Shown here: one piece after another, positions 1-64,000 of the stretch
How the letters are laid out: each line of letters opens with the position of its first letter
Position numbering within the stretch: position 1 is the stretch's first letter
Source of the DNA: Bacillota bacterium
Lineage (GTDB): Bacteria; Bacillota_I; Bacilli_A; RF39; UBA660
Direction of reading: 5' to 3'
Length of the DNA: 64,000 nucleotides
Assembly (NCBI GenBank): GCA_015059365.1
Contig: SVAO01000003.1
Coordinates: 3,682-67,681 of the forward strand
Translations under genes and position numbers: made by a program
Notes under the pieces: model-generated
The model's input: only the letters and a program-made list of their open reading frames with translations
Told to the model about the DNA's origin: nothing
The model's database searches: none

Positions 1-128
1 TTGCTTATAATTAAAGTGAAATTTGTTTTTTATTTTATTAAACCACTTCTTCAATATACCACCCCAATTAACTGTGATAAGTATATCACGTTTTACATCT
101 TTTTTCAATTATATCAAAGTAAACAAAA

Positions 129-150
129 AGTAAGGTATATATACCTTACT
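129..150. terminator. perfect 22-bp palindrome, likely terminator for the minus-strand (yihY) transcript
   Basis: AGTAAGGTATA/TATACCTTACT, followed by a T-run on the minus strand. Confidence 0.5.
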
Positions 151-234
151 AAAAAGGAGAAAATCATTACCATCATAAACAAATACTTGTTAGTTCACAG
201 TAAAACTAGGTTGAGTATTTACTAGTCTGTGCAT

Positions 235-270
235 TTGTACATATAGGTAATAATATATGTACAATTTTAT
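235..270 (+). terminator. 11-bp inverted repeat followed by T-run
   Basis: TTGTACATATA-N8-TATATGTACAA-TTTT. Confidence 0.45.
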
Positions 271-280
271 TATATCCTAA

Positions 281-1120
281 TTATTTATTTTTATTATAAT
301 CTTCTGACATTTCATAATCATGAACATTAATTGTCATACCTAATACTAAAATATAAGATAATATATAAATCCATAGCATCAAGATAACTATATTAGTTAA
401 GCTTCCATAAAATATGTTGTAATTATTAAAATTTGTCACATAATATGAGTAGCCTAAAGTTACTATACTAAGAAGTGCAGTAGTAAAAACAGAACCTCTA
501 GTGTTATATTTACTAGGAATATTTTCATCTGGAGCTATTGTATAAATTAACTTAACCATTATATAAACAATTAATATACCTAAAGGCCATTTAATTAAAA
601 AATAAACTTTATATATAATATCACTAATTGATGAGAGCATTTTAACACTAACAATAAACTGCATAATACTATTTCCAAATGCTAAAACTAAAATTATAAA
701 TATAAAAAGAAGTAATATTAATATGGTTAATAAAAGAGCTTTTATACGCCTAGAAAGATAGTTTGAATGTTTTATACCATACAAAGTATTTGATGTTATT
801 ATGATAGAATGAGGGCCATTTGACGCCAACACAAAACCTAAAATCATTGAAACTCCAATTGTTAAATTTAATCCTTCTCCATTAACAAATGATATTAATA
901 TATTCGCAACTCCTTCCGGAAAAAACCTGTTTATAATATTAATAACACTGTCCAAAGAAAGATTAATAGTTGAACAAATAAATCCTGTAAGGACAATAAT
1001 AGGAATTATAGATAAAACTAGAAAAAAAGCTAAATTGCCTGGTAAAAATTTCAATTCCGGCCTAACTAACATAGAATATATATTTTTTATAAATTTTTTT
1101 ACATTATCCATTGTTTTCAC
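281..1120 (-). CDS. YihY/virulence factor BrkB family membrane protein
   Basis: Multi-TM protein with AFFLVLSIIP, N-terminal and YGSLTNIVILMLWIY C-terminal family motifs. Confidence 0.85.
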   Translation of the reverse strand: MKTMDNVKKFIKNIYSMLVRPELKFLPGNLAFFLVLSIIPIIVLTGFICSTINLSLDSVINIINRFFPEGVANILISFVNGEGLNLTIGVSMILGFVLASNGPHSIIITSNTLYGIKHSNYLSRRIKALLLTILILLLFIFIILVLAFGNSIMQFIVSVKMLSSISDIIYKVYFLIKWPLGILIVYIMVKLIYTIAPDENIPSKYNTRGSVFTTALLSIVTLGYSYYVTNFNNYNIFYGSLTNIVILMLWIYILSYILVLGMTINVHDYEMSEDYNKNK

Positions 1121-1173
1121 CTACATTAATATATCAAAAAAAGAAAAAAAATACAAATTAAAAAAAGAAGAAA

Positions 1174-3237
1174 TTAATAATCAATTTCTTCTTTAATTTC
1201 TCTCATAGAAGCAGTTGCTTCATTTATTGCATCATCAATTGTTTTGATAGCATCAGTAATCATACTATATCCTATTGCTGCACCAAAACCGTGGGATAAC
1301 GATTTAAATTCTTTATTTAATTTACGAACATAACTTACAATTTGTTTCTCATCATATCCTACCATATAAATTAAGAATTCATTACCATTTGTACGAATAA
1401 TATCACTATTTGGCATTTGAGTAGCAATCAATATGTTAGCCGCCTCACCAATAACTTTATCCCCTTCAGCATGTCCATAATTATCATTTATATATGCTAC
1501 ATTATTTAAATCCATAATAATAATTGTTTGTGGATAAATTTCACTAGCATCCCATTTTTCAATATTATCGTTTAAATAATTACGATTCTTAAGTGAAGTT
1601 AACATATCTATATATTTTAATTTATCTTCTTTAGATAAATTTATTTTTTTAGTTTTCTGTTTCGGTTTAAATAAAGAAATACCTAAAACCACCAATATTG
1701 CCGCACTGATAATTCCAATGATAAGTAGAATTAATCTTTTTAATGAGAATGGTTTATTAGCTAATTGCATTACTTCATAATAACCTTCGTTGGTTAATTC
1801 CTTTTCATTATTAAATGATAAAAAGAAATCTAAAGTTTTAATAAATAAATCATTTTCATTTGTTTTTCTAACTGCAAAATTATAATCATAGCCCAAATCA
1901 AATAATTTAGCTATTTTATAATTTTTCAAAGCACTATTTGAATAATAATTATATGTCTCATAATCAATAACAATAATACTATTATTATTGATTTGGTTCA
2001 TTAAGCTTTCTACATTATCATATACTTTAACCTTAACACCTTTATCCACTAAAGTATCCGCTATACGACTTGATTTTACAGCCATTACTTCATAATTCTT
2101 CAACGAATTAATCGAATTAACAACTATATCATTATTCTGTTTAATAACTACTGCAATCTTTTCATCAAAAGAAGAAACAGTATTAGCAACATCCATATTA
2201 AATGTTAAATATGTCGTATTATTAAACATAATATCTAATTTGTTTTCATTAAAATCTTTTACTAAGGAATCAATATCACTATATTTTTTATAACTAATCT
2301 CAATGTTTGCAAAATCAGAAAACTTTGCCATAAATATATGATTAATTCCTACATATTTACCATCATAAATTAAATCATATGGTGCATTTTCAACAAAACC
2401 ATAGTGATAACGTTTACTTTTAAATTCAACTTTGGCAATATCATCAACATTAGAAAAAGCTAAATAATTATCTAAAAATTGATCTTGATATGATTTTTCA
2501 TAAGAATCATTTTTCCACTTTTTATAATATTTTGTTAATATGTTATTTAATTTATCAGTATTTCCCAATTGTAAAACATAATCTTGAGTTATTTCAGAAA
2601 TATGATAAGCAATGTTTAATTTATCATTAGAAACAATATCTTTGAAATACATCATACGTGGTAAAACAATTGCATCCACAGTTTTCTTTGATTCATCTAT
2701 ATTTGTTAAATCTTCAATCATACTATTGTAACTGTCAAAAGATTTTAATAATAAATTAGAATCAACATTTAAATAAGTATTGATTTTATCAATATCACTA
2801 TTTAACACTCCAATAGTTAAGTTATTAATATCCTCTAAAGTATTAAACTTTTTATTATCATCAGTTATAAGAATATAATTATCCCTATACAAAAGTATTT
2901 GATTACTTCCAACTTTTTCAACAATTTTTAAAGCATAGTCACTTTTTAATTCATCACCAATTTTATAAGCAACTTTATTAAATTCTAACTGAGTATCTTC
3001 CTCTAAATCTGTTAAAAAATCAAAGAATATTCCTTCCCCATTATAAGTAATCATAGGTATATTGTTAATTATTGATAAATCAATTAATTTACTTTTATTC
3101 TTTTCAATCCATTGTTTTTCAATCAACGTTAAAGTTGTATTTTTATCTTGCTTAAATGCCACAAAATAAGTAATTAAACCTACGATTGTCAACACTAAAA
3201 CAATAATAATTGGAATTAATATTTTTTTATTTTTCAT
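1174..3237 (-). CDS. membrane sensor: extracellular substrate-binding-like domains, TM, degenerate GGDEF domain
   Basis: N-terminal TM; second TM near aa 500; DLNNVAYINDNYGHAEGD signature; GGDEF motif replaced by NGNEF. Confidence 0.8.
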   Translation of the reverse strand: MKNKKILIPIIIVLVLTIVGLITYFVAFKQDKNTTLTLIEKQWIEKNKSKLIDLSIINNIPMITYNGEGIFFDFLTDLEEDTQLEFNKVAYKIGDELKSDYALKIVEKVGSNQILLYRDNYILITDDNKKFNTLEDINNLTIGVLNSDIDKINTYLNVDSNLLLKSFDSYNSMIEDLTNIDESKKTVDAIVLPRMMYFKDIVSNDKLNIAYHISEITQDYVLQLGNTDKLNNILTKYYKKWKNDSYEKSYQDQFLDNYLAFSNVDDIAKVEFKSKRYHYGFVENAPYDLIYDGKYVGINHIFMAKFSDFANIEISYKKYSDIDSLVKDFNENKLDIMFNNTTYLTFNMDVANTVSSFDEKIAVVIKQNNDIVVNSINSLKNYEVMAVKSSRIADTLVDKGVKVKVYDNVESLMNQINNNSIIVIDYETYNYYSNSALKNYKIAKLFDLGYDYNFAVRKTNENDLFIKTLDFFLSFNNEKELTNEGYYEVMQLANKPFSLKRLILLIIGIISAAILVVLGISLFKPKQKTKKINLSKEDKLKYIDMLTSLKNRNYLNDNIEKWDASEIYPQTIIIMDLNNVAYINDNYGHAEGDKVIGEAANILIATQMPNSDIIRTNGNEFLIYMVGYDEKQIVSYVRKLNKEFKSLSHGFGAAIGYSMITDAIKTIDDAINEATASMREIKEEIDY

Positions 3238-3700
3238 TTTCTTTTCCTACCTTCTTTGTGGTTGTAAATGATGAATTATTACAATGTTTATAAGCTATCA
3301 TAGGATACAATTCCTCATCCTTCTCACTTGTGACAAACACTTCAAAATCATAAAATTTCTTTTCTTCTTCAGTAAAATTATCTAAAATCAAATTAAGTAA
3401 TGATTGAACCGTCAATTCATCTGTTTCAGACTTAACTTCAATAAATATTTTAATGATACGCCCAGTAAGCCCAAAATAAGTATCATTAGTATTCTTATTA
3501 CCTAAAATTTTTTCTTTCACACTATTAAATCTTAAATCAGTAATTTGAACATTTTCAATACCATTTAAACGGTTACCATATTTATTACCACCATTACTAG
3601 ATAAAAATACTTTAGTAAAACAAAATCCAATAATACCAAATACAATAACATATATTACTATTAATGATATTACTACTTTATGATTTTTAATAAATTTCAT
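3227..3700 (-). CDS. hypothetical membrane-anchored protein
   Basis: 157-aa ORF with N-terminal TM, overlaps the next gene, in operon orientation. Confidence 0.7.
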   Translation of the reverse strand: MKFIKNHKVVISLIVIYVIVFGIIGFCFTKVFLSSNGGNKYGNRLNGIENVQITDLRFNSVKEKILGNKNTNDTYFGLTGRIIKIFIEVKSETDELTVQSLLNLILDNFTEEEKKFYDFEVFVTSEKDEELYPMIAYKHCNNSSFTTTKKVGKENEK

Positions 3701-3772
3701 CTTTCCACTCCAATCATTTTAACTAGCGTAATAATTATACTATATTTATAATAATTTTTCAAATTTTATCTA

Positions 3773-4789
3773 TTATAATATATAATTAAAAATCTGATTA
3801 TTATTATCTTTCTTAACCATCCCAACAATTTGATTATTTACTTTAATATATACAGTGATAATGCTTTTCATTTGAAAATTATTACCTAAAGCTTTAGAAA
3901 TAATACTTTCTAAATAAATTAACTTATCCCTATTTAAATAATCAGAAGTAATTGTAATAGACGCATTAACTAAATTATTATCTTCAAATAATCCATATCC
4001 AGATATATAAATATTATCCAAATTAATCTGCCCTTGAAATGCTTTAAAACCATTGTAAACATCTACATTCTTTTCTGTTAAATTATTACTATCTAAATAG
4101 TGATAACTAAAATCAACTGCTTTAAATGATATATTATTATCTGACGTTATTCCAAAATATTTGTAAGAACCCGGTAAAGTTGAATTAGGTGATGCATTAA
4201 TATAAAGACCTATTAATATTCTCTTATCTTTAAGATTATCAATATTACGCAAATAACTCAAAACATCTTTAATTTTTTCCTTAGCATATTTTACTAATTC
4301 TTCTTCAGATATTTCTTTATATAAAGTAGCACCATAATTATTTTTATATGATTGATATTTATTAAGAGCTAACCCGATAGAGATACCGGCCAAATCACCA
4401 TTTTTATCTAAATAATTCTGTTCATGAATATACGTAATATATTTTGGAATCATTTCAATCCCATCTATATTAACTTTATAATCAGGATTTATATCATTAA
4501 GAAGTTCTTTTATTGAATTAATATCCAAATATTGACCTGCTTGATAATAATAATTGGATGTTTTAAAATATTTCGATGATAAATCCATTAAACGGGATTG
4601 AATGTTATCAACATCATAGTTATTACTAATCATATAATTTATATAATTGCCACTTACAGATTGCTGGTATGGCTCGAAAATTTTATATGTATTTAAATCA
4701 TAATAATTTTCAAAATCTAACTCTTCTTTTTTAGAACAACCACTTAATATTAAAATAAAAATTACTAACATTACAATATATTTTTTCAT
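3773..4789 (-). CDS. camS: CamS family sex-pheromone precursor lipoprotein
   Basis: Lipobox LSGC; LMDLSSKYF..YYYQAGQYLD, YIHEQNY and LAGISIGLALN match CamS motifs as recalled. Confidence 0.75.
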   Translation of the reverse strand: MKKYIVMLVIFILILSGCSKKEELDFENYYDLNTYKIFEPYQQSVSGNYINYMISNNYDVDNIQSRLMDLSSKYFKTSNYYYQAGQYLDINSIKELLNDINPDYKVNIDGIEMIPKYITYIHEQNYLDKNGDLAGISIGLALNKYQSYKNNYGATLYKEISEEELVKYAKEKIKDVLSYLRNIDNLKDKRILIGLYINASPNSTLPGSYKYFGITSDNNISFKAVDFSYHYLDSNNLTEKNVDVYNGFKAFQGQINLDNIYISGYGLFEDNNLVNASITITSDYLNRDKLIYLESIISKALGNNFQMKSIITVYIKVNNQIVGMVKKDNNNQIFNYIL

Positions 4790-4857
4790 GCTACCACCAT
4801 CATTTTAATTATAACATATCATTTATTATTTTAAATAAAAATGACACATTTGTGTCA

Positions 4858-5265
4858 TTATTTAGATTCTAATTTCTTTAAAACATCTTTTGTTACATCT
4901 ATTGCTTTTTCTCTTACAGCATTAGCTGCATCTTCTAAAACAGGTGTTCCTTTGTCTACTGCATATTGAACTAATTTTTTAGTTGCTTCTTCTATATCTT
5001 TAGCTTTCTTTTTAGCAACTTTTAATACCTTTTCTTTATCTAAATCATCTAATGAAGCTTTGATTTCTGCAATTTTATTTTCAACTTCTTCTTTAACTTC
5101 TTCAATATCAATATCTTTTACCTTAGCTATTAACTCATCCATTTTTTGTTTTAATTCACGTCTTGTTTCACTACCTTCTTTAGGAGCAAACAATATTCCT
5201 AATCCTGCACCAATAGCTGCACCTGTTAAAAATTTCCAAATTCCTGTTTTTTTACCCTTACTCAT
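4858..5265 (-). CDS. YtxH domain general stress protein
   Basis: FLTGAAIGAGLGILFAPKEGSETR motif; start reassigned to MSKGKK (RBS GAGGAG). Confidence 0.85.
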   Translation of the reverse strand: MSKGKKTGIWKFLTGAAIGAGLGILFAPKEGSETRRELKQKMDELIAKVKDIDIEEVKEEVENKIAEIKASLDDLDKEKVLKVAKKKAKDIEEATKKLVQYAVDKGTPVLEDAANAVREKAIDVTKDVLKKLESK

Positions 5266-5548
5266 CACTATTCTCCTCATCTTTACTTTTTTTCTTAAAA
5301 AACGATGTAATTCCTGTTGCAATAGTACCTACTATTCTATCAGTTAACATATTAACCGCATCTGCACCCTTATCAACAAGAGAAAAAACTCCATTTAGTT
5401 TTCCCATCTTATTATTTACATCTTCAATAGTTTTATCAACTTTATCTAACGTCTTTATCGCCTTAACCATTAAAACTATAAGTACTATTAATAGTATACT
5501 TAATAATATATATAATATGATAGGCATAACTTTTAACAAAACATCCAT
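5258..5548 (-). CDS. DUF948/YtxG-like protein
   Basis: N-terminal TM plus coiled coil (KTLDKVDKTIEDV), directly upstream of YtxH as in the Bacillus ytxGH pair. Confidence 0.7.
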   Translation of the reverse strand: MDVLLKVMPIILYILLSILLIVLIVLMVKAIKTLDKVDKTIEDVNNKMGKLNGVFSLVDKGADAVNMLTDRIVGTIATGITSFFKKKSKDEENSDE

Positions 5549-5550
5549 TT

Positions 5551-6288
5551 TTATTCATCTTCTTTCTTATCGTACATAGAATCTATCAAGTTAAATAAAT
5601 CACTCTCTGTTAAGGTATTATCACTTTCTTCTAACTCTTGATGCATTTCTTCGAATAAATCTTCATCTTCTTTAATTGTAACCTCTTCTTTTTCTATTTC
5701 TTTAGAAGCAAATCTCGGTTCATAATCTGGATCCATTAAATCTTCAAGCATTCCATCATGTACATCTATTTCTAATGTTTCATTTTTCTCTTCAAATATT
5801 TCATAATCATCACTTGGAATTACAGTTTCTAATTCATCTTCAAGCGTTCCAAATGCCTTTTTTCTAACATCATCAATAGATACTGAACTTTTATTATCAT
5901 AATATGAAGTTGTTGGTTGTTTTTTCTTTGGTGTAATATCTTCTTTATGATAATTTTTATCTAATACACCATATACTGGAGAAATAATTGGAGTTGGTCT
6001 AAAAGCCTTTTTTTCTTCCTCTTTTCCTTTGTATCTTTCTTCTAATTTAGGAACTTTTTTTTCTTCTTTCTTCTCTCTTCTTTCTAAACTAGCAAAATCA
6101 TTATCATCAAAAAATATTGGAACTTGTGGTTTTTCTTCCTTAACTAAAACTTCACTTTCTGAAATTGTTTCTTCTTTATTTTCTGTAGAAACTGGAGCTG
6201 GTATCTCTACCTGAATAACATCTTTTTTTATCGGTGCCTCTTCAACTTCCTCCGTAAACAAATTTTTTACCTTATCTAAAAATCCCAT
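5551..6288 (-). CDS. acidic hypothetical protein
   Basis: 245-aa ORF with RBS GAGGGTGA; conserved-looking FRPTPIISPVYG motif. Confidence 0.7.
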   Translation of the reverse strand: MGFLDKVKNLFTEEVEEAPIKKDVIQVEIPAPVSTENKEETISESEVLVKEEKPQVPIFFDDNDFASLERREKKEEKKVPKLEERYKGKEEEKKAFRPTPIISPVYGVLDKNYHKEDITPKKKQPTTSYYDNKSSVSIDDVRKKAFGTLEDELETVIPSDDYEIFEEKNETLEIDVHDGMLEDLMDPDYEPRFASKEIEKEEVTIKEDEDLFEEMHQELEESDNTLTESDLFNLIDSMYDKKEDE

Positions 6289-6300
6289 ACTATCACCCTC

Positions 6301-6915
6301 CTATGAACCTGTCTGTTCATCATCAACATACTCTAAGAAATTATCATTACTTTCATCCTTTGATTCAAAGATATCATAATTTTCCTCTTTATTAGTAAAA
6401 AACTCATCATCCAACATTAATTTAATTACTGGATTATTAAACTTTACTGTAGACAAAATATATGATGAATTTAATATAACACTATTAATTTCATCTTCAT
6501 TAACCAATGTTTGTATTCGTGCATAATTATAAAAGAAATTAATTAGATACTTACCACCAACTTGTTTTATTTCTAAATATCCATTTTTATCATTCAAATT
6601 AAATTTACGTGAATAATAAACATCATCTTTTTCTTCATAATCTATATCTTTATTATAAAAATAACTTATTGCGTCTATATATAGATAATAATAGTTTCCA
6701 TTAGAATATAATTTATCATTAAATTCTACTGTATCTATATAATTAACACCTCTAGGAACATAATATTTATAACCTTTTCCAACGCGATTATATAATTCAT
6801 TATTCTTAGATAAGATAACATTTATAGTATTATCAATATTATCTGTATCTATTCGAACTATCGTGCACCCAGTAATACTAAATGCAACTAACAGTAGTAC
6901 AACAATTTTTTTCAT
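6301..6915 (-). CDS. hypothetical lipoprotein
   Basis: Lipobox ITGC after a basic N-terminus and hydrophobic stretch. Confidence 0.7.
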   Translation of the reverse strand: MKKIVVLLLVAFSITGCTIVRIDTDNIDNTINVILSKNNELYNRVGKGYKYYVPRGVNYIDTVEFNDKLYSNGNYYYLYIDAISYFYNKDIDYEEKDDVYYSRKFNLNDKNGYLEIKQVGGKYLINFFYNYARIQTLVNEDEINSVILNSSYILSTVKFNNPVIKLMLDDEFFTNKEENYDIFESKDESNDNFLEYVDDEQTGS

Positions 6916-6994
6916 GCCTCACCTACTTACTTAGATTATACCAAATTTTAACATAATTTGTTTATTTTTTATAAAAACACTGTAAATAAAACGT

Positions 6995-7624
6995 CTACTT
7001 AGTAACGTCAATCATATATATTACTTGCCCACGTGATACAAATCTATCCTCATATTCAGTCGGTATATTTAATTCATGATCATCATTATATAAATCTAAT
7101 GATATATCTTCTATTTTATATCCATAATTGTTAAATGATCTAATAGAAAACTCAAATAGCTTTCTATTATCAGTTTTCATCACAATATTTTTTATATCTT
7201 TAAATATCAAATCATACTTTTCCAAAAACTTAATACTTGATAGGCGCCTATGTTCATGTCTATCTTTTGGCCATGGATCTGAAAAATTCAAATAAATTCT
7301 ATCTATTTCTTTATCAAATACATCATTTATTTCAAGTGCATCCATTCTAATTAGTTTTAAATTAGGAATATCCATATTCCCAATTTTTTGAATTGCCCTA
7401 ACTATCACACTATCATACTTTTCAATACCAATAAAATTAATATTAGGATATTTTAATGCATTATTTATTATAAATTGCCCTTTCCCCATACCTATTTCAA
7501 TATAAATAGGATTATCATTGTCAAACAACTTTCTAAAATTACCACGAAATTCTTTTGGCTCTAGTAAGATATAACTAGATGATTCAATTTGTTCTTTTGC
7601 ATTCTTTACATTTCTTAATCTCAC
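6995..7624 (-). CDS. trmB: tRNA (guanine-N7)-methyltransferase
   Basis: IEIGMGKG, FIGIE and LNFSDPWPK motifs. Confidence 0.95.
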   Translation of the reverse strand: MRLRNVKNAKEQIESSSYILLEPKEFRGNFRKLFDNDNPIYIEIGMGKGQFIINNALKYPNINFIGIEKYDSVIVRAIQKIGNMDIPNLKLIRMDALEINDVFDKEIDRIYLNFSDPWPKDRHEHRRLSSIKFLEKYDLIFKDIKNIVMKTDNRKLFEFSIRSFNNYGYKIEDISLDLYNDDHELNIPTEYEDRFVSRGQVIYMIDVTK

Positions 7625-7724
7625 TTTATCACCTATTTAAATTATAACATACTTATATATCAAAAAAAAGAATGAAAGTTGAACTTGTCAACAAAAATCA
7701 TTCTTTTTTCATTAAATTTTATGT

Positions 7725-8690
7725 TTATACATAAACTCTCGCTATATACGTATATGCTTGATCATCAATAGTAACCACTATAGTTAAATAGTGAGGGTTT
7801 TCATCATCATTAAGTGCATCTATTGAATATGGCATAGCATAAGATGCGATTTCAGTATCAGCACCAAAAAACACAAGTTTATCCGTATAAGTTGATAATT
7901 TATAATTTACCATTACAGAAATAGTACTGCTATTAACAAATTCATTAATTTCCTTATCTGCGCCTTTAACTGTAACTTTTAAATTCAAATAATCTTTTGT
8001 TGGATCATTCAACACAACTTCACCGTCATCAATCGAATTGACAACATCAATTCCAATTCCATATATGTTATCATTTGTAAACGTTTTTTCTTCTTGTTCA
8101 TATGAATCAGCTTGTGCATATACAGTTGTTATTTGATAAGTAAAGTTTTTATCTCCTGCAGCCCAATTTCCTCCAAAACGAGCATCAATTTTAAATATTT
8201 TTTCATTAGAGTCTGTTGGTATATAACAAGGAGTATTTTCACCACATGCAAATCCTCCTATATTAAGTCCAGAATTTAACACACCTAAATCAACTTCTGT
8301 ATCTGCTAATATATCTTGTGCTACTACATTTTGTCCACTACCAAGAATATTAAAATTTACGTATGTACTAGTTTCACTCTTACTTAAAGAGTCCCAATCT
8401 TTATCATTTGCCCCTACAAATGTAGATGGTGCCCCTTCACTTGTTGTACTAATATCTGTGATTTTTGCACTTACTGGTACAAATGACTTATTTTCCATTG
8501 TCATGTATGCTGGAGTTCTTTCTCCAGTTGTTAAATCTAAAGTAATATCTGCTGATATTGTTGTTACTACTTCGATACTGATATCACCAACAATATTTAC
8601 TCCAACATCTGTTGTTTGTGCTAATACACTATATGGCATATATGTTATCATTGTTACTACTAATAATATATAACTTATTATTTTTTTCAT
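7725..8690 (-). CDS. secreted beta-rich surface protein, unknown function
   Basis: Signal peptide ending VLA/Q; T/S/D/N-rich beta-strand pattern; no enzyme motif. Confidence 0.65.
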   Translation of the reverse strand: MKKIISYILLVVTMITYMPYSVLAQTTDVGVNIVGDISIEVVTTISADITLDLTTGERTPAYMTMENKSFVPVSAKITDISTTSEGAPSTFVGANDKDWDSLSKSETSTYVNFNILGSGQNVVAQDILADTEVDLGVLNSGLNIGGFACGENTPCYIPTDSNEKIFKIDARFGGNWAAGDKNFTYQITTVYAQADSYEQEEKTFTNDNIYGIGIDVVNSIDDGEVVLNDPTKDYLNLKVTVKGADKEINEFVNSSTISVMVNYKLSTYTDKLVFFGADTEIASYAMPYSIDALNDDENPHYLTIVVTIDDQAYTYIARVYV

Positions 8691-8703
8691 ATTTTACCTC
8701 TTT

Positions 8704-9183
8704 CTAATTTTTTATTGTTAAATTTATTTCTACTCCACTTTTTCCTTTATAATTATTATTTCCATCATAAGCCTCAAAATAAGCAATACATTTATAACTA
8801 CCTTTATTTATTTTTTTATCTAATGCTGCTTCATCTATTTTTTCACCTGGATTTAACTTAGGTGATGTATAGATTAATTCATTGGTATCTTTTAAATATA
8901 TTTTTACTATCACATCATAAACGTTATTACCTTTATTTTCTATTCCAAACTTGCCTTTTTTAAAGGAACTTTCTAAAGTTATCGCAGAATTTATTTTGAT
9001 TGCTAATTGATTACTATTTAATTTGCCTGCAACCTCTTCTCCTTTTTCAACAGTCTCATTTTTGTTTCTATTTTCCATTGCTTTTTTTATTACAAGAAAC
9101 GAAGACGTTGAAAATGCGATTGCAAGTAGTAATAATATTACAAAGTTTTTTAATGAACTAAGAACTTCATTTTTCTTCTTCAT
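8704..9183 (-). CDS. membrane-anchored Ig-like protein (IENxxxNxY..LIYxSxxLxPG family)
   Basis: N-terminal TM; IENKGNNVYDVIVKIYLKDTNELIYTSPKLNPGE resembles a family I recall from Firmicutes surface-protein loci; RBS AAAGGAGG. Confidence 0.6.
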   Translation of the reverse strand: MKKKNEVLSSLKNFVILLLLAIAFSTSSFLVIKKAMENRNKNETVEKGEEVAGKLNSNQLAIKINSAITLESSFKKGKFGIENKGNNVYDVIVKIYLKDTNELIYTSPKLNPGEKIDEAALDKKINKGSYKCIAYFEAYDGNNNYKGKSGVEINLTIKN

Positions 9184-9225
9184 CTATATTTGGCACTTCC
9201 TCCTTTCTAAAACACAAAAAAACAC

Positions 9226-9249
9226 AAAAAATTCTAGTTTTCTAGAATT
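9226..9249 (-). terminator. leader terminator-like hairpin upstream of the 9183 gene
   Basis: AATTCTAG-AAAA-CTAGAATT followed by long U-runs on the minus strand; AU-rich stem. Confidence 0.5.
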
Positions 9250-9282
9250 CTTTCGTGCTTTTCTGTTGAAGTGATTTTTGGG

Positions 9283-9342
9283 TTAGTAATATACCCCCCC
9301 CCAGGTGATATTGATACTATTTAAAATACCATTCATAACCAT
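9283..9342 (-). CDS. putative 19-aa leader peptide MVMNGILNSINITWGGVYY containing a G9 tract
   Basis: RBS AAGGAAGTGA upstream of ATG; read manually; below the ORF-track cutoff. Confidence 0.4.
   Translation of the reverse strand: MVMNGILNSINITWGGVYY
9294..9302 (-). repeat. G9 homopolymer (C9 on plus strand)
   Basis: Direct count of 9 C at 9294-9302 in a very AT-rich context. Confidence 0.95.
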
Positions 9343-9366
9343 AAAATCACTTCCTTATCTTGTTAC

Positions 9367-9395
9367 ATTTTAGCACATTCAGTTCATTTTGTCCA
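9367..9395 (-). promoter_or_regulatory. sigma70-type promoter for the 9183-7725 operon
   Basis: TGGACA-N17-TAAAAT with extended -10 TG. Confidence 0.6.
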
Positions 9396-9397
9396 TA

Positions 9398-9676
9398 TTA
9401 TTGTTTTATTTTTCTAACATATGCTTCCATCTCTTTTAAAGCATCTCCACGCAAAGGCTTACACTTCTTATAGTTTTGTATTTCTTCTAACATTGCTTTT
9501 GCCATTCCATCACAACTACCATATCCACATGCTCCACAATTATATCCTGGTAAAAGTTTACGAAATTCATCTTCTTTATTTTCCCTACGGTTTAATTTGT
9601 AATCTATAGTTACTAAAATAACACTTAATAGTAAAGCAAGTAAAGTAAGTATTAATATTCCAATCATTTTATACAC
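9398..9676 (-). CDS. rnfB: short RnfB (TM plus N-terminal Fe-S domain only)
   Basis: LPGYNCGACGYGSC..CKP motif; last gene of the rnf cluster; no ferredoxin repeats. Confidence 0.8.
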   Translation of the reverse strand: MYKMIGILILTLLALLLSVILVTIDYKLNRRENKEDEFRKLLPGYNCGACGYGSCDGMAKAMLEEIQNYKKCKPLRGDALKEMEAYVRKIKQ

Positions 9677-9769
9677 CTCTTACATTCACTACAATTTTTT
9701 GAACACTTATTCTTATTATATAAAACTATCGTTAATATAAATAATAAAATTAATATAATAAACCCCATC

Positions 9770-10339
9770 TTATCCTCCTATATATCTAGAAAAAATTAAA
9801 GCCATAATAGATGCAGTAATTAACGCAATGGGTGTTCCTTTAAATGGTTTAGGAACATTAGAAGTATCTAAACGTTCTCTAATAGTTGAAAAAATATATA
9901 TAACTAGTGTAAAGCCTATTCCACTACCAAAACTAAAAATAAGTGTTTCTAATAAAGTAAAACTATTATTTATATTTAATAAAACTGTTCCCAAAACCGC
10001 ACAATTAGTAGTTATAAGAGGTAAATAAATACCTAATGCATCATATAGTTTTTTTGATTTGCTGCGAATAATAATTTCAACAATTTGAACCATTGAAGCA
10101 ATTACTAAAATAAATACAATTGTTTTTAAATATGTAGTATCTGATGGAACCAATACATAATAATATAGTAAATAAGTTATTAAACTAGAAATAGTTACAA
10201 CCCCAGTTACAGCAATTCCCATCATTACCGCATTTTTACTATCCTTAGAATTACCAATAAAAGGACATATACCTAAAAATTTAGTTAAAACTACATTTTC
10301 AGTTAAAATACTTACTATAAATATACTAATTAGATTCAT
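9770..10339 (-). CDS. rnfA: Rnf complex subunit A
   Basis: ENVVLTKFLGICPFIG and LITTNCAVLG; start reassigned to MNLISI. Confidence 0.92.
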   Translation of the reverse strand: MNLISIFIVSILTENVVLTKFLGICPFIGNSKDSKNAVMMGIAVTGVVTISSLITYLLYYYVLVPSDTTYLKTIVFILVIASMVQIVEIIIRSKSKKLYDALGIYLPLITTNCAVLGTVLLNINNSFTLLETLIFSFGSGIGFTLVIYIFSTIRERLDTSNVPKPFKGTPIALITASIMALIFSRYIGG

Positions 10340-10958
10340 CTTTTTCACCTCTTATATAATTAATTATTCCCGCAAATATTCCTAAGGTAAAAAATGCACC
10401 AGGCGGACTAATTAAAAAATTCATTGGAAATAAATTAGATGTTGGTAATTTATAAATTGCTCGGTACCCAGTTAGTGAACTTAGTCCATCCATTAATGTT
10501 ATTGTATTTGAACCTAAAATTTCTCTAAATGAAGCAATTAAAATTAAAGCAATTGTATACCCTAATCCTATTCCTAACGCATCTAACAAGCTTTTTCCTA
10601 CTCTTTCTTTTGAAGCAACGGATAATGCTCGACCTAAGACAATACAATTTACTACTATTAATGGTAAATAAATTCCTAGTGCTTTATATAAAGCTGGAAC
10701 ATAGTTTTGTAATAATAGTTCAACAATAGTTACGAATGTACCTATTATTAAAATATAAACCGGGATTTTTACATTTTCAGGAACTATTTTTTTTATAAGA
10801 GAAACAACAAAATTACTAAATAATAGAATTATTAATACACAAAATCCCATCATATATGCATTTTCTATTTTTGTAGTAACTGCAAGGGCGGGACATAAAC
10901 CTAAAAATAAAACAAAAACCGGATTTTCATTCTTTATACCATTTATTATTGTTTTCAT
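10326..10958 (-). CDS. rnfE: Rnf complex subunit E
   Basis: ENPVFVLFLGLCPALAVT, LIVVNCIVLGRA and PPGAF motifs. Confidence 0.92.
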   Translation of the reverse strand: MKTIINGIKNENPVFVLFLGLCPALAVTTKIENAYMMGFCVLIILLFSNFVVSLIKKIVPENVKIPVYILIIGTFVTIVELLLQNYVPALYKALGIYLPLIVVNCIVLGRALSVASKERVGKSLLDALGIGLGYTIALILIASFREILGSNTITLMDGLSSLTGYRAIYKLPTSNLFPMNFLISPPGAFFTLGIFAGIINYIRGEKDESN

Positions 10959-10961
10959 ATT

Positions 10962-11057
10962 TCACCTCGTTAACATTACAACTAAATATAATAAACTTGA
11001 ACAAATTAAAGCAGTTATGGTTAAAACTAAAACACCTTGTAATTTTTTATTTTCCAT
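10962..11057 (-). CDS. 31-aa single-TM micro-protein resembling the RnfG N-terminal anchor
   Basis: MENKKLQGVLVLTITALICSSLLYLVVMLTR; overlaps the rnfD stop, ends 3 nt before the rnfE ATG; AAGGAG upstream (alternative in-frame ATG at 11069). Confidence 0.6.
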   Translation of the reverse strand: MENKKLQGVLVLTITALICSSLLYLVVMLTR

Positions 11058-12813
11058 ATGTTTTATCATACTCCTTTTTGGTATTAATAACTGCTTTTCT
11101 TAAACTATCAGATGAAATGGTTGCCCCACTTATACTATCAACATTATCCAATCTTTGCTGGTTTTCAATTAATTTCTGAATATAATTATTATCAATTATT
11201 AAATTAAAATATGAATCACTTTGTTCTATGACTGTAATTGATTCTATAATCGCATTTTCAAAAGTTATTTTTAAATCCAAATTACCACCAAAACTTTGTT
11301 GCCTAACTTCATAAATAATTTTGCCATTTTCTTCTTTACTACTCATAACTTGAAAATTAGAATTATTATCTTCTTTAAAATCAGTACCATTATAATCATT
11401 AAGTACATTTATAATCATTTGTTTTAAAGCTCTAGATGTTACAGTTGCACCACTTACAGTATCCAAATTATTAAGATTTTTTTGATAAGATACTAGTTTT
11501 TCTATATATTTCTCATCCACTATCTTTTGATAAAAAGATTCATTTTGTTCAATAATTTCTATACTAACTATTTTACCATTATCAATAATAATATTCCCTT
11601 TTAAAAGTCCTGAATAACCTTTTTGGGTAACAACATAATTAGTATTATTCTCAATAATTTCTTTAGAAATAATATTAAAGTTAGAATCTTTAACTGTAGA
11701 ATCAGCTTTAAAACTATTTCCTATAAAACCACTTACAACAATTATTAAAAACCAAGCTATCAAAAATGGAATTATAGCTTTCTTAAAACTAAATCTCGCC
11801 TTTGCACCTATTCTATCAATAATAAAAACCATCATATTCATAGTAAGAATACTTGTTAATACACCTTCTGGAAATGGAGTTAAATACCTAAAAACCACAG
11901 TTAATATACCCAAAAATAATCCATATAAAACTTGCCCTATTGGAGTTGTAGGACTAGTAACCGGATCAGTAGCCATAAAAACAGCACCAAACATTAATCC
12001 ACCACTAAATATTTGAAATAATGGATACCAAATACCTAAACCATTAATACTACCAATCATATATGTCATTAAAAAAACCGTTAAAATATACATTGTTGGA
12101 ATTTTCCATTTTATAACTTTAGTAATAGTTAAATAAATAAAACCAACAATACATAATAACGCACTAACTTCGCCTAACGAACCGGGAATCATTCCTATAA
12201 AAAAATTCCAAAGACTTCCATACGGTAAAACTAATGTCTCATAAGTTCCAATACCAGAAACTAAGGATGCATTAGATAATGGAGTCGCTAAAGACAATGT
12301 ATCTAACTCATATTGATTTAAATATCCACCATTCTTGCTAATAACTACAGCATACGATGAAATTATAAATAATCTTCCTATTAAGGCGGGATTAAAAATA
12401 TTATTACCAAATCCACCAAACAATAATTTCCCGACAAAAGTTGCCATAAATGCTCCAAAAATCACAATTGAAATTGGAGTATTAATAGGAAGAATAAGTC
12501 CTAAAAAAAGACCTGGAAATATACTAAAAGAGCTACTTAAATATTTCTTTAAACCATCCTTTTTTTTCTTTAAGAAAAATAAAGCATATAAAACCTCTAT
12601 TAAAAATGAAGTGATAGTAGGAATTAAAATAAATAATAACGGATTAAACATTTCCACAAAATTGATATAACCTTTATTATAAGGAATTATCCCATTTTTA
12701 TAAAAAGAAAATAAGATTATTGGTAATAATGCAATTAATAAATGAACCATATTTTTATTAGTTGAATTATTATGCTTTTTAAATGGTCCAATATTCAAAT
12801 GAAAATCTTTCAC
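11047..12813 (-). CDS. rnfD: RnfD fused to two C-terminal FMN-binding (RnfG-like) domains
   Basis: RnfD core (NIFNPAL, SLATPL, ATDPVTSP) then an extra TM and two SGAT flavinylation motifs (DTVSGATVTS, DSISGATISS). Confidence 0.9.
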   Translation of the reverse strand: MKDFHLNIGPFKKHNNSTNKNMVHLLIALLPIILFSFYKNGIIPYNKGYINFVEMFNPLLFILIPTITSFLIEVLYALFFLKKKKDGLKKYLSSSFSIFPGLFLGLILPINTPISIVIFGAFMATFVGKLLFGGFGNNIFNPALIGRLFIISSYAVVISKNGGYLNQYELDTLSLATPLSNASLVSGIGTYETLVLPYGSLWNFFIGMIPGSLGEVSALLCIVGFIYLTITKVIKWKIPTMYILTVFLMTYMIGSINGLGIWYPLFQIFSGGLMFGAVFMATDPVTSPTTPIGQVLYGLFLGILTVVFRYLTPFPEGVLTSILTMNMMVFIIDRIGAKARFSFKKAIIPFLIAWFLIIVVSGFIGNSFKADSTVKDSNFNIISKEIIENNTNYVVTQKGYSGLLKGNIIIDNGKIVSIEIIEQNESFYQKIVDEKYIEKLVSYQKNLNNLDTVSGATVTSRALKQMIINVLNDYNGTDFKEDNNSNFQVMSSKEENGKIIYEVRQQSFGGNLDLKITFENAIIESITVIEQSDSYFNLIIDNNYIQKLIENQQRLDNVDSISGATISSDSLRKAVINTKKEYDKTYGK

Positions 12814-14099
12814 TTCTTACCATTCCCTTCTTTTTTTATAAGTGTTTTAGCTTCTTTCACACATTCTCTAATGTTAATTTTTGAAGGACAAACATACGAG
12901 CACAAACCACACTCAATACATTTATCAGCGTTTAATCCTGTTAAAGATTCTACTTTAGATAGACTATCTTTTATTAAAACTGGTGATAATTTAGAAGGAC
13001 ATATAGAAACACATTTGCCACATCTAAAACACTCTAAAGATTTTTCTTTGTTAAGTTTCTTCATAACTAATACGCAATTTAAATTAGATGCGATAACAAA
13101 ATCATCATCAGCAATACTACTACCCATCATTGGTCCACCAGCACAAATTACAACATCTTTGTTACGTTTATATCCACCTATTGCTTCAATAACATCTTTA
13201 ACTGGCGTCCCTATTTTTACATAAACATTTTGAGGATTTTTTAACATATCGCCAGTAAATGTGACTATTCTTTCAATTAATGGCTTATTATACTTTAATG
13301 CTTCATAAATCGCATAAATTGTTGATATATTATTTACTACAATTCCTTTTTCTAAGGGAGTGGTCCTATAATTAATATTTTTTATATATTTAACTAAATT
13401 TTTTTCCCATCCTATCGGATAAATATTTGGTAAAGTAACAAGTTTTATTTTTGGGTAAGTACCCAGATAATTTTCAAATAGTTCATTTATTGTAGTATCT
13501 TTTTTTACTCCAATAAAACATTCTTTAATACCATTGATTTCCATGATAGCATCTATTGCTTCCAAAATTTCTTCACACTTTTCTTTTATTAAAACAAAGT
13601 CTGCCGTAATATAAGGTTCACATTCAACTGCATTTACAATCAATGTTTTCAACTTCTTATTAGTATTATATTTTACATAAGTAGGAAATCCAAATCCACC
13701 CATTCCAATAATTCCACATTCTTGTAAGCGACTAACAAACTCTTCATGTGAAAAATTATTAATTTTATTTCTAACAGCTTGCTTTTCCTCTATCTTTTCT
13801 TTAAAATCATTCTCTATTACAACACATTTTACTAAAGTTCCATCTATATATTTTTTCTCTACAAAATCTATTACTACTCCACTTACACTAGAATGGATTG
13901 GAAGCCTAAAATTTCCCTTTCTTTTGGCAACTATAGACCCTTTATATATATAATCACCTTTTTTTACAACAGTAGTAATATTCCTATCATCACCACTGAT
14001 TAAGGGGATATAAACATATTTAGGTCTAGTAAAAAAATTCAATTTTCTTTTTTTAGTTAATTCTTTTCCTGCATCTATCTTTGTTCCTACAATCATCAT
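12810..14099 (-). CDS. rnfC: Rnf complex subunit C
   Basis: IHSSVSG, GMGGFGFPT, NAVECEPYIT and two CxxCxxCxxxCP clusters. Confidence 0.93.
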   Translation of the reverse strand: MMIVGTKIDAGKELTKKRKLNFFTRPKYVYIPLISGDDRNITTVVKKGDYIYKGSIVAKRKGNFRLPIHSSVSGVVIDFVEKKYIDGTLVKCVVIENDFKEKIEEKQAVRNKINNFSHEEFVSRLQECGIIGMGGFGFPTYVKYNTNKKLKTLIVNAVECEPYITADFVLIKEKCEEILEAIDAIMEINGIKECFIGVKKDTTINELFENYLGTYPKIKLVTLPNIYPIGWEKNLVKYIKNINYRTTPLEKGIVVNNISTIYAIYEALKYNKPLIERIVTFTGDMLKNPQNVYVKIGTPVKDVIEAIGGYKRNKDVVICAGGPMMGSSIADDDFVIASNLNCVLVMKKLNKEKSLECFRCGKCVSICPSKLSPVLIKDSLSKVESLTGLNADKCIECGLCSYVCPSKINIRECVKEAKTLIKKEGNGKK

Positions 14100-14161
14100 A
14101 TACCTCCCTATTTTTATCTAATAATATAATTATATATTATTTTAATATAAAAAAAAAGGAG

Positions 14162-16369
14162 TTAATTCCTTATTTTAGACAAATACCAAGATAAATCTTG
14201 TTCATCAAAAATATTTATTCTAACTGAATTAATCCCCATTTCATAGTAATCATTAATATAATTATCTATTCTTGGCTGATAATTGTATATATACATTAAA
14301 CCATTTTTTTCTTTAACCGGATAATAATGATTAATTCGATCCACAAGATATAAAAAATTTCTTTGATATAGAGAATTTAGACTAAATTTACTAATCATCA
14401 TTTCTTCTCTACCATAAACAACAACTTCCAAATTAGGTTTTTTTAAATATCTATCTTTATATGATGTTATGATATCTTTTATCTCTGATTTTGTCAATTC
14501 ATAAGATAACGTTACCTTTTCTAAACCTACACTATGAAGGAATGCAACTGCATAAGAATTAAAAACATTTAAAGAAAAATCTCCTACCTTCTTATTTGTA
14601 TAACTTAAACTCCCTAATTCTCCTATCATTAATGGATAATTGAAATTATACATATCATAATTTACTCTTGGAACTTTAAATATTAAACGACTATCATTAT
14701 TCTTAAATAAAGCTACATCATCACTATAAATATAGTCAAAATTATGCTTTTTAATTTTATCATAAAACTTACTATCTTCTAATAAGACGTTTAACTCTCT
14801 ACTCTCTAAAAAATCAGGAACATCTATATTATAGCTATCTTTTAAATAATTTGTTTTATAAATTCTTAAATTTAATAATTGTTCAACTGCATTTCTTCTA
14901 ATTTCATTTAAATCTCTATTATTAACATATATATTTTCATCTTTAATAATCTCTAGTTTTTCTAAAGCAAAAGGTGTATCACCTAATTTATTTATTTGTT
15001 TTTCTATTTTATCATTATCAAGCGGAGCATTATTTGCTTCTTGCACAGAAATACCAGTAATAGAAATATTATTTTTACCATCGCTCAAATTTAAATATAA
15101 AGGTTTATTTGCTTGCAAAATTATTTTTCCTGTGATTGCAATTTTTTTAGAAATTTTATTTATTTTATCTTTTAATAATTTAATTTGTTTAATATCAGTA
15201 GTTTTTACTACTTTGCTATCACTCTTAATAGTTTTTATTTTTTCATTCAAGAAAATAGTAACTGTATCACCTCTTTTAGCACTATTAACTTTTTCTTTAT
15301 TGCGATAAATATTAGTAACTACACATCCTATATCATAATCAATAATTCTTATGCCATCACCAATATTCAATTCATCTAAAAGTTTAATTGTTAATTTATT
15401 TTTATTATATTCTATAACTTTAGCAATCTCTATCCCCATATGATTTGGTCTAAAACTATTAGTTATATTATTATTTAACTCATTAAATAAAAATCCACAA
15501 GTAAATTCTCTATTAAATATTTTCTTAAGTTCTGTTAAATAATGATCATCAATAAAAACTTTACCCGTCTCATAATATGAATCAATGGCTTTACGATACA
15601 AAGACACAACAAGATAAACATATTCTGGTCGCTTCATTCTTCCTTCTATTTTAAAACTATCTATTCCACTTTCAATCAAATCTTGAATATGTTCCAAAGT
15701 ACACAAATCTTTCATACTCAAAACATAATTTTCATGATTTAATTTTTTGTTATCACTTGATAACAATTGGTATGGTAAACGACATGTGCCTGCACATGCT
15801 CCCCTGTTTCCACTACGACCACCAATTAAACTACTCATCAAACATTGCCCAGAATAACTTACACATAAAGCCCCATGTACAAATAGTTCTAATTCAATAT
15901 TCGTATTCATTCTGATGTTTTTTACTAAACCAATATCTGTTTCTCGAGCCAAAACCACTCTTTTTAATCCCAATTTTTCACAAAACTTAACGCCTTCTAA
16001 ATTATGGATGTGCAATTGGGTGGATGCATGAATTTCTAATTTTGGATACAATTTACGGGCTAAATCAATCATTCCTAGATCCTGCATAATAACCGCATCA
16101 ACATTATTTCTATGTAAAAAATCTATAAATTCAATAAACGTAGGAACTTCATGTTCCTTAATTAATGTATTAACAGTAATATAAACTTTTACTCCATATA
16201 TATGGCAAGTTTTTATCAACTCTTTAATTTCATCATTTGAAAAATTTGGAGCAAATTGTCGTGCTCCAAACATATATCCACCTAAATAAACAGCATCACA
16301 CCCTGCATTAATTGCTGCATTTAGTGATTCAATCGAACCAACAGGTGCTAATAACTCTACTTTTTTCAT
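14162..16369 (-). CDS. U32 family protein, RlhA-like (23S rRNA hydroxylation) with C-terminal extension
   Basis: ELLAPVG, HASTQ, FVHGALCVSYSGQC, NRGACAGTCR and KIEGRMK; start reassigned to MKKVELL. Confidence 0.85.
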   Translation of the reverse strand: MKKVELLAPVGSIESLNAAINAGCDAVYLGGYMFGARQFAPNFSNDEIKELIKTCHIYGVKVYITVNTLIKEHEVPTFIEFIDFLHRNNVDAVIMQDLGMIDLARKLYPKLEIHASTQLHIHNLEGVKFCEKLGLKRVVLARETDIGLVKNIRMNTNIELELFVHGALCVSYSGQCLMSSLIGGRSGNRGACAGTCRLPYQLLSSDNKKLNHENYVLSMKDLCTLEHIQDLIESGIDSFKIEGRMKRPEYVYLVVSLYRKAIDSYYETGKVFIDDHYLTELKKIFNREFTCGFLFNELNNNITNSFRPNHMGIEIAKVIEYNKNKLTIKLLDELNIGDGIRIIDYDIGCVVTNIYRNKEKVNSAKRGDTVTIFLNEKIKTIKSDSKVVKTTDIKQIKLLKDKINKISKKIAITGKIILQANKPLYLNLSDGKNNISITGISVQEANNAPLDNDKIEKQINKLGDTPFALEKLEIIKDENIYVNNRDLNEIRRNAVEQLLNLRIYKTNYLKDSYNIDVPDFLESRELNVLLEDSKFYDKIKKHNFDYIYSDDVALFKNNDSRLIFKVPRVNYDMYNFNYPLMIGELGSLSYTNKKVGDFSLNVFNSYAVAFLHSVGLEKVTLSYELTKSEIKDIITSYKDRYLKKPNLEVVVYGREEMMISKFSLNSLYQRNFLYLVDRINHYYPVKEKNGLMYIYNYQPRIDNYINDYYEMGINSVRINIFDEQDLSWYLSKIRN

Positions 16370-16370
16370 A

Positions 16371-16742
16371 TTAACTACCCAAACAGTCACACAAATCAGC
16401 TTCTGTATAATTATAAGTATACTGATTTATACTCTCATCAAAATTAATTTTAATGCAACCGTTTAACTCCTTTTTAGTTTTTGGATTTACAATATCCTTA
16501 TTTTCTAACAATCCCGATTTTTTTAATTCTTCCAAAGTTAAAATATAACACTTATCTACCTTATTTATATTCGTAGTTCCCCATGAACGTGCAATATTCT
16601 CAATTGAATCTATTTGTTTATCTAATAAATTTTGTGACGATGCAGAAAAAGCACTCTTTAATACTGGAAAACAAATTAATGAAATTACCCCTAAAATAAT
16701 AACAATCGCTAATAATTCAACTAACGTAAACCCTCGTTTCAT
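16371..16742 (-). CDS. type IV (pre)pilin
   Basis: Class III signal MKRG/FTLVE followed by a hydrophobic helix. Confidence 0.88.
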   Translation of the reverse strand: MKRGFTLVELLAIVIILGVISLICFPVLKSAFSASSQNLLDKQIDSIENIARSWGTTNINKVDKCYILTLEELKKSGLLENKDIVNPKTKKELNGCIKINFDESINQYTYNYTEADLCDCLGS

Positions 16743-16850
16743 ATTACCACCACCATAATTATAATATATAACATTTTAAAAAACAAGAAAAGAAATGATT
16801 CATAAATATCATTTCTTTTATGAGTAAAGAATAAACATAATAAACGACAA

Positions 16851-17546
16851 TTAAAATTTATTGCCACATAAAAAGCAATTTGAGGCTGATGGTTCACACG
16901 GTGCTCCACACTGTGGGCAAACTTTTTTACCATTTTCATTTAATTTAATAATAGATTGATCTTCTTTTTTTACAGAGTCAAACTCAACATCTATTATTTC
17001 TATTTTTGGAACTTCAGGAGTTTCTTTTACTTCATAAACTCTAGCTTGTATAGGTTCATCATGTTTTCCAAATATCGATAACTTTTTATCAATATCCAAA
17101 TTTTGCTCAACAACTTCAGAAACTGTAACCTCTTTATTATCATCAAGTTCAATTACTTCAATTGGATCATTAGCATTTAATTTATTACTTAATGATTCAT
17201 CATATATAGAAGTATGTAGTTCTTTAGAATTATCATCAATTGGAGCATTATTAACAATTTCATTCAAATCTTCATATAAATCTGTCTTTTGTAAATTGAC
17301 GGTTGCTACTTCTGGTTTCAAATCTTGATAATTAATAGCTTCCTTATCGATAACAACATTAACCTTATTTTCATCGAAAGCTTTATATTTAGGAACTGGT
17401 GGATATTCTTTCTTTTTAAATGTATATTCATCATATGAATTATCTTCTACCTTTTTTTGTCCATCACCACTTGTTTCAAAAACCAACTTTTGATCGTCCA
17501 AATAAGTATTTTTTTGTTGTTTTTTATTATTAAAAAATAATCCCAT
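16851..17546 (-). CDS. acidic hypothetical protein with C-terminal zinc ribbon
   Basis: CPQCG..CFLCG at the C-terminus; start reassigned to MGLFF (RBS GAGGAG). Confidence 0.7.
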   Translation of the reverse strand: MGLFFNNKKQQKNTYLDDQKLVFETSGDGQKKVEDNSYDEYTFKKKEYPPVPKYKAFDENKVNVVIDKEAINYQDLKPEVATVNLQKTDLYEDLNEIVNNAPIDDNSKELHTSIYDESLSNKLNANDPIEVIELDDNKEVTVSEVVEQNLDIDKKLSIFGKHDEPIQARVYEVKETPEVPKIEIIDVEFDSVKKEDQSIIKLNENGKKVCPQCGAPCEPSASNCFLCGNKF

Positions 17547-17557
17547 TTTTACACTCC

Positions 17558-18076
17558 TCACTGAAAATAAATATTATTACTTTTTTCTTCTTTTAAAGTT
17601 GTTACTCTTCCATGCCCTGGGTATAAAGTAACATCATCATAGTGCTTCAAAATCGCTATACTACTTTTCATCTGTTCAAAATCCCCACCATTCAAATCTG
17701 TTCTTCCAACAGTGTGAAAAAACACAAAATCTCCAACAAACATTACTTTTTCTTGATTAAAATAAATGGTTATAGAGTCCTTAGTATGTCCTAAAGTATA
17801 TATTACATCAAAAGTAAAGGTTCCTATAGTATTTAAACCTTCTTTTAAATTATTATAATCATAAATTTTTACCTTATATTTATTAACAAAATAAAGTAAT
17901 CCGCCTGTATGATCTAAATGAGAATGAGTGATAATAATACCTACTAACTCCTTCTGCAACTCTTTTTCAATTTTTTCAGGTTCAGCACCCGGATCAATAA
18001 TAATACATTGTGTATCATTTTCTAGTATATAACAATTTGTTTGCAAATTACCAACAACAACTGTTTTTATATTCAT
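17558..18076 (-). CDS. MBL-fold metallo-hydrolase (glyoxalase II-like)
   Basis: THSHLDH, GHT, FVGD..GRTD and PGHG motifs. Confidence 0.9.
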   Translation of the reverse strand: MNIKTVVVGNLQTNCYILENDTQCIIIDPGAEPEKIEKELQKELVGIIITHSHLDHTGGLLYFVNKYKVKIYDYNNLKEGLNTIGTFTFDVIYTLGHTKDSITIYFNQEKVMFVGDFVFFHTVGRTDLNGGDFEQMKSSIAILKHYDDVTLYPGHGRVTTLKEEKSNNIYFQ

Positions 18077-18077
18077 A

Positions 18078-18338
18078 TTAACCTCTATTTATATTACGTA
18101 AATTATTAACCCTATTTTTAAAATCAGGAACCATTTTAGGTTGTTGTGTTTGAACAACTTCTGTTTTTCTTTCCATTTTATTTTTAAAATCATTGTATTT
18201 TACATCCATCATGCCTTGCTTTACTTCTTCTACTGTTTGTCTACCTAATTGAGCATAATTAGTAAATTTACCATTTGATAGCCCCGAAGTATTATTACTA
18301 TTAACAAATGGATTTTTTTGAAAACTATTTTGACTCAT
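18078..18338 (-). CDS. hypothetical protein
   Basis: Fills the gap between rnhB and the MBL gene and overlaps the rnhB stop. Confidence 0.6.
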   Translation of the reverse strand: MSQNSFQKNPFVNSNNTSGLSNGKFTNYAQLGRQTVEEVKQGMMDVKYNDFKNKMERKTEVVQTQQPKMVPDFKNRVNNLRNINRG

Positions 18339-18966
18339 ATTTATCACCCTTATTTAAAATTTCCTTAACTGGTCCATAGGACTTTCTATATCCTTCAATA
18401 ATACCATATTTATTTAATGCTTCTATGTGTTTTTTAGTAGGATATCCTTTATGACTAGCAAAGCCATAATCAGGATATTTTTGATCCAAATCATACATCA
18501 TTTTATCTCTAGTTACCTTCGCAATAACACTTGCTGCAGCAATGCTAATACTTTTAGCATCACCCTTAATAATCGAAGTTGTTGGAATATCCATTTCAAT
18601 TGGCATTGCATCTATTAATACGTGCTGTAAAGATATTTTTTCCCTTACTTTAGAAATCGCAATCTTCATAGCTTTTTTACTTGCTTCATAAATATTTATC
18701 TCATCAATTTCTGCTGGGGACACACTACCTATTTCACAGGCCAAAGCATTTTGTTTTATATATTCATAAAAAATATCTCTCTTTTTTTCAGTCAATTTCT
18801 TAGAATCATTTAAACCCTCTAATTTAAAATCTTTAGGTAACACAACACAAGCCGCAACTACAGGTCCGACTAACGGTCCTCTTCCAACTTCATCAACTCC
18901 ACCAATATATTCTATATTATTACTATATAATTCTTTTTCATATTTATACAAATCTACTGTTTCCAT
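18325..18966 (-). CDS. rnhB: ribonuclease HII
   Basis: GVDEVGRGPLVGP, LNDSKKL and KGDAKSISIAAASVIAKVTRD. Confidence 0.96.
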   Translation of the reverse strand: METVDLYKYEKELYSNNIEYIGGVDEVGRGPLVGPVVAACVVLPKDFKLEGLNDSKKLTEKKRDIFYEYIKQNALACEIGSVSPAEIDEINIYEASKKAMKIAISKVREKISLQHVLIDAMPIEMDIPTTSIIKGDAKSISIAAASVIAKVTRDKMMYDLDQKYPDYGFASHKGYPTKKHIEALNKYGIIEGYRKSYGPVKEILNKGDKYESK

Positions 18967-18990
18967 ATATTACCTCTCTACAATTATATC

Positions 18991-19019
18991 AAAAAAGAAT
19001 GGACATTTCCATTCTTTTT
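18991..19019. terminator. bidirectional terminator-like hairpin after galE
   Basis: AAAAAAGAATGGA..TCCATTCTTTTT. Confidence 0.6.
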
Positions 19020-19021
19020 AT

Positions 19022-20017
19022 CTATTTACGATTAACAAAATTATATGAATCTCTGCACATATCTTCTATATTTTTTTCTGCTTGCCAATTTAATTTTTCT
19101 TTCGCATAACTAGGATCAGCATAACATGCATCTATATCCCCAGGACGTCTATCACAGATTTCATATGGAACATCAACTTTATTGACTTTTGAAAAAGTAT
19201 TAACTAATTCTAACACACTAAAACCATGTCCTGTTCCTAAATTATAAAAATCTATTCCATTATCCTTATCAATTTTTTCTAAAGCTTTCAAGTGTCCTAA
19301 AGCAAGATCAACTACATGAATATAATCTCTAACTCCCGTACCATCTACGGTATCATAGTCATTACCAAATATATTTAATTTTTGATATTCACCAGTAGCA
19401 ACTTTTATAATATAAGGCATTAAATTGTTAGGAATATCATTAGGATTTTCACCGATTAAGCCACTACTATGTGCACCAATTGGATTAAAGTATCTTAACA
19501 CTGCAATACTCCAATCCTTATCTGAAACATATATATCCCTTAAAATATTTTCAATCATTAATTTTGTTGCACCATATGGATTAGTAGTAGATAACGGAAA
19601 ATCTTCCTTTATAGGTAAACTCTTTGGTTTTCCATATACCGTAGCACTTGATGAAAAAACTAATTTTTTACAATTATACTCACCCATCACTTCCAATAAT
19701 GATAGCGTTGAATCTATATTATTACGATAATATTTTAGTGGAACCCTAACAGATTCACCAACAGCTTTTAATCCAGCAAAATGAATTACCGCATCAATAT
19801 TATTATCAGTAAATATTTGTCTTAAGATTTGTTTATCACAAACATCACCTTCATAAAAAGTAATTTCTTTACCTGTTATCTCTTTTATCTTATCTAATAC
19901 TTCAGGTTTAGAATTTATAAAATTGTCAATACAAACAACATCATAATTGTTATCTAATAATTCTACTATGGTATGAGAACCAATATATCCAGTTCCACCA
20001 GTCACTAACACTTTCAT
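19022..20017 (-). CDS. galE: UDP-glucose 4-epimerase
   Basis: GGTGYIGSH, HFAGLKAVGES, YGATK and RDYIHVVDLA. Confidence 0.96.
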   Translation of the reverse strand: MKVLVTGGTGYIGSHTIVELLDNNYDVVCIDNFINSKPEVLDKIKEITGKEITFYEGDVCDKQILRQIFTDNNIDAVIHFAGLKAVGESVRVPLKYYRNNIDSTLSLLEVMGEYNCKKLVFSSSATVYGKPKSLPIKEDFPLSTTNPYGATKLMIENILRDIYVSDKDWSIAVLRYFNPIGAHSSGLIGENPNDIPNNLMPYIIKVATGEYQKLNIFGNDYDTVDGTGVRDYIHVVDLALGHLKALEKIDKDNGIDFYNLGTGHGFSVLELVNTFSKVNKVDVPYEICDRRPGDIDACYADPSYAKEKLNWQAEKNIEDMCRDSYNFVNRK

Positions 20018-20075
20018 ATTTTCACCTCTATTTTATTATACCACGTATAACAAAAAAAGAGATTAAAAATCTCTT

Positions 20076-20756
20076 TCATCTAGGTAAAACCTCATATCCT
20101 GCTGTACCATTTATATGATTAATTACTTCAATTACATCTCTGTTATTAATCTTTCCATCCCTGGTAGTATCTGCTTGTTCAATATTAATAGAAACTTCAT
20201 ATCCTGATAAGTAATCTAAATACATTTGAACATCAGCTTCATCAACAACGCCGTCATCGTTTGCATCTCCACATCCTAATACTGAACTTACAGCAGTAGC
20301 ATCTGCAGAATAAGTAACTTTGTAATTTCCTACTACCATTACAGTTTTATCAGAATAAGTTAATGAATAACTACCTACAGTTGCATTTTTTTCTTCAGTA
20401 GATTTTTTTGCCACAGCACCATCAACTATTACAATTGTTCCTTTTTTAGGATGATCACCTTTTGTTTCTACAACTATTTTGTTTTCTTCATTACAAGTAT
20501 TGCCTGTTAAACATAAATTTCCATCAGAATCAATTTTATATGTACCATCTTCTACTACTTTTTGTTGAAGTCTAGCTGTTGCTATTGCAGTTTCTACCGC
20601 AGAAGCGTAATTTTCCGCACTCCTTTTAGCTGCTTCTTTTTGAGTATTTCCTATTAAATCCATAATTATTGGAGTTGCTATCAATGCTACTATAGCCAAC
20701 ACTACTATAACTGCCAATAACTCGATTAGTGTAAACGCCTTTTTCTTTTTCTTCAT
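20076..20756 (-). CDS. type IV pilin with C-terminal dockerin-like domain
   Basis: KKA/FTLIE prepilin motif; C-terminal GDANDDGVVDEAD..ADTTRDGKINNRD duplicated Ca-loop plus helix; start reassigned to MKKKKK. Confidence 0.85.
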   Translation of the reverse strand: MKKKKKAFTLIELLAVIVVLAIVALIATPIIMDLIGNTQKEAAKRSAENYASAVETAIATARLQQKVVEDGTYKIDSDGNLCLTGNTCNEENKIVVETKGDHPKKGTIVIVDGAVAKKSTEEKNATVGSYSLTYSDKTVMVVGNYKVTYSADATAVSSVLGCGDANDDGVVDEADVQMYLDYLSGYEVSINIEQADTTRDGKINNRDVIEVINHINGTAGYEVLPR

Positions 20757-20781
20757 TCTATCACTCCTATCATACAAGAAT

Positions 20782-20810
20782 ATTGTATTTTAATAAACTT
20801 GATTTGTCAA
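20782..20810 (-). promoter_or_regulatory. promoter of the pilin-dockerin gene
   Basis: TTGACA-N17-TACAAT. Confidence 0.75.
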
Positions 20811-20813
20811 TAG

Positions 20814-21806
20814 TCAGTCATTTAAGTTTAAATGGTTATATGCTTTTTCAGTAACAACTCGCCCACGATTAGTTCGTTTAAGAAAACCTTGTTGTAATAA
20901 ATAAGGTTCATAAACATCTTCTATTGTAGACTGTTCTTCCCCTATCGAAGAAGCCAATGCTTCAATACCAACTGGTCCACCATTAAATCTTTCAATAATT
21001 GCCCTTAATAAATTATAATCTGTTTCATCTAAACCCAAACTATCAACTTTTAATTTATCAAGTGCAATTTTAGTTATCTTTAAATCAATTATTCCATTTC
21101 CCATTACCAATGCATAATCTCTAACTCTTTTAAATAACCTATTTGCAATACGAGGAGTCCCCCTACTTCTTCTTGCTAACTCAATAGCAGCTTTATCATC
21201 TATTTCACAATCAAGAACACGACTTGTCCTTTTAACAATCTCAGTCAACTCATCATCCGTATAATAATTTAATTTGGATACAATCCCAAAGCGATCACGT
21301 AAAGGTCCAGTTAAATCCCCTGCTCTAGTGGTTGCTCCAACCAAAGTAAATGGTGGCAAATTTATCTTAATATTTCGACTAGAAGCATCATTTCCAACAA
21401 TAATATCTAAAGTAAAATCTTCCATTGCTGAATAAAGGATTTCCTCTATATATCTAGGAATTCGATGAATTTCATCAATAAATAAAACATCGCCCGGTTC
21501 TAAACTGGAAAGAAGTGCTGCCAAATCCCCACTTTTTTCAATTGCCGGACCACTAGATGTCTTTATGTTACTTCTCATTTCATTAGCAATAATAAATGCC
21601 AACGTGGTCTTTCCTAATCCTGGTGGCCCATATAATAAAACATGATCTAATGACTCTTCCCTCATCTTAGCCGCTTTAATAAAAACCGATAAATTTTCTT
21701 TAACCTCTTTTTGACCAATATACTCATCCAAACTGTCAGGACGAATATTTTGTTCAAATGTATCTTCTGCTAATTCATGATTAGTTATAATTCTATCTTC
21801 TTCCAT
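20814..21806 (-). CDS. ruvB: Holliday junction helicase RuvB
   Basis: [21 protein letters not shown] and [10 protein letters not shown]. Confidence 0.97.
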
Positions 21807-21825
21807 TTTGACTTCCTTTCATAAA

Positions 21826-22380
21826 CTATTTTAGCAATAATCTTAACGCTTCTTTTATTTGACCTTCAACTTTGTCTTCTTTAATATTAGGTAATATTTT
21901 ATTAATATCTCCACTTTTATAACCTAATGACTTTAGTGCTTCTATCAATTCAGAATAATCTTTGTTTGGCGTAATTTCTATAGTTGAACTTACCAATTTA
22001 CCTTTTAAATCCAAAATTATTTGACGTGCAACTTTATCGCCAATTTTAGGAAATTTTTTTAAATATAAAACATTTTCTCTCTCAATAGCATCAACAATCC
22101 CCTCTATTGAACCTGTTGCTAAAATCGGAAGAGCCATTTTACATCCTAAACCTTTAACTTCAATTAATTTTAAAAATAAATCTTTTTCTTCTTTAGTTTT
22201 AAAACCATATAAACTAATTTCATCTTCACGCACCAATTGATATAAAAAAACTTTATAGTCTTCATTTATAAGGAAAGAATATGGATTAGGTGTATAAATC
22301 TGATATCCTATCCCATTATTCTCTAATATTATGTTATTACTACCTATTTCAGTTACTAATCCAACTATATATGAATACAT
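21826..22380 (-). CDS. ruvA: Holliday junction DNA-binding protein RuvA
   Basis: VREDEISLYGF and HhH motifs VKGLGCK and FPKIGDK; start reassigned to MYSYI. Confidence 0.95.
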   Translation of the reverse strand: MYSYIVGLVTEIGSNNIILENNGIGYQIYTPNPYSFLINEDYKVFLYQLVREDEISLYGFKTKEEKDLFLKLIEVKGLGCKMALPILATGSIEGIVDAIERENVLYLKKFPKIGDKVARQIILDLKGKLVSSTIEITPNKDYSELIEALKSLGYKSGDINKILPNIKEDKVEGQIKEALRLLLK

Positions 22381-22395
22381 ATTATCACCATTACT

Positions 22396-22424
22396 ATTAT
22401 AGCAAACATTTGTTTTGTGAGCAA
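22396..22424 (-). promoter_or_regulatory. ruvAB promoter with SOS(LexA)-like box in the spacer
   Basis: TTGCTC-N17-TATAAT; AAAC-N4-GTTT at 22404-22415 (Gram-positive consensus GAAC-N4-GTTC). Confidence 0.55.
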
Positions 22425-22450
22425 GAAAAAAAACAAACATTTTAAAATGC

Positions 22451-22756
22451 TTATTTTTTATGAAAAAAAGTTCTTATTATATAACACTCAAATATAATCA
22501 TTATTCCTACATAAATCCAAATTAATACATTTTCTAGCGTACTAGAAGTATATTTTTCAATAATTGCCGGAATACTATTTGGAAAATATTTAATAAAAAA
22601 GTGAGCAACATCTCCTGTAAACAAATGAACTTTTAGATAAGCTATTAATCTTAGAAATATATCCACCACAGCTATGGAATAAACAAAACCACCAAAAGTT
22701 CTTTTAACAAAAAATACAATAGTTCCTATTATAGCCATCAATATTACTACTTCCAT
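22451..22756 (-). CDS. hypothetical membrane protein
   Basis: 101 aa with hydrophobic segments, translationally coupled. Confidence 0.65.
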   Translation of the reverse strand: MEVVILMAIIGTIVFFVKRTFGGFVYSIAVVDIFLRLIAYLKVHLFTGDVAHFFIKYFPNSIPAIIEKYTSSTLENVLIWIYVGIMIIFECYIIRTFFHKK

Positions 22757-23118
22757 TATTTCTGCACCTTTCCAACTTTATCTTTTTGTTCATTTTTCTG
22801 ATATAAGTAATCACTGTCATAATTCAACATATGAAATCCAATATCTTCCAAATTTAAATTTAAATCTCTTCTAATTAATATTCCATTAATTTCTGGATTT
22901 TTACTATAAAAAGATTTACTAAAAAGTTTAATAATTTTTGTTAATTCTGCCTTTGTGCAATAAGTTTGTACAGTAACATTAAATAATACATCATCATTTA
23001 TCTCCCTTGTCTCAATAACTGCCTTACTAACACTCTTTATTGAAATTAAATGAAAATTAGGATTTTCAGGCATCGTCATTACCCTCATATTTGTTTTTTC
23101 ATCAAGAATTTCAAACAT
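22756..23118 (-). CDS. hypothetical protein
   Basis: 120 aa, RBS GGAGG, tightly packed in the operon. Confidence 0.65.
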   Translation of the reverse strand: MFEILDEKTNMRVMTMPENPNFHLISIKSVSKAVIETREINDDVLFNVTVQTYCTKAELTKIIKLFSKSFYSKNPEINGILIRRDLNLNLEDIGFHMLNYDSDYLYQKNEQKDKVGKVQK

Positions 23119-23119
23119 A

Positions 23120-23776
23120 CTATTTACCTCCTATCCTAATTGTTATTATATATTCTTCATAATTCAAATCTTTTTGTTTAGCATAATCACTAAAATCTAA
23201 TTCTATTTTTTCTTTACCATAAAAATTTATTACAAAAGTTACTTCTTCCATTTCAAAAATATCATTAATATTCAAATTATAACTAACTTTTCCATCTTTA
23301 GAAATCGGTTCTAAATCTTTAATATAATCTTCAATTTTATCTATAGTTATTTTATTAAGTGGGATTATTAAATCTGTATTTTGAGTTAGGTCAACCTTTG
23401 TTAGAGTAGTTTCATTTTCCAAATAAACACTATCAGCAACAATAATATAATTATCACCATTGTAAGTAAAAGAATTAATATTACTAGTTACATTACCCAT
23501 AATTAAAGGATTACCACCATTAAGCGAAATTTCGTAAGAATAATTATTTAAAGTTTGTAAAAATTCTGAAACATTAATATTTTCATCTTGTTTATTTAAA
23601 TTATTATTTTGTTCATTATAATCCATTCTAAACGATGTAATTACTACAAAGAAAAATATAAAATAAATTATCAACCAAAATATAGAACGATATCTTTTAT
23701 TAACCCATAATCCTTTTAATAGACTAAGTGCTTCATTATCTTCAATTTCCTTATTTATTTTTTCTTTTAACTTCAT
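23120..23776 (-). CDS. hypothetical membrane-anchored protein
   Basis: 218 aa with a single TM near aa 30-47. Confidence 0.65.
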   Translation of the reverse strand: MKLKEKINKEIEDNEALSLLKGLWVNKRYRSIFWLIIYFIFFFVVITSFRMDYNEQNNNLNKQDENINVSEFLQTLNNYSYEISLNGGNPLIMGNVTSNINSFTYNGDNYIIVADSVYLENETTLTKVDLTQNTDLIIPLNKITIDKIEDYIKDLEPISKDGKVSYNLNINDIFEMEEVTFVINFYGKEKIELDFSDYAKQKDLNYEEYIITIRIGGK

Positions 23777-23784
23777 CTATTCAC

Positions 23785-24750
23785 CTAATTTAATATCTTT
23801 CCTACTAGTTTTTCTTTATTTGCTAAACCATTAATAAAATCTACAGAACGCATTTTCTTCTTACCTTCGGGCTGAACCATTGTAAATATAATTTCCCCAT
23901 TGTGAACTTTAACCCCAAAACCATCTTCATACAAAGCAGTAATTTGACCATCTAACAAACCAGAATTATAAATTTCTCCTTCACGGCATTCCCAAACCTT
24001 AAAGATTTTTCCTTCAAACAAGCAATAAGCTCCAGGCCAAGAATTAAGACCACGTACCAAATTATATATTTCCCTTTTTGTTTTTGAAAAATCTATTTTT
24101 TCATCTTCACGTTTAATAGTTAAACCAAATGTTACCTTACTACTATCCTGTTTTGTTCTTGTACTAGTACCATCAATAATAGAAGGTAAAGTTTTTAAAA
24201 GTAAATCTCTTCCTAAAATGCTTAATTTATCATGCAAAGTAGAGGCTGTATCATCAATATTTATATCTATCTCTTCTTGAGTAATTATATCACCATCATC
24301 CATACCTACTCCCATATGCATTATAGTTACCCCTGTCTTTTTATGACCTTGAATAATAGCACGATGAATTGGAGCTCCACCTCGAAGACGTGGTAATAAT
24401 GACGCATGAACATTAATACATCCTAAACGTGGACAATCCAAAATTTCTTTTGGTAATATTTGACCATAAGCACACGTAATAATTAAATCTGGTTCTAATG
24501 ATGTAATCATATCTATATTATTCTTAATTTTTTCAGGTTGCAAAACTAAAATAGTATTATCTAAACCTACCTTTTTAATTGGACTAAAAGACAATTCTCC
24601 ATGCCTTCCAATAGGACGATCTGGTTGAGTTACTATTGCCCGTATTTTATAATTTTCAAGTAACCCTTTTAAAACAGGAACACTAAATTCAGGAGTTCCC
24701 ATAAAAATTATTTTTAATTCATGTTCAACTTTAACATCTTCTAAATTCAT
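23785..24750 (-). CDS. fmt: methionyl-tRNA formyltransferase
   Basis: FMGTPEF, VTQPDRP and INVHASLLPRLRGGAPI. Confidence 0.96.
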   Translation of the reverse strand: MNLEDVKVEHELKIIFMGTPEFSVPVLKGLLENYKIRAIVTQPDRPIGRHGELSFSPIKKVGLDNTILVLQPEKIKNNIDMITSLEPDLIITCAYGQILPKEILDCPRLGCINVHASLLPRLRGGAPIHRAIIQGHKKTGVTIMHMGVGMDDGDIITQEEIDINIDDTASTLHDKLSILGRDLLLKTLPSIIDGTSTRTKQDSSKVTFGLTIKREDEKIDFSKTKREIYNLVRGLNSWPGAYCLFEGKIFKVWECREGEIYNSGLLDGQITALYEDGFGVKVHNGEIIFTMVQPEGKKKMRSVDFINGLANKEKLVGKILN

Positions 24751-24794
24751 ATAATCACCCTTGTTTATATTTTATCATATATTTATGATTTTTG

Positions 24795-26969
24795 TTATAT
24801 TTGATTAGGATTTAAATAAATATCAATATTTATTTTATTATTATCAGAATATTGTTTTTTAATAAAATCAAATAAAGGTAAAACTTCATCAGATTTTTTA
24901 TACTTTAAAATAATATTCATATAATAAACATTATTAAGTTTTGGTATATTAGAATTACTTGGTCCTAATATAGTTAATCCAGAAACAATATTGTTTTTCA
25001 AATAATTAGCAATTTTGTTAGATTCTAAAATTACTAAATTATAATCTTTTCCATAAATTTTAATTTGTGTAAGATTACAATATGGAGGATATTTTAATGC
25101 CTTTCTAATAGCCATCTCTTCATTATAAAAAGCATAATAATCATGACTTGCAGCATATTGAATACTATAATGCTCTATATTAAAGCCTTGGATAATTACA
25201 CTCCCAGACTTTTCCCCTCTTCCTGCCCGACCGGCTACTTGATTTAATAATTGATATGTTCTTTCTGCACTTCTAAAATCAGGAATGTTTAATGATGCAT
25301 CACCGCTAACCACTCCAACTAGTGTAACATCTGGAAAATCTAAACCTTTAGCAATCATTTGAGTTCCAATCAAAATGTTATATTCCTTATTTTTAAAACT
25401 ATTAATAATTTTTTCATGTGAACCTTTACCAGTTGTTGTATCTACATCCATTCTAATAGTTTTACTATTTTTTATATTGTCATTAATCCATTCTTCTAAC
25501 TTTTCTGTTCCCATACCAAAATAACTAATTTCAGTACTTTTACAAGAAGGACAGACTGTTATTTTACGACTACCATAACCACAATAATGGCATCTCATAG
25601 TATTAGATGATTTATGAAATGTAAGAGGAATATCACAATTTGGACACTTACTAGTATATCCACAACTATTGCATGTTAAAATGGTTGAAAACCCTCTCCT
25701 ATTTAATAAAATTACTGCTTGTTCATCATTTTCTATTGCTTTTTCTAATCTATTAATTAGTTCTTCACATAAAACTCTATTACCTTTTCTAATTTCATCT
25801 TTCATATCAACCAACAACACATCAGGAAGTTTACTATTTACCCTCGTTTTTAATTCTAACAATTCATAAATTCCTGTTTTTGCCCGAGTAAAACTCTCAA
25901 CAGAAGGGGTAGCACTGCCTAATATAAGCGGTATATTATAATTCCTTGCTCTAAAAAGAGCTATATCTATTGCGTTATAATGGGGATTATTTTCTTGTTT
26001 ATATGTTGGAGTATGTTCCTCATCAATAATAATTATACCTAAATTAGTAAGTGGAGCAAAAATAGCACTACGAGCACCTATTACTATTGATACCTCTTTC
26101 CTTATTATTTTTCTCCACTCATCATATTTTTCACCATCACTTAATCGACTATGTAAAACCGCTATATTGGAACCAAAACGATTCTCAAATTGAGAAATAA
26201 GTTGAGGAGTTAAACTTATTTCTGGAACCAAAACTAAAGCTTCCTTTTTTTGTTTTAAAACATCAGCAATAATATGCATATAAACTTCAGTCTTACCACT
26301 GCCAGTTACCCCGTGGAGAAGAAACGGTTTAAAAGTATTTATATTGTTTATTACAGTATTTACTACTTTTTCTTGTTCATTAGTTAATTTTTTAGGTTTT
26401 TCTAAGTCACTTACTTGTTTATTTAAACGATAAACTTCTTCTTTAATTTCTTTTATATACCCTTTTTCTAATAAAACTTTAACTGAATATTCAGATATCT
26501 TATTAGCATCACTCTTTAAAATCCTCTTATTTTTATTTATAATATTTAAAATTTCTATTTGCTTATTACTTTTAACTAACGAAAAATCATTATTGTTTAG
26601 TATCAAATAATTATTATATTTTTTTGGAACTACCTTGCCTTTTTTTGCCTTTAAAGCTACAGGAAGCATAGCTTGATAAGCAGTGATTAAATTACACAAC
26701 GTTTTTTTACTAACATATTTCCCCAGTTCTAACAATTCACTATTTAAAACTGGTTCTTCATCAATAACATCAATTATATCTTTTAATTTATAGTCAAATT
26801 CATTAATTGCATTTATTTTTAAAACAAATCCTTCTAACCTTTGTTTTCCAAATGGAACTAAAACTCTAATTCCTACTTTGACTAAATCTACAAAATCAGA
26901 CGGTATAGAATATGTAAATGTTTTGTCTATATTTTTACTTTTTAATTCTACTAAAACTTCACAATTCAT
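24795..26969 (-). CDS. priA: primosomal protein N' helicase
   Basis: GVTGSGKTEVY, LVPEISLTPQ, DEEH, Zn-binding Cys clusters and QVAGRAGR. Confidence 0.96.
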   Translation of the reverse strand: MNCEVLVELKSKNIDKTFTYSIPSDFVDLVKVGIRVLVPFGKQRLEGFVLKINAINEFDYKLKDIIDVIDEEPVLNSELLELGKYVSKKTLCNLITAYQAMLPVALKAKKGKVVPKKYNNYLILNNNDFSLVKSNKQIEILNIINKNKRILKSDANKISEYSVKVLLEKGYIKEIKEEVYRLNKQVSDLEKPKKLTNEQEKVVNTVINNINTFKPFLLHGVTGSGKTEVYMHIIADVLKQKKEALVLVPEISLTPQLISQFENRFGSNIAVLHSRLSDGEKYDEWRKIIRKEVSIVIGARSAIFAPLTNLGIIIIDEEHTPTYKQENNPHYNAIDIALFRARNYNIPLILGSATPSVESFTRAKTGIYELLELKTRVNSKLPDVLLVDMKDEIRKGNRVLCEELINRLEKAIENDEQAVILLNRRGFSTILTCNSCGYTSKCPNCDIPLTFHKSSNTMRCHYCGYGSRKITVCPSCKSTEISYFGMGTEKLEEWINDNIKNSKTIRMDVDTTTGKGSHEKIINSFKNKEYNILIGTQMIAKGLDFPDVTLVGVVSGDASLNIPDFRSAERTYQLLNQVAGRAGRGEKSGSVIIQGFNIEHYSIQYAASHDYYAFYNEEMAIRKALKYPPYCNLTQIKIYGKDYNLVILESNKIANYLKNNIVSGLTILGPSNSNIPKLNNVYYMNIILKYKKSDEVLPLFDFIKKQYSDNNKINIDIYLNPNQI

Positions 26970-27071
26970 CCTACCACTTCCTATATAAAGTATACCACAA
27001 ATAATACCTATTTCTTTTAAATTAATTTACTTTTTATTATTTTCAGATATAATATAGCTCAGGTGATACTT

Positions 27072-27332
27072 ATGGATTTTATTTTTGAAATAATTGGAGA
27101 AATATTATTCGAAGGTTTGTTTGAAATCATAAAAAATAAAAACATAAACAAATGGATTCGTTATCCAATTATAACCATAATTATTTGTTTTTACTTGTTT
27201 ATCATTGGAATTTTTCTATATCTAGGATTTGATTTATTAAAAAATAATATACTAATAAGTATGGTTATATTCTTAATAGTAATATTTTTAATTATCGCTA
27301 TTATAATTGTCACAAAAAAACATTTGAGATAA
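27072..27332 (+). CDS. small hypothetical membrane protein
   Basis: RBS AGGTGA before ATG 27072; two TM helices; plus-strand orphan. Confidence 0.55.
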   Translation: MDFIFEIIGEILFEGLFEIIKNKNINKWIRYPIITIIICFYLFIIGIFLYLGFDLLKNNILISMVIFLIVIFLIIAIIIVTKKHLR

Positions 27333-27347
27333 CTCAAATGTTTTTTC

Positions 27348-28595
27348 TTATTCACCTTTTAAAATATCAATTGCAGCACGCATTTTTAAATCATATTTAA
27401 TCATTTCAATACCACCAAACGCTTTTAAAAATTCATCTTTAGGCATTTGATAACGTTCTGCTAAAGTGTCTGCCTCAGCTTCTGCTTTTTCATCAGAAAT
27501 TTCAATTTTCTCAACATTAGCAATTTCTTCAAGCATTAATCTATAAGTTACACGTTTAACAGCTTCATCTTTCATTTGATCTTTTAATGCACTTTCATCA
27601 GAATTTGTAAATTGATAGAATTGTTCTAATGTTATTCCTTGCATTTTTAAATTTTCTTCATATTGTTTTAAAATACGATCTTGTTCTTCACTAATCATTA
27701 CTTCTGGAATTTCAACTTCAACATTTTTACTAGCTGCTTCTAATAATTCATCAATATATTTATTATCAGCTTCTGCTTCACGATGAGCCTTAATGTTTTC
27801 TTTAACTTGATTTTCTAATGATTCTTTAGAATCAATTCCTTCCATACCTAAATCTTCAAAAAATTCTTTATCTAATTCAGGAATTTTAACTTCTTTTATA
27901 TCATTAACTTTTACCTTAAATACTACTGGAGCACCCTTTAATTCTTCACTGTGATAATCTTCTGGAAAAGTAACATTAATATCTTTTTCTTCTCCCTTAG
28001 TCATTCCAACAAGTTGTTCTTCAAATCCAGGAATAAATGTGTTTGAACCAATAGTCAAAGAATAATTTTCACCTTTTCCACCTTCAAAAGCAACCCCATC
28101 TTTAAATCCTTCAAAATCTATAATGGCAATATCTCCATTAGCAACTTGTCCATCTTTTACAACATTTTCTGCATAATGACTACGTAAGTGTTCAATTTCA
28201 TGTTCTATTTCTTCTTTTGTTACTTTAATGCTTTCCTTTTTTACACCTAGACCTTTATATTTTCCCAATTTTACTTCTGGTTTTAAAGTTAAAGTAAATG
28301 TAAACTCAACACCAGTTTCATCAATTGATTTTAAAGCAATGTCAGGTTGAGCAACAATCTCTAAATCTTTATTATCTTCAAAAACTTGATGATAAGCCTT
28401 GTCTAAAACTATATCTGCAGCATCCATGTAAAGTGATTCTTTACCATATTTCTTTAAAAATACATCTTTAGGTGCCTTTCCTGGACGGAACCCATCAATT
28501 TTTGCTTTAGCATTTGCTTTAGTAAATGCTTTATCTAAAGCTTCTTCCCATTCTTGTCCTTCTATTTTTATATTTATTTCTTTTATATTTTTCAT
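27348..28595 (-). CDS. tig: trigger factor
   Basis: IDGFRPGKAP and FKBP domain FIPGFEEQL; start reassigned to MKNIKE. Confidence 0.96.
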   Translation of the reverse strand: MKNIKEINIKIEGQEWEEALDKAFTKANAKAKIDGFRPGKAPKDVFLKKYGKESLYMDAADIVLDKAYHQVFEDNKDLEIVAQPDIALKSIDETGVEFTFTLTLKPEVKLGKYKGLGVKKESIKVTKEEIEHEIEHLRSHYAENVVKDGQVANGDIAIIDFEGFKDGVAFEGGKGENYSLTIGSNTFIPGFEEQLVGMTKGEEKDINVTFPEDYHSEELKGAPVVFKVKVNDIKEVKIPELDKEFFEDLGMEGIDSKESLENQVKENIKAHREAEADNKYIDELLEAASKNVEVEIPEVMISEEQDRILKQYEENLKMQGITLEQFYQFTNSDESALKDQMKDEAVKRVTYRLMLEEIANVEKIEISDEKAEAEADTLAERYQMPKDEFLKAFGGIEMIKYDLKMRAAIDILKGE

Positions 28596-28811
28596 TTTCT
28601 TCCTCCAATTCATTAACTAGTATATAATAAATATTACGTTTTTTCAAGCATTAATTCAATCAAGTAATAAGTAATTATAAATATAATATATCTATATACT
28701 CATTAATAAAATTACTCCTATTACCTTATTCATATTTTCACAATAATTTATAAAATACTTAAATATTATTTTTACATAAAAAAATTCACAAAAGTGAATT
28801 TTTGTTTCATA

Positions 28812-29087
28812 TTATCTTCTAATTGATACTTGCTCTGATTTAGCCATAAATTCTCTAAATTCTTTAACTGATGGATTTTCTGTTTTTTGACCACCTATTG
28901 TTATATTATTATAAACCATAAAACTATCTATAGCGTTTAACTGTTCTTTAGTTAAAGTGCATGGTTCAATCAGCTTAATAAACGCACGTTGAATTTCATC
29001 TTGATTCCAAACATTTTCACCTGTTGTTCTACTTGTTTTAGAACAATAATTTAAAGTTTCATTAAATTTAGTAAAAGTTATTCCCAT
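28812..29087 (-). CDS. hypothetical protein
   Basis: 91 aa, coupled to the upstream gene. Confidence 0.55.
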   Translation of the reverse strand: MGITFTKFNETLNYCSKTSRTTGENVWNQDEIQRAFIKLIEPCTLTKEQLNAIDSFMVYNNITIGGQKTENPSVKEFREFMAKSEQVSIRR

Positions 29088-29632
29088 TATAATTCAACCC
29101 CCGCCTTTGCTAAAGCATTTAATAATATTCTAGGATCATTATTAAAATACGATTCAAAAAGATTTTCATTACCTACAACTACACCAATCATATTTGCCAT
29201 AATTGCTTCATTTGGATAAATCAATTTTTCGCCTTTATTTCCTACTAAATAATTGGCTAAAATCTCTGTGTAACCAATATTTAAAGCCTCAAACTTATCA
29301 TCAGAATTAAATCCAACTTGAACCTTGTTACAAGATATAATATTAAGTAATTCAAACATTAATATATGTCTAAAGTCATAATCATCATTCATGCAAGATT
29401 GATTGAAATATAAAACATTATGTCTATAATCATATGTTGAAATATCACCACTAAAAAACTTACTAGACTTCTTAATTTTCAAAGTCTTCAAATGACTCTC
29501 TAGATTATCAAGCCCAACATTTGGAAATTTATGGTTAAAAATCACTATCAACTCAAATAAATTATCTTTTATTTCTCTTGTAATGTCACTATTCGATTCT
29601 AATATATTCTTAACACTATCTAGACTAGCCAT
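29087..29632 (-). CDS. degenerate zincin-like protein
   Basis: RHILMFELLN at the HExxH position and ALNIGYTE at the NEGxTE position. Confidence 0.5.
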   Translation of the reverse strand: MASLDSVKNILESNSDITREIKDNLFELIVIFNHKFPNVGLDNLESHLKTLKIKKSSKFFSGDISTYDYRHNVLYFNQSCMNDDYDFRHILMFELLNIISCNKVQVGFNSDDKFEALNIGYTEILANYLVGNKGEKLIYPNEAIMANMIGVVVGNENLFESYFNNDPRILLNALAKAGVEL

Positions 29633-29689
29633 ATTATCACCTACAATCATTTTATCATAATTTTTATTTTATGTACATAAAAATTTCCC

Positions 29690-30739
29690 CTACATATATA
29701 TTTTTATTAATAAATATAAAAACGCTCCCATACCAAAAGTAAAACTTATTAAAGAAAGATAAAGTATACTAGTAAAACCATTATATGGTTTATTTAAATC
29801 TAATTTTAATACCTTTTGATGTCCTAATTCCGATTGCTTTTCATTTTGATTCATTTCAACCGGTACAGTTCGTTCACTTCTTCTTTGTCTTATTTCAGAT
29901 AAAGTTCTTTGTTGTTCAGGAGTTAAACTACCCATTCTATTTTCTGCAATATATTCTAAATCAGAATCACTTAATAATTCAAAATTTATCTCATTTGATT
30001 TTTCTTGGGTAACAGTAATATCATTTAATGCATCATCCCCATTAGTTTTTACTGTCTCCGCAGTAGCCTCTACTGCTTTTTTTACAACTAATTTACCATT
30101 TTCATCTCTGTGGACATAAAAAATATCACCATTATCTTTATTTATATAAATATTTCTAGTAGGATCTACAATAAAATTTATACGTGATGCATCACTCATT
30201 CCCATAACAGTTGCAAATTCAGCACTTTCCTCTAAAGTTAAATTTCTTTGATTTGTTGAAGCAGTAAGTTTAACATCTGCCTTATCTTTTTTCATATCAT
30301 CGAATATCTCATCAGCATTTTTTACCCCATTATCACTTTGATATCTATAAGATTCATTTTGCCTAGTTGTAAATTGGTCAACAAAATTATTTTTGTTTAA
30401 ACTATCATCTAATAACTGTGTGTTGCCATTAGAATCTGTTCTTTTAATATAATCTTTTCCATCTATTTCTACTTGTGTAATTCCTTGTAAATCTAAACTA
30501 GATGTATCTGTTTTTGACCTATCATAATAAGCCAGCAATTCTTGGGTAACTTCGTTTATATTCAACTCTTTTAAATTTATACCAGCTTGTTTTAATTTCT
30601 GCATTAAAGTGGGATTATTAAAATAATTTGTATTAAAATTATGTAAAAAATGTATTAATTCTTGTTTTGTTTTAAACTCCCCATTATTAATTTGTTCTTT
30701 AATCATATCCGCAAATATATCTTTGTATAACTTTGCCAT
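29690..30739 (-). CDS. tail-anchored hypothetical protein
   Basis: Soluble body with a single C-terminal TM preceded by KVLKL..NGFT. Confidence 0.65.
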   Translation of the reverse strand: MAKLYKDIFADMIKEQINNGEFKTKQELIHFLHNFNTNYFNNPTLMQKLKQAGINLKELNINEVTQELLAYYDRSKTDTSSLDLQGITQVEIDGKDYIKRTDSNGNTQLLDDSLNKNNFVDQFTTRQNESYRYQSDNGVKNADEIFDDMKKDKADVKLTASTNQRNLTLEESAEFATVMGMSDASRINFIVDPTRNIYINKDNGDIFYVHRDENGKLVVKKAVEATAETVKTNGDDALNDITVTQEKSNEINFELLSDSDLEYIAENRMGSLTPEQQRTLSEIRQRRSERTVPVEMNQNEKQSELGHQKVLKLDLNKPYNGFTSILYLSLISFTFGMGAFLYLLIKIYM

Positions 30740-30786
30740 ACCATCATCTCCATTATAAGTATACCACAAAAAAATGCACCCCACAA

Positions 30787-33114
30787 TTAGGATACATTAA
30801 TAATTTCTAAAAGTTTAGATATTGTTATATTCCTTTTACCTACTATTACATTTTCAATAATCTGATTTTCAATTCCACTTTTAATAATTTTATCTATTTT
30901 TCTAGCACCAAACGAGTCAAAATTTGACCTATTAATTATTTCATCAATGATATTTTTATTTATTTTAATATTAATTTGTTTTCGCTTATATTTATTTTTT
31001 AATTTTTCTAATTTTTTATTAATTATTTGTTCAATATTTTTTCTAGTGAGATTATTAAACATAATTATAGTATCAATACGATTTATAAAAGGAATACTAA
31101 AATATTCTTTCAATTTTTCTTCAACTATTTTCTCTTTATTATTAGAAAAACCAATAGAATTGTCATTAAATCCGATATTAGAAGTCATTATAACAATGAC
31201 ATTATCAAACCTTACTTCTACTCCTTTAGAATCCTTTATTTTACCCTCATCTAAAATTTGAAATAATAAATTAATAATACTCGGATTAGCTTTTTCTATT
31301 TCATCTAAAATTAAAACAGAATAAGGTTTATTTCTAATCTCTTCCAGTATATTTTTTGAATCAGCGTATCCAACATATCCTGGAGGAGCACCAATTATTT
31401 TACTGACAGAATGAGCTTCAGTATATTCACTCATATCAAGTCTAATTATATTCTTTTCTCCTACCATTTTTTCAGCAAATCTTTTTGCAAGTTCTGTTTT
31501 GCCTACTCCTGATGGCCCACAAAGCATAAATGATGTACATCTGTTTTCATCAACAAAACCTAATTTAATACGCTTTGCTAAAGAAGTTAACCTGTTTATT
31601 GCATCTTCTTGTCCTATAATATAATCCTTTAAATATTTATCGATTTGTTCAACTATTTTTTCTTTTTCATTTAACAATTCATATACAGGTATTCCTGTTT
31701 TATTACTGATTGTAAAAGCAACATCAGTATTAGTTATTGTCTTTTTATTTCTATTTTTCATAACATCCAATTCTAAACGATTTATTTTATCCATCAAATC
31801 TTTTTCCATACACTTGTAATTGGAAGCAACATCAAAATCATTTTTTATAATCGCATCATTCTTATTATTTATTATAATTTGTAGTTCTTTATTATAGGTT
31901 TTATATTTTTTTAATTCATCACTTTCTTTTAAACTTACAAAACTACAAACCTCATCTAAAACATCGATTGCTTTATCTGGTTGATTTCGATCATAAATAT
32001 ATTTATCAGACAATTTTGCAATTAAATCAATAATTTCATCAGTTATAGTTACCATATGAAATTGTTCATAAATAGGTCTTAAATTTAATAAAATATCTTT
32101 AACTGTATCTATATTAGGTGTTTCAATTAATATTTTTTGAAACCTACGATCTAAAGCCCCATCTGTTTCAATATATTTTTTATATTCACTAGTTGTAGTT
32201 GCCCCTATACAACGAATTTTACCACGAGCAAGGGCTGGTTTAAAAATATTAGAAGCATCAATTGCTCCCTCCGCACCACCTGCCCCAACTAACGTGTGAA
32301 TTTCATCTATAAATAAAATAATATCATCGTTATCTTCAACTTCTTTAATTATCTTTCGCATTCTTTCTTCAAATTCACCGCGATACTTAGTCCCTGCAAC
32401 CATAGTTGCCATATCTAAAGATATAATCCTTTTGTTTTTTAAATTCATCGGAACATCTTCAAAAGCAATCATTTTACTAAGTTCTTCTACAATTGCAGTT
32501 TTACCAACACCAGGCTCACCTATTAATATTGGATTATTTTTAGTACGACGGCATAGTATTTCTAAAGTTCTTTGAATTTCTTTCTCACGACCAACTACAG
32601 GATCTAATTCACCATTGGAAGCCTGTTTTGTAAGATCGTACCCAAGTTCATCAATCAATAACTTTTTAACTTTTTTACCTTTATTAACAGAAACTAATTT
32701 CGAAGAAAAATCTCTATATAGTTTATCTAAATCAATATTCATTCCAAGCATAATGCGAATAGCAACCCCTTCACCCTCTTCTAACAAACTAGTAAAAAGG
32801 TGTTCGACGGTTACATCACCATTATTATTTTCTTTACTATCTATTATCGCATTTTCCATAATGCGTTTTAATAAAGGAGTATATAAAAACCAATCATTTG
32901 CCTCTTTTCCCTCTCCAATAATAGATATTATTTCCTCTTTTAATACTTCGTATGTTAAATTATATTCTTTTAATTTCTTAGATATATTATTATTATCTTT
33001 TAATATAGCAAGTAGCAAATGTTCACTGCCAACATAAGGATGTTTTAGCTTATGCATTTCTTCTTTTGCTGATACTAATATTTTTCTAGCCTCTTCACTA
33101 AATTGTCCAAACAT
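30787..33114 (-). CDS. clpC: ATP-dependent Clp protease ATPase ClpC
   Basis: Clp-N repeat (VGSEHLLL), NBD1 [11 protein letters not shown]-like coiled coil and NBD2 GPSGVGKTE. Confidence 0.92.
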
Positions 33115-33172
33115 TTTATCATCTCCTATATATTCTATGATTATAATGATTATAAAAATTATTTTTTAAACA

Positions 33173-33343
33173 CTAATTATAAATAATCATTGCTGAAAAG
33201 CAAAAAACTTGTTCCTCTGAAAAAACACTAACTGAAACCTGATATTTAATATCAATAACATCTCCTGTCATTTCACTTAAAAACTTATTAATTGCGTTTT
33301 CCAAATCTTTTTCATGACCTTCATCAAAAATTTTTACTTTCAT
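33173..33343 (-). CDS. Cse60 (DUF2758) family small protein
   Basis: Manually translated MKVKIFDEGHEKDLENAINKFL..IDIKYQV..EQVFCFSAMIIYN; RBS GGTGA; absent from the ORF track. Confidence 0.8.
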   Translation of the reverse strand: MKVKIFDEGHEKDLENAINKFLSEMTGDVIDIKYQVSVSVFSEEQVFCFSAMIIYN

Positions 33344-33392
33344 AAAATCACCAATAATATATTAACTAATAAAATGTAAAAAAAAAGACGTA

Positions 33393-33863
33393 TTATATAC
33401 TCTGAATATAATAAATCGTCTTTTCTTCAATTGCATCATTAACATAATTTATAGATATTTTAAATGTTGCATCTATTTCCTCTAGAGTTCCATCATGTTC
33501 AAAATAACCAACCAATACAATTCCCTTATTTGGATTATCAACATCCACTACTTTACTCAAATTTATTGGTTCTACGTCAAATACTCCAATACTAGGATAC
33601 CCATCATCAGTAACTTTATCATGGCTTACAACAATATTAATATTTCTCATATTTTCTTTAGGATTATCAAAAACTATTTGGTAACTTACTTCTGTATCAG
33701 TAACTTTATCATAGGTTATTTCAATATTGCACGGAATATAATCACTACTGGCATTAACAGAAACTAATTGGTTCATTTGTTTATTGTAATTTGTTAACAT
33801 AACACTCTCTTTAGTGCACCCAGTTATTAATATTAAACATAAAAATAATATTATTTTTTTCAT
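33393..33863 (-). CDS. hypothetical lipoprotein
   Basis: Lipobox ITGC. Confidence 0.7.
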   Translation of the reverse strand: MKKIILFLCLILITGCTKESVMLTNYNKQMNQLVSVNASSDYIPCNIEITYDKVTDTEVSYQIVFDNPKENMRNINIVVSHDKVTDDGYPSIGVFDVEPINLSKVVDVDNPNKGIVLVGYFEHDGTLEEIDATFKISINYVNDAIEEKTIYYIQSI

Positions 33864-33866
33864 ATA

Positions 33867-34502
33867 TTACTCCTTTAAATCTGCTCTTATTTTTTTATAG
33901 TCTGGCATATATTTTTCTACTAATTTCCAAAAATCTTTCGAATGATTACAATGTATTAAATGGCTAAGTTCATGAACAATAACATAATCTAAAGATTCTA
34001 ATTTATACTCTATCAATTTAGAGTTTAAAGTCAGAGTCTTTGTTTTTACATTACATACTCCCCATCTAGTTTTCATAGTCCTAATTTTCAGTTTAGGAAA
34101 ATCTATATTTTCTTCAAAAAGATTATACATCTTTTCTAAATGAGTACCAAATATTTCTTTTATTTCACATTTTAACCACTTTTCATACTGGCTTAAATCA
34201 CGAACAAAGATTTTATCTTCAGTAATTTCTACTTCATTAAATGCATTTGAAATAACTAAATCATATTTTTTACCTAGATAATAAATATACTCTTTTTTTT
34301 CCTGTTCTTTTAATCGTTTACTAATCATTTTTCTTAAACAATCTAAATTGTTATTTAATACTTTTATAACTTCCCCTTTAGTTGTAAAATAATTTGTAGT
34401 CACGTAAATAGTTAAATCGTCTTTAACTCTTATATATAAATTCTTATTGTTTTTTCTTTCAATAATAACATTATAATCAATACCATCTATATTATATCTC
34501 AT
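33867..34502 (-). CDS. YgjP/DUF45 (M48/SprT-like) metallo-hydrolase
   Basis: MKTRWGVC and DYVIVHELSH. Confidence 0.88.
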   Translation of the reverse strand: MRYNIDGIDYNVIIERKNNKNLYIRVKDDLTIYVTTNYFTTKGEVIKVLNNNLDCLRKMISKRLKEQEKKEYIYYLGKKYDLVISNAFNEVEITEDKIFVRDLSQYEKWLKCEIKEIFGTHLEKMYNLFEENIDFPKLKIRTMKTRWGVCNVKTKTLTLNSKLIEYKLESLDYVIVHELSHLIHCNHSKDFWKLVEKYMPDYKKIRADLKE

Positions 34503-34559
34503 ACCAAATTCCCATCCAAAATAATTTTAACATATTTAAAAAAATAAGACTAGCAATAA

Positions 34560-36869
34560 CTAGTCTTTCATCAATCTTTGGACATATTTAGACAAATATT
34601 TATCAAATACCCACACTAATATCTGTAATAAAATTAATGTATTAATAAATAATATAATGATTATTATTGTCATTTTTAAATTTAAAAAAGCTAAAGAAAA
34701 CAAATTTTTAAATCCTACTATTCCAAAAGTAAAAAACGCTATTAAAGTTAGTATTAAAGTTGTCCTAAGCTTATTTAATGGTTTACAGATTCTATACAAA
34801 TGTAAAAATGCAGTAAATCCAGTAATAATTACAGAAAGAGTTGATACTTGATTTTCTGTCATATTTAATACTTTACCTAATATAACCACCAATAAAACAT
34901 TAATTACTATTGCAAATGCTGTAGGGATAGCCTTGGCAAATATATTAACAAAAAAATTTTTACTTAATGGTTCGTTATTTGGTTCTAACGCTAAAATGAA
35001 TGATGGAATTCCTATTGTAAAAGAACTAGTAAGCGTTAACTGAATAGGAATAAATGGATATTCTAATGGAACGATTGTAAATATTACTGCAAGTAATGTA
35101 GCATATATTGTTTTTACAATGAACAAACTAGCAGAACGTTCAATGTTGTTTATTGTTTGTCTTCCTTCAGAAACAATCATTGGCATAATATCAAAATTAT
35201 TATCTAAAAGGACTAATTCACTCACATTACGAGCAGCATCACTTCCACTATTTAATGCAATACTAGAATCTGCTTCTTTTAGTGCCAAAACATCATTTAC
35301 TCCATCACCTATCATTGCCACAGTATGCCCTCGTCTTTGTAAAGCCTTAATAATAATTTTCTTTTGAAAAGGACTTACCCTTCCAAAAATATTGTATTTT
35401 TCAACACAATTTTCTAATTGTTTATCAGTAAGTTTAGAAACATCCTTATATTTATTTAAACCTAAGTTAAGTCTTTTAGCAATATTTAAAATAGTAACTG
35501 GATTATCACCGGATATTATTTTAACATTTACTTTTTCTTTTTTAAAATAATCTATCGTTTTTAAAACATTAGGCCTAATTTTATCCTGAATAATAATTAA
35601 TCCGATTGGATAAATCTCTTGATATTTTTCCTCAGCTAGTAAAAGTATTCTTCCTTCTTCATTATATTTGTTTATATTATAATCTTCTAATCTATCTTTC
35701 AAAATAATATCAGGAGCTCCTAAAATAAATGACCCTAATCTTTCAAATTTTATTTTAGAATATTTACGGTCTGAAGAAAATGGTATTTTATCTACCACTT
35801 TATAATTATTACTACATCCATAATACTTACAAAGAGATGCCATAGTCTCATTTTCAAGTTCAAAAGCACAACAAATTTCACTCATGATTAAATTAACATC
35901 ATATTTTTTATTAGTTAAAGAAATATAGTCTTTAACTTCCATAATTCCTTCTGTTAGTGTACCTGTTTTATCAAAACAAATTGTATCAACGCGGGCTAGA
36001 GATTCAATCGAATGAAGTTGACCAATCAAAACATTTTTTCTTGCTAGTTTTATTGAACTTACCGCTAAAACTGTACTAGTTAATAGTACTAAACCTTCTG
36101 GAATCATAGCAATTAAAGCTGCTACTACATTTACAATCGCATCAGAAAAACTATTTTTAACAATTAAAAACTGATTTACGAAAAGTAATAATCCAATAGG
36201 AATAATCACAATAGAAACTAATTTTATAATTTGATTTAATGATTTTAATAGTATTGAATTTACTTTCTTTATATATTTAGCATCCCTAGATATTTTAGAT
36301 GTATAATTATCTTCACCCACATGAATAACTTGTCCTAAACAATTACCACTAACAATAAAACTACCAGAAAGGATAATATCCCCCTCTTTTTTTAAAAGAG
36401 AATTAGACTCTCCGGTAATAAAAGCCTCGTTTACTTCTACAACACCTTTTCTGATAATAGAATCAACAACAACCTGATTCCCAATTTTATAAGATATAAC
36501 ATCATCTAAAACTATTTTATCTAAAGCAATAGTATCCTTTTTCCCATCTCGTATCACATCAACCTTAGTTTGAGATATTAATGATAATTTGTCAATTTCA
36601 ATTTTCGCTCTAATTTCTTGGATAATACTAATCGCTGTATTACAAACCACAACACCTAAAAAAAGCAAATTTTTATATGAACCAACAAAAAAAATCAATA
36701 ATCCTAAACAAAGATTTAGAAGATTAAACAAAGTAAATACGTTAAACAAAATTATTTGACCTATAGTCTTAGTAGGCACATCAGAATTATAATGAATTAA
36801 TCCCTTATTCTTACGCAATTCTACTTGTTCAAAACTTAAACCACTATTTGTATCAGTTGTATAATTCAT
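34560..36869 (-). CDS. cation-transporting P-type ATPase (CtpE-like)
   Basis: TGES, IPEGL, DKTGTLT, SGDN and GDGVND. Confidence 0.92.
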   Translation of the reverse strand: MNYTTDTNSGLSFEQVELRKNKGLIHYNSDVPTKTIGQIILFNVFTLFNLLNLCLGLLIFFVGSYKNLLFLGVVVCNTAISIIQEIRAKIEIDKLSLISQTKVDVIRDGKKDTIALDKIVLDDVISYKIGNQVVVDSIIRKGVVEVNEAFITGESNSLLKKEGDIILSGSFIVSGNCLGQVIHVGEDNYTSKISRDAKYIKKVNSILLKSLNQIIKLVSIVIIPIGLLLFVNQFLIVKNSFSDAIVNVVAALIAMIPEGLVLLTSTVLAVSSIKLARKNVLIGQLHSIESLARVDTICFDKTGTLTEGIMEVKDYISLTNKKYDVNLIMSEICCAFELENETMASLCKYYGCSNNYKVVDKIPFSSDRKYSKIKFERLGSFILGAPDIILKDRLEDYNINKYNEEGRILLLAEEKYQEIYPIGLIIIQDKIRPNVLKTIDYFKKEKVNVKIISGDNPVTILNIAKRLNLGLNKYKDVSKLTDKQLENCVEKYNIFGRVSPFQKKIIIKALQRRGHTVAMIGDGVNDVLALKEADSSIALNSGSDAARNVSELVLLDNNFDIMPMIVSEGRQTINNIERSASLFIVKTIYATLLAVIFTIVPLEYPFIPIQLTLTSSFTIGIPSFILALEPNNEPLSKNFFVNIFAKAIPTAFAIVINVLLVVILGKVLNMTENQVSTLSVIITGFTAFLHLYRICKPLNKLRTTLILTLIAFFTFGIVGFKNLFSLAFLNLKMTIIIIILFINTLILLQILVWVFDKYLSKYVQRLMKD

Positions 36870-36920
36870 AACGGCCTCCTATTTCTTTAAATATTATAAC
36901 ACTAGTATCAAAAAAAAACA

Positions 36921-37799
36921 TCACTTTGATGTCTCTTTTTCTACATATGGATTGACATGAATTGTTATATATTGATTTCTTTCGTCAAAATTCATCAATT
37001 TATTTTCTATTCTCTCTATAACATCATGACATTCTCTTAAGGTTAATTTTTCATCCATACTAACCTCACCGACAATCTTAAAATATGAACCATATTTAAT
37101 TAAATTAATTTTATCAATTGTTAATATTCTGCTTTCAGTCTTGATAATTTCATTGATTTTATCTAATATTTCATCATTAGTCTCTTGTTCACCTATAATT
37201 GTACTAATATTCTCTTTCAAAACATCAAAACCCACTTTTATTATAAATAATCCAACAATAATAGTCGCTACAAGATCAGCGTATTTTAAATATGAAATCT
37301 TATTAGAAAATTGAATTAATATAGATGAAAATAAAACTACAATCGAACTTATAACATCGGCACTGCTTTCTTTTCCACTAGCAATTAATACACTCTGATT
37401 ATATTCATACCCCTTCTTTGTCACATAACTTGATAACATAAATTTAGCTAATATAGTAAACACTGTAACTATAATAACTAAAACACTAGGAATTACAATC
37501 TCACTATTAAAACTATTATAAATAATAGAAAATCCTACAATTAAAATTATTATTCCTATTCCTAAACTTGTTAAATATTCTAATTTCCCATGACCAAACG
37601 GATGTTTTTCATCTGCCGGTTTATGACTTAAAATATTTCCTATGATTGCAAATACATCAGTCGCTAAATCACTAAAAGAATGCATTCCATCTGCAACTAA
37701 AGCATATGAACCACCAATTATCCCAATAAACACTTTAACTAATGCTAAAACTGTATTAACAACCATACTTATAAACATAACTTTATTCTCTTTACACAT
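36921..37799 (-). CDS. cation diffusion facilitator (CDF) transporter
   Basis: ADGMHSFSD, PADEKHPFGHGKLE and C-terminal IHVNP. Confidence 0.92.
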   Translation of the reverse strand: MCKENKVMFISMVVNTVLALVKVFIGIIGGSYALVADGMHSFSDLATDVFAIIGNILSHKPADEKHPFGHGKLEYLTSLGIGIIILIVGFSIIYNSFNSEIVIPSVLVIIVTVFTILAKFMLSSYVTKKGYEYNQSVLIASGKESSADVISSIVVLFSSILIQFSNKISYLKYADLVATIIVGLFIIKVGFDVLKENISTIIGEQETNDEILDKINEIIKTESRILTIDKINLIKYGSYFKIVGEVSMDEKLTLRECHDVIERIENKLMNFDERNQYITIHVNPYVEKETSK

Positions 37800-37801
37800 A
37801 A

Positions 37802-40393
37802 TTATTTGGCTTGATACCAATCATCACCACTTTCAATATCTACTTTTAACGGAACAGAAAGTTCTATCACACCTTCCATTACGGTGCGAATTATATTTTC
37901 TACTTCCTCTTTCTCATTTTTTAAAACATCAAATATAAGTTCATCATGAACTTGTAAAATCATATTACTTTCTAACTTCTTTTCAGTCATAATTTTATCA
38001 ATTTCAACCATTGCTTTTTTTATTATATCTGCACTTGTTCCTTGAATAGGCGTATTTAATGCGATTCTTTCTCCCGCACTGCGAATTAAATAATTTTGAT
38101 TACTAAGTTCAGGAATGTTTCTCTTCCTATTAAACATTGTATGAACAAAACCATTTTCATGTGCTAACAAAACTGTTTCATCCATATATTTTTTTATTCC
38201 AGGATAAGTATTTAAATAATCATCAATAAAACGTTTAGCTTCTTTTGGAGTAATTCCAATATTTTCTGATAATCCATAACCACTAATACCATAAATTATT
38301 CCAAAATTAACAGCTTTAGCAATTCTCCTCATATTAGAATTTACCATATCTAAAGACACGTGAAAAATATCACTGGCAGTTTTAGTATGAATATCTTTTC
38401 CTTCAATAAATGCTTCTCTTAATGCAGGAACCTCTGCCATATGTGCTAATATTCTTAATTCTATCTGAGAATAATCAGCACTCACAATTAATGAATCTTT
38501 ACTTGGAAGAAAAGCCTTTCTTATTAATTTACCGTATTCAGATCTAATAGGAATATTTTGTAAATTAGGTTCAATCGAGGAAAGCCTTCCGGTTCTAGTT
38601 AACACCTGAGTATAAATAGTATGAATCTTATTATCTGACATTATAGAAGCAATAAGACCTTCTATATATGTAGAATATAATTTAGTAAGTGCACGATGTT
38701 CAATAATTAAATCAATTATTGGATGCACTCCTTGTAATTTTTGTAAAACATCTATCGCCGTTGAGTAACCTCTACTACCCTTTTTTCCATGAGGAAGACT
38801 AAGTTTCTCAAACAAAATCTCTCCTAATTGGTATGGAGATGAAATATTAAATTCGCATCCAGCATGATTATAAATATCTTGACTTAATAAATCAATTTTA
38901 ATTTTTATTTCTTCTCCCATTTCAATCAATATATCTTTATCAACATAAACACCATTATATTCCATTTTACCTAAAACTATCGCAAGTGGAAGTTCAATTT
39001 CAGAACATAACTCATTCATTTTTTCAACTTCTAATTGTTTTTTTAAATCACTATAAGTTTCATAAATAAATTTAGCTTTTTTTACTGATTCTTTTGCGAT
39101 TATTTCTAAATTGGGCTTATTTAATTTAGTTCCCTTACCATAAACATTATCATAAAAATCAATATCATAATCCATTTCATTGGCCAGATAAGCGATATCA
39201 TCTTTAACGTTATAATCAAGTAAAGAACTCGCAATCATTGTGTCGAATGTTACATTACTAATATCGATATTATGCCATTTTAAAGAAACGTAAACTTTTT
39301 TTAAATCATATGTATATTTATTTACAGTTGTTAAAAATTGAGGATTGTTTTTTAAAATTTCATATGGAACAAATATGCTTACCTCATTATTATATATACC
39401 CATACCAAGAATTTCAGCTTTATGATAATTGGTTCCTAAAATTTCTAAATATATTGCACAATCATTCATTTCAGGAATTTCTTCAACATTATTAATTACT
39501 TTAACTTCTATATGTTTACAAATCATTTTACTTTCTTTTTCTTTTTTCAAAAAAGAATAAAACTCCAACTCTTCATATAATTTTGTCAATGATTCTACAT
39601 TTTTTTCCTTAACTTTAACATCATAAATATTTATCTCCATTGGAACATCTCTAACGATAGTAGCAAGATCATAACTCATATAAGCATTATCTTTATCATT
39701 AACTAACTTTTCGTGAACAGAACCTTTTATATTATCAATATTACTATATATTCCATCCAAACCTTCATATTGTTGCAAAAGTTTTAAAGCTGTTTTTTCG
39801 CCAATCCCCTTAACTCCTGGAATATTATCAGATGAATCGCCCATTAATGCTTTTAAATCAATAATTCTAATAGGGTCTATTCCATATTCTTCTTTAAAAG
39901 TTTCTTCATTATAACGAATATAATCTTTTTGTTTTAATAACTTAATATCAACATCATGAGAAATTAATTGTAACAAGTCTCTATCACTACTAATAATTGT
40001 TCCAATAAAATCTTCTTCCATATCACAAAAATGTGCAAAAGTACCTAATATATCATCCGCTTCATAATTATCTATTTCATAATATTTTATTCCCATATAC
40101 CCTAACATTTCTTTCGCAATAGGAAATTGCATTTTTAATTCATTAGGAGTTTCAATTCTACCATCTTTATATGTTTCATACTTATCATGTCTAAAAGTTT
40201 TTCCTTTATCAAAAGCAACAATCATATGAGTAGGTTTTTCCTCTGAAACTATTTTATTAATCATATTAGTAAAACCAAATAAAGCATTAGTTGGAAACCC
40301 TTTACTATTCTTCATAAAATTACCATTATATGCAGTCGCATAATAACTTCTAAATAATAAATTATTACCATCTACTAAAATTATTTTTTGCAT
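37802..40393 (-). CDS. polA: DNA polymerase I
   Basis: 5'-3' exonuclease LVDGNNLLFR; polymerase motifs DYSQIELR, AKAVNFGIIYG and QVHDEL. Confidence 0.97.
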   Translation of the reverse strand: MQKIILVDGNNLLFRSYYATAYNGNFMKNSKGFPTNALFGFTNMINKIVSEEKPTHMIVAFDKGKTFRHDKYETYKDGRIETPNELKMQFPIAKEMLGYMGIKYYEIDNYEADDILGTFAHFCDMEEDFIGTIISSDRDLLQLISHDVDIKLLKQKDYIRYNEETFKEEYGIDPIRIIDLKALMGDSSDNIPGVKGIGEKTALKLLQQYEGLDGIYSNIDNIKGSVHEKLVNDKDNAYMSYDLATIVRDVPMEINIYDVKVKEKNVESLTKLYEELEFYSFLKKEKESKMICKHIEVKVINNVEEIPEMNDCAIYLEILGTNYHKAEILGMGIYNNEVSIFVPYEILKNNPQFLTTVNKYTYDLKKVYVSLKWHNIDISNVTFDTMIASSLLDYNVKDDIAYLANEMDYDIDFYDNVYGKGTKLNKPNLEIIAKESVKKAKFIYETYSDLKKQLEVEKMNELCSEIELPLAIVLGKMEYNGVYVDKDILIEMGEEIKIKIDLLSQDIYNHAGCEFNISSPYQLGEILFEKLSLPHGKKGSRGYSTAIDVLQKLQGVHPIIDLIIEHRALTKLYSTYIEGLIASIMSDNKIHTIYTQVLTRTGRLSSIEPNLQNIPIRSEYGKLIRKAFLPSKDSLIVSADYSQIELRILAHMAEVPALREAFIEGKDIHTKTASDIFHVSLDMVNSNMRRIAKAVNFGIIYGISGYGLSENIGITPKEAKRFIDDYLNTYPGIKKYMDETVLLAHENGFVHTMFNRKRNIPELSNQNYLIRSAGERIALNTPIQGTSADIIKKAMVEIDKIMTEKKLESNMILQVHDELIFDVLKNEKEEVENIIRTVMEGVIELSVPLKVDIESGDDWYQAK

Positions 40394-40560
40394 TATATCA
40401 CCTATGATTTATTATAACATGTATCGTTTCGAACTTAAAGATTAGTTGTTTAAATAATTTATTTTTACGAAATAAAAATGACCTTAATTAATCATATTTA
40501 AAAATATAAGTTTAATGTTTTTTTTAATGGTTAAAATCCATACTAACTTTAGGTGATAAT

Positions 40561-41502
40561 ATGAAAATTAGACTTGGCTATGTAGCTTTAAGCAAAACTA
40601 TAGATATTACTTCATCCCATAGTTTTAGTTATAGTAATTTTTTAAAAAATAACGAAGATTTTCAAAAATTAGATGAAATAATAAAATTAAATTTACAATC
40701 TTTAAATCAAATTATTGATTATAACATTAAAAATAATATTCATTTTTACAGAATAAGTTCTAATTTAATCCCACTTGCCTCTATGAAAATAATAAAATTT
40801 AACTACATAAATAAATTTAAAAACTTATATAAAGAAATTGGAGACAAAATAAAAAAATATAATATAAGAGTTGACATGCACCCTGATCAATTCACAGTAT
40901 TAAATAGTACTAAAAAAGAAGTTCTTGACAATACTTTTGAAATATTAAACTATCACTATAATGTTTTAGATGCATTAAACATTGAAGAAAAAGTATTAAT
41001 CCTTCATGTTGGTAGTAACGTTTTTGGAAAAAATGCCTCCATCACACGTTTTATTAATAACTTTAATAAACTACCTAATCATATAAAAAAATCAATTGTT
41101 ATAGAAAATGATGATAAAATATTTAATATTATAGATACTTTAGAATTATGTGAAAAAATTAATAGACCAATGGTTTTAGATTACCATCATTATATTTGTA
41201 ACAACGGAAATATCGAAATTAAAGATTTCTACAAAAAAATTTTTTCAACGTGGAAAAATATCAATCCTAAAATCCACTTTTCATCTCCTAAAAATAAAAC
41301 AAAAAAAGATATAAGAAGTCATCATGATTATATTAATTCTGATGATTTTATATCCTTTATTGAACAAGTTAAGTATTTAAATTTTGATTTAGATATTATG
41401 CTGGAAGCAAAAGCTAAAGACGAGGCCCTTTTTCGGCTTCTTAGAGAACTAAAATATAAAACTAATTACAAATTTATAGATGAAACCACATTTGAAGTTT
41501 AA
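40561..41502 (+). CDS. uvsE: UV damage endonuclease
   Basis: RLGYVAL, FYRISSNLIP, MHPDQF, IENDD, DYHH and MLEAKAKD. Confidence 0.92.
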   Translation: MKIRLGYVALSKTIDITSSHSFSYSNFLKNNEDFQKLDEIIKLNLQSLNQIIDYNIKNNIHFYRISSNLIPLASMKIIKFNYINKFKNLYKEIGDKIKKYNIRVDMHPDQFTVLNSTKKEVLDNTFEILNYHYNVLDALNIEEKVLILHVGSNVFGKNASITRFINNFNKLPNHIKKSIVIENDDKIFNIIDTLELCEKINRPMVLDYHHYICNNGNIEIKDFYKKIFSTWKNINPKIHFSSPKNKTKKDIRSHHDYINSDDFISFIEQVKYLNFDLDIMLEAKAKDEALFRLLRELKYKTNYKFIDETTFEV

Positions 41503-41698
41503 TTATTTGTTTGAAATTTTTAATGACTCCTTAATTTCTAATTCTTTCATTCACATTACCCTTTCTTAACATTTTACTAAAGCGTAATGTGTTGTTACTT
41601 TAGTTTATTTTACTTACGTAAAATCTTCTCATTTCATTTTATTTTCCTGTACTCATATTTTTATAATCACTAATATATTTTTTGTTTAATATGATTTT

Positions 41699-41726
41699 AT
41701 CATATCAAACGAGTGTTCGATATCAA
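41699..41726 (-). promoter_or_regulatory. orphan promoter with SOS-like box
   Basis: TTGATA-N16-TATGAT (extended TG); CGAAC-ACTC-GTTT in the spacer. Confidence 0.55.
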
Positions 41727-41737
41727 TCTTTGTTTAT

Positions 41738-41768
41738 AAAAAAAGATTAGAAATTTTATCATTTCTAA
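41738..41768 (-). terminator. polC terminator
   Basis: TTAGAAAT-N6-ATTTCTAA plus T-run on the minus strand. Confidence 0.6.
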
Positions 41769-41770
41769 CC

Positions 41771-44700
41771 TTAAAATAAGCTAAGTTGACTAGATTCATC
41801 TAATCCGTCTAAAATACCCATTAAACGCATTTTATCAATTAACGTTCCAGAAACTTTACCACGTTTTTGTAAATCTTCAATACTTAAGAATTCACCTTTT
41901 TGTCTTTCTTCAACTATTTTATTAGCAACAGTATCCCCAAGTCCTTCTATTGAAGCGAATGGTGGATATATTGAAAGTTCATCTCTTACTCCCCAAACTG
42001 TGGCATCACTTTTATCAAGTTCAATTGGTAAAAATTTAATACCTCTTGCAGTTGCCTCAAGACAAACTTTTAAACTTTCAAGTTGGCCAAGTTCTTTATT
42101 AGATGCATCATAACCTTTATTTTGAATTTCAATAATCTTAGCCTTAATTGCATCATAACCTTTAATCATGGTTTCAACATCTACATCCGTTGCTTTAGAA
42201 GTTAGCCAAGAAGCATAAAAGTATACTGGCATATGTACTTTATACCAAGCAATTCTAAATGCACTAGTAACATAAGCAACTGCATGAGCTTTTGGGAACA
42301 TATATTTAATCTTTTCACAAGAATCAATATACCATTTTTCAATTCCTGCTTGTTCCATTGTTTCTTTATGAGAAGCCCAAGCATCAGGTTCCTTACTAGC
42401 TTTTCCTTTACGTACAAATTCCATAATTTTAAAAGCCTTAATTGGTGCTACCCCATGATACATTAAATATACCATGATGTCATCACGACAACCAATAACT
42501 TCCTTAAAAGGAACAATCTTATTCTTTATTAGTTCTTGAGCATTCCCTAGCCAAACATCAGTACCGTGAGAAAGTCCTGAAATTTTTACTAATTCCGCAA
42601 AAGTTGTTGGTTTAGTTTCAGCAACCATTCCAATTGTAAATGGAGTTCCAAATTCAGGAATACCTAAAGTTCCTGTTTCACACATAATTTGTTCATTAGT
42701 AACACCTAATGCTTTTGTTGATGTAAAAATACTCATAGTTTCTTTATCATCAAGAGGAACTTTTAAAATATCCGTTTTGGTTAAATCCTGAATCATACGA
42801 AGCTGAGTTGGATCGGAATGACCTAAAATATCAAGTTTTAATAAATCTTGATCAATCGCATGATAATCAAAATGTGTTGTTCTCCAAGGAGAAGTTGGAT
42901 CATCTGCTGGAAATTGAAATGGTGTAAAATCAGATACATCCATATAATCTGGAACTACAACAATACCCCCAGGATGCTGTCCTGTTGTTCTTTTTACCCC
43001 AGTACATCCCATTGCTAGTCTCTCAACTTCCGCAGTACGCATGGTAATCCCTTTATCTTCACAATATCCTTTGACATAACCAAAGGCTGTTTTATCAGCA
43101 ACAGTACCAATAGTACCTGCACGATAAACATTATCCACACCAAATAATACTTTTGTATATTCATGAGCAGAAGCTTGATTTAAATCTGAAAAGTTAAGGT
43201 CAATATCTGGTACTTTGTCTGCATTAAATCCTAAAAATGTTGCAAATGGCATGTCTTGCCCATCTTTATATAACAATTCTCCACAGTTAGGACAATTCTT
43301 ATCTGGTAAATCAAATCCACTAGAGTAATCAGAACCTAGTGCCTTACCGTCATCATATTCAAAAATACTTGTTTTACATTTTAAACAACGATAATGAGCC
43401 GGGAGTGGATTAACTTCCGTAATTCCCATCATAGTCGCAACGAAACTAGAACCAACTGAACCACGGGAACCTACTAAATATCCGTCATCATTAGAGTGTT
43501 TTACCAAACGCTGTGAAATTAAGTAAATAGGATCGAATCCACCACCAATAATTCCACCAAGTTCTTTTTTTAACTTCTTGTCTAATGATTTTTCAGTCAA
43601 CTCACCATCTTCTTCTGTCCACTTGCCTTTCAAATATTCTTTAAGCATGTCTTTAACTGCATCAAAACCTTTTAAAATAATATCATGTATTCTAGCAAAT
43701 GTCTCTTTATTAAAATCTTCCTCACCTATATCTGGATTAGATAATTTTACATATTCACTACAACATTTATAAACAATATCACCATATAATTCTTTTGCAA
43801 TTCGCTCTTCAATATTTTGTGGTAGTGGATTACCATACCATTCTTCAGCTTTCTCATAAACTAAATCTGTTACAACACGCGGACAATCTAAATAAGAAGA
43901 TCCATCATCACTTTTAACACGTGGTGAAAAAGGTATTCCACCAGTATCAATAATTACTTCCAACTCTTCAACCATATCTAAAATTTTATTAGTATTAGTA
44001 ACGACAATTTCATAAGCTAAATCTGAATCTAAAAAACTAAAATCCTCTAACATTTCTTTTGTAGTTCTAAAGTGTTGTGAAGGGATATTTGTGATTGTAT
44101 TTTTAGCTAAAGGATGCCTACCACCACCTGGAACTTTTTGATTAATAATTATTTCACGATAAATTTTATCACTTCTATCAAAATGATGTACATCTCCAGT
44201 AGCAACAATAATCTTTCCTGCTTCACGAGTTGCCTCTACTACTTTTCTTATATGACTCTGTAATTCTAATTCACTACTAAAATCTGTCGTTTGAATCAAA
44301 TGATTATATACTTCTGGTGGTTGCACTTCAATATAATCATAAAAATTAATTATATTAGTAAGTTCTTGTCCTTCCTTACTTCTAGCTTCTCTAAATACTT
44401 CTGATTCATAACAACCACTACCAATAAGTAACCCTTCTCTTAATTCTTCTAATTTACTTCGTAGAATTCGAGGGGTTTTATATAAATAAACTGTATTAGC
44501 TAGTGAAATAATTTTAAATAAATTCTTAAGTCCAATCTTATTTTTAGCAATTGCGTTAAAATGATAAGTTCGACCAAATTTATGAATTTCATCTTTAGAA
44601 ACTAAACGTTCTAAATCACTTATTTTTTCATAATTTTGTGAATTTAATTTTTGTAACATTTTACTAAATACCAAGGCTGTTCCTTCAGCATCATAATCTG

Positions 44701-46429
44701 CTCTATGGTGAGCATCCTCTTCCCATGGTACATTATATCGTTTTACAAGTGCCGATAATCCGTGGCGAGCAAACCCTTGATCTAATGTTCTCGATAATTC
44801 TAAAGTATCTATTACCGTATTTTTAAATTGACCTAAATTATATTTCTTCATAGCCATTTCAATAAAAGAAATATCAAATTTGGCATTGTGAGCTACCATC
44901 GGAGCGTCCCCTGCCCACTCTAAAAACCTTTTCGTTACATTTTCTTCATCATCTTTATCTTCTACCATCTCATCAGTAATACAAGTAAGTTCTGTAATCT
45001 TTTTAGGAATAGGTCTTCCAGGATTAATTAACTCATCAAATCTATCTATAATATTTCCATTACAAATTTTTACAGCACCAATTTCAATCATTTGATCTCC
45101 ACCTGCCGCATTAAATCCAGTAGTTTCAGTATCAAATACTACAAAAGTTGTACTTTCAAGTTCTAAATCTGTAGGTCTAATAACAATATTTATAGTATCA
45201 TCTACTAAAGTTAATTCTGTTCCATACAATCCTTTAAAATGTTTACTTGGATCTTCTATTTTTTTATTATATGAATTAATAATTCCAAAAGCTATTGGAA
45301 ATGCTTGACACCCATTGTGATCTGTAATAGCAACTCCTCTATATCCCATATCAATTGCACGACTTACAAGTTCACAAGTATGTTTACCTAAATCCAGTTT
45401 AGTAACTGCATCCATCTGACTCATCATAGTATGAGCATGTAATTCAACTCTTTTTACCTCTGAATCGTCTATAACTTTATCAACCTTTTTTTCTAATACA
45501 TTAATATCTCTAGCATTTAAAACTAACTCTTTAGAATAAACATCATTTTTTGTATATCCTCTAATTTTAAACCAATTTCCAACCTTTAAAGCTTTCTTTA
45601 AATTATTATATTCATCTTCTTCTCGGGCAAATATTTTACAATACATACTATCTGTATAATCTGTAATTTTTAAGGTTATTATCTTGAAATTTGATTTTGA
45701 AGATTCAAAATAATCAACACCAAAGACGTGACCTTCAACAGTTATATTATCAACTTCTGAAATAATGTTATTTATATTAGTGATTGGTCCATCTATAAGT
45801 CTTCCAGTAATTACATTAGGATCATCAGACTTTTTATTTTGTCTATTATATAGAGGTTTATCAGATTTTTGTTGTACTACTTCTTTAGGATGGTCTATAG
45901 GAACTTCAACCTTTAAACTTTCCTCTATTTCATTACTAATATCATTATTAATGTTAGTATTAATATTAATAGAAATTTTAAAATTTTTTAAACCAGCTTT
46001 ATCTAAATCCTCTAATAATCTAGCAGTAACACTGCTTAATTTCATTTTTTCAGCTAAATTGCCTACTTCAACTTTAATCTCATTATCACAAACGCTAACT
46101 TCATTATCTTTAAACATTTCTAATAATGGATTTTCTTTAATATATGAATTCATAAAATAACGATAATATTCATTTACATCATCTTGATTAAAATTTGACG
46201 TTTCAAAATTAGCAGATACCTTTTTAATACTTGGAAAAGCCAGAGGAAGTTTAGTTATAAATTCATCATATTCATCTATTTTTAAAGGCTTTTTCAAATT
46301 AATAAAAAACACATAATTATCTTTTTCCTTATTTCCTTTAATTACCTTTAAAATAGCATCATTAAAACTAGAATATTTCTCATTAGAGTATCCAATTTGT
46401 TTTAAAAGTATTCCTAATTTTTCATCCAT
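41771..46429 (-). CDS. polC: DNA polymerase III PolC-type alpha subunit
   Basis: OB fold, PHP (ELHAHT), DEDDh exonuclease (VFDTETTG), VGSRGSVGSS, PDIDLNF and YMFPKAHA; start reassigned to MDEKLG. Confidence 0.97.
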   Translation of the reverse strand: MDEKLGILLKQIGYSNEKYSSFNDAILKVIKGNKEKDNYVFFINLKKPLKIDEYDEFITKLPLAFPSIKKVSANFETSNFNQDDVNEYYRYFMNSYIKENPLLEMFKDNEVSVCDNEIKVEVGNLAEKMKLSSVTARLLEDLDKAGLKNFKISININTNINNDISNEIEESLKVEVPIDHPKEVVQQKSDKPLYNRQNKKSDDPNVITGRLIDGPITNINNIISEVDNITVEGHVFGVDYFESSKSNFKIITLKITDYTDSMYCKIFAREEDEYNNLKKALKVGNWFKIRGYTKNDVYSKELVLNARDINVLEKKVDKVIDDSEVKRVELHAHTMMSQMDAVTKLDLGKHTCELVSRAIDMGYRGVAITDHNGCQAFPIAFGIINSYNKKIEDPSKHFKGLYGTELTLVDDTINIVIRPTDLELESTTFVVFDTETTGFNAAGGDQMIEIGAVKICNGNIIDRFDELINPGRPIPKKITELTCITDEMVEDKDDEENVTKRFLEWAGDAPMVAHNAKFDISFIEMAMKKYNLGQFKNTVIDTLELSRTLDQGFARHGLSALVKRYNVPWEEDAHHRADYDAEGTALVFSKMLQKLNSQNYEKISDLERLVSKDEIHKFGRTYHFNAIAKNKIGLKNLFKIISLANTVYLYKTPRILRSKLEELREGLLIGSGCYESEVFREARSKEGQELTNIINFYDYIEVQPPEVYNHLIQTTDFSSELELQSHIRKVVEATREAGKIIVATGDVHHFDRSDKIYREIIINQKVPGGGRHPLAKNTITNIPSQHFRTTKEMLEDFSFLDSDLAYEIVVTNTNKILDMVEELEVIIDTGGIPFSPRVKSDDGSSYLDCPRVVTDLVYEKAEEWYGNPLPQNIEERIAKELYGDIVYKCCSEYVKLSNPDIGEEDFNKETFARIHDIILKGFDAVKDMLKEYLKGKWTEEDGELTEKSLDKKLKKELGGIIGGGFDPIYLISQRLVKHSNDDGYLVGSRGSVGSSFVATMMGITEVNPLPAHYRCLKCKTSIFEYDDGKALGSDYSSGFDLPDKNCPNCGELLYKDGQDMPFATFLGFNADKVPDIDLNFSDLNQASAHEYTKVLFGVDNVYRAGTIGTVADKTAFGYVKGYCEDKGITMRTAEVERLAMGCTGVKRTTGQHPGGIVVVPDYMDVSDFTPFQFPADDPTSPWRTTHFDYHAIDQDLLKLDILGHSDPTQLRMIQDLTKTDILKVPLDDKETMSIFTSTKALGVTNEQIMCETGTLGIPEFGTPFTIGMVAETKPTTFAELVKISGLSHGTDVWLGNAQELIKNKIVPFKEVIGCRDDIMVYLMYHGVAPIKAFKIMEFVRKGKASKEPDAWASHKETMEQAGIEKWYIDSCEKIKYMFPKAHAVAYVTSAFRIAWYKVHMPVYFYASWLTSKATDVDVETMIKGYDAIKAKIIEIQNKGYDASNKELGQLESLKVCLEATARGIKFLPIELDKSDATVWGVRDELSIYPPFASIEGLGDTVANKIVEERQKGEFLSIEDLQKRGKVSGTLIDKMRLMGILDGLDESSQLSLF

Positions 46430-46508
46430 ACAAAACCACCCTACTGTTCTTAAACTATATACATATTTTAACACAAATAAAAAGTATTTTTAATACTTTT
46501 TATTTATT

Positions 46509-46862
46509 TTATTTATCTTCTTCCAAACTAATAAAACTATTTATTACCATCCAAATTTCTTCATATGTTTTATTGTCTATTTTCTCTTTAAATGAAGCAT
46601 TACGTGCAACAAAATCAATTACTTTTATTTGTTCACACATTACTACACCTTTGGTTTTCATTATATCCTTAAGTTTAATATGTAAAGGAAATTCCCTCAT
46701 ATTACTAGTTATTGGGCACACCAAAGCCATCTTCGTAAATTTGTTAAAAGAATAATTACTTAAAACTAAAGCTAGACGTCTACCTTTTTGTTCATGCCCT
46801 AAAGTAGGATTAAAATCTAGATAAATTATATCTTTTTGTTGTGGTATATAATTATTTACCAT
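46509..46862 (-). CDS. mazF: MazF/PemK family toxin (conserved RP changed to RL)
   Basis: DIIYLDFNPTLGHEQKGRRLALVLSN..VCPITS. Confidence 0.88.
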   Translation of the reverse strand: MVNNYIPQQKDIIYLDFNPTLGHEQKGRRLALVLSNYSFNKFTKMALVCPITSNMREFPLHIKLKDIMKTKGVVMCEQIKVIDFVARNASFKEKIDNKTYEEIWMVINSFISLEEDK

Positions 46863-47083
46863 AATTCATTCCCCTTTACATCATATGGTTCAAATTCTTG
46901 GCATACATAATTGCCATCATATCCATCAACAATCTCTTGAAAAATTTTAACATTAGATTTTTTATAACTATTTGATTGTCTTCTAAGTTTATATCAACAT
47001 TATCATTATCTTTTAAACCTAGATCATTTAAGTAAGATATTGGAATACGAACTCCATGAGAATTGCCCCATTTTTGCTTTCAT
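46856..47083 (-). pseudogene. mazE: MazE/AbrB-type antitoxin, frameshifted near the start
   Basis: QKWGNSHGVRIP..GNELW* lies in a different frame from ATG 47083; the ATG frame stops after 19 aa. Confidence 0.8.
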
Positions 47084-47098
47084 TTTTATCACCAATAT

Positions 47099-47121
47099 AA
47101 GTATATACAATGTATTTACTT
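47099..47121. promoter_or_regulatory. TA operator palindrome overlapping the mazEF promoter
   Basis: AAGTATATACA-A-TGTATTTACTT (1 mismatch) within TTGATA-N17-TATACT. Confidence 0.65.
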
Positions 47122-47142
47122 TTATCAATGTAAAAAGATAGG

Positions 47143-47862
47143 CTATTTATTAAATATAAATACAAACCTATCTTTGTCTTGTAAATCCTTCTCTACTTTA
47201 ATTAATGCATCAGGAAAATATTTTCTAGCAATTTCAACAACATGTTCTCCTTGCCACCATCCTATTTCAAAAGCAATTATATTCTTTTTATTTAAATAGT
47301 TCTTTGCATTACTTAATATTTTTTCATAATTAGCAAAGCCATTATCTTCAGCATATAAAGCAATACTAGGTTCATTTTCCCTTACTATTTTCATAATTTC
47401 TTCGTCTTTACTAATATATGGAGGATTACTTATTATTAAATCATACTTTTCACTCAATGGTTCTAACATATCTCCGTGAAAAAAACTAATTTGAACATCG
47501 TTATCTTTAGCATTTTCTTCCGCAACTTTTAATGCATCTAAAGAAATATCTACAGCACTTACATCAACTTTATCTCCCAATTTTTTCTTTAAAGTTATGG
47601 CAATACATCCACTACCAGTTCCTAAATCAACAACTTTAAATGAATCATTAAAAATAAGATTTGAATATTCGATTGTTTTAGATACTAATTCTTCTGTTTC
47701 AAATCTAGGAATTAAAACGCAAGGATTTACTTTGAAAACATATCCATAAAAATCTACATTTCCGACAATATATTGAACAGGTTCTCCTCTTTCAAGTCGC
47801 TTTAACCCTTGTCGTAATTTTTCTTCTGGTAAATATTTTTTTAAATATTCTATATCGGTCAT
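47143..47862 (-). CDS. prmC: peptide chain release factor N5-glutamine methyltransferase
   Basis: LIPRFETE, DLGTGSGCI and SNPPY. Confidence 0.95.
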   Translation of the reverse strand: MTDIEYLKKYLPEEKLRQGLKRLERGEPVQYIVGNVDFYGYVFKVNPCVLIPRFETEELVSKTIEYSNLIFNDSFKVVDLGTGSGCIAITLKKKLGDKVDVSAVDISLDALKVAEENAKDNDVQISFFHGDMLEPLSEKYDLIISNPPYISKDEEIMKIVRENEPSIALYAEDNGFANYEKILSNAKNYLNKKNIIAFEIGWWQGEHVVEIARKYFPDALIKVEKDLQDKDRFVFIFNK

Positions 47863-47869
47863 ATGGATT

Positions 47870-49189
47870 TTATGATTCTTCCTCGCCCTTATTTTTAAAT
47901 TGTAAAACTATTGGTGTTCCACTAAAATCAAACGCCTCACGTAATTTGTTTTCTAGATATCTTTCATATGAAAAGTGAATTAAACCTTTACTATTAACTT
48001 GAATATCAAAAGTAGGCGGACAATTTGAAACTTGTTTACTAAAATAAATTTTAAGTCTTTTCCCCTTATATGTAGGAGGTAAATTAAGTGAATAAGCATC
48101 AGTTATAACATCATTAAGTGTACTTGTTGGTATTTCTTTTTTACTATTTTCAAAACATCTTAAAATTTCTGGCATAAGTGTATGAATACGCTTTTTAGTT
48201 AACGCCGATAAAAATACTATAGGTGCATATGGAATAAATTGAAAATTATTGCGAATTATTTCTGTAAAATCTCTTATAGCACTATCTTTATTATCAATAG
48301 TATCCCATTTATTAACAACAATAACTACTGGTTTGCCCGCGTCTATTGCATATCCTGCAATATGTTTATCATGTTCAATAATACCTTCTTCAGCATTAAT
48401 AACAAGTAAACATACATCAGAGCGATCTATTGCTTTTAGAGAACGAAGTAAACTATATTTTTCAACATTTTCATATACTTTGCCACGCTTACGCATTCCT
48501 GCTGTGTCAATTACTACATATTCATTTCCATGATAATTAAATGGAGTATCTATAGCATCACGTGTTGTTCCAGCCACATTAGAAACTATTGCTCTCTCTT
48601 CATTTAATATTGCATTTACTAAACTACTTTTCCCTACATTTGGTCTTCCTATTACTGAAAACTTTATAACATCTGATTTATACTCTTCTTCAAACTTAGG
48701 AAAATCTTTTGTTATTTGTGTTAATAATTCATAAATACCTATATTTTGTTCTCCGCTAACTTCAATATAATTATCAAAACCTAATTCATAAAAATCGTAA
48801 ATATTATCTTTTGCTAGACGACTATCTACCTTATTAATCACAACTATTACAGGTTTACCAGACTTTAACAGCATATCTTTTACTACTAAATCATTTGATG
48901 TAAGACCATCTTTCCCGTCAACGACAAATAAAATAATATCTGCTTCATCGATTGCAAGCTCTGCCTGCACTTTTATTTCATCATTAAAAGAATCTTCACC
49001 TAAATCTATACCACCTGTATCAATTAAATGAAATGAATAATCATCAAATTTAACATTACCATATATACGATCCCTAGTAATTCCTGGTGTGTCTTCTATT
49101 ATTGAAATTTTTTTACCAACCAAACGATTGAAGATGGTAGATTTTCCAACATTTGGTCTACCTACTAACGCAACTACTGGCTTCTTCAT
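47870..49189 (-). CDS. der: ribosome biogenesis GTPase Der
   Basis: Two G domains GRPNVGKS, DTGG/DTAG and NKVD/NKWD. Confidence 0.97.
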   Translation of the reverse strand: MKKPVVALVGRPNVGKSTIFNRLVGKKISIIEDTPGITRDRIYGNVKFDDYSFHLIDTGGIDLGEDSFNDEIKVQAELAIDEADIILFVVDGKDGLTSNDLVVKDMLLKSGKPVIVVINKVDSRLAKDNIYDFYELGFDNYIEVSGEQNIGIYELLTQITKDFPKFEEEYKSDVIKFSVIGRPNVGKSSLVNAILNEERAIVSNVAGTTRDAIDTPFNYHGNEYVVIDTAGMRKRGKVYENVEKYSLLRSLKAIDRSDVCLLVINAEEGIIEHDKHIAGYAIDAGKPVVIVVNKWDTIDNKDSAIRDFTEIIRNNFQFIPYAPIVFLSALTKKRIHTLMPEILRCFENSKKEIPTSTLNDVITDAYSLNLPPTYKGKRLKIYFSKQVSNCPPTFDIQVNSKGLIHFSYERYLENKLREAFDFSGTPIVLQFKNKGEEES

Positions 49190-49234
49190 AAAACACCTCT
49201 TTTTCTAAATTATTATAACACATCTTATCTTTTT

Positions 49235-49744
49235 TCATACAAAAATTTGTTTAGTTTTAATATTCTCTGTCCTATTCAATAAATCTAAAGCTTTACTACC
49301 ATAAACTATATCACTATTTTCCACCAAATATCCTAATTGAACCTGAGTTATTGTTTTTTTAGGTATTAAGTAAATATCATTATTTAATTTTCTTAAATAG
49401 CAATACTTTAAAACACCTGGACATACTACACTAGTATTACTCACTTTATACATAAACTTTTGCTTATCATTTATAATAATTTTCATATCTACATGATTTT
49501 GATAATATTCATAAAATTCTAAATCTTCCTTCTTTATTTCTATAATATAACCATATAAATTATCACAAAAAATTTGAATATTATAATAACCTATTATATC
49601 GATACCATAATAATTATTTAAAACCTTAAATAAACTTTTAAAATATTCCTCAAAATCATTTTTTAATTCTAATTTATTATTACCAATATATAATTTATTT
49701 AAAAAAACTATATAATTATCATCATCTAGTTTTTCTATTTTCAT
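49235..49744 (-). CDS. hypothetical protein, possibly a remote MecA-like adaptor
   Basis: N-terminal MKIEKLDDDNYIVFL resembles the MecA start MxIERIxxxTIK; weak. Confidence 0.5.
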   Translation of the reverse strand: MKIEKLDDDNYIVFLNKLYIGNNKLELKNDFEEYFKSLFKVLNNYYGIDIIGYYNIQIFCDNLYGYIIEIKKEDLEFYEYYQNHVDMKIIINDKQKFMYKVSNTSVVCPGVLKYCYLRKLNNDIYLIPKKTITQVQLGYLVENSDIVYGSKALDLLNRTENIKTKQIFV

Positions 49745-49790
49745 AAAATCACCTAAATTATTTTATGAATTAAAATTAAATATGAGATAA

Positions 49791-50372
49791 CTATATAGTT
49801 CTTTCTATCTTATTATATATATCATCTTTACCCATTTTTGTAACATTTGAAAACATTACAAAATCATCTCCAACAACTAAATCTAATTCTTCTAAAATTA
49901 AAGCACGTTGTTTTTGGTGCAAAGTGATTCCTATTTTATCTGTTTTTGTAGCAACTATTGTAACAGGAATCTTATAATGTTTTAAATAATTATACATCAT
50001 GATATCATCGCTTGTTGGTTTGTGACGAAAATCTATTAACATAAATACTTGTTTTAAATTCTTTCTACTAGTTAAATAATCTTCCATCATCAAGCCAAAC
50101 TTTTTTTGTCTTGCTTTATTCAAATTTGCATAACCATACCCAGGTGCATCAACCAAGTAAAATGAATCATTAACTAAATAAAAATTAATCGTTTGGGTCT
50201 TACCTGGAGTCGCAGATGTCCTAGCATAATTTTTTCGATTAATTAATGTATTTATAAAACTGCTTTTTCCCACATTAGAACGCCCTACTAATAAAAATTC
50301 TGCCTTTTCATCAGTTGGATATTGACTTCGTCTAACCGCACTAATAGTTAAATCAACACTGTTAATTTTCAT
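49791..50372 (-). CDS. engB: ribosome biogenesis GTPase YihA/YsxC
   Basis: GRSNVGKSS, SATPGKTQTINFY, DAPGYG and TKTDK. Confidence 0.96.
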   Translation of the reverse strand: MKINSVDLTISAVRRSQYPTDEKAEFLLVGRSNVGKSSFINTLINRKNYARTSATPGKTQTINFYLVNDSFYLVDAPGYGYANLNKARQKKFGLMMEDYLTSRKNLKQVFMLIDFRHKPTSDDIMMYNYLKHYKIPVTIVATKTDKIGITLHQKQRALILEELDLVVGDDFVMFSNVTKMGKDDIYNKIERTI

Positions 50373-50403
50373 ATTATCACCCTATTATTTTCACAACTAA
50401 CTA

Positions 50404-50473
50404 ATTATATCATTTAAATAGTTGGTTGTCAAAAAACAAATAATTTGTTTTTTTTATAATTTTGTGGTATACT
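50404..50473. promoter_or_regulatory. divergent promoters with central palindrome
   Basis: Minus TTGACA-N17-TATAAT (50404-50432); plus TTGTTT-N17-TATACT (50445-50473); 11-bp inverted repeat at 50431-50453. Confidence 0.6.
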
Positions 50474-50515
50474 CTTGATTCGTCTCAAGAAATTAAACAA
50501 ATTTGGAGGATTAAT

Positions 50516-51043
50516 ATGTTTAAAAGAAAAAAAGAACTAAAACAAATACAACAAGAAAAAGAACAATTAGAACAAATAAAGGAACAATTAATATTTATTC
50601 AACAAGAGTTAAATGATAATTCACCAAGAATAGATATAGATAATGTTTATGTTTGGGAAGCAAAAGGAATTTACCATTTTGTAAACTTACATATTCATAA
50701 AATACAAGGAAAAACTTGGAATGGATTAGGTCCTGTACGCACAGGTTATCATTCAATTTTAACAGACATATTTACAGATCGAATTATTCACGAAAAAGAA
50801 TCTTTAGATCTAATATGTGAAAAAGAATTTGTAAAAAGTAAAAACTATAAAAGTAGTAACTATTTTGCTTACTTCTATCCAATATATGAGTTAAACCATA
50901 ATTTATTAGGATATGCCGATAAAAAAGTTCCTTTATATATTCTAAGACAGTTATACTTCGATGTAAATGAAATCAACATGAAATCTAAAGTATTACAAAT
51001 TAGACCAACAGATAAACCCAAAAAATTGACATCAAACAAATAA
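50516..51043 (+). CDS. hypothetical protein with N-terminal coiled coil
   Basis: RBS GGAGG before ATG 50516; plus-strand orphan. Confidence 0.6.
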   Translation: MFKRKKELKQIQQEKEQLEQIKEQLIFIQQELNDNSPRIDIDNVYVWEAKGIYHFVNLHIHKIQGKTWNGLGPVRTGYHSILTDIFTDRIIHEKESLDLICEKEFVKSKNYKSSNYFAYFYPIYELNHNLLGYADKKVPLYILRQLYFDVNEINMKSKVLQIRPTDKPKKLTSNK

Positions 51044-51112
51044 TTCACTAATAAAAAGATTGTTCCCTAATTTTATAAGGCTCAATCTTTTTATTTTGAC
51101 ACATAACCCCAT

Positions 51113-51661
51113 TTATATTAAAACAAAACCACTAACAATTCCGATTAATGCTGATACACATATAACAATTATTGGATGTATCTTTTTAAAAACCAAAAAT
51201 AATGAAAGTAATAAAATAATAAATAACATAACTATTTCCATATTTGTTATTCCACTAGACATAAACACTGTAATAACCATGGAAAGAATCGAACTTGCCA
51301 TTAGTCCTATTACACATGGCTTTAACCCATCCATGCATTTCTTTACAATTTTATTTTCCTTAAACATAATAAAAAATTTGGCCAAAATCAAAATAATGAT
51401 AAAAGATGGTAAAACAACACCAAAAGTTGCACTTATTGAGCCTAAAAGACCCCCCATTTCTGCCCCTATGTATGTAGATATATTTATTGCAAAAGGTCCA
51501 GGGGTACTTTCACTAACAGCAACAAAATCAATAAGCATCTCTTGTGTAATCCACCCTTTGGATATAACAGCATTTTGAATTAATGGAAACATTGCATAAC
51601 CGCCACCAAAAGTAAATAAACCTATTTTGAAAAAAGTTAAAAAAAGTTCTATATAAATCAT
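51113..51661 (-). CDS. short-chain chromate transporter (ChrA family) subunit
   Basis: FFKIGLFTFGGGYA and SESTPGP. Confidence 0.9.
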   Translation of the reverse strand: MIYIELFLTFFKIGLFTFGGGYAMFPLIQNAVISKGWITQEMLIDFVAVSESTPGPFAINISTYIGAEMGGLLGSISATFGVVLPSFIIILILAKFFIMFKENKIVKKCMDGLKPCVIGLMASSILSMVITVFMSSGITNMEIVMLFIILLLSLFLVFKKIHPIIVICVSALIGIVSGFVLI

Positions 51662-52215
51662 TTTTTTGATATCCTCTCTATATATAATGACAAAGATAAA
51701 CTGATAACTACAGATAGAATAATTACAAATATAGGATTTACTTTAAAAAGTGCAGTAAGCAATAAAGACATTATTATTAAGAAATATGATAAATTTCTTT
51801 TAGAAACTTGTTTATACATTTTACATAACGCATTAATAATTAAAGCGATAACTCCAGCCCTTATACCAAAAAAAGCATACTTAACAATCAATACATTTTG
51901 AAACGCATCCAATATTAAATAAAGTCCAAAAACAATCAAAAAAGATGGCAAAACTAATCCTAAAGTTCCAAAAAATGCTCCCCAAAATCCAGAAATTCTA
52001 TATCCAACAAAAGTTGCAATGTTTATAGAAATAGGACCAGGCGTTGATTCTGAAATTGCCAACATTTCAAATAGTTCCTCTTCCGATATCCAATTATTTT
52101 TTTCAACAACATCTTTTTGGATAAATGGTATCATCGCATAACCACCACCAAATGTAAAAGCACCTATTTTAAAAAAAGTTAAAAAAAGTTTAGATAACTG
52201 TTTCTTATTTAACAT
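51658..52215 (-). CDS. short-chain chromate transporter (ChrA family) subunit
   Basis: FFKIGAFTFGGGYA and SESTPGP; start reassigned to MLNKK (RBS GGAGG). Confidence 0.9.
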   Translation of the reverse strand: MLNKKQLSKLFLTFFKIGAFTFGGGYAMIPFIQKDVVEKNNWISEEELFEMLAISESTPGPISINIATFVGYRISGFWGAFFGTLGLVLPSFLIVFGLYLILDAFQNVLIVKYAFFGIRAGVIALIINALCKMYKQVSKRNLSYFLIIMSLLLTALFKVNPIFVIILSVVISLSLSLYIERISKK

Positions 52216-52241
52216 ATTATATCCTCCATTAAACAATATAT

Positions 52242-52338
52242 AAAAACCCTTGAAAAACAAGGGATAGTTACATCATTGGTGCCTTTAGGGTTTTAGATGA
52301 CGACCCCTAGATAAATTTATTTATATGCACTTCACTAC
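52242..52338 (-). promoter_or_regulatory. structured 5' leader with intrinsic terminator (candidate riboswitch or attenuator)
   Basis: Promoter TTCCAT-N17-TATAAT (52345-52373); terminator CCCTTG-T5-CAAGGG-TTTTT; alternative pairings of AGGGGT. Confidence 0.55.
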
Positions 52339-52446
52339 AAAGCAATTATACTGCTTTTTTCATAAAAATGGAACATTTTTTTAACAATTATATAACTTTT
52401 TTATAGTAAAAAAATTATTGTAAAAAATATCAATGTTCACTTGTTT

Positions 52447-52651
52447 AAAGTTATCATTAAACATTGGATTCTTTTCTTCATCAAAATATTTTTTGGATTT
52501 CCATGATATTTTGGGTAATAAATTATATAAAATACAAAATAAAGCAATCCTATTCTCCAAAAGTATGATGTCCATCACTAATTTCTTTTGTAGATATTTC
52601 TCCAGAAAGTTTGCTTTCAACAATTAAACTACTAATATCTTTAGTTTTGAT
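52447..52651 (-). pseudogene. remnant of a phage/MGE-type ISDGxHTFxELYxHR..WKSK family gene
   Basis: ISDGHHTFGE* in one frame and RIALFCILYNLLPKISWKSK in another; ATC where a start is expected; family recalled, not searched. Confidence 0.55.
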
Positions 52652-52699
52652 ATAGTATCACATCCAATTTTTTCTTTTATAACATAATTATATGAAAAA

Positions 52700-52720
52700 A
52701 CGAACCTTTGTGGGGTTCGT
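52700..52720 (-). terminator. ssrA terminator
   Basis: ACGAACC-N7-GGTTCGT plus T-run on the minus strand. Confidence 0.75.
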
Positions 52721-52732
52721 ATCATTTCTTTA

Positions 52733-53074
52733 TGGTGGAGCTGAGGGGATTTGAACCCCTGTCCAAATACCTCTTCATATAAATTTCTACAAGTTTAGTT
52801 AATTAATATATTTCCTAATAAACAAGATAATTAACAATCAAATTCATTAGTAAGCTTATGAATTTCTTTATTACTTCTAAGCTAAGTAATAATATATCCT
52901 ACTAAATCGAGCCTCTCATTATCTTCGTAGGAAAAAGATAAAAGAAGCAGCCTTCTATATTATTAAGCGAAAGCTAATTGATTTCTGTTTCCAGTTATTT
53001 TTTGTTTGCACTTAACGTGTGCATTCGACTTGCCATTCATACTCTAAAATATCTGTCGAAGCCATAACAGCCCC
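52733..53074 (-). ncRNA. ssrA: tmRNA, tag peptide (A)GNRNQLAFA
   Basis: 5' GGGGCTGTTATGGCTTCGAC; 3' GGGGTTCAAATCCCCTCAGCTCCACCA; tag ORF 52963-52992; promoter GTGCAA-N17-TATAAT. Confidence 0.95.
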
Positions 53075-53151
53075 ATATATATGTATTATAACATATCTTA
53101 TTTTTTTTTGCACTAAATTTTAATCAACAAAAAAAGCAAGAAACTTAATTC

Positions 53152-53409
53152 TTACCTTTCACTGTCATCACGATCATCTAAATATTTTAATAATATACCC
53201 AATGTTTTTGGATCATTTACTCTACTAAAATATAATTTACCATCACGTTCTTTTTCTTGTAGCACCGCAAATTCATTAGTAAACTCTTTCCCATCAGGAG
53301 TAATTTTTACTGTTAAATAATAATTATTTGCTTTAAATATTGCTTGTTTTAAAATAAAATATTTTTCATCTTCACTAAATTTAATTAGTTTGTTTGTTCT
53401 ATTTTCCAT
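53152..53409 (-). CDS. DUF1292-like small protein
   Basis: 85 aa; YYL..EFAVL..RVND pattern. Confidence 0.6.
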   Translation of the reverse strand: MENRTNKLIKFSEDEKYFILKQAIFKANNYYLTVKITPDGKEFTNEFAVLQEKERDGKLYFSRVNDPKTLGILLKYLDDRDDSER

Positions 53410-53418
53410 AATTACCTC

Positions 53419-55494
53419 CTAACGAGTCCTTGAAGGACCATCTATTTCACCTTGATCATATGAATTTTCAGCATCTGTTATAGTTATTGGTCCACCAAAG
53501 AAATCTTCTAACATTTCATGGAATGATTTATCTGAATCTTCAACTACTGTAGTTTTCGTATCACCTAAGTCTACAACTGCACTTCCATCCTCTGTATAAT
53601 CTGTAAGTTCAGTTCCACTATCTAATTGGGTTCCTACTTCATCTCCATGTGAGATAACAGGCTTAGTGATGGTATCACTGTCTGTTTGAGTACTTACAGA
53701 ATCACTACCACCAAAAATATCAGATACATTAGTTACAGACTCTCCCTCATCAAGTATTACAGTACCATTATCTAAATCAGTTTGATCATCATCAGTAATT
53801 CCACCTGTAGAATTATCTCCTAAATCAGTTTGATCATCATCGGTAATTCCACCTGTAGAATTATCTCCTAAATCGGTTTGATCATCATCGGTAATTCCAC
53901 CTGTAGAATTATCTCCTAAATCGGTTTGATCATCACCTGTAGTTCCATCGAATGTATCATTATCTAAATCGGTTTGATCATCACCTGTAGTTCCATCGAA
54001 TGTATCATTATCTAAATCAGTTTGATCATCACCTGTAGTTCCATCAAACGTATCATTATCTAAATCAGTTTGATCATCATCTATATATTGTTGAGAATAT
54101 GAACCATCATTATCCAATTCATCTGATTGCTGTGAATTTAATTGTTTTAAACTGCTGCACCCTTTTATACTAGCTGTAGCTAGTACTACAAGAGCTAATC
54201 CTGCAGCAATAAATCTTTTTTTATTTTCACGGATAAAAGCCATTACTTTATTATCTTTCTTTTTATCCTTTAATTCTCCCGAATCTTCGATGACAGCTTC
54301 TCGTTCATCATCTAAATCTTCTTCCGCTAATAACATTTTACGGTATGATTCTTCATCCATAAAGCAAGGTTTATAATCAGTTTTTTTTGACTTCTTTTTT
54401 TTAGATTTTTTATTTGACTTCTCAATGTCAACAGCGTTATCGCCATTAGTATCAGCATATACGGTATCAGAAATATCATTGTTTTCAATTTCTGATAATG
54501 AATTATCTAAATCAGTTGTATTATCTCCAGATGAATCTACTTCAACAATAACTCCATCTATTGCATCATCAGCCCAATCTGTTTGGTCACTAGAAATAAC
54601 TCCAGCTATAACATCATCAGCCCAATCTGTTTGGTCACTAGAAATAGCTCCATCTATAACATCATCGTCCAAATCTGTTTGATCAGCATCAGTAATTTCA
54701 TCTTTTGTATCATCAATTGATTCGTTAGATTTACTATTTTTTATTTCTTCTATTATAGCGTCTATCTCACTTCTTTTATCATATGAAAGACTTTCTTTTT
54801 TTGATTCCAAAGCATCTATTCCTGACTTTAACATTATTATTTCTGCTCTATCATCAAGCAATTTTGCATGATTAATCATATTTTGTTTATTTTCTTTAAT
54901 TTCTTGTAATCTATCTTGTTTAGCCACAATTAATTGTCTTTTTTGTTCATTAGCGGCTAATAAAGAACTATAATCGCTTAAATCTGTAGAATATTGTTCT
55001 CTCATGGATTCACAAAGAGAAAGACGTGCTCTTTTTGATTCTAACGTATCATTTAGTTCTTGTACTTCCTCTATAGATAATTGAATTCTCATGTTTTTAC
55101 TAACTGCTAAATCATTTTTACGTAATCTTCTTTCAATTGAGGCAATTTCCTCATTTAAAGTTTCAATTTCTTCAATATAACTATTTAAAATATAGTCTCC
55201 AATAGATTGTAATTCCTTATACTCTTCATCTTCTCTATCTAATTCTTCCAATTGGCGAGCAAAAGATTCTTCCAATAACTCCTCTGTAAATTCTCTTGGT
55301 TCTGTATTTGAATATTTATAATTTGCTAAATCATTTGTTTTTCCTTCTAAAAATGATATTCGTTCATCATATTCTTGAATAGTTGCATCAATCGATGCAA
55401 TTTCTTGATCAATTGCATCTTGTTCTTCTGGTGTTCTATCAGGAATATGGGCCTTTAAGCCTTCTAATCTACGAATCACTTCATCATTATTCAT
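53419..55494 (-). CDS. coiled-coil membrane protein with Asp-rich 16-aa repeats
   Basis: N-terminal coiled coil, basic stretch, one TM (FIAAGLALVVLATA), DQTD[LW] repeats on both sides. Confidence 0.8.
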   Translation of the reverse strand: MNNDEVIRRLEGLKAHIPDRTPEEQDAIDQEIASIDATIQEYDERISFLEGKTNDLANYKYSNTEPREFTEELLEESFARQLEELDREDEEYKELQSIGDYILNSYIEEIETLNEEIASIERRLRKNDLAVSKNMRIQLSIEEVQELNDTLESKRARLSLCESMREQYSTDLSDYSSLLAANEQKRQLIVAKQDRLQEIKENKQNMINHAKLLDDRAEIIMLKSGIDALESKKESLSYDKRSEIDAIIEEIKNSKSNESIDDTKDEITDADQTDLDDDVIDGAISSDQTDWADDVIAGVISSDQTDWADDAIDGVIVEVDSSGDNTTDLDNSLSEIENNDISDTVYADTNGDNAVDIEKSNKKSKKKKSKKTDYKPCFMDEESYRKMLLAEEDLDDEREAVIEDSGELKDKKKDNKVMAFIRENKKRFIAAGLALVVLATASIKGCSSLKQLNSQQSDELDNDGSYSQQYIDDDQTDLDNDTFDGTTGDDQTDLDNDTFDGTTGDDQTDLDNDTFDGTTGDDQTDLGDNSTGGITDDDQTDLGDNSTGGITDDDQTDLGDNSTGGITDDDQTDLDNGTVILDEGESVTNVSDIFGGSDSVSTQTDSDTITKPVISHGDEVGTQLDSGTELTDYTEDGSAVVDLGDTKTTVVEDSDKSFHEMLEDFFGGPITITDAENSYDQGEIDGPSRTR
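53773..54078 (-). repeat. coding tandem repeat, 48-nt period, 7 cores
   Basis: TAAATC(A/G)GTTTGATCATC cores at 53773, 53821, 53869, 53917, 53965, 54013 and 54061. Confidence 0.95.
54541..54690 (-). repeat. coding tandem repeat, 48-nt period, 3 diverged copies
   Basis: (C/A)AATCTGTTTG cores at 54575, 54623 and 54671. Confidence 0.85.
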
Positions 55495-55511
55495 AATTAC
55501 CCTCCTTATTC

Positions 55512-57041
55512 TTATTTCCTATCTCTATATTGTAGTTTTACTTGATATCTCAACTCTTCTAAATTTTCAATGTCATCTAAAGTATTTATTCTATATCCTA
55601 GTTTTTTAAATTCACTAATCAATTCAACTTCAGATAAATAATCATCAGATATTGGCAACCAATTATTTAAACTAGAATTATTAATTTTTTTGTACACTAC
55701 CTTTGTTCTTGTTTCGATTTCTCTGGTGTCTTTATATGCCTTAGGTTCTGATTTTTGATAGGCTGTCCAATTACCCCAGATTCCATCCCCCACTTTTACG
55801 GCACCAATTGAAGGTGCTGAAGTATAATATTTACTTGTAGTTGTTGTTACAGTTTTGAAATATCTAGATACACTAGCTTCAGTACTTAAATCTTTTATTG
55901 CGCCAGTAATTGGAGCCTCAAGATAATATTTGTTTTCATCACTAGCATTTACGCTATTGCTTGGATAGTATTGTTTTTTAGTAGTTTCAACCATGTTTCC
56001 ACACTCGGTTTTATCATTATTTAAAATACTTCCTGTAGGACAAGTTATAGAACAAACAGTTCCTTTAGCAACAACATTACTTCCATCACAACTATATTGT
56101 CTTCCATATTCTTTCCACTGACTGCCTAATTCTGAACATGGTTTTGTATATGGTCCAATTGACCCCTTAGTACATATATAACCTGTTCCTTGTTTAACTG
56201 AAACCCATCCTTCTCCACAAACAGTATCTGACTGTTTTATTTCACCATTATAACAAATATATCTAAATAATGATGCCTCAGTTACAGTGGGATTAGAAGT
56301 TTTCTCCCATGAAGATTGCTTTGTTTCAGTGTACCACTTCCATCCGGTAGTAGTTCCTTCTTTTTCAGTGTAACTATTTTCTGGTGTACTAGCATAATAA
56401 ACATTTGTATCTTTAGAATAATATTCTTTAGAAGTTGTTTGCCACTTCCACATTAAATCTCGATAACGATAATATTTAGTTGAACTTATTGTTTGATAAT
56501 TAATACCTGTTAATTCATCTAACCAAGCTTCTTCTTCCTTAGCCTCATCATCTACTGAAACTTCCTTGTATTCACCTTTAAAAGTAAACCTTACATCAGA
56601 TTTATCAGTAGTAAGATCTAACTCACTGCCATCTTTCCAAGGTCCAAAATTATCGTTTGCTAAAGTAGTACCACATTGTAAAATTGGTAAATAATGATAG
56701 TTTCCACTTTCTAACTTACATACTTTTACTCGTGTTTCTGATTTATTACAATCACTATAATTGTCTGGCTCAGAAATCAAATTTTTATTTATTAAATTAC
56801 CTAATGTTACTTCCTTACATTCTCCTATAGCACTCGGTAATAATGTAATATCTGCATTATAATAAGATTTTCCTGCTTCTAGTAAAGCTTTTTCAATATC
56901 AGTATTTTTGTTTCCTTGCATGCATCCTTTAACTAATAAGAATACTATTAAAAATAAAATTATTCCGCCTAAAATAAATAAAATTAATTTGGGCCAATTT
57001 CTTTCTTCTCCTCTTTCTCTGTAATAACTTTCATCTGGCAT
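55512..57041 (-). CDS. membrane-anchored surface protein with pilin-like domain and Cys-rich region
   Basis: N-terminal TM; LLEAGKSYY..CKEVTLGNLINKNLI resembles the pilin at 16371; 8 Cys in about 85 aa. Confidence 0.7.
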   Translation of the reverse strand: MPDESYYRERGEERNWPKLILFILGGIILFLIVFLLVKGCMQGNKNTDIEKALLEAGKSYYNADITLLPSAIGECKEVTLGNLINKNLISEPDNYSDCNKSETRVKVCKLESGNYHYLPILQCGTTLANDNFGPWKDGSELDLTTDKSDVRFTFKGEYKEVSVDDEAKEEEAWLDELTGINYQTISSTKYYRYRDLMWKWQTTSKEYYSKDTNVYYASTPENSYTEKEGTTTGWKWYTETKQSSWEKTSNPTVTEASLFRYICYNGEIKQSDTVCGEGWVSVKQGTGYICTKGSIGPYTKPCSELGSQWKEYGRQYSCDGSNVVAKGTVCSITCPTGSILNNDKTECGNMVETTKKQYYPSNSVNASDENKYYLEAPITGAIKDLSTEASVSRYFKTVTTTTSKYYTSAPSIGAVKVGDGIWGNWTAYQKSEPKAYKDTREIETRTKVVYKKINNSSLNNWLPISDDYLSEVELISEFKKLGYRINTLDDIENLEELRYQVKLQYRDRK

Positions 57042-57102
57042 ATTTTTTACCCTCCTTAGTATAAAAAAATTATACCATTTAAGTATAATTTTTTCAATAA
57101 AA

Positions 57103-57543
57103 TTAATATTTATTTTTGATTTCCTTACTAATTTCTCTTTTTATATCACGTTCTTTTATTGCATCACGCTTATCATAGTTCTTCTTCCCTTTACATACTC
57201 CTAATTGAACCTTTAATATTCCGTGACTAAAATATAATTTTAGTGGAATTAAAGTATTTCCATTCATGGTAATCTTTTCTTTTAATTTAATTATCTCTTT
57301 TTTATTTAATAATAGCTTTCTGGTTCTTGTTTCATTATGATTAAATATTCCACCTTGTTCATAATGAGCAATGTGCATATTAAGAAGGAATACTTCACTA
57401 TTCTTTATTATTGCATAACTATCTTTAATATTGGCCCCATTTTCCCTAACCGATTTAATTTCAGTACCTGTTAAAACAATTCCTGCTTCAATAGTTTCTA
57501 AAACAAAATATTCGTGATATGCCTTTCTATTATTGATTTCCAT
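57103..57543 (-). CDS. smpB: SsrA-binding protein
   Basis: NRKAYHEY, EAGIVLTGTEIKSVR and KGKKNYDKR. Confidence 0.97.
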   Translation of the reverse strand: MEINNRKAYHEYFVLETIEAGIVLTGTEIKSVRENGANIKDSYAIIKNSEVFLLNMHIAHYEQGGIFNHNETRTRKLLLNKKEIIKLKEKITMNGNTLIPLKLYFSHGILKVQLGVCKGKKNYDKRDAIKERDIKREISKEIKNKY

Positions 57544-59653
57544 CTTTATCACCTTTATTTTCGACTAATATAAAATCAATAGTTTTAGCTTCTTTATTTG
57601 CAGCTTTTACTCTAATTCTTACTTTATCTCCTAAACGATAACCGCGTTTATTATTTTTTCCCCTTAAACTAAATGTTTCTTCATCAAATATATAATAATC
57701 GTCAGTTAAATCATCTAACCTAACTAATCCTTCAACTAAATTGTCAAGTTCAATAAACATTCCAAAATTAGTTACAGTGTCTACAATTCCATCATATTCT
57801 TCTCCAACATGATCCATCATATACTCAGCCATCTTCATATCATCAACTTCACGTTCACATTCTACTGCAGCACGTTCAGTTTCTGAAGTGTGTTGTCCAA
57901 TTACTGTCAACTTATTATCCAAATAATTTATTGTATCTCTATCCATTTGATGTAAAAATAAATACTTTCTAAGTAAACGATGTACTGTTGTATCTGGATA
58001 TCTTCTTATTGGAGATGTAAAATGAGTGTAACATTTACTTCCTAAGCCAAAATGTCCAATATTATTTTTATCATATACCGCTTTCTGCATGCTTCTTAAA
58101 AGAAATGAAGATAAGATATGAAATTCTTTTTTCTCCTTTAATTGTTTTAATATATCTTGCAACACAATAGGAGTAATTTCTTTAGATTTCATAGTTACTT
58201 TATATCCTAATACACTAACAAATTTTAAGAAATTATTAATTTTTTCTTCATTAGGTTCACCATGAATACGATAGAGGAATGGTAATTCCATAAAATGAAT
58301 ATGAGTTGCAACTGTTTCATTTGCAGCAATCATGAAGTCTTCAATTAATTTTTCACCAACACCACGATCTCTTTTTACTACATCGATTGCCTTTCCATCT
58401 TCATTTACAAGAATCTTAGCTTCTTCGATATCAAAATCAATATATCCTCGTTTTTCTTTCATCTTACGAAGAATTTTAGCGAGTTCACCCATTAATTCTA
58501 ATTTTTCAACATATGGTTCATATTCTGCATCTACAATTTTCTCTTCTAATATTTTATTAACCTTTTTATAAGTCATTTGAATTTTTGAGTTTATTACACT
58601 TTCAAAAATATCATAATCTACAGTATTTCCATTTTTATCTATTTCCATAACACAAGACATAGCTAGTCTATCTACTCCAGGATTTAATGAACAAATACCA
58701 TTTGATAACTTATGTGGAAGCATAGGAATTACTCTATCAGCTAAATAAACACTAGTCCCTCTTAAATAAGCCTCATCATCTATTTTAGAACCTTCCTTAA
58801 CATAATAACTAACGTCTGCGATATGTACGCCTAACTTATAATTTCCGTTTTCTAATTTTTCGATAGATATTGCATCATCTATATCTTTAGTATCATCACC
58901 ATCTATAGTAAAAATTACTTCATCCCTTAAATCTACTCTGCCACTCATTTCTTCTTCTAAAACTTTATCTGGAATATCTTCCAACTCGTTTATAACTTCA
59001 TCAGAAAAAGTATCAGGAATATCATACTTCGCAACAATAGACAAAATGTCTACACCAGGATCATTTTTATGCCCTAAAAGTCTAATAACTTCACCACGAT
59101 AATTATTATCTTTCATCTTATTTGTTATTTTAACTAAAACCTTATGTCCAGGCATCGCACCTAATGTCTTATCCTTATCAATTTGTACATTAATTCTTAC
59201 CTTTTCATCATCTAAATCAATACAAGGATTTCCATATTTATCATAATATAGTTCCCCCACCATATGTTTTAACTTGCGATTTACAATCTTAACAATTCTT
59301 CCTTCCATTTGAAGACCTTTTTTAGTAATAATTTCAACAACTACAGTATCACCGTGTATCGCATTATTCATATTTGTTGGAGCAACAAAAACATCTTCTG
59401 GTCCTTCTATATCTACAAATCCAAACCCTTTTTTATTCGCAATCATTCTTCCTATTTTTAAATTACTATTATTAAATATTAAATATCTATCTTTTTTAGT
59501 CCTATATACATTTAATGACTCCTCTAAAACATTTAATGTTTTTATTAATTCCTTTAATTCTTCTACAGAACTAAATCCTAGTAAATCATTTATCTCATGG
59601 ATATCTAGAGCTTTATCACTATTTCTTAGTATTTCTAATATCTTCTCTTCCAC
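57530..59653 (-). CDS. rnr: ribonuclease R
   Basis: HTH, CSD (KGFGF), RNB TIDGDDTKDIDDA, HFTSPIRRYPD and S1. Confidence 0.96.
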   Translation of the reverse strand: MEEKILEILRNSDKALDIHEINDLLGFSSVEELKELIKTLNVLEESLNVYRTKKDRYLIFNNSNLKIGRMIANKKGFGFVDIEGPEDVFVAPTNMNNAIHGDTVVVEIITKKGLQMEGRIVKIVNRKLKHMVGELYYDKYGNPCIDLDDEKVRINVQIDKDKTLGAMPGHKVLVKITNKMKDNNYRGEVIRLLGHKNDPGVDILSIVAKYDIPDTFSDEVINELEDIPDKVLEEEMSGRVDLRDEVIFTIDGDDTKDIDDAISIEKLENGNYKLGVHIADVSYYVKEGSKIDDEAYLRGTSVYLADRVIPMLPHKLSNGICSLNPGVDRLAMSCVMEIDKNGNTVDYDIFESVINSKIQMTYKKVNKILEEKIVDAEYEPYVEKLELMGELAKILRKMKEKRGYIDFDIEEAKILVNEDGKAIDVVKRDRGVGEKLIEDFMIAANETVATHIHFMELPFLYRIHGEPNEEKINNFLKFVSVLGYKVTMKSKEITPIVLQDILKQLKEKKEFHILSSFLLRSMQKAVYDKNNIGHFGLGSKCYTHFTSPIRRYPDTTVHRLLRKYLFLHQMDRDTINYLDNKLTVIGQHTSETERAAVECEREVDDMKMAEYMMDHVGEEYDGIVDTVTNFGMFIELDNLVEGLVRLDDLTDDYYIFDEETFSLRGKNNKRGYRLGDKVRIRVKAANKEAKTIDFILVENKGDKDGNQ

Positions 59654-59776
59654 TCTAATTCACCTCTATTTTTATTATAGATTATTTCAAAACAAAAATA
59701 TAGTATTTATCACAAATTTAACACAATAATATTTATTTTTAATAAAATTATGTTATAATCATATTAGGTGATTTAT

Positions 59777-62008
59777 ATGAAAATAAAAAAATTTTTACTT
59801 ATACTACTTGTTTTTTTAGGAGTTTGTTTTATCAATACCGATAATATCTATGCGTTGAAGGGTGACGCAAATAAAGATGGTAAAATAGATTGTGCTGATT
59901 ACTCCACATTAAAAAAATTTGTGAATGGTACAAATATAGAAATTAGTAAAACTAACGCTGATGTTAATTCCGATGGAATAGTAAATCAAAAAGATTTTGA
60001 AGATTGGGAAACAAGAATGGGCATTATTTGTAGACCTGCTACTGAACAAGATTTTTTAGGAGAGTTAACTTGTGGAGAGACAGATTTTAAATTTCATCAA
60101 TCTTTACCTAAATTCACAGCAACAATTTACGACGTGCTAAAAATTGCCACACCAATTATTGTAATTGTTACTGGCATGATAGATTTATTAAAAGCTGTAA
60201 CATCACAAAAAGAAGATGAAATCAAAAAAGCACAACAAAAATTTGTCAGAAGACTTATCGCTGGTGCTATTGTATTCTTAGTTTTTGTAATACTAGAAAT
60301 CTTTATCAATATAATTGCAGAAGCAGATGACTCAAATAATGCAATGGATTGTGTAAATACTTTCTTACACGGTCCATCATATTGCGGAGGAAACGGAGAT
60401 GCAAACAACGATAAAAAAGTCGATTATAGAGACTTAAACTTTATGCTTCTTTATTTTAATAAAATCGGGGAAATCGAAAACTTTAATAAAAACAATGCAA
60501 ACATAAATTGTAGTAGTAATGGATTTGACTCTAATGATGTCAATGTGTTATGGGAAAAACTAAGTAAGAATGGAAGCAAAAAAATAGGAGATGCTAATAA
60601 TGATGGTATAGTCGATCACAGAGACGTTGAAACTATAGAGAATTATTTTTTAAATCGTGTATCAGCACACGAAAATAATACTATTAATTTAGTAAATGCC
60701 GACATGAATAACAATTATTCTGTTAATGAGGACGATTTAAACGCCTTAAGATCTTTAATTACAGATAAAATTTATAATGATAATCAGAATATAGGTGACG
60801 TTAACTCCGATGGTAAAATTAATTATATAGATTTAGACATTTTAATACAAAATATTATAGGGAACGATAAAAGTTACTCTTATAATAGCTCAAATTCGGA
60901 TTTAAATGGAGACGCAAAAGTTACTGAAGAAGATATAGAATATCTATTTGAATTAATTGCTGACTCTGCTGTACGAGGTGATTTCGACGGGGATAAACAA
61001 ATTACAAAAAACGATTGTGACCTTTGGAACAGATATTCCCACAAACACGTATTTACATATTACGATATACAATTTTTATACAAAGTTATTAAAGATGGAA
61101 CAGCAAATGAAACATATAAAGGTGGGGAAACTTGGGGAACTGATATAAATGGTGATGGTACAATTAATATGGATGACTACTATGCAATATTAATTTTTAA
61201 CAAGCATACTGCAGATATGGATTTTAACGGAAAAATTAATGACAATGATAAAGATATTTTCTTTGCATCATCAGGTAGTGTTTGCGAACCTGATATTGAT
61301 GAATCAAACATAACATTCTCTTATGAATACAACAAAGATAATGCTTCAATGCCATATGGTCTATTCACTCCATCTAGTGCCTCTAATTCAAACAAAAGTG
61401 CACTTATTGTTTGGTTTCATGGTTATGGTGAAGACGGGAAAAGTGCATCAGCCCTAAGAAATAGTGGCTTTCTAAATATCCTAGAATCTGACTGGAAAAA
61501 CTGGGGATTTGATGGATTTAACGCATACGTATTATGTCCTCATTTACAAACTGGTAGATGGGAAAATGGCAGCAATCCAGACAACTTTAAAAAATTATTA
61601 GAAAAAATAAAAAAAGAAAAAAATATAGATACTAACAAGATCGTTTTAATCGGTCATAGTAAAGGAAGCCAAGCTGTACAATATTATGGAAATCTGAGTA
61701 ATTCATATTCAGCTTTAGTTGCATTAAGTGGATATGTTGCAAACAGTACTGATTTAAGTAAAATTGATAAAAACAAAGTTCTAGGATATACAGGAACAAA
61801 TGATGAGCAGAACACTGTAAATTATATGAAAAAAACTTTTGCAAATTACTTTAATATAATAAATTTACAGGGTGCAAATCATGGTGGTGTTGTAACAAAA
61901 GCTTTTGAGCAAGATAAAAATAATAATAATAAATCCGATCTAATAGAATGGATGTTAGCTGACAACAATAAGAAAAAAGAATTAGAAAAATTCATGTTAG
62001 CTCAGTAA
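59777..62008 (+). CDS. multi-dockerin protein with VirB2/TrbC-like membrane hairpin and C-terminal alpha/beta serine hydrolase
   Basis: Signal peptide; about 11 DxNxDG-type loops; two-TM hairpin aa ~113-184; WFHGYGE, GHSKG, GTND and ANHGG. Confidence 0.85.
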   Translation: MKIKKFLLILLVFLGVCFINTDNIYALKGDANKDGKIDCADYSTLKKFVNGTNIEISKTNADVNSDGIVNQKDFEDWETRMGIICRPATEQDFLGELTCGETDFKFHQSLPKFTATIYDVLKIATPIIVIVTGMIDLLKAVTSQKEDEIKKAQQKFVRRLIAGAIVFLVFVILEIFINIIAEADDSNNAMDCVNTFLHGPSYCGGNGDANNDKKVDYRDLNFMLLYFNKIGEIENFNKNNANINCSSNGFDSNDVNVLWEKLSKNGSKKIGDANNDGIVDHRDVETIENYFLNRVSAHENNTINLVNADMNNNYSVNEDDLNALRSLITDKIYNDNQNIGDVNSDGKINYIDLDILIQNIIGNDKSYSYNSSNSDLNGDAKVTEEDIEYLFELIADSAVRGDFDGDKQITKNDCDLWNRYSHKHVFTYYDIQFLYKVIKDGTANETYKGGETWGTDINGDGTINMDDYYAILIFNKHTADMDFNGKINDNDKDIFFASSGSVCEPDIDESNITFSYEYNKDNASMPYGLFTPSSASNSNKSALIVWFHGYGEDGKSASALRNSGFLNILESDWKNWGFDGFNAYVLCPHLQTGRWENGSNPDNFKKLLEKIKKEKNIDTNKIVLIGHSKGSQAVQYYGNLSNSYSALVALSGYVANSTDLSKIDKNKVLGYTGTNDEQNTVNYMKKTFANYFNIINLQGANHGGVVTKAFEQDKNNNNKSDLIEWMLADNNKKKELEKFMLAQ

Positions 62009-62016
62009 TTAACTAT

Positions 62017-62043
62017 AAGGATGATGTAAATCATCCTTTTATT
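62017..62043 (+). terminator. terminator of the dockerin gene
   Basis: AAGGATGA-N6-TCATCCTT-TTATT. Confidence 0.7.
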
Positions 62044-62053
62044 GTCCTCAAAC

Positions 62054-62088
62054 AAAAAACTTTCCAATTAACAGAAGGAAAGTTTTTT
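62054..62088. terminator. bidirectional terminator
   Basis: AAAAAACTTTCC-N11-GGAAAGTTTTTT. Confidence 0.65.
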
Positions 62089-62099
62089 AATTATACCTA

Positions 62100-62714
62100 T
62101 TATTTTTTTATATTATTTAAAAATTTATTAACTATTAAACTTGTTTTATTGACAATCTCATATGCATAAGTAATACAAATCAAACTACAACCTAATAATG
62201 CACATATAACATCTTTCATAGTATCTGTAACACCTGTTGTTAAAACTTTCTGTGCATCTCCACCCAAAATATTATCTGCTGAAAACTCAAATAGTTCCCA
62301 AATACTCGCAACCATCAAAGTTATCGCAATCATATAAAATATATTAAATGTCAAACTCTTTTCATCATATTTTTTAAACATTAATAGTAATAAAAGAGCA
62401 AAAAGTGCAGTTAACAAACCAGATGTAAAATGTACAAATGAATCATACCAATAAATAATCCCATAAAAATGCATTACACTACCTAATAATTGGGCTAAGA
62501 ATATAAATATTAGAAATACTAATTCAACAGAATTAGCTATTTTTATCTTAAATATTTTTCTAATTATTGTAGGTAAAAAAACTATTACATATAATGATAA
62601 ACATACTAATATATTAGAATCAAATCTTTTAAATAATGTTAATCCTAAGAAAAGTGTATTTAATATAATTGTTAAAGCAATAATACTAATATTAATTTTC
62701 TTTAGTATCTTCAT
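62100..62714 (-). CDS. DUF2238/YjdF-like membrane protein
   Basis: WYDSFVHFTSG, WELFEF and DTMKD motifs in a multi-TM protein. Confidence 0.75.
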   Translation of the reverse strand: MKILKKINISIIALTIILNTLFLGLTLFKRFDSNILVCLSLYVIVFLPTIIRKIFKIKIANSVELVFLIFIFLAQLLGSVMHFYGIIYWYDSFVHFTSGLLTALFALLLLLMFKKYDEKSLTFNIFYMIAITLMVASIWELFEFSADNILGGDAQKVLTTGVTDTMKDVICALLGCSLICITYAYEIVNKTSLIVNKFLNNIKK

Positions 62715-63771
62715 AAGTTAACTCTTCCATTTCTACCTGATTAATACTATTAAATCTTTTAGTTATTTTATCAGTTGTCGTATGTATTTCTTTAACATCT
62801 TTTGAAACAGTTTCAATACTACGATATAATTTATCCCAACGATCTTTATAACGTTTAAATTCGTCATCTAATAATCTTAATTCTTGATGAATTACCTTTG
62901 TATATTTATCACGCTCTATATTCTTTATTAATATCTGTAAAGTTGTTAATGTACTAATTAAAGTTGTAGGTGAAGTTATCCATACTTTTTTCTTATATGC
63001 ATAATCTATTATATCTTGATGATATGCGTTTATTTCTGCGAATATAGCCTCTGCTGGTAAAAACATTATAGCTTGGTCTGTTGTTACTCCTGGAATAATA
63101 TACTTGTTTGCAATAGCGTCTATATGCTTTTTAACATCACTTTTAAATAATTTCTCTGCACTACTCCTAACTCCAATGTCATTATTCTTATCAACCATAA
63201 TTTGATAATTTTCTAATGGAAATTTAGAATCAATCGCAACTTTACCTAAAGGCTCTGGAGCAAATAATACACAATCCGCAATAACACCATTTTCAAAACC
63301 ATATTGTAATTGATAAATATTTTTATTATTATCACCAAAAACACTGCTTAATATGTGTTTTAAATTAACTTCTCCAAATATTCCTCTAGCTTTTTTATCT
63401 GTTAACACACTCTGTAAAGATACAATATCATTAGATAATGTGTCTATTTTTTTCTGAGCTTCATCTATTTTGCTCAATCTTTCTAATACCGAAGTAAAAG
63501 TCTTATTAGTTTTTTCAAAATTTTCATCTAATCTTTCATTTACTTTATCACTAATCAACCTAAGTCTTGTGTCAATCTGCTCATTTAATTTGGTAAAATC
63601 TTCATTTAAATCACGATTAAGTCCACTTTTAAACTCCCCTATTTCTTTTACAACACTAGTTTCTAGTTTGCCTAATCTTTCTGATATATTACTTTCATTA
63701 ATATTTTTCATTAAAGATATAACACTAATAATTAAAATTATAATAAGTAATACAATTATTATATATTCCAT
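62692..63771 (-). CDS. rmuC: DNA recombination protein RmuC
   Basis: RGIFGE, IDSKFP, FLPAEAIFAE and SPTTL; start reassigned to MEYIII. Confidence 0.93.
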   Translation of the reverse strand: MEYIIIVLLIIILIISVISLMKNINESNISERLGKLETSVVKEIGEFKSGLNRDLNEDFTKLNEQIDTRLRLISDKVNERLDENFEKTNKTFTSVLERLSKIDEAQKKIDTLSNDIVSLQSVLTDKKARGIFGEVNLKHILSSVFGDNNKNIYQLQYGFENGVIADCVLFAPEPLGKVAIDSKFPLENYQIMVDKNNDIGVRSSAEKLFKSDVKKHIDAIANKYIIPGVTTDQAIMFLPAEAIFAEINAYHQDIIDYAYKKKVWITSPTTLISTLTTLQILIKNIERDKYTKVIHQELRLLDDEFKRYKDRWDKLYRSIETVSKDVKEIHTTTDKITKRFNSINQVEMEELTYEDTKEN

Positions 63772-63834
63772 TCTATCACCCATTATAATTATAACCTTTT
63801 TGATGTAAAAAGAAAATAAGATATTCAAAATATC

Positions 63835-64000
63835 TTATTGTTCAAGAATCCAAGCTTCATATCCACCTATTATATTTACCGTTCTATAACCTAGTGAATT
63901 TAATATTTGACATGCTTTCAAGCTTTTTTGACCTTTTTGACAATAAATATAATATGTATTATATTTATCTAAATATTTATTAGGACTGATAATTAGGCTA
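63835..64000 (-). CDS. rhodanese-like protein (5' partial, runs off the window)
   Basis: YYIYCQKGQKS..LGY..NIIGGYEAW*. Confidence 0.8.
   Translation of the reverse strand, partial: SLIISPNKYLDKYNTYYIYCQKGQKSLKACQILNSLGYRTVNIIGGYEAWILEQ

Follow-up and report, generated by a model that had tools for sequence, protein, structure and literature searches.

The locus studied here raises the question of whether a run of nine G residues, located inside a short leader reading frame ahead of two genes for exported proteins, is a genetic switch and, if so, how its length would be conveyed to the genes behind it. The window (the whole stretch of DNA analysed, 64,000 nucleotides) belongs to a genome of 0.92 Mb with 27% GC that is 84% complete. 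Its relatives are metagenome-assembled genomes (MAGs) that were deposited under the names uncultured Bacilli, 'Tenericutes' or Bacillota; where a title names the source, it is roe-deer colon or goat rectum. A sequence-only reading of the window had proposed that slippage by one G would move the end of the leader peptide relative to a terminator-like hairpin and so switch the operon from termination to read-through. The promoter, mini-ORF, G9 tract, inverted repeat and hairpin of this proposal were all found on the minus strand, where that reading had placed them (Table 1), and its manual translations of the G8, G9 and G10 frames were reproduced by computation. Judged from sequence comparisons, the locus is likely to be a slippage-driven, leader-peptide-dependent transcription attenuator, that is, a phase-variation switch for the two exported-protein genes.

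Table 1. Positions in the window of the elements of the putative switch and of the operon behind it, in the direction of transcription.
Feature	Position	Strand	Description
Sigma-70-type promoter	9367..9395	-	TGGACA (9395-9390), 17-nt spacer, TAAAAT (9372-9367), TG before the -10 box
Shine-Dalgarno (SD) of the leader mini-ORF	9347..9356	-	AAGGAAGTGA, 4 nt ahead of the ATG
P1 stem, 5' arm	9331..9353	-	spans the leader SD and both in-frame ATGs
Leader mini-ORF with G9	9283..9342	-	MVMNGILNSINITWGGVYY and stop; ATG 9342, TAA 9283; 19 codons plus stop
G9 homopolymer	9302-9294	-	codons TGG GGG GGG G.. (codons 14-17 of the mini-ORF)
P1 stem, 3' arm	9268..9290	-	UAACCCAAAAAUCACUUC; begins at the stop codon region of the G9 frame
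Intrinsic-terminator-like hairpin	9207..9265	-	core stem 9259-9221, AAAA loop 9241-9238, extended pairing from 9265
SD region of gene 1	9196..9208	-	AGAAAGGAGGAAG, unpaired in the predicted fold
Gene 1 of the putatively controlled operon	8704..9183	-	159 aa, N-terminal membrane anchor, ATG 9183
Gene 2	7725..8690	-	321 aa, secreted, all-beta, signal peptide ..SVLA/QTT
Hairpin and T-run after gene 2	7662..7709	-	probable end of the two-gene operon, as read from the sequence itself; trmB beyond

The cassette follows an rnf operon, and the stop codon of an rnfB-like gene lies 2 nt ahead of the -35 box; a look-up of the identity of the 92-aa rnfB-like protein gave no record. The proteins of genes 1 and 2 had no significant family in Pfam or NCBIfam, and the structure model of the gene 2 product was of low confidence (pLDDT 59). 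When this product was compared with its 22 further homologues (a 23rd match was the window's own protein), the N-terminal part of about 200 aa was found to be conserved and the C-terminal part variable. The label of surface operon for the two genes appears reasonable, its basis being the export signals that they carry. A permissive Rfam scan of positions 8000-11000 returned matches at chance level only, with no known riboswitch or leader among them.

The promoter ahead of the leader scored 10/12 matches and was the top promoter-like site within 7500-9800. Behind it, the end of the mini-ORF depends on the number of G residues. With G9, the frame closes 8 nt past the tract, at a UAA located 26 nt ahead of the terminator-like stem. 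With G10, the peptide is extended to 33 aa, ends in ..STKEF and stops within the 5' arm of the hairpin, whereas in the G8/G11 frame it ends in ..KHERILEN (35 aa with G8) and stops where the 3' arm begins. The 33-aa form has been annotated by the JGI gene callers in three of the samples that carry G10.

The tract itself is exceptional for a genome of this composition. G or C runs of five residues occur 77 times, runs of six 16 times, runs of seven twice and runs of eight never, and yet three runs of nine are present, against about 0.03 expected; G9/C9 runs are thus over-represented approximately 100-fold. Each of these G9 runs is found within the 5' leader of a gene for an exported protein, inside a mini-ORF equipped with an SD, and the three have the core ACCTGGGGGGGGGTAT in common.

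The length of the tract was then compared between samples. Contigs of 10 other metagenome assemblies encode the identical structural protein, and at this locus six of them carry G10 and the four that represent a slightly diverged lineage (B) carry G9. Five of the six G10 samples were otherwise identical to the window across approximately 250 nt, and the sixth (L028) also carried an A-to-C change 3 nt ahead of the tract. At a second G9 locus of the same genome (contig C9), the copy in the genome itself and those of nine samples carried G9 (10 of 11 sequences) and that of the remaining sample G8, and this was the only difference in 182 nt across the 11 sequences. An invariant tract, which the sequence-only reading had taken as evidence against its own proposal, was therefore not what was seen between samples. 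Loss of mismatch repair as the cause of the instability was ruled out by the presence of mutS and mutL in the genome. With a tract over-long for the base composition and a length polymorphism between otherwise identical flanks, both of them marks of contingency loci, the G9 tract appears to be a contingency-type hot spot, polymorphic between samples and, as described below, between paralogous cassettes. The tract length in an assembly is to be taken as the majority state of one population and not as a fixed genotype.

The hairpin between the mini-ORF and gene 1 (dG -15.5) consists of a core GAATTCTAG/CTAGAATT around the AAAA loop, which RNAfold widens to a stem of about 18 bp, and is followed, just before the main RBS, by the U-rich tail UUUUUUUGUGUUUU (U7GUGU4). 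It is predicted to be an intrinsic terminator upstream of gene 1. A simple terminator scan did not call it, our guess being that its A+U-rich, bulged stem failed the stem criteria. As no other terminator candidate follows the rnf operon, the hairpin may in part serve as the ordinary end of that operon. The whole leader folded at -52.7 kcal/mol (z = -6.1 vs shuffles). Since the SD of gene 1 is left unpaired in this fold, control of gene 1 at the level of translation initiation is unlikely. RNAs with G9 and with G10 gave an identical predicted fold (-52.1 kcal/mol); RNA structure is thus an improbable route for an effect of tract length, and the reading frame is the obvious one.

The second structure of the leader, P1, is formed by the inverted repeat 9268-9290 / 9331-9353 (23 nt, 83% complementary), within which the 18-nt arms noticed in the sequence-only reading are contained. 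RNAfold pairs these arms, so that the leader SD and ATGs are set against the segment starting at the early stop codon. Analogous stems covering the SD/AUG, with other sequences, were predicted in the related genomes G002, G005 and G094, partly in G169, and in the two other G9 leaders of the window's own genome (G000, contigs C8 and C9); no P1-like stem was predicted in G006. P1 is accordingly read as an RNA stem that would sequester the leader translation start, rather than as an inversion site. An antiterminator pairing of the P1 3' arm with the U-rich tail was considered and rejected, as the pairing is A/U-rich and had no counterpart by eye in the G002 cassette, and a conserved antiterminator pairing was not found.

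To place the locus in its family, the module was searched for in related genomes. The same-genus genome G002 gave 17 matches, and 15 of its sites (one cut by a contig end) were fetched and aligned together with one from G006. These cassettes are near-identical over about 240 nt and consist of a promoter homologous to that of the window (TTGACA-17-TAAAAT), an SD and ATG, the mini-ORF MVRVSTKNKLTKITTWGGVFK with its stop, and then a long terminator followed by an RBS. Type IV pilin-like genes (MKKKGFTLIELLAVIVVLAII) lie downstream of nearly all of them. The 16 cassettes differ chiefly in the tract, which is G9, G10, G11 or an interrupted GGGGGTGGGG. Terminator-type cassettes numbered from 3 to 17 or more per related genome.

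Beyond the genus, the pattern CCT-G8+ was detected in 14 of 151 family genomes, in 1-14 copies each, and the reversed control pattern gave zero matches. Exact G9 tracts with genome-specific flanks were found in 52 of the 151 genomes, with up to 35 per genome. The idea that all tracts share a conserved CCT flank was abandoned, as the unbiased G9 scan gave genome-specific flanks such as AACT, AAAT, TTGT and ACAT. Three layouts could be distinguished: a mini-ORF followed by a terminator (layout A: the window, G002, G005, G006, G094, G169, G150 and G078), a tract inside the promoter spacer (layout B: for example G048, G012, G152 and probably G017), and a tract within the 5' part of the coding sequence for a membrane or surface protein (layout C: G016 and G081). 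By these sequences, G tracts seem to serve this bacterial family as a contingency device in general, with the window locus belonging to layout A.

A mini-ORF with SD and ATG that enters the tract was present in all eight layout-A lineages, with unrelated peptides, and arose in 3-7% of shuffled upstream regions per lineage. In the same eight lineages the short-frame stops lie at least 20 nt before the 5' arm of the terminator, and in each of them at least one frame closes inside that arm, past it or no more than 4 nt away from it.

On this basis, the switch is proposed to work as follows. A constitutive promoter would give rise to a leader of approximately 177 nt, on which a ribosome would load at the SD of the mini-ORF and translate across the G tract. 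With G9 or G12 it would stop at the UAA 26 nt before the stem, the hairpin would form and RNA polymerase would terminate (OFF). With G10, G8 or G11 the frame would stay open and bring the ribosome to a stop within the 5' arm or, a little beyond the loop, at the beginning of the 3' arm, where it would block the hairpin and allow read-through into both genes (ON). Replication slippage in the tract would then flip cells between the two states in a heritable and reversible manner. By pairing the leader SD/AUG with the segment after the early stop, P1 probably confines leader translation to a co-transcriptional window and keeps untranslated transcripts OFF; once its 3' arm had been made and the stem had closed, only a ribosome already loaded on the nascent transcript could affect the terminator. 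Termination at the hairpin, its relief by a ribosome and the role of P1 are steps that we infer. In Firmicutes, RNA polymerase can run ahead of the ribosomes, so that antitermination by a ribosome is demanding in kinetic terms. Under the proposed switch, the OFF state is predicted for the locus in the window and in the four lineage-B samples, all with G9, and the ON state for the six G10 samples, and in G002 about 4 of 16 cassettes are predicted to be in a terminator-reaching frame (L017 by computation; L020, L015 and L021 by hand).

The most serious alternative is that the tract is hypermutable and regulatory without ribosome-mediated antitermination, as the target of a C/U-rich sRNA or of a protein, through mRNA stability (5' stem and ribosome loading as a stabiliser) or through slippage or pausing of RNA polymerase on the G run. 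The leaders of G000 on contigs C8 and C9, in which a G9 mini-ORF and an SD-sequestering stem are present with no terminator, indicate that the G tract can act in some other way there, and in G157 the G run is itself part of a hairpin, in which its direct partner is CCCUCCUCC. Furthermore, the arrangement of one early stop and one terminator-reaching frame was obtained in 45-83% of shuffled spacers between tract and hairpin (64-77% for the window locus); a frame layout so common in shuffles is compatible with the proposed switch and is no evidence by itself, and it was dropped as positive support. A leader G-repeat as sRNA target also has a precedent in Helicobacter pylori tlpB, where a variable-length, untranslated G-repeat in the leader is bound by the sRNA RepG and sets downstream expression at a step later than transcription initiation (PMC8295292). 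Among alternative models of how a G tract in a leader may act, the tlpB/RepG pair comes nearest: the variable homopolymer in the 5' leader is common to both, but that of the window lies inside a translated mini-ORF ahead of a terminator. A scan of the genome for a RepG-like partner was uninformative, as C-rich pyrimidine 9-mers occurred in about 100 places with no obvious candidate. Nevertheless, the SD-equipped mini-ORF across the tract is conserved in all eight terminator-type lineages, the G9 and G10 RNAs do not differ in fold, and the tract is located about 110 nt upstream of the main start with the terminator in between. This alternative is consequently considered unlikely.

Far less probable is that nothing here is regulatory, the hairpin being the terminator of the rnf operon, the mini-ORF fortuitous and the G9/G10 difference a product of homopolymer sequencing or assembly errors. 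The hairpin is the first terminator-like structure past rnfB, homopolymers are prone to error, and the simple scan called no terminator. Against this, the G10 form came out of separate assemblies of six samples from three sources, the approximately 100-fold excess of G9 runs is confined to such leaders, the mini-ORF is conserved between lineages, and the module, with a promoter of its own, precedes pilin-like genes at no fewer than 16 unrelated G002 sites and occurs in many other genera. Finally, inversion of the leader ORF and G tract by recombination between the 18-23-nt repeats, which the sequence-only reading had raised, can hardly be sustained: an inverted repeat does lie on both sides of the tract, but its arms are imperfect, a single orientation was found in 11/11 assemblies, and elsewhere the arms differ in sequence yet always cover the leader SD/AUG, as an RNA stem would. 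The slippage-attenuation switch itself has gained support from tract variation and from the mini-ORF/terminator layout in at least eight lineages, a support that is comparative and not experimental.

The same reading had held the coupling of slippage to ribosome-mediated attenuation to be undescribed, and in this it was mistaken. Slippage of a leader-peptide repeat coupled to ribosome-mediated relief of a premature terminator has been shown for pil1 and described for pil3 of Streptococcus gallolyticus (Danne et al. 2014, PLoS Pathog, PMC3894217). In that system, the short in-frame peptide ends about 30-40 nt ahead of the terminator; in-frame changes of the GCAGA repeat leave the stop codon 39 bp before it and expression low, whereas a change out of frame yields a longer peptide that runs into the terminator or past it, and expression is high; mutants of the ATG, the stop codon and the terminator (by deletion) fit the model, and switching is stochastic and heritable (PMC3894217). 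The window element resembles pil1/pil3 in its simple-sequence repeat within a leader ORF with an RBS and a start codon to itself, behind which a stem-loop terminator (a predicted one in the window) precedes the genes, those of surface appendages in pil1/pil3; in a short-frame stop placed well upstream (28 nt or more in the paper, 26 nt in the window), with the shifted frames ending at, in or beyond the terminator; and in a repeat number that varies, here between samples. The stop distances of the low and high states in S. gallolyticus also match those of the eight layout-A lineages.

The two systems differ in several respects. The repeat of the window is a G homopolymer and not 13-23 units of GCAGA, and no sequence homology exists between them. 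The genes downstream encode unrelated exported proteins or type IV pilin-like proteins instead of a sortase-pilus operon, and the host is an uncultured gut lineage of Bacilli of approximately 1 Mb whose genomes bear multiple cassettes (the 3 to 17 or more counted above). The window element also has an added stem that would sequester the leader SD/AUG, and its switch is a predicted one. The window element is hence an analogue of the pil1/pil3 switch and not a homologue. Full-text literature searches found no homopolymer version of a leader-peptide attenuation switch, and none for this lineage. The design is already known, here in a homopolymer form, and the main interest is the breadth and copy number of the module in uncultured gut Bacilli.

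The tract also shares features with the poly-G/C contingency loci of Campylobacter jejuni, Neisseria and Helicobacter, as G8-G11 runs are over-represented in an A+T-rich genome, polymorphic in length and linked to surface genes. Those tracts usually lie inside the structural gene or the promoter spacer, whereas that of the window is in a separate regulatory mini-ORF. In-gene and in-promoter layouts are present in related genomes. In attenuators of the trp, his and erm/vmlR types, whether a downstream intrinsic terminator forms is likewise set by where a ribosome stands on a short leader ORF. Their input is physiological, a charged tRNA or a drug-stalled ribosome, and is reversible within one cell; that of the window would instead be a mutation that moves the end of the leader ORF. 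An amino-acid-sensing attenuator of the trp/his type was discarded as a candidate for the locus, as the downstream genes encode exported and not biosynthetic proteins and no conserved antiterminator was found.

A broader reading, which we regard as evenly balanced between right and wrong, is that a portable, self-contained module (promoter, SD-sequestering stem, G-tract mini-ORF, terminator and RBS) has been amplified across a family of uncultured gut Bacilli of approximately 1 Mb, with the promoter-spacer and 5'-coding arrangements as its sister layouts. It would constitute a Gram-positive 'phasome' in which type IV pilin-like and other surface paralogues are switched independently, and P1 would add a function that the S. 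gallolyticus switch lacks, by limiting translation of the leader to transcripts that are still being made. As the module is small (~240 nt) and self-contained, its logic is directly testable in laboratory Firmicutes. Such mini-ORFs are overlooked by the annotation of MAGs. If the proposed switch is true, stochastic surface variation by leader-peptide attenuation would be widely used in abundant, uncultured gut bacteria with reduced genomes and would not be a curiosity of one streptococcus, and the switch may gate the pilin and adhesin repertoires that shape their interactions with host and phage.

Besides the leader of the window, two further G9 leaders were present in the same genome, G000, on contigs C9 and C8.

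G9 leaders on other contigs of the window's genome
Feature	Contig	Position	Strand	Loci
G9 leader	C9	30302-30310	+	L060 and L053 (C9/C8 pair)
G9 leader	C8	11972-11980	-	L060 and L053 (C9/C8 pair)

The C9 leader had the promoter TTGACA-17-TACAAT, its C8 counterpart carried TTGAAA as the -35 box, and downstream of the promoter both contained the mini-ORF M-EKVDKMYTWGGVFKN followed by a stop codon, starting with GTG in C9 and with ATG in C8. The leader SD was predicted to be sequestered in both by a 13-bp stem, UAGGUGAUAUCGA / UUGAUAUCACCUA, enclosing the mini-ORF. No terminator was found in either leader ahead of the RBS of the downstream genes, which encoded paralogous membrane-anchored proteins. 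At the C9 leader locus, G8 was observed instead of G9 in one sample.

In related genomes, G9-G11 tracts were also located outside leader mini-ORFs (G048, L035; G012, L036; G152, L037; G017, L082-L086; G016, L043, L051 and L058; G081, L039), either in the promoter spacer, as in TTGACA-aaaagccctG9-TACAAT, or within the first codons of genes for membrane or surface proteins. The genome G017 alone contained 35 tracts of exactly G9, flanked by AACT..T. Another layout was observed in G157 (locus L096, about 140-200), where GAUUUAGCCCUCCUCC directly followed the G9 run; judged from this arrangement, the tract can itself serve as the 5' arm in a hairpin whose 3' arm is C/U-rich, in which case the stem length would vary directly with the tract length.

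In the window, no terminator belonging to the rnf operon was found between its end and the cassette promoter (9367-9395), and only 2 nt separated the rnf stop codon (9398-9400) from the -35 box. Hence, transcription from the rnf operon is expected to continue into the leader, with the cassette hairpin ending the rnf transcripts or gating them. Furthermore, the 3' arm AACCCAAAAA (9275-9284) of P1, the predicted stem pairing the leader SD and ATGs with the segment that starts at the G9-frame stop, was also complementary to the duplicated UUUUUGUGUU in the terminator tail (9211-9230). This A/U-rich pairing is a possible antiterminator; no equivalent was found by eye in the G002 cassette.

The second structural gene (7725-8690) was compared with loci L027, L029, L032 and L033. 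Its product had 321 aa in the lineage of the window versus 367 aa in a close relative lineage. Among 22 homologues, the N-terminal ~200 aa were conserved and the C-terminal part was replaced, a pattern resembling that of modular adhesins.

Additionally, a substantial fraction of the sites with G tracts was located about 1-300 nt from the end of a contig, at many such ends in G012, G169, G094, G005 and G150, and the repeated cassettes appear to be break points of MAG assemblies in these bacteria.

Regarding glycine decoding, only tRNA-Gly(UCC) and tRNA-Gly(GCC) were found in the whole G000 genome, where the GGG codon was rare (5.9 per 1000). Translation across GGG GGG may thus involve ribosome pausing or slippage, and the proposed switch, in which G-tract slippage moves the leader-ORF stop relative to the terminator, could be leaky as a result.

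Follow-up and report, generated by a model that had tools for sequence, protein, structure and literature searches.

A conserved 31-codon micro-gene between a flavin-fused rnfD and rnfE, the RnfG membrane anchor kept without its flavin domain

A micro-gene of 31 codons lying between rnfD and rnfE in the rnf operon of an uncultured gut bacterium was found to be a real gene under strong purifying selection, and its product is the N-terminal transmembrane (TM) helix of RnfG, cut 1–10 residues past the membrane. In the history of this lineage, RnfD first acquired a paralogous flavin module by fusion and the flavin domain of RnfG itself was lost later by deletion, while the micro-gene was lost together with rnfE, rnfA and rnfB on several separate branches. 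Taken as a whole, the micro-gene is likely to be a selected remnant of rnfG acting as a structural micro-subunit of the RnfA/E/B bundle, in a complex whose flavin is tethered to RnfD.

The rnf operon and its micro-gene

The window analysed here is a stretch of 64,000 nt (assembly GCA_015059365.1, contig SVAO01000003.1, positions 3,682–67,681 of the forward strand). The genome of its host has roughly 0.9 Mb and 27% GC, and its relatives are on record as MAGs of uncultured Bacilli, Mollicutes or Tenericutes. All the rnf genes of the window lie on the minus strand in one tightly coupled operon, in the order rnfC, rnfD-fusion, micro-gene, rnfE, rnfA, a second micro-gene (micro2) and rnfB, which is common to 35 genomes and to locus L113. 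The gene for the NADH-side subunit, rnfC (12,810–14,099; 429 aa), matched TIGR01945 with 365.9 bits as well as the Pfam families RnfC_N, Complex1_51K, SLBB and Fer4, and is followed by a 588-aa ORF (11,047–12,813) that combines an RnfD core with an additional TM helix and a pair of FMN_bind domains. The RnfD core (approximately aa 1–341; 11,791–12,813) matched PF03116 over aa 9–341 (E = 2.2e−77), with an invariant flavinylation site T177-P-L in alignment A1. Next to it come an eleventh TM helix (TM11; approximately aa 347–371; 11,701–11,775; KKAIIPFLIAWFLIIVVSGFIGNSF), visible in the sequence and predicted by AF2 as a helix at residues 8–32 of the module, and two tandem compact FMN_bind domains (11,050–11,691), both matching PF04205 and carrying the flavinylation motifs DTVSGAT and DSISGAT.

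Downstream of the micro-gene, rnfE (10,326–10,958; 210 aa) matched PF02508 (E = 3.3e−61) and NF009070 (229 bits), and rnfA (9,770–10,348; about 189–192 aa) matched TIGR01943 (235 bits). Both cluster-ligating Cys motifs could be read in the sequence of RnfE (GLCPALA and VNCIVLG), and the Cys motifs GICPF and TNCAVLG in that of RnfA. The short rnfB (9,398–9,667; 89 aa, ATG at 9,667) matched PF04060 (E = 4.7e−11), and TIGR01944 on its N-terminal part only; its product consists of just a TM helix and the FdI/PF04060 [4Fe-4S] domain with the Cys motif NCGACGYGSC, is equally short in the sister groups, and is likewise short in T. maritima (PMC9588780). Therefore, RnfC, RnfD, RnfE, RnfA and RnfB are all present in the window with their cofactor sites, that is, the four Cys of RnfA/E, the Thr of RnfD and the FdI Cys of RnfB. 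Moreover, the host genome encodes ApbE, adjoined by a gene for an FMN_bind lipoprotein.

Between rnfA and rnfB, micro2 (9,664–9,768; 34 aa) encodes a conserved TM helix with a Cys-rich tail (C-x4-C-x2-C-x2-C), has its own GGAGG and ATG, and overlaps rnfB in an ATGA. Of the 32 micro-clade loci long enough for testing, 29 had a copy, and no Pfam or NCBIfam family was matched by it at E ≤ 10 beyond chance-level TM matches.

The micro-gene itself (10,962–11,057, minus strand; MENKKLQGVLVLTITALICSSLLYLVVMLTR) runs over 31 codons from an ATG at 11,057 to a TGA at 10,962–10,964. Its start overlaps by 11 nt, in another frame, the end of the rnfD-fusion, whose stop is the TAA at 11,047–11,049, while 3 nt (AAT) separate its own stop from the rnfE ATG at 10,958, and its final codons, ACG AGG TGA, contain the rnfE Shine-Dalgarno (SD) sequence GAGGTG. 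The initial annotation, which had described a 31-aa ORF with this overlap, this spacing and this ribosome-binding site, was confirmed base for base. The start was placed at 11,057 because an upstream ATG at 11,069, which would give 35 aa, sits only 1 nt past AAGGAG and is missing in relatives. The exact 31-aa peptide has already been called, unnamed, on 16 contigs of public collections, and the locus was found in DNA metagenomes only, no RNA, Ribo-seq or proteomic run containing the organism; in the main strain, contigs from four samples had no variant within the micro-ORF, with an overall variation too low to be informative.

A total of 110 related loci were fetched and oriented on rnfD, and in 37 of them (35 distinct sequences) a micro-ORF occupied the same slot, after an RnfD-FMN fusion and before rnfE. 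The 35 distinct genomes span 45–72% RnfD identity, and across them the micro-ORF measured 28–33 aa with no internal indels. Its product followed the consensus MxxKxKxILVLTLTAFICSxLIYLV, in which L12, T13, C19 and Y24 were each conserved in 31–33 of the 35 sequences (at least 88%). All 35 started with ATG, and an SD core was found at −18 to −4 in 32 of them, compared to a background of 16.5%. None of the 1,067 codons was an in-frame stop, while the other two frames had 194 and 58 stops, and the entropy by codon position (1.13, 0.64 and 1.37 bits) showed a coding pattern. Stops or frameshifts, whose presence in relatives with the same RnfD fusion would have refuted the initial annotation by its own criterion, were thus absent from these 35 sequences.

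The mean pairwise amino acid identity of the micro-protein (44%) was lower than those of RnfE (54.5%) and the RnfD fusion (50%) in the same genomes. With the RnfD+RnfE tree fixed, a GY94 codon model gave the micro-ORF a maximum-likelihood omega of 0.034 vs. 0.032 for rnfE on the same tree, both values being rough because synonymous sites are saturated. Setting omega to 1 lowered the log-likelihood from −2485.1 (omega free) to −2714.9, by 229.8 units (2ΔlnL = 460), so that omega = 1 was rejected. Pooled NG86 dN/dS ratios over 17 phylogenetically independent pairs were 0.41 for the micro-ORF, 0.35 for rnfE and 0.37 for rnfD, all three inflated by saturation; these pairs, together with the likelihood analysis and its ratio test, replaced an NG86 estimate over all 595 pairs, which was dropped for synonymous saturation and AT-bias skew. 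Furthermore, when 1.84 billion representative proteins were searched with the profile (E ≤ 0.001), 57 matches were obtained, and since 56 of them were 29–45 aa long and matched over their full length, the micro-protein constitutes a discrete, widespread family. The initial annotation had seen in this ORF a helix surviving as an independent small gene and had suggested looking for it at the same position in relatives and measuring dN/dS; both its retention in the 35 genomes and its omega agree with that view.

The junctions with the neighbouring genes were variable, the overlap with rnfD ranging from −2 to 17 nt among loci and the end of the micro-ORF, which carries the rnfE SD, falling in most loci anywhere from 4 nt within rnfE to 14 nt ahead of its start. 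Four genomes have an unrelated ORF of 178–276 aa that separates the micro-gene from rnfE, and all four have kept the micro-gene. A programmed frameshift or read-through linking the helix to RnfD was considered and rejected, as it disagrees with the variable frame and overlap, with the micro-ORF's own ATG and SD everywhere and with the inverted topology that would result. Folding the in-frame read-through of micro-TGA-AAT-rnfE (table 4) as a stand-in for a complex was rejected as well, since its 2-residue linker would have to connect a C-terminus outside to an N-terminus that is probably inside, by NqrD homology, and the model would be an artefact.

Relationship to the RnfG anchor and to the flavin module on RnfD

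A profile of the 35 micro-peptides was aligned with hhalign to a profile of 24 full-length outgroup RnfG proteins, with a resulting probability of 96.9% and E = 1.5e−10, columns 1–32 of one matching columns 1–32 of the other from end to end. Among the controls, E-values of 0.05 and 0.08 were obtained for TM11 of the fusion and for the TM helix of the X-protein, respectively, and of approximately 1e−4 for the RnfB anchor helices. Short TM profiles yield a background of similarity, whose level is gauged by the value of the RnfB helices. The N-termini of RnfG in the sister clade read MNKGLISGLVLLVIGLVCGVLLAFVNSLTAPVI and MKNNLITGLVLSIFALICGLF and share with the micro-protein a basic tip, an LVL core and a Cys-Gly/Ser pair. 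In particular, Cys19 is inherited rather than new, since full-length sister-clade RnfG has a Cys at that place (GLVCG, ALICG). Moreover, several of the library matches with 38–41 aa (YFVYNLTLPIIEKGV, YFVYELTDPLIEFIIKG) run on into LTxPxIE, the hallmark that follows the helix in RnfG, in the forms YNLTLPIIEKG and YELTDPLIE, and one of these longer relatives is set in the order rnfC / rnfD-FMN (479 aa) / micro / rnfE / rnfA / rnfB (89 aa). The peptide had initially been read as the RnfG anchor, with a match of HMMs to RnfG N-termini proposed as a check, and this reading is borne out by the end-to-end profile alignment, the matching synteny and the hallmark in the longer relatives.

The micro-protein is only the anchor and not a functional RnfG, because the ORF ends at residue 31 and has no FMN_bind domain; neither PF04205 nor TIGR01947 had a match in the micro-peptide even at E ≤ 10. 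Searches of Pfam, NCBIfam (E ≤ 10) and PDB profiles with the micro-peptide yielded no family, only chance-level TM matches, and neither the micro-gene nor micro2 matched NqrM (PF04400) or any other known small Rnf/Nqr accessory family.

The AF2 model of the C-terminal module of RnfD in the window (pLDDT 82.9) comprised a TM helix and two compact β4-α domains, and its best Foldseek match was domain 1 of CbFMN4 (8p2b; TM 0.80, 32% identity), with RnfG (8rb9_G, 8ahx_G) and NqrC (8a1u_C) as weaker matches. The fused FMN domains, with about 83 aa each, belong to the multi-flavin-protein type and lack the additional elements seen in RnfG/NqrC. Identity reaches 32% between fused domains 1 and 2, compared to 18–20% between fused and RnfG domains, and TM11 is unrelated to the RnfG helix, as its hhalign value against the micro profile (above) indicates. 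While the C-terminus of RnfD is cytoplasmic in 7ZC6 (PMC9588780), TM11 carries that of the fusion outside. HH scores failed to place the module nearer to gene X (see below) or to RnfG, both being reached via FMN_bind at approximately 1e−15 to 1e−17.

The fused module and a full-length RnfG coexist in locus L013 and in 13 other outgroup loci, the outgroups with both including, besides L013, the Acholeplasmatales-type MAGs L078 and L081, Erysipelotrichaceae and Proteiniclasticum. Relatives from Izemoplasmatales and Acholeplasmataceae have a distinct gene X, encoding a TM helix with one or two FMN_bind domains, which separates rnfD from a normal rnfG. A quick tree of RnfD gathered all micro-gene loci in one 54-row clade (aLRT 93), with L013, which has the fusion and a 168-aa RnfG, at its unresolved base and the D+X+G group as its sister. 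Furthermore, 122 FMN_bind domains were placed in a tree, where the clade descending from the most recent common ancestor of the micro-clade fused domains held 54 domains (support 0.80) and no RnfG domain; it mixed first and second domains and included the fused domain of L013, whose own RnfG domain grouped with other RnfGs. The second domains of L014, L035 and L041 branched just outside this clade, still apart from RnfG. Single-domain fusions accompanied by the micro-gene were common, the second domain being present only in some members. Thus, from the coexistence of fusion and RnfG, the domain tree and the fold match, the module is paralogous and not derived from RnfG. The duplication of an FMN domain, as initially claimed, did take place, the second fused domain being an old duplicate of fused domain 1, but its source was not the domain of RnfG.

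Role of the retained helix

The micro-gene was present at every locus of the clade with the fusion and rnfE except one (L039), whose RnfE has lost a cluster-ligating Cys (GITPALA). It was absent from the loci with only rnfC and the rnfD-fusion, where a six-frame HMM scan revealed no displaced copy, and whole-genome searches of G003, G006 (window's genus), G015, G025 and G013 found no rnfE or rnfA anywhere. The losses of rnfE/A/B map to several separate branches of the RnfD tree, and this repeated co-loss indicates that the micro-gene travels with the A/E/B module and not with the RnfD-flavin module. At locus L005, a short remnant, ‘MQINKKLQ’, follows rnfD and may be the scar of a micro-gene deletion.

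In the published structures, the RnfB and RnfG helices form a four-helix bundle with one helix each of RnfA and RnfE, the RnfG TM being ‘remote’ from RnfD (PMC9588780), and in A. woodii the RnfB anchor TM1B interacts with TM1G of RnfG (PMC11889175). The structural role that had initially been suggested for the helix fits with this bundle and with the co-loss of the micro-gene and rnfE/A/B. Conservation in the micro-protein spreads around the whole helix with no 100-degree periodicity (3,540 of 5,000 shuffles reached the observed power), so that no single packing face is claimed; such a spread is compatible with a buried position in the bundle, of which it is no proof.

In an ancestor from which these small-genome gut Bacilli descend, RnfD already carried the extra TM helix and a compact extracytoplasmic FMN domain when the flavin domain of RnfG was deleted, and the N-terminal TM helix alone was retained, with its basic tip inside, about 20 hydrophobic residues and a stop just past the ‘LT’ motif of RnfG. 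Under the explanation that we consider likely, the micro-protein, translated separately with an ATG and SD of its own and with translational coupling to rnfD on one side and rnfE on the other, would take over the role of TM1G, packing with the RnfB anchor and single helices of RnfA and RnfE into a four-helix bundle and thereby holding RnfB on the ion-translocating RnfA/E module. This placement in the complex is suggested by the structural work (PMC9588780, PMC11889175) and by the co-loss, and the helix would have to be kept because a flavin domain re-tethered to the C-terminus of RnfD cannot supply the bundle helix. On the other side, the FMN domain or domains tethered to RnfD would supply the flavin shuttle between the [2Fe-2S] cluster of RnfA/E and the RnfD flavin, in place of the flavin of RnfG. 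The two RnfD-fused FMN_bind domains and the FMN_bind lipoprotein are the only shuttle candidates for a mobile extracytoplasmic FMN, and it could be that the lipoprotein beside ApbE takes part in the shuttle instead.

A more far-reaching proposal, to which we give slightly less than an even chance, is an eight-gene, re-partitioned Rnf in which the shuttle sits on RnfD via the eleventh helix, an obligatory 3.5-kDa anchor nucleates the RnfB/RnfA/RnfE bundle, and micro2 is a further undescribed subunit or a cluster-loading factor. If true, TM1G would count as an independent structural element and more than a tether, and the operon would offer a minimal system of natural origin in which to study the function of the RnfG/NqrC anchor in Rnf and in Na+-NQR.

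Other explanations for the micro-ORF were weighed against these data. Being short and without a family match, it might be taken for a chance ORF or the untranslated remnant of a decaying pseudogene, yet at 27% GC approximately 8% of random codons are stops, and none occurred in the codons of the 35 genomes despite saturated synonymous sites; the invariant ATG, the presence of the SD and an omega far below 1 point the same way and leave this reading a negligible probability. Similarly, the ORF touches or overlaps the end of rnfD, ends near the rnfE start and contains the rnfE SD, as would a bridge kept only for translational coupling from rnfD to rnfE, with a functionless peptide. However, coupling has no need of a hydrophobic helix of constant length (28–33 aa), position-specific conservation free of indels, or selection at the amino acid level as strong as that on rnfE (omega of 0.034 vs. 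0.032, 2ΔlnL = 460), and the retention of the micro-gene where an ORF of 178–276 aa parts it from rnfE also argues against a pure coupling role, which is quite improbable.

As to where the helix came from and what it does, the initial annotation had proposed that rnfG was split, its own FMN domain being transplanted to the C-terminus of RnfD and then duplicated while the helix was left behind. The gene order rnfD-FMN-FMN, helix, rnfE does look like a transplant, and fused and RnfG domains both belong to Pfam FMN_bind, but the coexistence of the fusion with full-length RnfG in L013 and the 13 other outgroup loci, the separate gene X of Izemoplasmatales, the lack of any RnfG domain in the 54-domain clade, the common single-domain fusions with a micro-gene, the fold nearest to domains of multi-flavin proteins and the unrelated TM11 all contradict it, and a split is very improbable. 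More weight, though still that of an unlikely alternative, is given to a genuine peptide under selection that would serve in the assembly or insertion of RnfA/E/B (membrane-insertion chaperone, cluster loading) and not as a stoichiometric subunit of the mature complex. NqrM, a small single-TM maturation factor of Na+-NQR, provides a precedent, and the co-loss of the micro-gene with rnfE/A/B, the second Cys-rich micro-gene in the same operon and the conservation all around the helix, with near-invariant Cys19, Thr13 and Tyr24 that could exceed what passive packing demands, are in its favour. Against such a factor, the helix descends from TM1G, which belongs permanently to the complexes of known structure (PMC9588780, PMC11889175). 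Moreover, Cys19 was inherited from full-length RnfG, and NqrM and other families went unmatched, so that a structural micro-subunit derived from rnfG is preferred here.

Comparison with known systems

To our knowledge, all structural work on Rnf and Na+-NQR regards the RnfG/NqrC helix as tethering the mobile flavin domain. The operon studied here represents a natural deletion in which the flavin domain is gone and the helix has been kept for a very long time, as judged from the saturated synonymous sites, the at least 35 species involved and an omega equal to that of rnfE. Apart from L039, the helix was discarded only along with RnfE/A/B, which speaks for a structural role of its own within the ion-translocating module, probably the docking of RnfB. 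The flavin shuttle, for its part, may have its tether on RnfD. In addition, a conserved family of micro-proteins of about 30 aa, so far unnamed or uncalled, is added to a major energy-conserving complex of gut anaerobes, and annotation pipelines gain a concrete micro-gene to recognise. These results are of interest mainly to specialists in Rnf/Nqr and in micro-proteins, and the overall picture of the enzyme is unchanged, the helix-only RnfG being a variant of the known Rnf system and not a new kind of system.

The micro-gene shares with the canonical RnfG/NqrC anchor TM1G (C. tetanomorphum 7ZC6, A. woodii, A. vinelandii 8AHX/8RB9) the position between rnfD and rnfE, and its product shares the basic tip (N-in signal), the ..L.L....(I/V)C(G/S).. 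core and the LT motif at the end of the helix. In contrast to RnfG, the micro-protein is devoid of the linker helix and of the FMN-binding domain with its flavinylated Thr (approximately 140 residues), while the conservation of T13 and Y24 is specific to the micro-protein. With regard to the flavin module, multi-flavinylated RnfGs and NQR/RNF-like partial systems were described by Meheust et al. in 2021 (PMC8238504), and the multi-FMN proteins CbFMN4 and SaFMN3 are available as PDB 8p2b and 8p2a, respectively (PMC10339131). Such multi-flavinylated FMN_bind modules and the module fused to RnfD are both built of compact ApbE-SGAT domains, CbFMN4 domain 1 being the best structural match. We found no description of a helix-only RnfG together with an RnfD-fused module in PMC8238504 or PMC10339131, and a 2025 review of RNF/NQR makes no mention of a fused or truncated RnfG (PMC12174285). 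The known multi-flavin RNF clusters have a multi-flavinylated RnfG, or separate proteins beside a complete RnfG, whereas in the window the FMN module is fused to RnfD via the eleventh TM helix and the flavin domain of RnfG is gone.

Finally, single-TM micro-subunits such as CydX of cytochrome bd, as well as NqrM, have approximately 30–60 aa, are encoded inside the operon of a redox complex and are needed for its assembly or stability. The micro-protein has no sequence relation to them, as no Pfam or NCBIfam match was found, and differs from them in that it is traceable to the truncated anchor of a catalytic subunit.

A conserved second micro-gene upstream of rnfB

A second micro-gene, here called micro2 and encoding 34 aa, was found between rnfA and rnfB on the minus strand of the window (9664-9768), where it has its own GGAGG and start codon (ATG) and overlaps rnfB at an ATGA. 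Its product consists of a TM helix followed by YNKNK and a Cys-rich tail of the form C-x4-C-x2-C-x2-C (MGFIILILLFILTIVLYNKNKCSKNCSECKRCIK). The gene is conserved: among 32 loci of sufficient length from the clade that has the RnfG-like micro-gene, 29 yielded a copy, each with 3-4 Cys. No family match was obtained in Pfam and NCBIfam, and tblastn with the micro2 of the window as query gave no match in the sister-clade loci. Micro2 may serve as a micro-subunit that binds metal or FeS, or else as a factor for cluster loading in the manner of NqrM.

The adjacent rnfB is short (window 9398-9667, minus strand), as it is in the relatives, and short RnfB proteins (83-105 aa) also appeared in sister clades. 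In this clade the anchor helix of RnfB (MIGILIITLTALILG...) was the top non-RnfG match of the micro-protein profile, and its TLTAL motif resembles LTLTAFICS of the micro-protein. As both helices adjoin in solved complexes, this likeness may reflect a shared packing motif.

Variation in the micro-protein and its neighbours

Longer relatives of the micro-protein, of 35-41 aa, were found among the library proteins matched by its profile (P0034, P0045, P0048 and P0061) and at the related loci L112-L114. These still run into the first residues of the RnfG linker helix (LTLPIIEKG, LTDPLIE or LTQPLIS) and look like forms in which truncation was less severe. In four genomes an unrelated ORF of 178-276 aa separates the micro-gene from rnfE (L009/L055 2958-3494, L043 5537-6076, L044 5492-6061 and L035 4040-4870), and none of these inserted ORFs had a Pfam match.

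Degenerate RnfE/RnfA-like genes were located downstream of the RnfD-FMN fusion gene at three loci (L039 5701-6303, L045 5890-6423 and L014 3223-3750). At L039, which has no micro-gene, RnfE carries GITPALAMTT in place of GLCPALA, and thus one cluster Cys is lost. At L045, the N-terminal motif is missing from RnfE, and the micro-protein of this locus was the most divergent.

Loci reduced to rnfC and the RnfD-FMN fusion

In several lineages, rnfC and the RnfD-FMN fusion gene were the sole remnant, the micro-gene, rnfE, rnfA, micro2 and rnfB all having been lost. These were L005 and L006 (genomes G003 and G006, of the same genus as the window), together with L011, L033, L059, L060, L063, L066, L073 and L097. 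Furthermore, rnfE was absent from the whole genomes G003, G006, G015 and G025. A search for a simple SGAT pattern in the fused domain of L059, L060, L073 and L097 did not find it.

In G003, which lacks rnfEAB, a 21-codon ORF follows rnfD (L005 3221-3286). Its start, MQINKKLQ, resembles that of the micro-gene product (MKNKKLQG), and the ORF may be the scar of a deletion spanning the 3′ part of the micro-gene through rnfB.

Besides the RnfD fusion, the only FMN_bind protein in the genome of the window was a 144-aa lipoprotein (lipobox LGSTGC), in which DAVSGCT replaces SGAT. It is encoded in a cluster with ApbE and two membrane proteins of 127 and 166 aa (contig C9:47400-49800; L111, L117).

The rnfC and RnfD-FMN pair looks like a two-gene chain leading from NADH to an extracytoplasmic flavin, with a logic comparable to that of the NQR/RNF-like systems of PMC8238504.

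Follow-up and report, generated by a model that had tools for sequence, protein, structure and literature searches.

The rnf operon lies on the reverse strand of the window, the whole stretch of 64,000 nucleotides that was analysed, and encodes, in order, RnfC, an RnfD that continues into two FMN-binding domains (rnfD-FMN2), a micro-ORF of 31 codons, RnfE, RnfA and an RnfB of 92 residues (Table 1). All six reading frames of the operon are intact. The host is an uncultured gut bacterium with a small genome, and the DNA of the locus is AT-rich.

Table 1. Positions in the window, strand and supporting evidence for the features of the rnf operon.
Feature	Position	Strand	Evidence
rnfC, 429 aa, NADH/FMN module and two [4Fe-4S] motifs	12810..14099	-	TIGR01945 2.2e-109; Complex1_51K, RnfC_N, SLBB, Fer4
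rnfD with extra TM helix and two FMN_bind domains, 588 aa	11047..12813	-	ORF, Pfam, homologues, AF2
RnfD core, residues 9-341	11791..12789	-	NQR2_RnfD_RnfE PF03116 2.2e-77
Codon of T177, candidate flavinylated Thr	12283..12285	-	
Extra C-terminal TM helix, residues 343-367, KARFSFKK just before	11713..11787	-	AF2 helix; predicted in-to-out
FMN_bind domain 1, residues 379-475 (T457 codon 11443-11445)	11389..11679	-	Pfam
FMN_bind domain 2, residues 487-586 (T565 codon 11119-11121)	11056..11355	-	Pfam
Micro-ORF, 31 codons, MENKKLQGVLVLTITALICSSLLYLVVMLTR, probable RnfG TM anchor	10962..11057	-	synteny, conservation
rnfE, 210 aa, Cys22 and Cys105	10326..10958	-	PF02508 3.3e-61; NF009070 above cut-off
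rnfA, 192 aa, Cys28 and Cys116	9770..10348	-	TIGR01943 7.3e-70, above cut-off
Mini-rnfB, 92 aa, TM helix and one CxxCx4Cx16C [4Fe-4S] domain	9398..9676	-	PF04060 4.7e-11

Much of this operon follows the canonical RnfABCDGE complex of C. tetanomorphum (7ZC6), A. woodii (9ERI) and A. vinelandii (8AHX): RnfC, the RnfD core, RnfE, RnfA and the gene order are alike, and the covalent-FMN threonine is conserved, as are the cofactor residues in the sequences of rnfC, rnfE, rnfA and rnfB. RnfC scores 365.9 bits against TIGR01945 and passes its cut-off of 245.95. The two cysteines that RnfA and RnfE would each contribute to the intramembrane [2Fe-2S] centre are present, and PF02508 matches both proteins strongly. 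The usual RnfB has a C-terminal polyferredoxin domain with 2-7 clusters (PMC12174285), whereas the mini-RnfB aligns to positions 5-80 of the 190 of TIGR01944, with the anchor and FdI present and the polyferredoxin domain absent. RnfB is 83-117 residues long in nearly all surveyed loci in which it was found, and Thermotoga maritima, from a different phylum, likewise has an RnfB with the FdI domain only (PMC9588780). The operon also departs from the canonical complex in its RnfD, to which one more TM helix and a pair of compact FMN_bind domains have been added, and in the place of RnfG, where a helix of 31 residues stands instead of a protein with N-terminal TM helix, linker helix and FMN alpha/beta flavodomain.

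RnfD fused to two FMN-binding domains

The RnfD core scores 202.8 bits against TIGR01946, slightly below the cut-off of 207.05, and its fold matches chain 7zc6_D with a TM-score of 0.83 (Foldseek). An earlier note on this DNA had read the gene as RnfD followed by an additional TM segment and two tandem FMN-binding domains, with three flavinylation motifs on one chain, and Pfam, a whole-genome scan, the motif positions and an AlphaFold2 helix at residues 343-367 bear this out. The helix sequence IIPFLIAWFLIIVVSGFIG begins at residue 347, inside the modelled span. Both FMN_bind copies lie above cut-off in a single frame of 589 codons (4.5e-12 and 5.7e-9), and the two domains share 37% identity over 110 residues (E 5e-23). 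The C-terminus of RnfD is on the cytoplasmic side in 7ZC6 (PMC9588780); past this point the extra helix would put the two compact domains outside the membrane.

Could the fusion be an artefact of assembly? This was rejected because PF03116 and PF04205 occur together in 120 of 120 homologues among the matches listed from JGI, ENA, Logan and NCBI, which come from independent assemblies. The identical 588-residue protein is on record from 15 contigs, and the listed homologues are mostly 570-604 residues long. Identity across the family is 65% for the RnfD core and 46-51% for the two FMN_bind domains.

The three Dxx[ST]xA[ST] motifs are DTLSLAT (T177), DTVSGAT (T457) and DSISGAT (T565). T177 is invariant in an alignment of 72 sequences, and its counterpart in the RnfD chains of C. 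tetanomorphum and A. woodii is the TTAT threonine. Among homologues of two-domain length the motif is retained in 112 of 115 for domain 1 and 108 of 115 for domain 2. Domain 1 is modelled at a pLDDT of about 90 or above. Its nearest solved structure is the first domain of CbFMN4 (8p2b; TM 0.80, 31% identity), whose Tyr11, Thr37 and Thr67 align with Y400, S426 and T457; the fold is of the compact CbFMN4 type, and RnfG and NqrC chains align poorly. CbFMN4 and SaFMN3 (8P2B, 8P2A) share the DxxSGAT motif and were flavinylated with co-expressed ApbE, as seen by in-gel fluorescence, mass spectrometry and crystal structures (PMC10339131). Unlike the RnfD fusion, they do not belong to Rnf, but are secreted in soluble form and have flexible linkers.

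An exported ApbE with an N-terminal anchor (PF02424, 182 bits; C9:47289-48281) is encoded in the genome, as the earlier note had proposed looking for. With more than one FMN_bind domain, each bearing a Dxx[ST]GA[ST] motif, a predicted extracytosolic location and ApbE in the genome, the chain has the attributes that define multi-flavinylated proteins, as far as these can be read from sequence. It differs from the NQR/RNF-like two-subunit system, in which an NqrB/RnfD-like protein is joined to a cytosolic, C-terminal PF00175 NAD-binding domain and the RnfD flavinylation threonine is lost: PF00175 has no match on the 588-residue protein, which is extended at its C-terminus by a TM helix with FMN_bind domains, and T177 is conserved. 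RNF clusters with a multi-flavinylated RnfG have already been reported (Méheust et al. 2021, eLife, PMC8238504). These are alike in having an Rnf operon with more than one extracytosolic FMN_bind domain and ApbE in the genome, but that paper describes the domains on RnfG; in the present operon RnfD bears them, and RnfG has lost its own. The words 'fused' and 'fusion' do not occur in the searched text of that paper, and in the literature on Rnf in RF39 and on RnfD-RnfG fusions we found no description of the RnfD-FMN2 architecture.

A micro-ORF in the place of rnfG

The genome is 84% complete, and absences are accordingly provisional. The FMN_bind scan found no canonical rnfG in the operon or elsewhere in the 84%-complete genome. 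Three FMN_bind copies were found in total: the two on RnfD and one in a single-domain lipoprotein that adjoins apbE, in a cluster with NusG_II and Hpre_diP_synt_I. Genomes of the same genus repeat this pattern, with no separate RnfG-like FMN_bind frame. The lipoprotein was rejected as a substitute for RnfG, being missing from several one-domain genomes, and the ORFs that separate rnfD from rnfE at about 12 loci were rejected as a hidden rnfG, being unrelated genes without FMN_bind. With no canonical rnfG found, one of the fused domains presumably serves RnfG's role, and most likely stands in for its electron shuttle.

What remains at the rnfG slot is the micro-ORF, which overlaps the stop codon of rnfD and ends 3 nt ahead of the rnfE ATG. 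It directly follows rnfD in 38 related loci, even where another gene lies between it and rnfE. Differences fall on the three codon positions as 0.36/0.16/0.51, dN/dS has a median of 0.30, and stop codons close the two alternative frames in 33 of 36 and 35 of 36 sequences. By these measures the micro-ORF evolves as coding sequence under purifying selection. A programmed frameshift joining domain 2 to the micro-ORF was rejected, as it would invert the helix, contrary to the positive-inside rule.

We consider the micro-ORF most likely to be the RnfG membrane anchor that was left after deletion of the flavodomain. An hhalign comparison of its profile gave 92.7% for the RnfG N-terminus, but the RnfB N-terminal anchor, used as a control, gave 92.6%; the match is non-specific and was dropped as proof of specific homology. 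The homology to RnfG therefore rests on synteny and on a longer variant of 43-45 residues at a basal locus (L044), which carries ...TKPQIEY, bears the JGI/IMG name 'RnfG subunit' and matches an RnfG model in register (E 0.03).

Relatives and history of the fused domains

In a survey of 80 loci, RF39-like loci encode RnfD-FMN or RnfD-FMN-FMN without a separate rnfG. Erysipelotrichaceae, Acholeplasmatales and Izemoplasmatales retain a separate RnfG of about 170-207 residues and usually have extra FMN_bind domains too, either RnfD-fused or separately encoded, while Merdibacter has RnfG alone with no accessory FMN_bind domain. For example, operons of the Erysipelotrichaceae/Acholeplasmatales type (Amedibacillus dolichus, L072; Longicatena caecimuris, L073) resemble the present one in RnfD with helix and fused FMN_bind, in mini-RnfB and in gene order, but have a full RnfG of about 170 residues with its own anchor. 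The three predicted covalent flavins here equal the count in Erysipelotrichaceae that keep RnfG together with one RnfD-fused domain. The extra helix is also found on the unfused RnfD of Merdibacter and Izemoplasmatales, and is a clade-wide extension of RnfD, not the RnfG anchor.

The earlier note had also suggested surveying fusions of this kind. In the order, the one-domain state is the commoner one: among the 45 strongest matches, about 30 RnfD frames carry one fused domain, 6 carry two and about 10 carry none. RnfD is absent from 181 of 301 genomes in the order and some relatives have rnfC-rnfD only, so the complex is dispensable in this clade. Such losses and remnants would fit an operon in decay, whose fusion has no present function. 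We regard this as very improbable, in view of the intact frames, the conservation of core and domains, flavinylation motifs retained in >93% of homologues and the purifying selection on the micro-ORF. Moreover, the genome encodes PFOR and no hydrogenase, [FeFe] type included, was found in its 84%-complete sequence, a combination that leaves a clear job for Rnf.

In a tree of the FMN_bind domains, built on few columns and with long branches, canonical RnfG domains form a clade (99/96) with both window domains outside it. Domain 1 falls together with the domain of relatives that have just one, and RF39-type domains join (96/89) those from Acholeplasmatales and Izemoplasmatales that occur alongside a canonical RnfG. 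In the tree of RnfD cores the basal lineages are one-domain, and to explain the two-domain state takes about 8 changes, of which at least 3 are forced; domain 2 was thus gained or lost repeatedly in the order.

Two histories could have led to this arrangement. First, an ancestor probably had RnfD-TM-FMN together with a full RnfG, as in present Erysipelotrichaceae and Acholeplasmatales, and the RnfG flavodomain would then have been deleted in this lineage. The RnfG helix would have been retained for its place in a four-helix bundle (PMC9588780) with helices of RnfB, RnfA and RnfE. Second, the RnfG flavodomain itself may have been relocated onto RnfD, leaving its anchor behind, so that the fused domains would be RnfG orthologues with the same mechanism. 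Domain 1 does score slightly higher on the canonical RnfG profile (37.8 bits) than on those of the Acholeplasmatales (29.4) and Erysipelotrichaceae (22.8) fused domains, and midpoint rooting of the tree makes the RF39-type and canonical clades sisters; yet profile scores between domain groups favour neither the accessory nor the RnfG domain as ancestor. Relocation would also require a rearrangement to set the domain upstream of its own anchor, whereas a single deletion suffices from the D-FMN plus RnfG state of the sister lineages. As the compact fold and the grouping with domains that coexist with RnfG also speak against it, we think relocation improbable.

Proposed electron path and the second domain

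Based upon these observations, we propose that the 588-residue protein is the RnfD of a streamlined but complete ferredoxin:NAD+ oxidoreductase in which RnfG's flavin shuttle is supplied in cis, a reading that we hold to be somewhat better than an even bet. Domain 1, orthologous to the single domain of relatives that have just one, is likely the shuttle that replaces RnfG. It would swing between the [2Fe-2S] centre of RnfA/E and the FMN on RnfD. Reduced ferredoxin would feed electrons into mini-RnfB, and these would reach NAD+ by way of RnfA/E, the tethered FMN, RnfD and RnfC, with ion export coupled to the transfer. The direction from ferredoxin to NAD+ is most likely, because PFOR is present and no [FeFe] hydrogenase was found. 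Thus the 're-wired Rnf' of the earlier note is correct as to rewiring, though not in the form proposed there: the note does not remark that canonical rnfG is missing, and one domain would take over RnfG's role. Likewise the outer flavin chain is extended, but by one flavin and not by two, as RnfG's own flavin would be replaced.

Domain 2 appears to be a duplicate, gained recurrently, that would bring the predicted covalent flavins to three. Its role could be that of a side acceptor, taking electrons from domain 1 and either handing them to soluble acceptors outside or buffering them, which we find the most plausible role although it falls short of an even chance. A place as an in-line relay within the Rnf path is a weaker possibility, and it is rather doubtful that the domain is redundant and does nothing distinct.

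Alternatively, both fused domains could form an outer flavin wire on an otherwise standard Rnf, an EET-type outlet leading to extracellular acceptors. Listeria-type flavin-based EET involves PplA (a two-domain FMN lipoprotein), Ndh2, EetA/B, DmkA/B and a quinone branch; in this respect the genome was searched with profiles for FMN_bind, ApbE and FAD_binding_2, and its one FMN_bind protein besides RnfD is the single-domain lipoprotein. An outer wire would agree with the compact domain type, which is that of secreted multi-flavin proteins, with the stacking of as many as five FMN_bind domains in the rnfD-rnfE interval of a relative (L063), and with the repeated gain of domain 2, which suggests an added function. 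Méheust et al. proposed the same idea for RNF clusters with a multi-flavinylated RnfG (PMC8238504), and the link to external acceptors suggested in the earlier note repeats this published hypothesis. However, as canonical RnfG is lacking, one domain has to work within the Rnf path itself, and a single fused domain is what most relatives in the order have. The link also found no direct support in the genome: no full fumarate-reductase-like flavoprotein or other extracytosolic reductase was found in its 84%-complete sequence, which has one other FMN_bind protein, and no redox partner gene adjoins the operon. An outward electron outlet is thus unproven, and we judge a wire made of both domains unlikely. 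Similarly unlikely is a combined scheme, in which RnfG, a supposedly invariant subunit, persists as a TM micro-subunit of 31 residues, compact flavodomains joined to RnfD by the new helix are the shuttle, and domain 2 is an outlet through which Rnf would reduce extracellular acceptors with ferredoxin or NADH.

Rather than a new kind of system, the operon is a clade-wide rebuild of a conserved respiratory complex. RnfG/NqrC has been described as the switch whose movement gates both electron transfer and the pumping of ions (PMC12174285), and the lineage offers a natural experiment on this view: the shuttle domain would be smaller and tethered to another subunit, the old RnfG anchor would survive as a micro-protein, and one- and two-domain versions occur side by side in close relatives. 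This sets testable constraints on the distance and origin of the shuttle's swing and on the role of the RnfG helix. Finally, automated annotation misses a subunit and scores RnfG as absent in these abundant uncultured gut Bacilli, which affects metabolic reconstructions that score Rnf by the presence of its subunits.

The fused RnfD protein and its operon

The gene under study encodes a single chain in which an RnfD core (NQR2_RnfD_RnfE, residues 9-341, 2.2e-77) is followed by two stretches assigned to FMN_bind by Pfam. When the whole assembly was scanned in six frames, both FMN_bind copies scored above the curated cut-off within a single 589-codon frame, giving the count of two that the earlier note had proposed to check. 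Domain 1 and domain 2 share 37% identity across 110 residues (E 5e-23). An AlphaFold2 model of the fusion, built from a 72-sequence alignment (mean pLDDT 78.8), contains the RnfD helices, an additional helix (343-367) and two domains (379-475 and 487-586), each made of four strands plus helices. The ORF, Pfam and the model thus confirm the original observation of an RnfD core, an extra transmembrane helix and two FMN_bind domains. Three Dxx[ST]xA[ST] motifs, DTLSLAT (T177), DTVSGAT (T457) and DSISGAT (T565), match the three flavinylation sites claimed for the chain and mark these threonines as candidates; apbE, also to be looked for, was found on another contig. An assembly artefact is ruled out as the source of the fusion, because the identical protein is recorded from 15 contigs and both Pfam domains are present in all 120 homologues among the matches listed, most of them 570-604 aa long.

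The Rnf genes form a tightly packed operon on the minus strand, in which no rnfG was found (standard order rnfCDGEAB). The assembly (0.92 Mb, G+C 27%, completeness 84%) holds just three FMN_bind copies, two on RnfD and one in a 144-aa lipoprotein adjoining apbE on another contig, a pattern repeated in same-genus genomes. This lipoprotein, with the motif DAVSGCT, where Cys replaces the Ala before Thr, lies in a cluster (contig C9:47289-49618, outside the window) with an exported ApbE, a NusG_II protein and a Hpre_diP_synt_I/ECF-S-like membrane protein.

Features of the rnf operon in the window
Feature	Position	Strand	Remarks
rnfC	12810-14099	(-)	
RnfD-TM-FMN-FMN gene	11047-12813	(-)	ORF, 588 residues
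micro-ORF MENKKLQGVLVLTITALICSSLLYLVVMLTR	10962-11057	(-)	
rnfE	10326-10958	(-)	
rnfA	9770-10348	(-)	
rnfB, 92-aa	9398-9676	(-)	TM anchor + FdI domain

The cysteine pairs of RnfA and RnfE are intact. RnfB consists of a membrane anchor and a single-cluster FdI domain (CxxCx4Cx16C), without the polyferredoxin domain; the RnfB C-terminal domain carries 2-7 clusters according to a 2025 RNF/NQR review (PMC12174285), and Thermotoga maritima RnfB is reported to have likewise the anchor/FdI form (PMC9588780). In a survey of 80 related loci from named genome records, nearly all those with a detected rnfB, including cultured Erysipelotrichaceae, encode such a mini-RnfB (83-117 aa; the single exception has 224 aa). 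A peptidase-U32-family gene also adjoins the operon, upstream in a 738-742-aa form in the window (14162-16390 (-)) and L005, or downstream of rnf in a 401-402-aa form in L012, L015, L016 and L050; this may reflect a functional link or chance.

A short reading frame at the rnfG position

A 31-codon frame, the micro-ORF, occupies the usual position of rnfG, starting 8 nt before the end of the rnfD stop codon and ending 3 nt before the rnfE ATG. A matching ORF directly follows rnfD in 38 loci. In about 12 of these an unrelated gene separates it from rnfE, and the micro-ORF is therefore not merely an rnfE leader. The inserted genes (178-276 aa, at least two families; L007, L010, L012, L015, L016, L025, L033, L034, L038, L045 and L050) carry no FMN_bind domain. 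Among 36 distinct copies of the micro-ORF, pairwise differences at the three codon positions are 0.36, 0.16 and 0.51 and the median dN/dS is 0.30; stops interrupt the two alternative frames in 33/36 and 35/36 copies. The exact peptide has already been called in public collections as an unnamed gene.

Could this peptide be an RnfG anchor that has lost its flavodomain? With hhalign it scored 92.7% against RnfG N-termini and 92.6% against RnfB N-terminal anchors (controls: RnfD extra helix ~3%, reversed sequences 3.8%), so the profile match indicates an N-terminal anchor only. A 43-45-aa variant (...VYETTKPQIEY...) at L044, the most basal lineage of the RnfD tree, carries the JGI/IMG label 'RnfG subunit' and matches an RnfG model in register (E ~0.03). 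The putative RnfG identity rests on synteny, this longer variant and the lack of another rnfG. There is a structural reason for keeping such a helix: the solved complex contains a four-helix bundle to which RnfG and RnfB contribute their helices and RnfA and RnfE one apiece (PMC9588780).

Origin and number of the fused domains

An extra helix follows the RnfD core even in unfused RnfD (Merdibacter, 392 aa; Izemoplasmatales, 396 aa); it is therefore a clade trait of RnfD, distinct from the RnfG anchor. Architectures vary across the 80 loci: in Merdibacter, RnfD is accompanied by a normal RnfG of 171 aa; RnfD-FMN stands alongside normal RnfG in Amedibacillus, Longicatena and [Eubacterium] hominis; Anaerorhabdus and L063 extend RnfG by one to three further domains; Izemoplasmatales encode RnfD, a two-domain protein and RnfG; and in the small-genome 'Bacilli/Tenericutes/Mollicutes' MAG lineage, to which the window belongs, RnfD-FMN or RnfD-FMN-FMN occurs without a separate rnfG. 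Bacilli-type rnf operons (51-63% identity) also occur in MAG records titled 'uncultured Muribaculaceae' or 'Ignavibacteriales' (L011, L012, L021, L022, L024, L038, L046, L047), labels that look wrong.

In a tree of 128 FMN_bind domains, a 99/96 clade holds exclusively canonical RnfG domains, each being the first domain of a separately encoded protein with its own anchor. Both window domains fall in another clade (96/89), together with domains, RnfD-fused or from the Izemoplasmatales two-domain protein, that occur alongside canonical RnfG. The best Foldseek match was the ApbE-flavinylated CbFMN4-D1 (8P2B; TM 0.80, rmsd 2.3 Å, 31% identity), whose Tyr11, Thr37 and Thr67 correspond in sequence alignment to Y400, S426 and T457; RnfG and NqrC chains aligned poorly. 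Profile scores did not separate the candidate ancestors, so it is mainly on grounds of parsimony that we favour a history in which RnfG lost its domain and an accessory domain was kept: one deletion suffices from an architecture still found in sister lineages.

Domain 1 clusters with the only domain present in one-domain relatives, and second domains form several separate groups, one nested among first domains. With Erysipelotrichaceae and Acholeplasmatales as the root of an RnfD-core tree, the basal lineages are one-domain. About 8 changes are needed to explain the two-domain state, and well-supported branches force at least 3 of these. In 112/115 first and 108/115 second domains the flavinylation motif is retained (mean pairwise identity 0.51 and 0.46; RnfD core, 0.65). 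The candidate Thr of the core is invariant. Before it, at residue 176 (12286-12288), the window keeps the canonical Ala (DTLSLAT), and most relatives have Ser (often), Pro, Gly or Val (e.g. DTISSSTPL), which may reflect a relaxed ApbE motif in the clade.

An RnfD-family match is present in 120/301 genomes of the order; among the best 45 matches, ~30 frames have 460-510 aa (one domain), 6 have 574-604 aa (two) and ~10 have 316-394 aa. Three loci of the order (L085, L087 and L088, in genomes G013, G206 and G038) have rnfC-rnfD followed by unrelated genes, with RnfD of 315-372 aa lacking an FMN domain and no rnfE/A/B found nearby; FMN_bind is absent throughout G013. These loci represent either intermediate stages of decay or a module of two subunits. 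A weak (40-90 bit) RnfD-family frame of ~300 aa, distinct from true RnfD, occurs in ~70 genomes of the order and is missing from the window's genome.

Predicted electron path and its meaning

Sequence provides four elements of the predicted mechanism: the list of parts, the reasoning on topology, the flavinylation motifs and an ApbE encoded in the genome. The topology is deduced from basic residues preceding the extra helix and from the cytoplasmic C-terminus of RnfD in the C. tetanomorphum structure 7ZC6 (PMC9588780). In place of RnfG, one of the tethered domains, in all likelihood domain 1, would shuttle between the [2Fe-2S] centre of RnfA/E and the FMN of RnfD. PFOR is encoded in the genome, and a search of it (84% complete) found no [FeFe] hydrogenase, which makes Rnf the likely route by which reduced ferredoxin would pass its electrons to NAD+, coupled to ion export.

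Domain 2 would supply a third covalent flavin. It could serve as an added side acceptor, outlet or buffer, a tentative assignment; an in-line relay seems somewhat less likely, and plain redundancy less probable still. We lean towards the added role, because one-domain relatives evidently manage without domain 2 and it was gained repeatedly. The proposal of a re-wired Rnf with an extended outer flavin chain is supported in part: the additional flavin is predicted, and no partner for outward electrons was found, with no full FAD_binding_2 reductase in the genome (84% complete) and no family matches for the genes downstream of the operon.

Multi-flavinylated RnfG in RNF clusters, with a proposed second outward pathway, was described by Méheust et al. 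2021 (PMC8238504); there the extra flavins are on RnfG, whereas here the extra flavin domains are on RnfD. RnfG is a core subunit in a 2024 preprint of the same group (also Huang, Méheust, Light) and in the 2025 review (PMC12174285), neither of which mentions RnfD fusions, and no description of the RnfD-FMN-FMN architecture emerged from literature searches on RF39 together with Rnf or on fusions of RnfD to RnfG. The main interest of the finding lies in this proposed replacement of RnfG.

Follow-up and report, generated by a model that had tools for sequence, protein, structure and literature searches.

The gene found at positions 20076..20756 on the minus strand of the window, i.e. the whole stretch of 64,000 nucleotides that was analysed, codes for a protein of 226 amino acids, here named P0001, which almost certainly consists of a type IV pilin, a linker and a C-terminal type I dockerin; both the N_methyl and the Dockerin_1 domains score above their Pfam cut-offs, and the coordinates include the stop codon. 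With somewhat better than even confidence, P0001 is read as a minor modular pilin, whose Ca-dependent docking module would be displayed by type IV pili. As modelled, its organization corresponds to the definition of modular pilins: a pilin module, a short linker and an extra domain predicted to fold independently. In Firmicutes, few surface systems are as well studied as type IV pili and cohesin-dockerin assemblies, which so far have been treated separately; a dockerin-pilin fusion would join both, producing a retractile or extensible filament that carries a specific protein plug of high affinity.

The source genome (about 0.92 Mb on 13 contigs, approximately 27% GC, 84% complete) belongs to an uncultured lineage of gut Bacilli. 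Relatives of its RuvB protein, with 72-85% identity, are encoded by metagenome-assembled genomes labelled as "uncultured Bacilli bacterium", obtained from gut samples of rabbit, of other animals and of the Hadza; further members of this set are Clostridium sp. CAG:762 and CAG:914.

Pilin module

P0001 starts with a class III (prepilin) leader, MKKKKKA (20736..20756, minus strand), recognized by both the N_methyl and the TIGR02532 profiles, with cleavage predicted after Ala7. In the sequence MKKKKKA/FTLIE, Ala occupies position -1, Phe position +1 and Glu position +5, and the mature N-terminus would be FTLIELLAVIVVLAIVALIATP. The prepilin motif KKA/FTLIE, with its Ala at -1, had been pointed out by the first-pass annotation, and it is borne out by the scores of Pfam N_methyl (PF07963; 33.2 bits, cut-off 21.2) and of TIGR02532 (29 bits, cut-off 16.3). 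Ala at -1 is shared by 23 of 119 homologs and is a normal variant in this pilin family.

The leader is followed by the hydrophobic alpha1-N helix, FTLIELLAVIVVLAIVALIATPIIM (aa 8-32; 20661..20735, minus strand), the putative interface for filament assembly. This is the region matched by pilins of known structure, since phmmer against PDB sequences aligns the alpha1 helix with S. sanguinis PilE1 (8pfb), MshA and geopilins. A plain pilin of 121 amino acids, encoded elsewhere in the genome at G000:C6:70053, has about 21 of the 25 alpha1-N residues alike when compared by eye, and 32 of its first 50 mature residues are identical according to a script; overall, seven pilins of the genome, the plain one included, agree with P0001 at 31-37 of the 50 residues that open the mature protein. 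Because of this close similarity of the alpha1 helices, the seven pilins and P0001 could co-assemble.

The rest of the pilin module (aa 33-150; 20307..20660, minus strand) is homologous to 1618 pilins in the databases, at 42-65% identity. It contains a loop between Cys82 and Cys88, a conserved IDSDGNLC loop and, at its end, a strand motif that is present in tandem copy (VGSYSLTYS and VGNYKVTYS). No solved relative of the globular pilin domain was found in the PDB; NCBIfam profiles give weak matches of P0001 to the pseudopilins ComGC and GspG. The pilin module is connected to the dockerin by the linker ADATAVSSVLGCG (aa 151-163; 20268..20306, minus strand), which shows low pLDDT values in the AF2 model and no homology to other members of the family.

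Dockerin module

The C-terminal module spans aa 164-217 (20106..20267, minus strand) and was identified by Pfam, by phmmer against the PDB and by AF2 modelling combined with Foldseek. Its layout comprises a first Ca loop, helix 1, a connector of 10 amino acids, a second Ca loop and helix 3. Loop 1 corresponds to DANDDGVVDEAD (aa 164-175; 20232-20267, minus strand) and loop 2 to DTTRDGKINNRD (aa 196-207; 20136-20171, minus strand), which has a Thr at position 3. The recognition positions 10 and 11 differ between the two repeats, being E-A in one and N-R in the other. Over aa 163-216, the PF00404 score (41.8 bits) exceeds the cut-off (22.9) and the E-value is 1.2e-10, values that exclude a chance match. 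Among the PDB sequences, phmmer aligns the C-terminus with clostridial dockerins, such as 6kg9 (E=3e-7) and CelS (1daq).

The AF2 model, built with 27 dockerin homologs, covers aa 142-226, and in the dockerin core pLDDT values reach 96-98. The 33 best Foldseek matches of the dockerin model in the PDB are all dockerins; the best one is CaDoc0917 from C. acetobutylicum, with a TM score of 0.83-0.90, an rmsd of 1.3-1.5 A and about 40% identity, while the 2ozn dockerin is a weak fold match at rank 33. Thus, the duplicated Ca-loop dockerin proposed at first sight is confirmed by the presence of both loops and by a PF00404 score above the cut-off; the HMMER searches with PF07963 and PF00404 and the AlphaFold modelling that had been suggested as checks both agree with the proposal, and the order of pilin body, short linker and dockerin stands, according to Pfam and AF2.

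The protein ends with the tail TAGYEVLPR (20079..20105, minus strand; pLDDT about 90), which contains a G-[YFW]-E-x-L-P motif. This motif is found in 23 of the 149 nearest dockerin proteins and is common to a dockerin subfamily. Two other searches added no relatives: a word-indexed search with the dockerin region alone returned P0001 itself as the sole match, and reference genomes scanned with all 226 amino acids gave no matches.

Gene and genomic context

Upstream of the gene, a sigma-70-type promoter, TTGACA-17 nt-TACAAT, is present on the minus strand at 20782..20810, overlapping the end of ruvB; it matches the consensus at 11 of 12 positions, and promoter-like sites in this AT-rich DNA are not rarer than expected by chance (3 found, 4.5 expected). 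A ribosome binding site, AGGAG, can be read at 20764..20768 (minus strand), 7 nt 5' of the ATG at 20756. This ATG is taken as the start codon, since the alternative TTG at 20777 coincides with the predicted start of transcription. Downstream, a terminator-like hairpin with a 10-bp stem, a 3-nt loop and a U7 run (20055..20077, minus strand) overlaps the stop codon; a stretch of 51 nt, including this hairpin and a second one downstream, folds with a dG of -10.7 kcal/mol and a z value of -2.5. The hairpin was not called by the terminator scan, because its stem contains just 2 G-C pairs. Both the promoter and the downstream hairpin had been reported by the first-pass annotation and are present as described. 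No terminator was found between ruvB, which ends 57 nt upstream, and the pilin-dockerin gene. Monocistronic expression of the gene is plausible.

The gene is flanked by ruvB and galE and lies far from the locus for the pilus machinery. The same neighbours, together with an identical protein, are found on at least 23 metagenome contigs, and the gene is identical at the nucleotide level in all the six contigs that were compared; samples with the identical gene include JGI 3300029705, 3300024303, 3300022661 and 3300018878 as well as SRR7031497 and SRR7032240. These identical copies in many metagenomes and the Pfam E-values rule out chance or an artefact as the origin of the fusion. In the relatives whose RuvB is 72-85% identical, ruvB is followed by queA and no pilin is found there, indicating that the ruvB-pilin-galE order is species-specific; a conserved locus can be ruled out for the same reason.

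Pilus machinery and pilin family

The machinery for pilus assembly is encoded in the same genome, at G000:C9:112435-116895, where genes are found for a PilC-like protein in which T2SSF is recognized twice (110 and 76 bits), a PilD-like prepilin peptidase with a GGGDIK motif and a PilB-like ATPase (T2SSE, 428 bits). Two minor-pilin-like genes lie beside them (C9:112.4-118 kb), and a Tad-like locus is also present in the genome. On the basis of this gene content, the organism would be able, in principle, to process and polymerise P0001.

Pilins are numerous in this small genome of 0.92 Mb: Pfam detects 18 prepilin N-termini, and 17 pilin genes, P0001 included, could be read by means of a motif scan. 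One of them, located on the minus strand of the window at 16371..16742, 3.3 kb downstream of the pilin-dockerin gene, codes for a second, plain type IV pilin of 123 amino acids belonging to a different pilin class (N_methyl, 22.6 bits). Pilins encoded by scattered single genes are the rule in this lineage.

Similarity of the 1618 homologs to the pilin module is confined to aa 1 to about 135, after which they diverge, with total lengths ranging from 134 to 395 amino acids; among the best 120 of them no dockerin was found. Genomes of 0.8-1.0 Mb from the same genus contain 19-45 paralogs of this module. The pilin body is a member of a large modular family, in which one scaffold is combined with swappable C-terminal modules.

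Dockerins in the genome

Four dockerin proteins, P0001 included, were found in the genome. The dockerin most similar to that of the pilin, with 48% amino acid identity, belongs to a surface protein of 290 amino acids (G000:C12:60359-61267), where it is carried by a second scaffold with a TasA/SipW-like leader. Over 145 nt, these two modules are no more than 70% identical at the nucleotide level, which rules out a recent exchange between them; their split is therefore old. Another dockerin is found in a SagB-like glucosaminidase of 595 amino acids. The last protein is a poly-dockerin of 746 amino acids, encoded on the plus strand of the window at 59768..62008, in which a signal peptide and an alpha/beta-hydrolase accompany several dockerin repeats; its total for PF00404 is 108 bits, from 4 stretches, and matches to esterase families are weak. 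Poly-dockerin proteins are common among the nearest dockerin relatives, reaching 17 matched stretches with no other domain.

No enzyme active on plant polysaccharides is present among the four dockerin proteins, and the genome has no scaffoldin; both findings rule out P0001 as a component of a cellulosome or amylosome. The framing in terms of these complexes, adopted in the first-pass annotation, is therefore unfitting.

Search for a cohesin partner

The genome-wide search for cohesins that had been suggested as a check gave no PF00963 match, even at E<=1, in this 84% complete genome, and lineage-specific cohesin HMMs did not find any either. Pfam cohesins are present in 19 of 61 relatives; no canonical cohesin was found in the four closest congeners, each of which has 1-7 dockerin matches. 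In at least 14 relatives, a cohesin gene directly follows the gene for the SagB-like hydrolase with a dockerin; the encoded protein contains a signal peptide, the cohesin, a cadherin-like domain, a transmembrane anchor and a Lys-rich tail. This pair of genes forms a conserved plug-and-socket cassette of the lineage.

The cassette is kept in the genome under study and in its four closest congeners, where the second gene encodes P0121 in our genome. When its N-terminal domain is compared with the cohesins of the relatives, HHalign reports a probability of 95.6% and E=1e-8, with a deletion of 11 residues; overall, the domain is 11-15 residues shorter than those cohesins. Pfam, the lineage HMM and PDB profile searches detected no cohesin signal in it, and AF2 (pLDDT 95.9) predicts a generic sandwich of the Ig-like type, whose top 50 Foldseek matches in the PDB include no cohesin. 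The domain is thus described as cohesin-derived, on the basis of HHalign and synteny, and is not demonstrably a cohesin.

The best candidate for a partner of the pilin dockerin is this membrane-anchored, cohesin-derived protein of the lineage. The dockerins of the pilin and of the SagB-like hydrolase are only 21% identical, so they need not share the same socket. A second candidate, a gene with two frameshifts and a cohesin-like sequence pattern (hhalign E=0.05), lies at G000:C13:62847-63905; it has no PDB match and no orthologs in the genus. The partner may be the cohesin-derived anchor protein encoded by the genome itself, a socket encoded in the 16% of the genome that is missing from the assembly, or the socket of another organism. 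Many non-cellulosomal dockerins reportedly have no known partner, as Peer et al. are said to have noted in 2009.

Pilin-dockerin fusions in other genomes

Fusions of type IV pilins with dockerins are not limited to P0001. In the congeners G001 and G004, a pilin built on a different scaffold ends with two dockerins. An exhaustive phmmer search with the dockerin alone, run against 1.84 billion representatives, retrieved four type IV pilins from metagenomes (P0304, P0288, P0342 and P0275), having 2-9 dockerin loops, among the 150 nearest dockerin proteins. For three of these other pilin-dockerin genes the context could be read: they stand alone among housekeeping genes, and no cohesin was found within 8-10 kb of any of them. 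Fusions of this kind have thus originated more than once, a recurrence that speaks in favour of a function.

The InterPro entry IPR002105 denotes the dockerin type I repeat. In Dataset S1 of PMC8179133, a survey of modular pilins by InterPro entries, the architecture IPR012902-IPR002105(-IPR002105) is given for 3 of 1219 proteins, with no comment on them, and no discussion of any pilin-dockerin fusion was found in the literature. The design is thus already catalogued in databases and has never been characterised. The novelty is less than had been assumed, as modular pilins are established and architectures with a pilin and dockerin repeats figure in a published supplementary table.

Proposed function

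In the proposed mechanism, the class III leader would be removed by the prepilin peptidase of the genome, and the hydrophobic alpha1 helix would then allow polymerisation by the PilB/PilC-type machinery, together with pilins having a similar helix, including the plain pilin of 121 amino acids as a candidate major pilin. Incorporation of P0001 into pili is considered rather likely. The Ca-binding dockerin, of about 65 residues, would be held outside the filament by the linker of 13 residues, most likely at low abundance or at the tip. There, it would act as a protein-protein plug, by which the pili may attach to a socket of the cohesin type or bring in a protein bearing it. Whether the dockerin binds a cohesin-type domain is judged an even bet, family membership being the ground for proposing it. 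The most economical partner would be the membrane-anchored family of this lineage, having a signal peptide, a cohesin or cohesin-derived N-terminal domain, a cadherin-like domain and a transmembrane anchor, which is encoded beside the dockerin-tagged peptidoglycan hydrolase; binding to it would result in pilus-mediated attachment between cells or to a matrix. The gene would then represent one cassette of a lineage-wide "plug-and-display" system, where one scaffold is provided with many alternative C-terminal modules. A pilus displaying a cohesin-binding module had already been suggested by the first reading of this DNA: the pilin-dockerin architecture and the machinery genes support the display, while for the binding no PF00963 cohesin was found and the proposal derives from the family only.

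A different partner is envisaged if docking occurs between species, with the dockerin pili plugging into the cohesins of other members of the community, either cellulosome and amylosome scaffoldins or surface cohesins; in that case, polysaccharide degraders or host cells, and not kin, would serve the bacterium for attachment or as a ride. This possibility, which we regard as unlikely, would account for dockerins in a genome and in four closest congeners that have no canonical cohesin, and it fits with genomes of only 0.8-1.1 Mb, a size suggesting dependence on others, with the origin of the relatives from herbivore and human gut metagenomes, home of cohesin-rich bacteria, and with the closest solved dockerins being clostridial type I ones, at 40% identity. 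However, cohesin-dockerin pairs are usually species-specific and a cohesin-type cassette exists within the lineage; the different residues at positions 10 and 11 of the two repeats give no clue to the partner. An extension of the same idea, in which the pili of the lineage are a programmable docking device and the dockerin plugs into the cohesins of other cells, including scaffoldins of other species, likewise seems improbable; if true, pili would physically link a dependent bacterium to a partner that degrades polysaccharides, and alternative specificities would come from the dozens of sister pilins, which have other modules. It is also doubtful that the dockerin works independently of cohesins, as a Ca-dependent stabilising or adhesive domain that binds another ligand or rigidifies the end of the pilin: its fold and both Ca loops closely match those of cohesin-binding type I dockerins, and a third of the relatives have cohesins, paired with dockerin genes. 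Nevertheless, such a role would agree with a genome where cohesins go undetected, with the frequency of poly-dockerin proteins among the nearest relatives, unlike what is seen for enzyme-tagging dockerins, and with the proposal that non-cellulosomal dockerins on giant proteins are adhesins (PMC10066038).

The filament itself could be questioned, as P0001 might be a membrane-proximal dockerin anchor, retained in the membrane through its alpha1 helix or in a short pseudopilus, or a substrate exported by the pilus machinery. The isolated position of the gene between ruvB and galE, the Com/T2SS-like character of the machinery locus, beside which no PilMNO genes were seen, and the weak matches to ComGC and GspG would be in line with this explanation, to which we assign very little probability: the alpha1-N helix is closely similar to that of the plain pilin of 121 amino acids and of six other modular pilins, stand-alone genes are the norm for pilins of the lineage and the modular pilins of S. 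sanguinis do enter pili (PMC8179133).

If P0001 is indeed a subunit of type IV pili, dockerin pili could explain how gut bacteria with a very small genome attach to kin, to a matrix or to other microbes, and the finding would be of higher interest if the docking partner turned out to be on another cell. The pilin family could be viewed as a natural "plug-and-display" library, which would take up at most about 5% of a genome of 1 Mb, according to a rough estimate from 45 genes of about 350 amino acids; a library built on one scaffold would be useful both for studies on adhesin diversification and for the engineering of pilus display.

Comparison with known systems

The closest parallel is represented by PilB and PilC of S. 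sanguinis, two modular pilins with a vWA and a lectin module, respectively, for which the adhesive module was shown on pili (Raynaud et al. 2021, PMC8179133). Like P0001, they combine a pilin module, whose signal peptide is of class III, with a functional module at the C-terminus through a short linker; their host is monoderm, and metal binding and a role in adhesion are predicted for the module. Conversely, the module of P0001 is a dockerin of 55-65 residues, not a vWA or lectin domain, and its implied ligand would be a bacterial cohesin instead of host proteins or glycans; moreover, the P0001 scaffold comes from a different family, with up to 45 paralogs per genome, and its gene stands alone, outside any pil operon. 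Recruitment of a separate protein by extra C-terminal domains of a minor pilin, as proposed here, is known for CofB of ETEC, the adaptor of the secreted protein CofJ (PMC8179133); in that case, the recruiting domains are unrelated (a beta-repeat and a beta-sandwich), the host is diderm and the pili are of type IVb.

As for the dockerin, P0001 shares the two Ca loop-helix repeats with clostridial type I dockerins, such as CaDoc0917 (6kg9, 6kgd, 6kgf) and C. thermocellum CelS (1daq, 2mte). It differs from them for its location on a pilin and not on a glycoside hydrolase, in a genome without scaffoldin, for the Thr at position 3 of loop 2, for the conserved GYExLP tail and for the difference between its two repeats at positions 10 and 11. 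Dockerins unrelated to the breakdown of plant cell walls, with no cellulosome, are found in this lineage as in C. perfringens, with NagH/NagJ (2ozn); similarly to these non-cellulosomal pairs, the peptidoglycan hydrolase with a dockerin is paired in the lineage with a membrane-anchored cohesin protein. Pairs of the NagH/NagJ type join secreted enzymes, whereas the carrier in P0001 would be a filament subunit. Finally, type IV pili and dockerin proteins co-occur in the extracellular proteome of the cellulolytic ruminococcus R. flavefaciens 007, which is likewise a gut member of the Firmicutes (PMC3672088); there, pili and cellulosome parts are separate proteins, whereas P0001 unites pilin and dockerin in one chain, in a genome without a cellulosome.

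Dockerins on pilin and non-pilin scaffolds

The closest paralog of the dockerin carried by the 226-aa pilin, with 48% identity, is the C-terminus of a 290-aa surface protein encoded elsewhere in the source genome, G000, outside the window (G000:C12:60359-61267). This protein has a non-pilin leader (MRRTRSRQMTTIAIIMVAVVGMGIGFAAFATNLTINSG), which resembles the TasA/SipW type; the two dockerins share a GCGD start and an LP tail, and their paralogy indicates one plug placed on two different scaffolds. Among the nearest relatives of the pilin's dockerin (P0241-P0389), most are poly-dockerin proteins, in which 4-17 dockerin stretches were matched; some of them consist of a signal peptide and dockerins with nothing else. 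A G-[YFW]-E-x-L-P tail follows the dockerin in 23 of the 149. The window itself encodes a 746-aa dockerin protein (59768-62008, plus strand; PF00404, 108 bits over 4 stretches), in which a signal peptide is followed by one dockerin, a hydrophobic hairpin, several further dockerin repeats and a C-terminal alpha/beta-hydrolase.

The congeners G001 (G001:C8:43384-44235, minus strand) and G004 (G004:C1:72008-72859, plus strand) each encode a type IV pilin, about 266 aa long, that carries two C-terminal dockerins. Their scaffold is unlike that of the 226-aa pilin and resembles the one at G000:C3:8144; they are pilin-dockerin fusions independent of that of the source genome, within one genus. The pilin module of the 226-aa protein has also expanded massively: the source genome contains 11 matches to it, whereas 45, 44, 41 and 19 paralogs are present in G001, G004, G005 and G002, respectively. 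The paralogs of these four congeners differ in their C-terminal modules and, in genomes of only 0.8-1.0 Mb, they account, by a rough estimate, for as much as about 5% of the coding capacity.

Two features of the pilin body are of note. A conserved I-D-x-D-G-N-L(-C) loop (window 20517-20534, aa 75-80), present in the homologs as well, was repeatedly matched by MAFFT to the calcium loops of dockerins, and for this reason it may be a calcium-binding site within the pilin module itself. The last strand motif of the module is tandemly duplicated (VGSYSLTYS, then VGNYKVTYS; window 20307-20378), while homologs have a single copy; the duplication may be a scar left by module fusion.

Candidate cohesins and pilus loci

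A conserved two-gene cassette (G000:C9:128311-131558), found also in at least 14 relatives, begins with the gene of a SagB-like peptidoglycan glucosaminidase that ends in a dockerin; the gene that follows, overlapping the first by 4 bp in the source genome, encodes a membrane-anchored protein. In many relatives Pfam recognises the N-domain of the anchored protein as a cohesin; in the source genome and the four congeners closest to it, this N-domain is a shortened Ig-like domain. Another gene, outside the window (G000:C13:62847-63905), follows a sortase-like gene and is split by two frameshifts. It codes for a signal peptide, then a domain whose sequence pattern is cohesin-like, cadherin-like repeats and a transmembrane anchor. 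The genus yielded no orthologs of this gene, which may be a pseudogene or the result of an assembly error.

Besides the PilBCD-type locus on contig C9, the source genome has a Tad/Flp-like pilus locus, also outside the window (G000:C7:81833-87792), where a CpaF-like ATPase is encoded together with two membrane proteins of the TadB/C-like type.

Neighbours of the pilin gene

Directly after the pilin terminator lies what appears to be a separate promoter for galE, of the extended -10 type (TGGTATAAT; window 20017-20060). A second hairpin predicted downstream of the pilin gene overlaps this putative promoter and is probably spurious. The window also encodes a second pilin, plain, 123 aa long and belonging to another class (16371-16742, minus strand), whose gene overlaps the start of a U32-family (collagenase-like) peptidase gene (14162-16390, minus strand).
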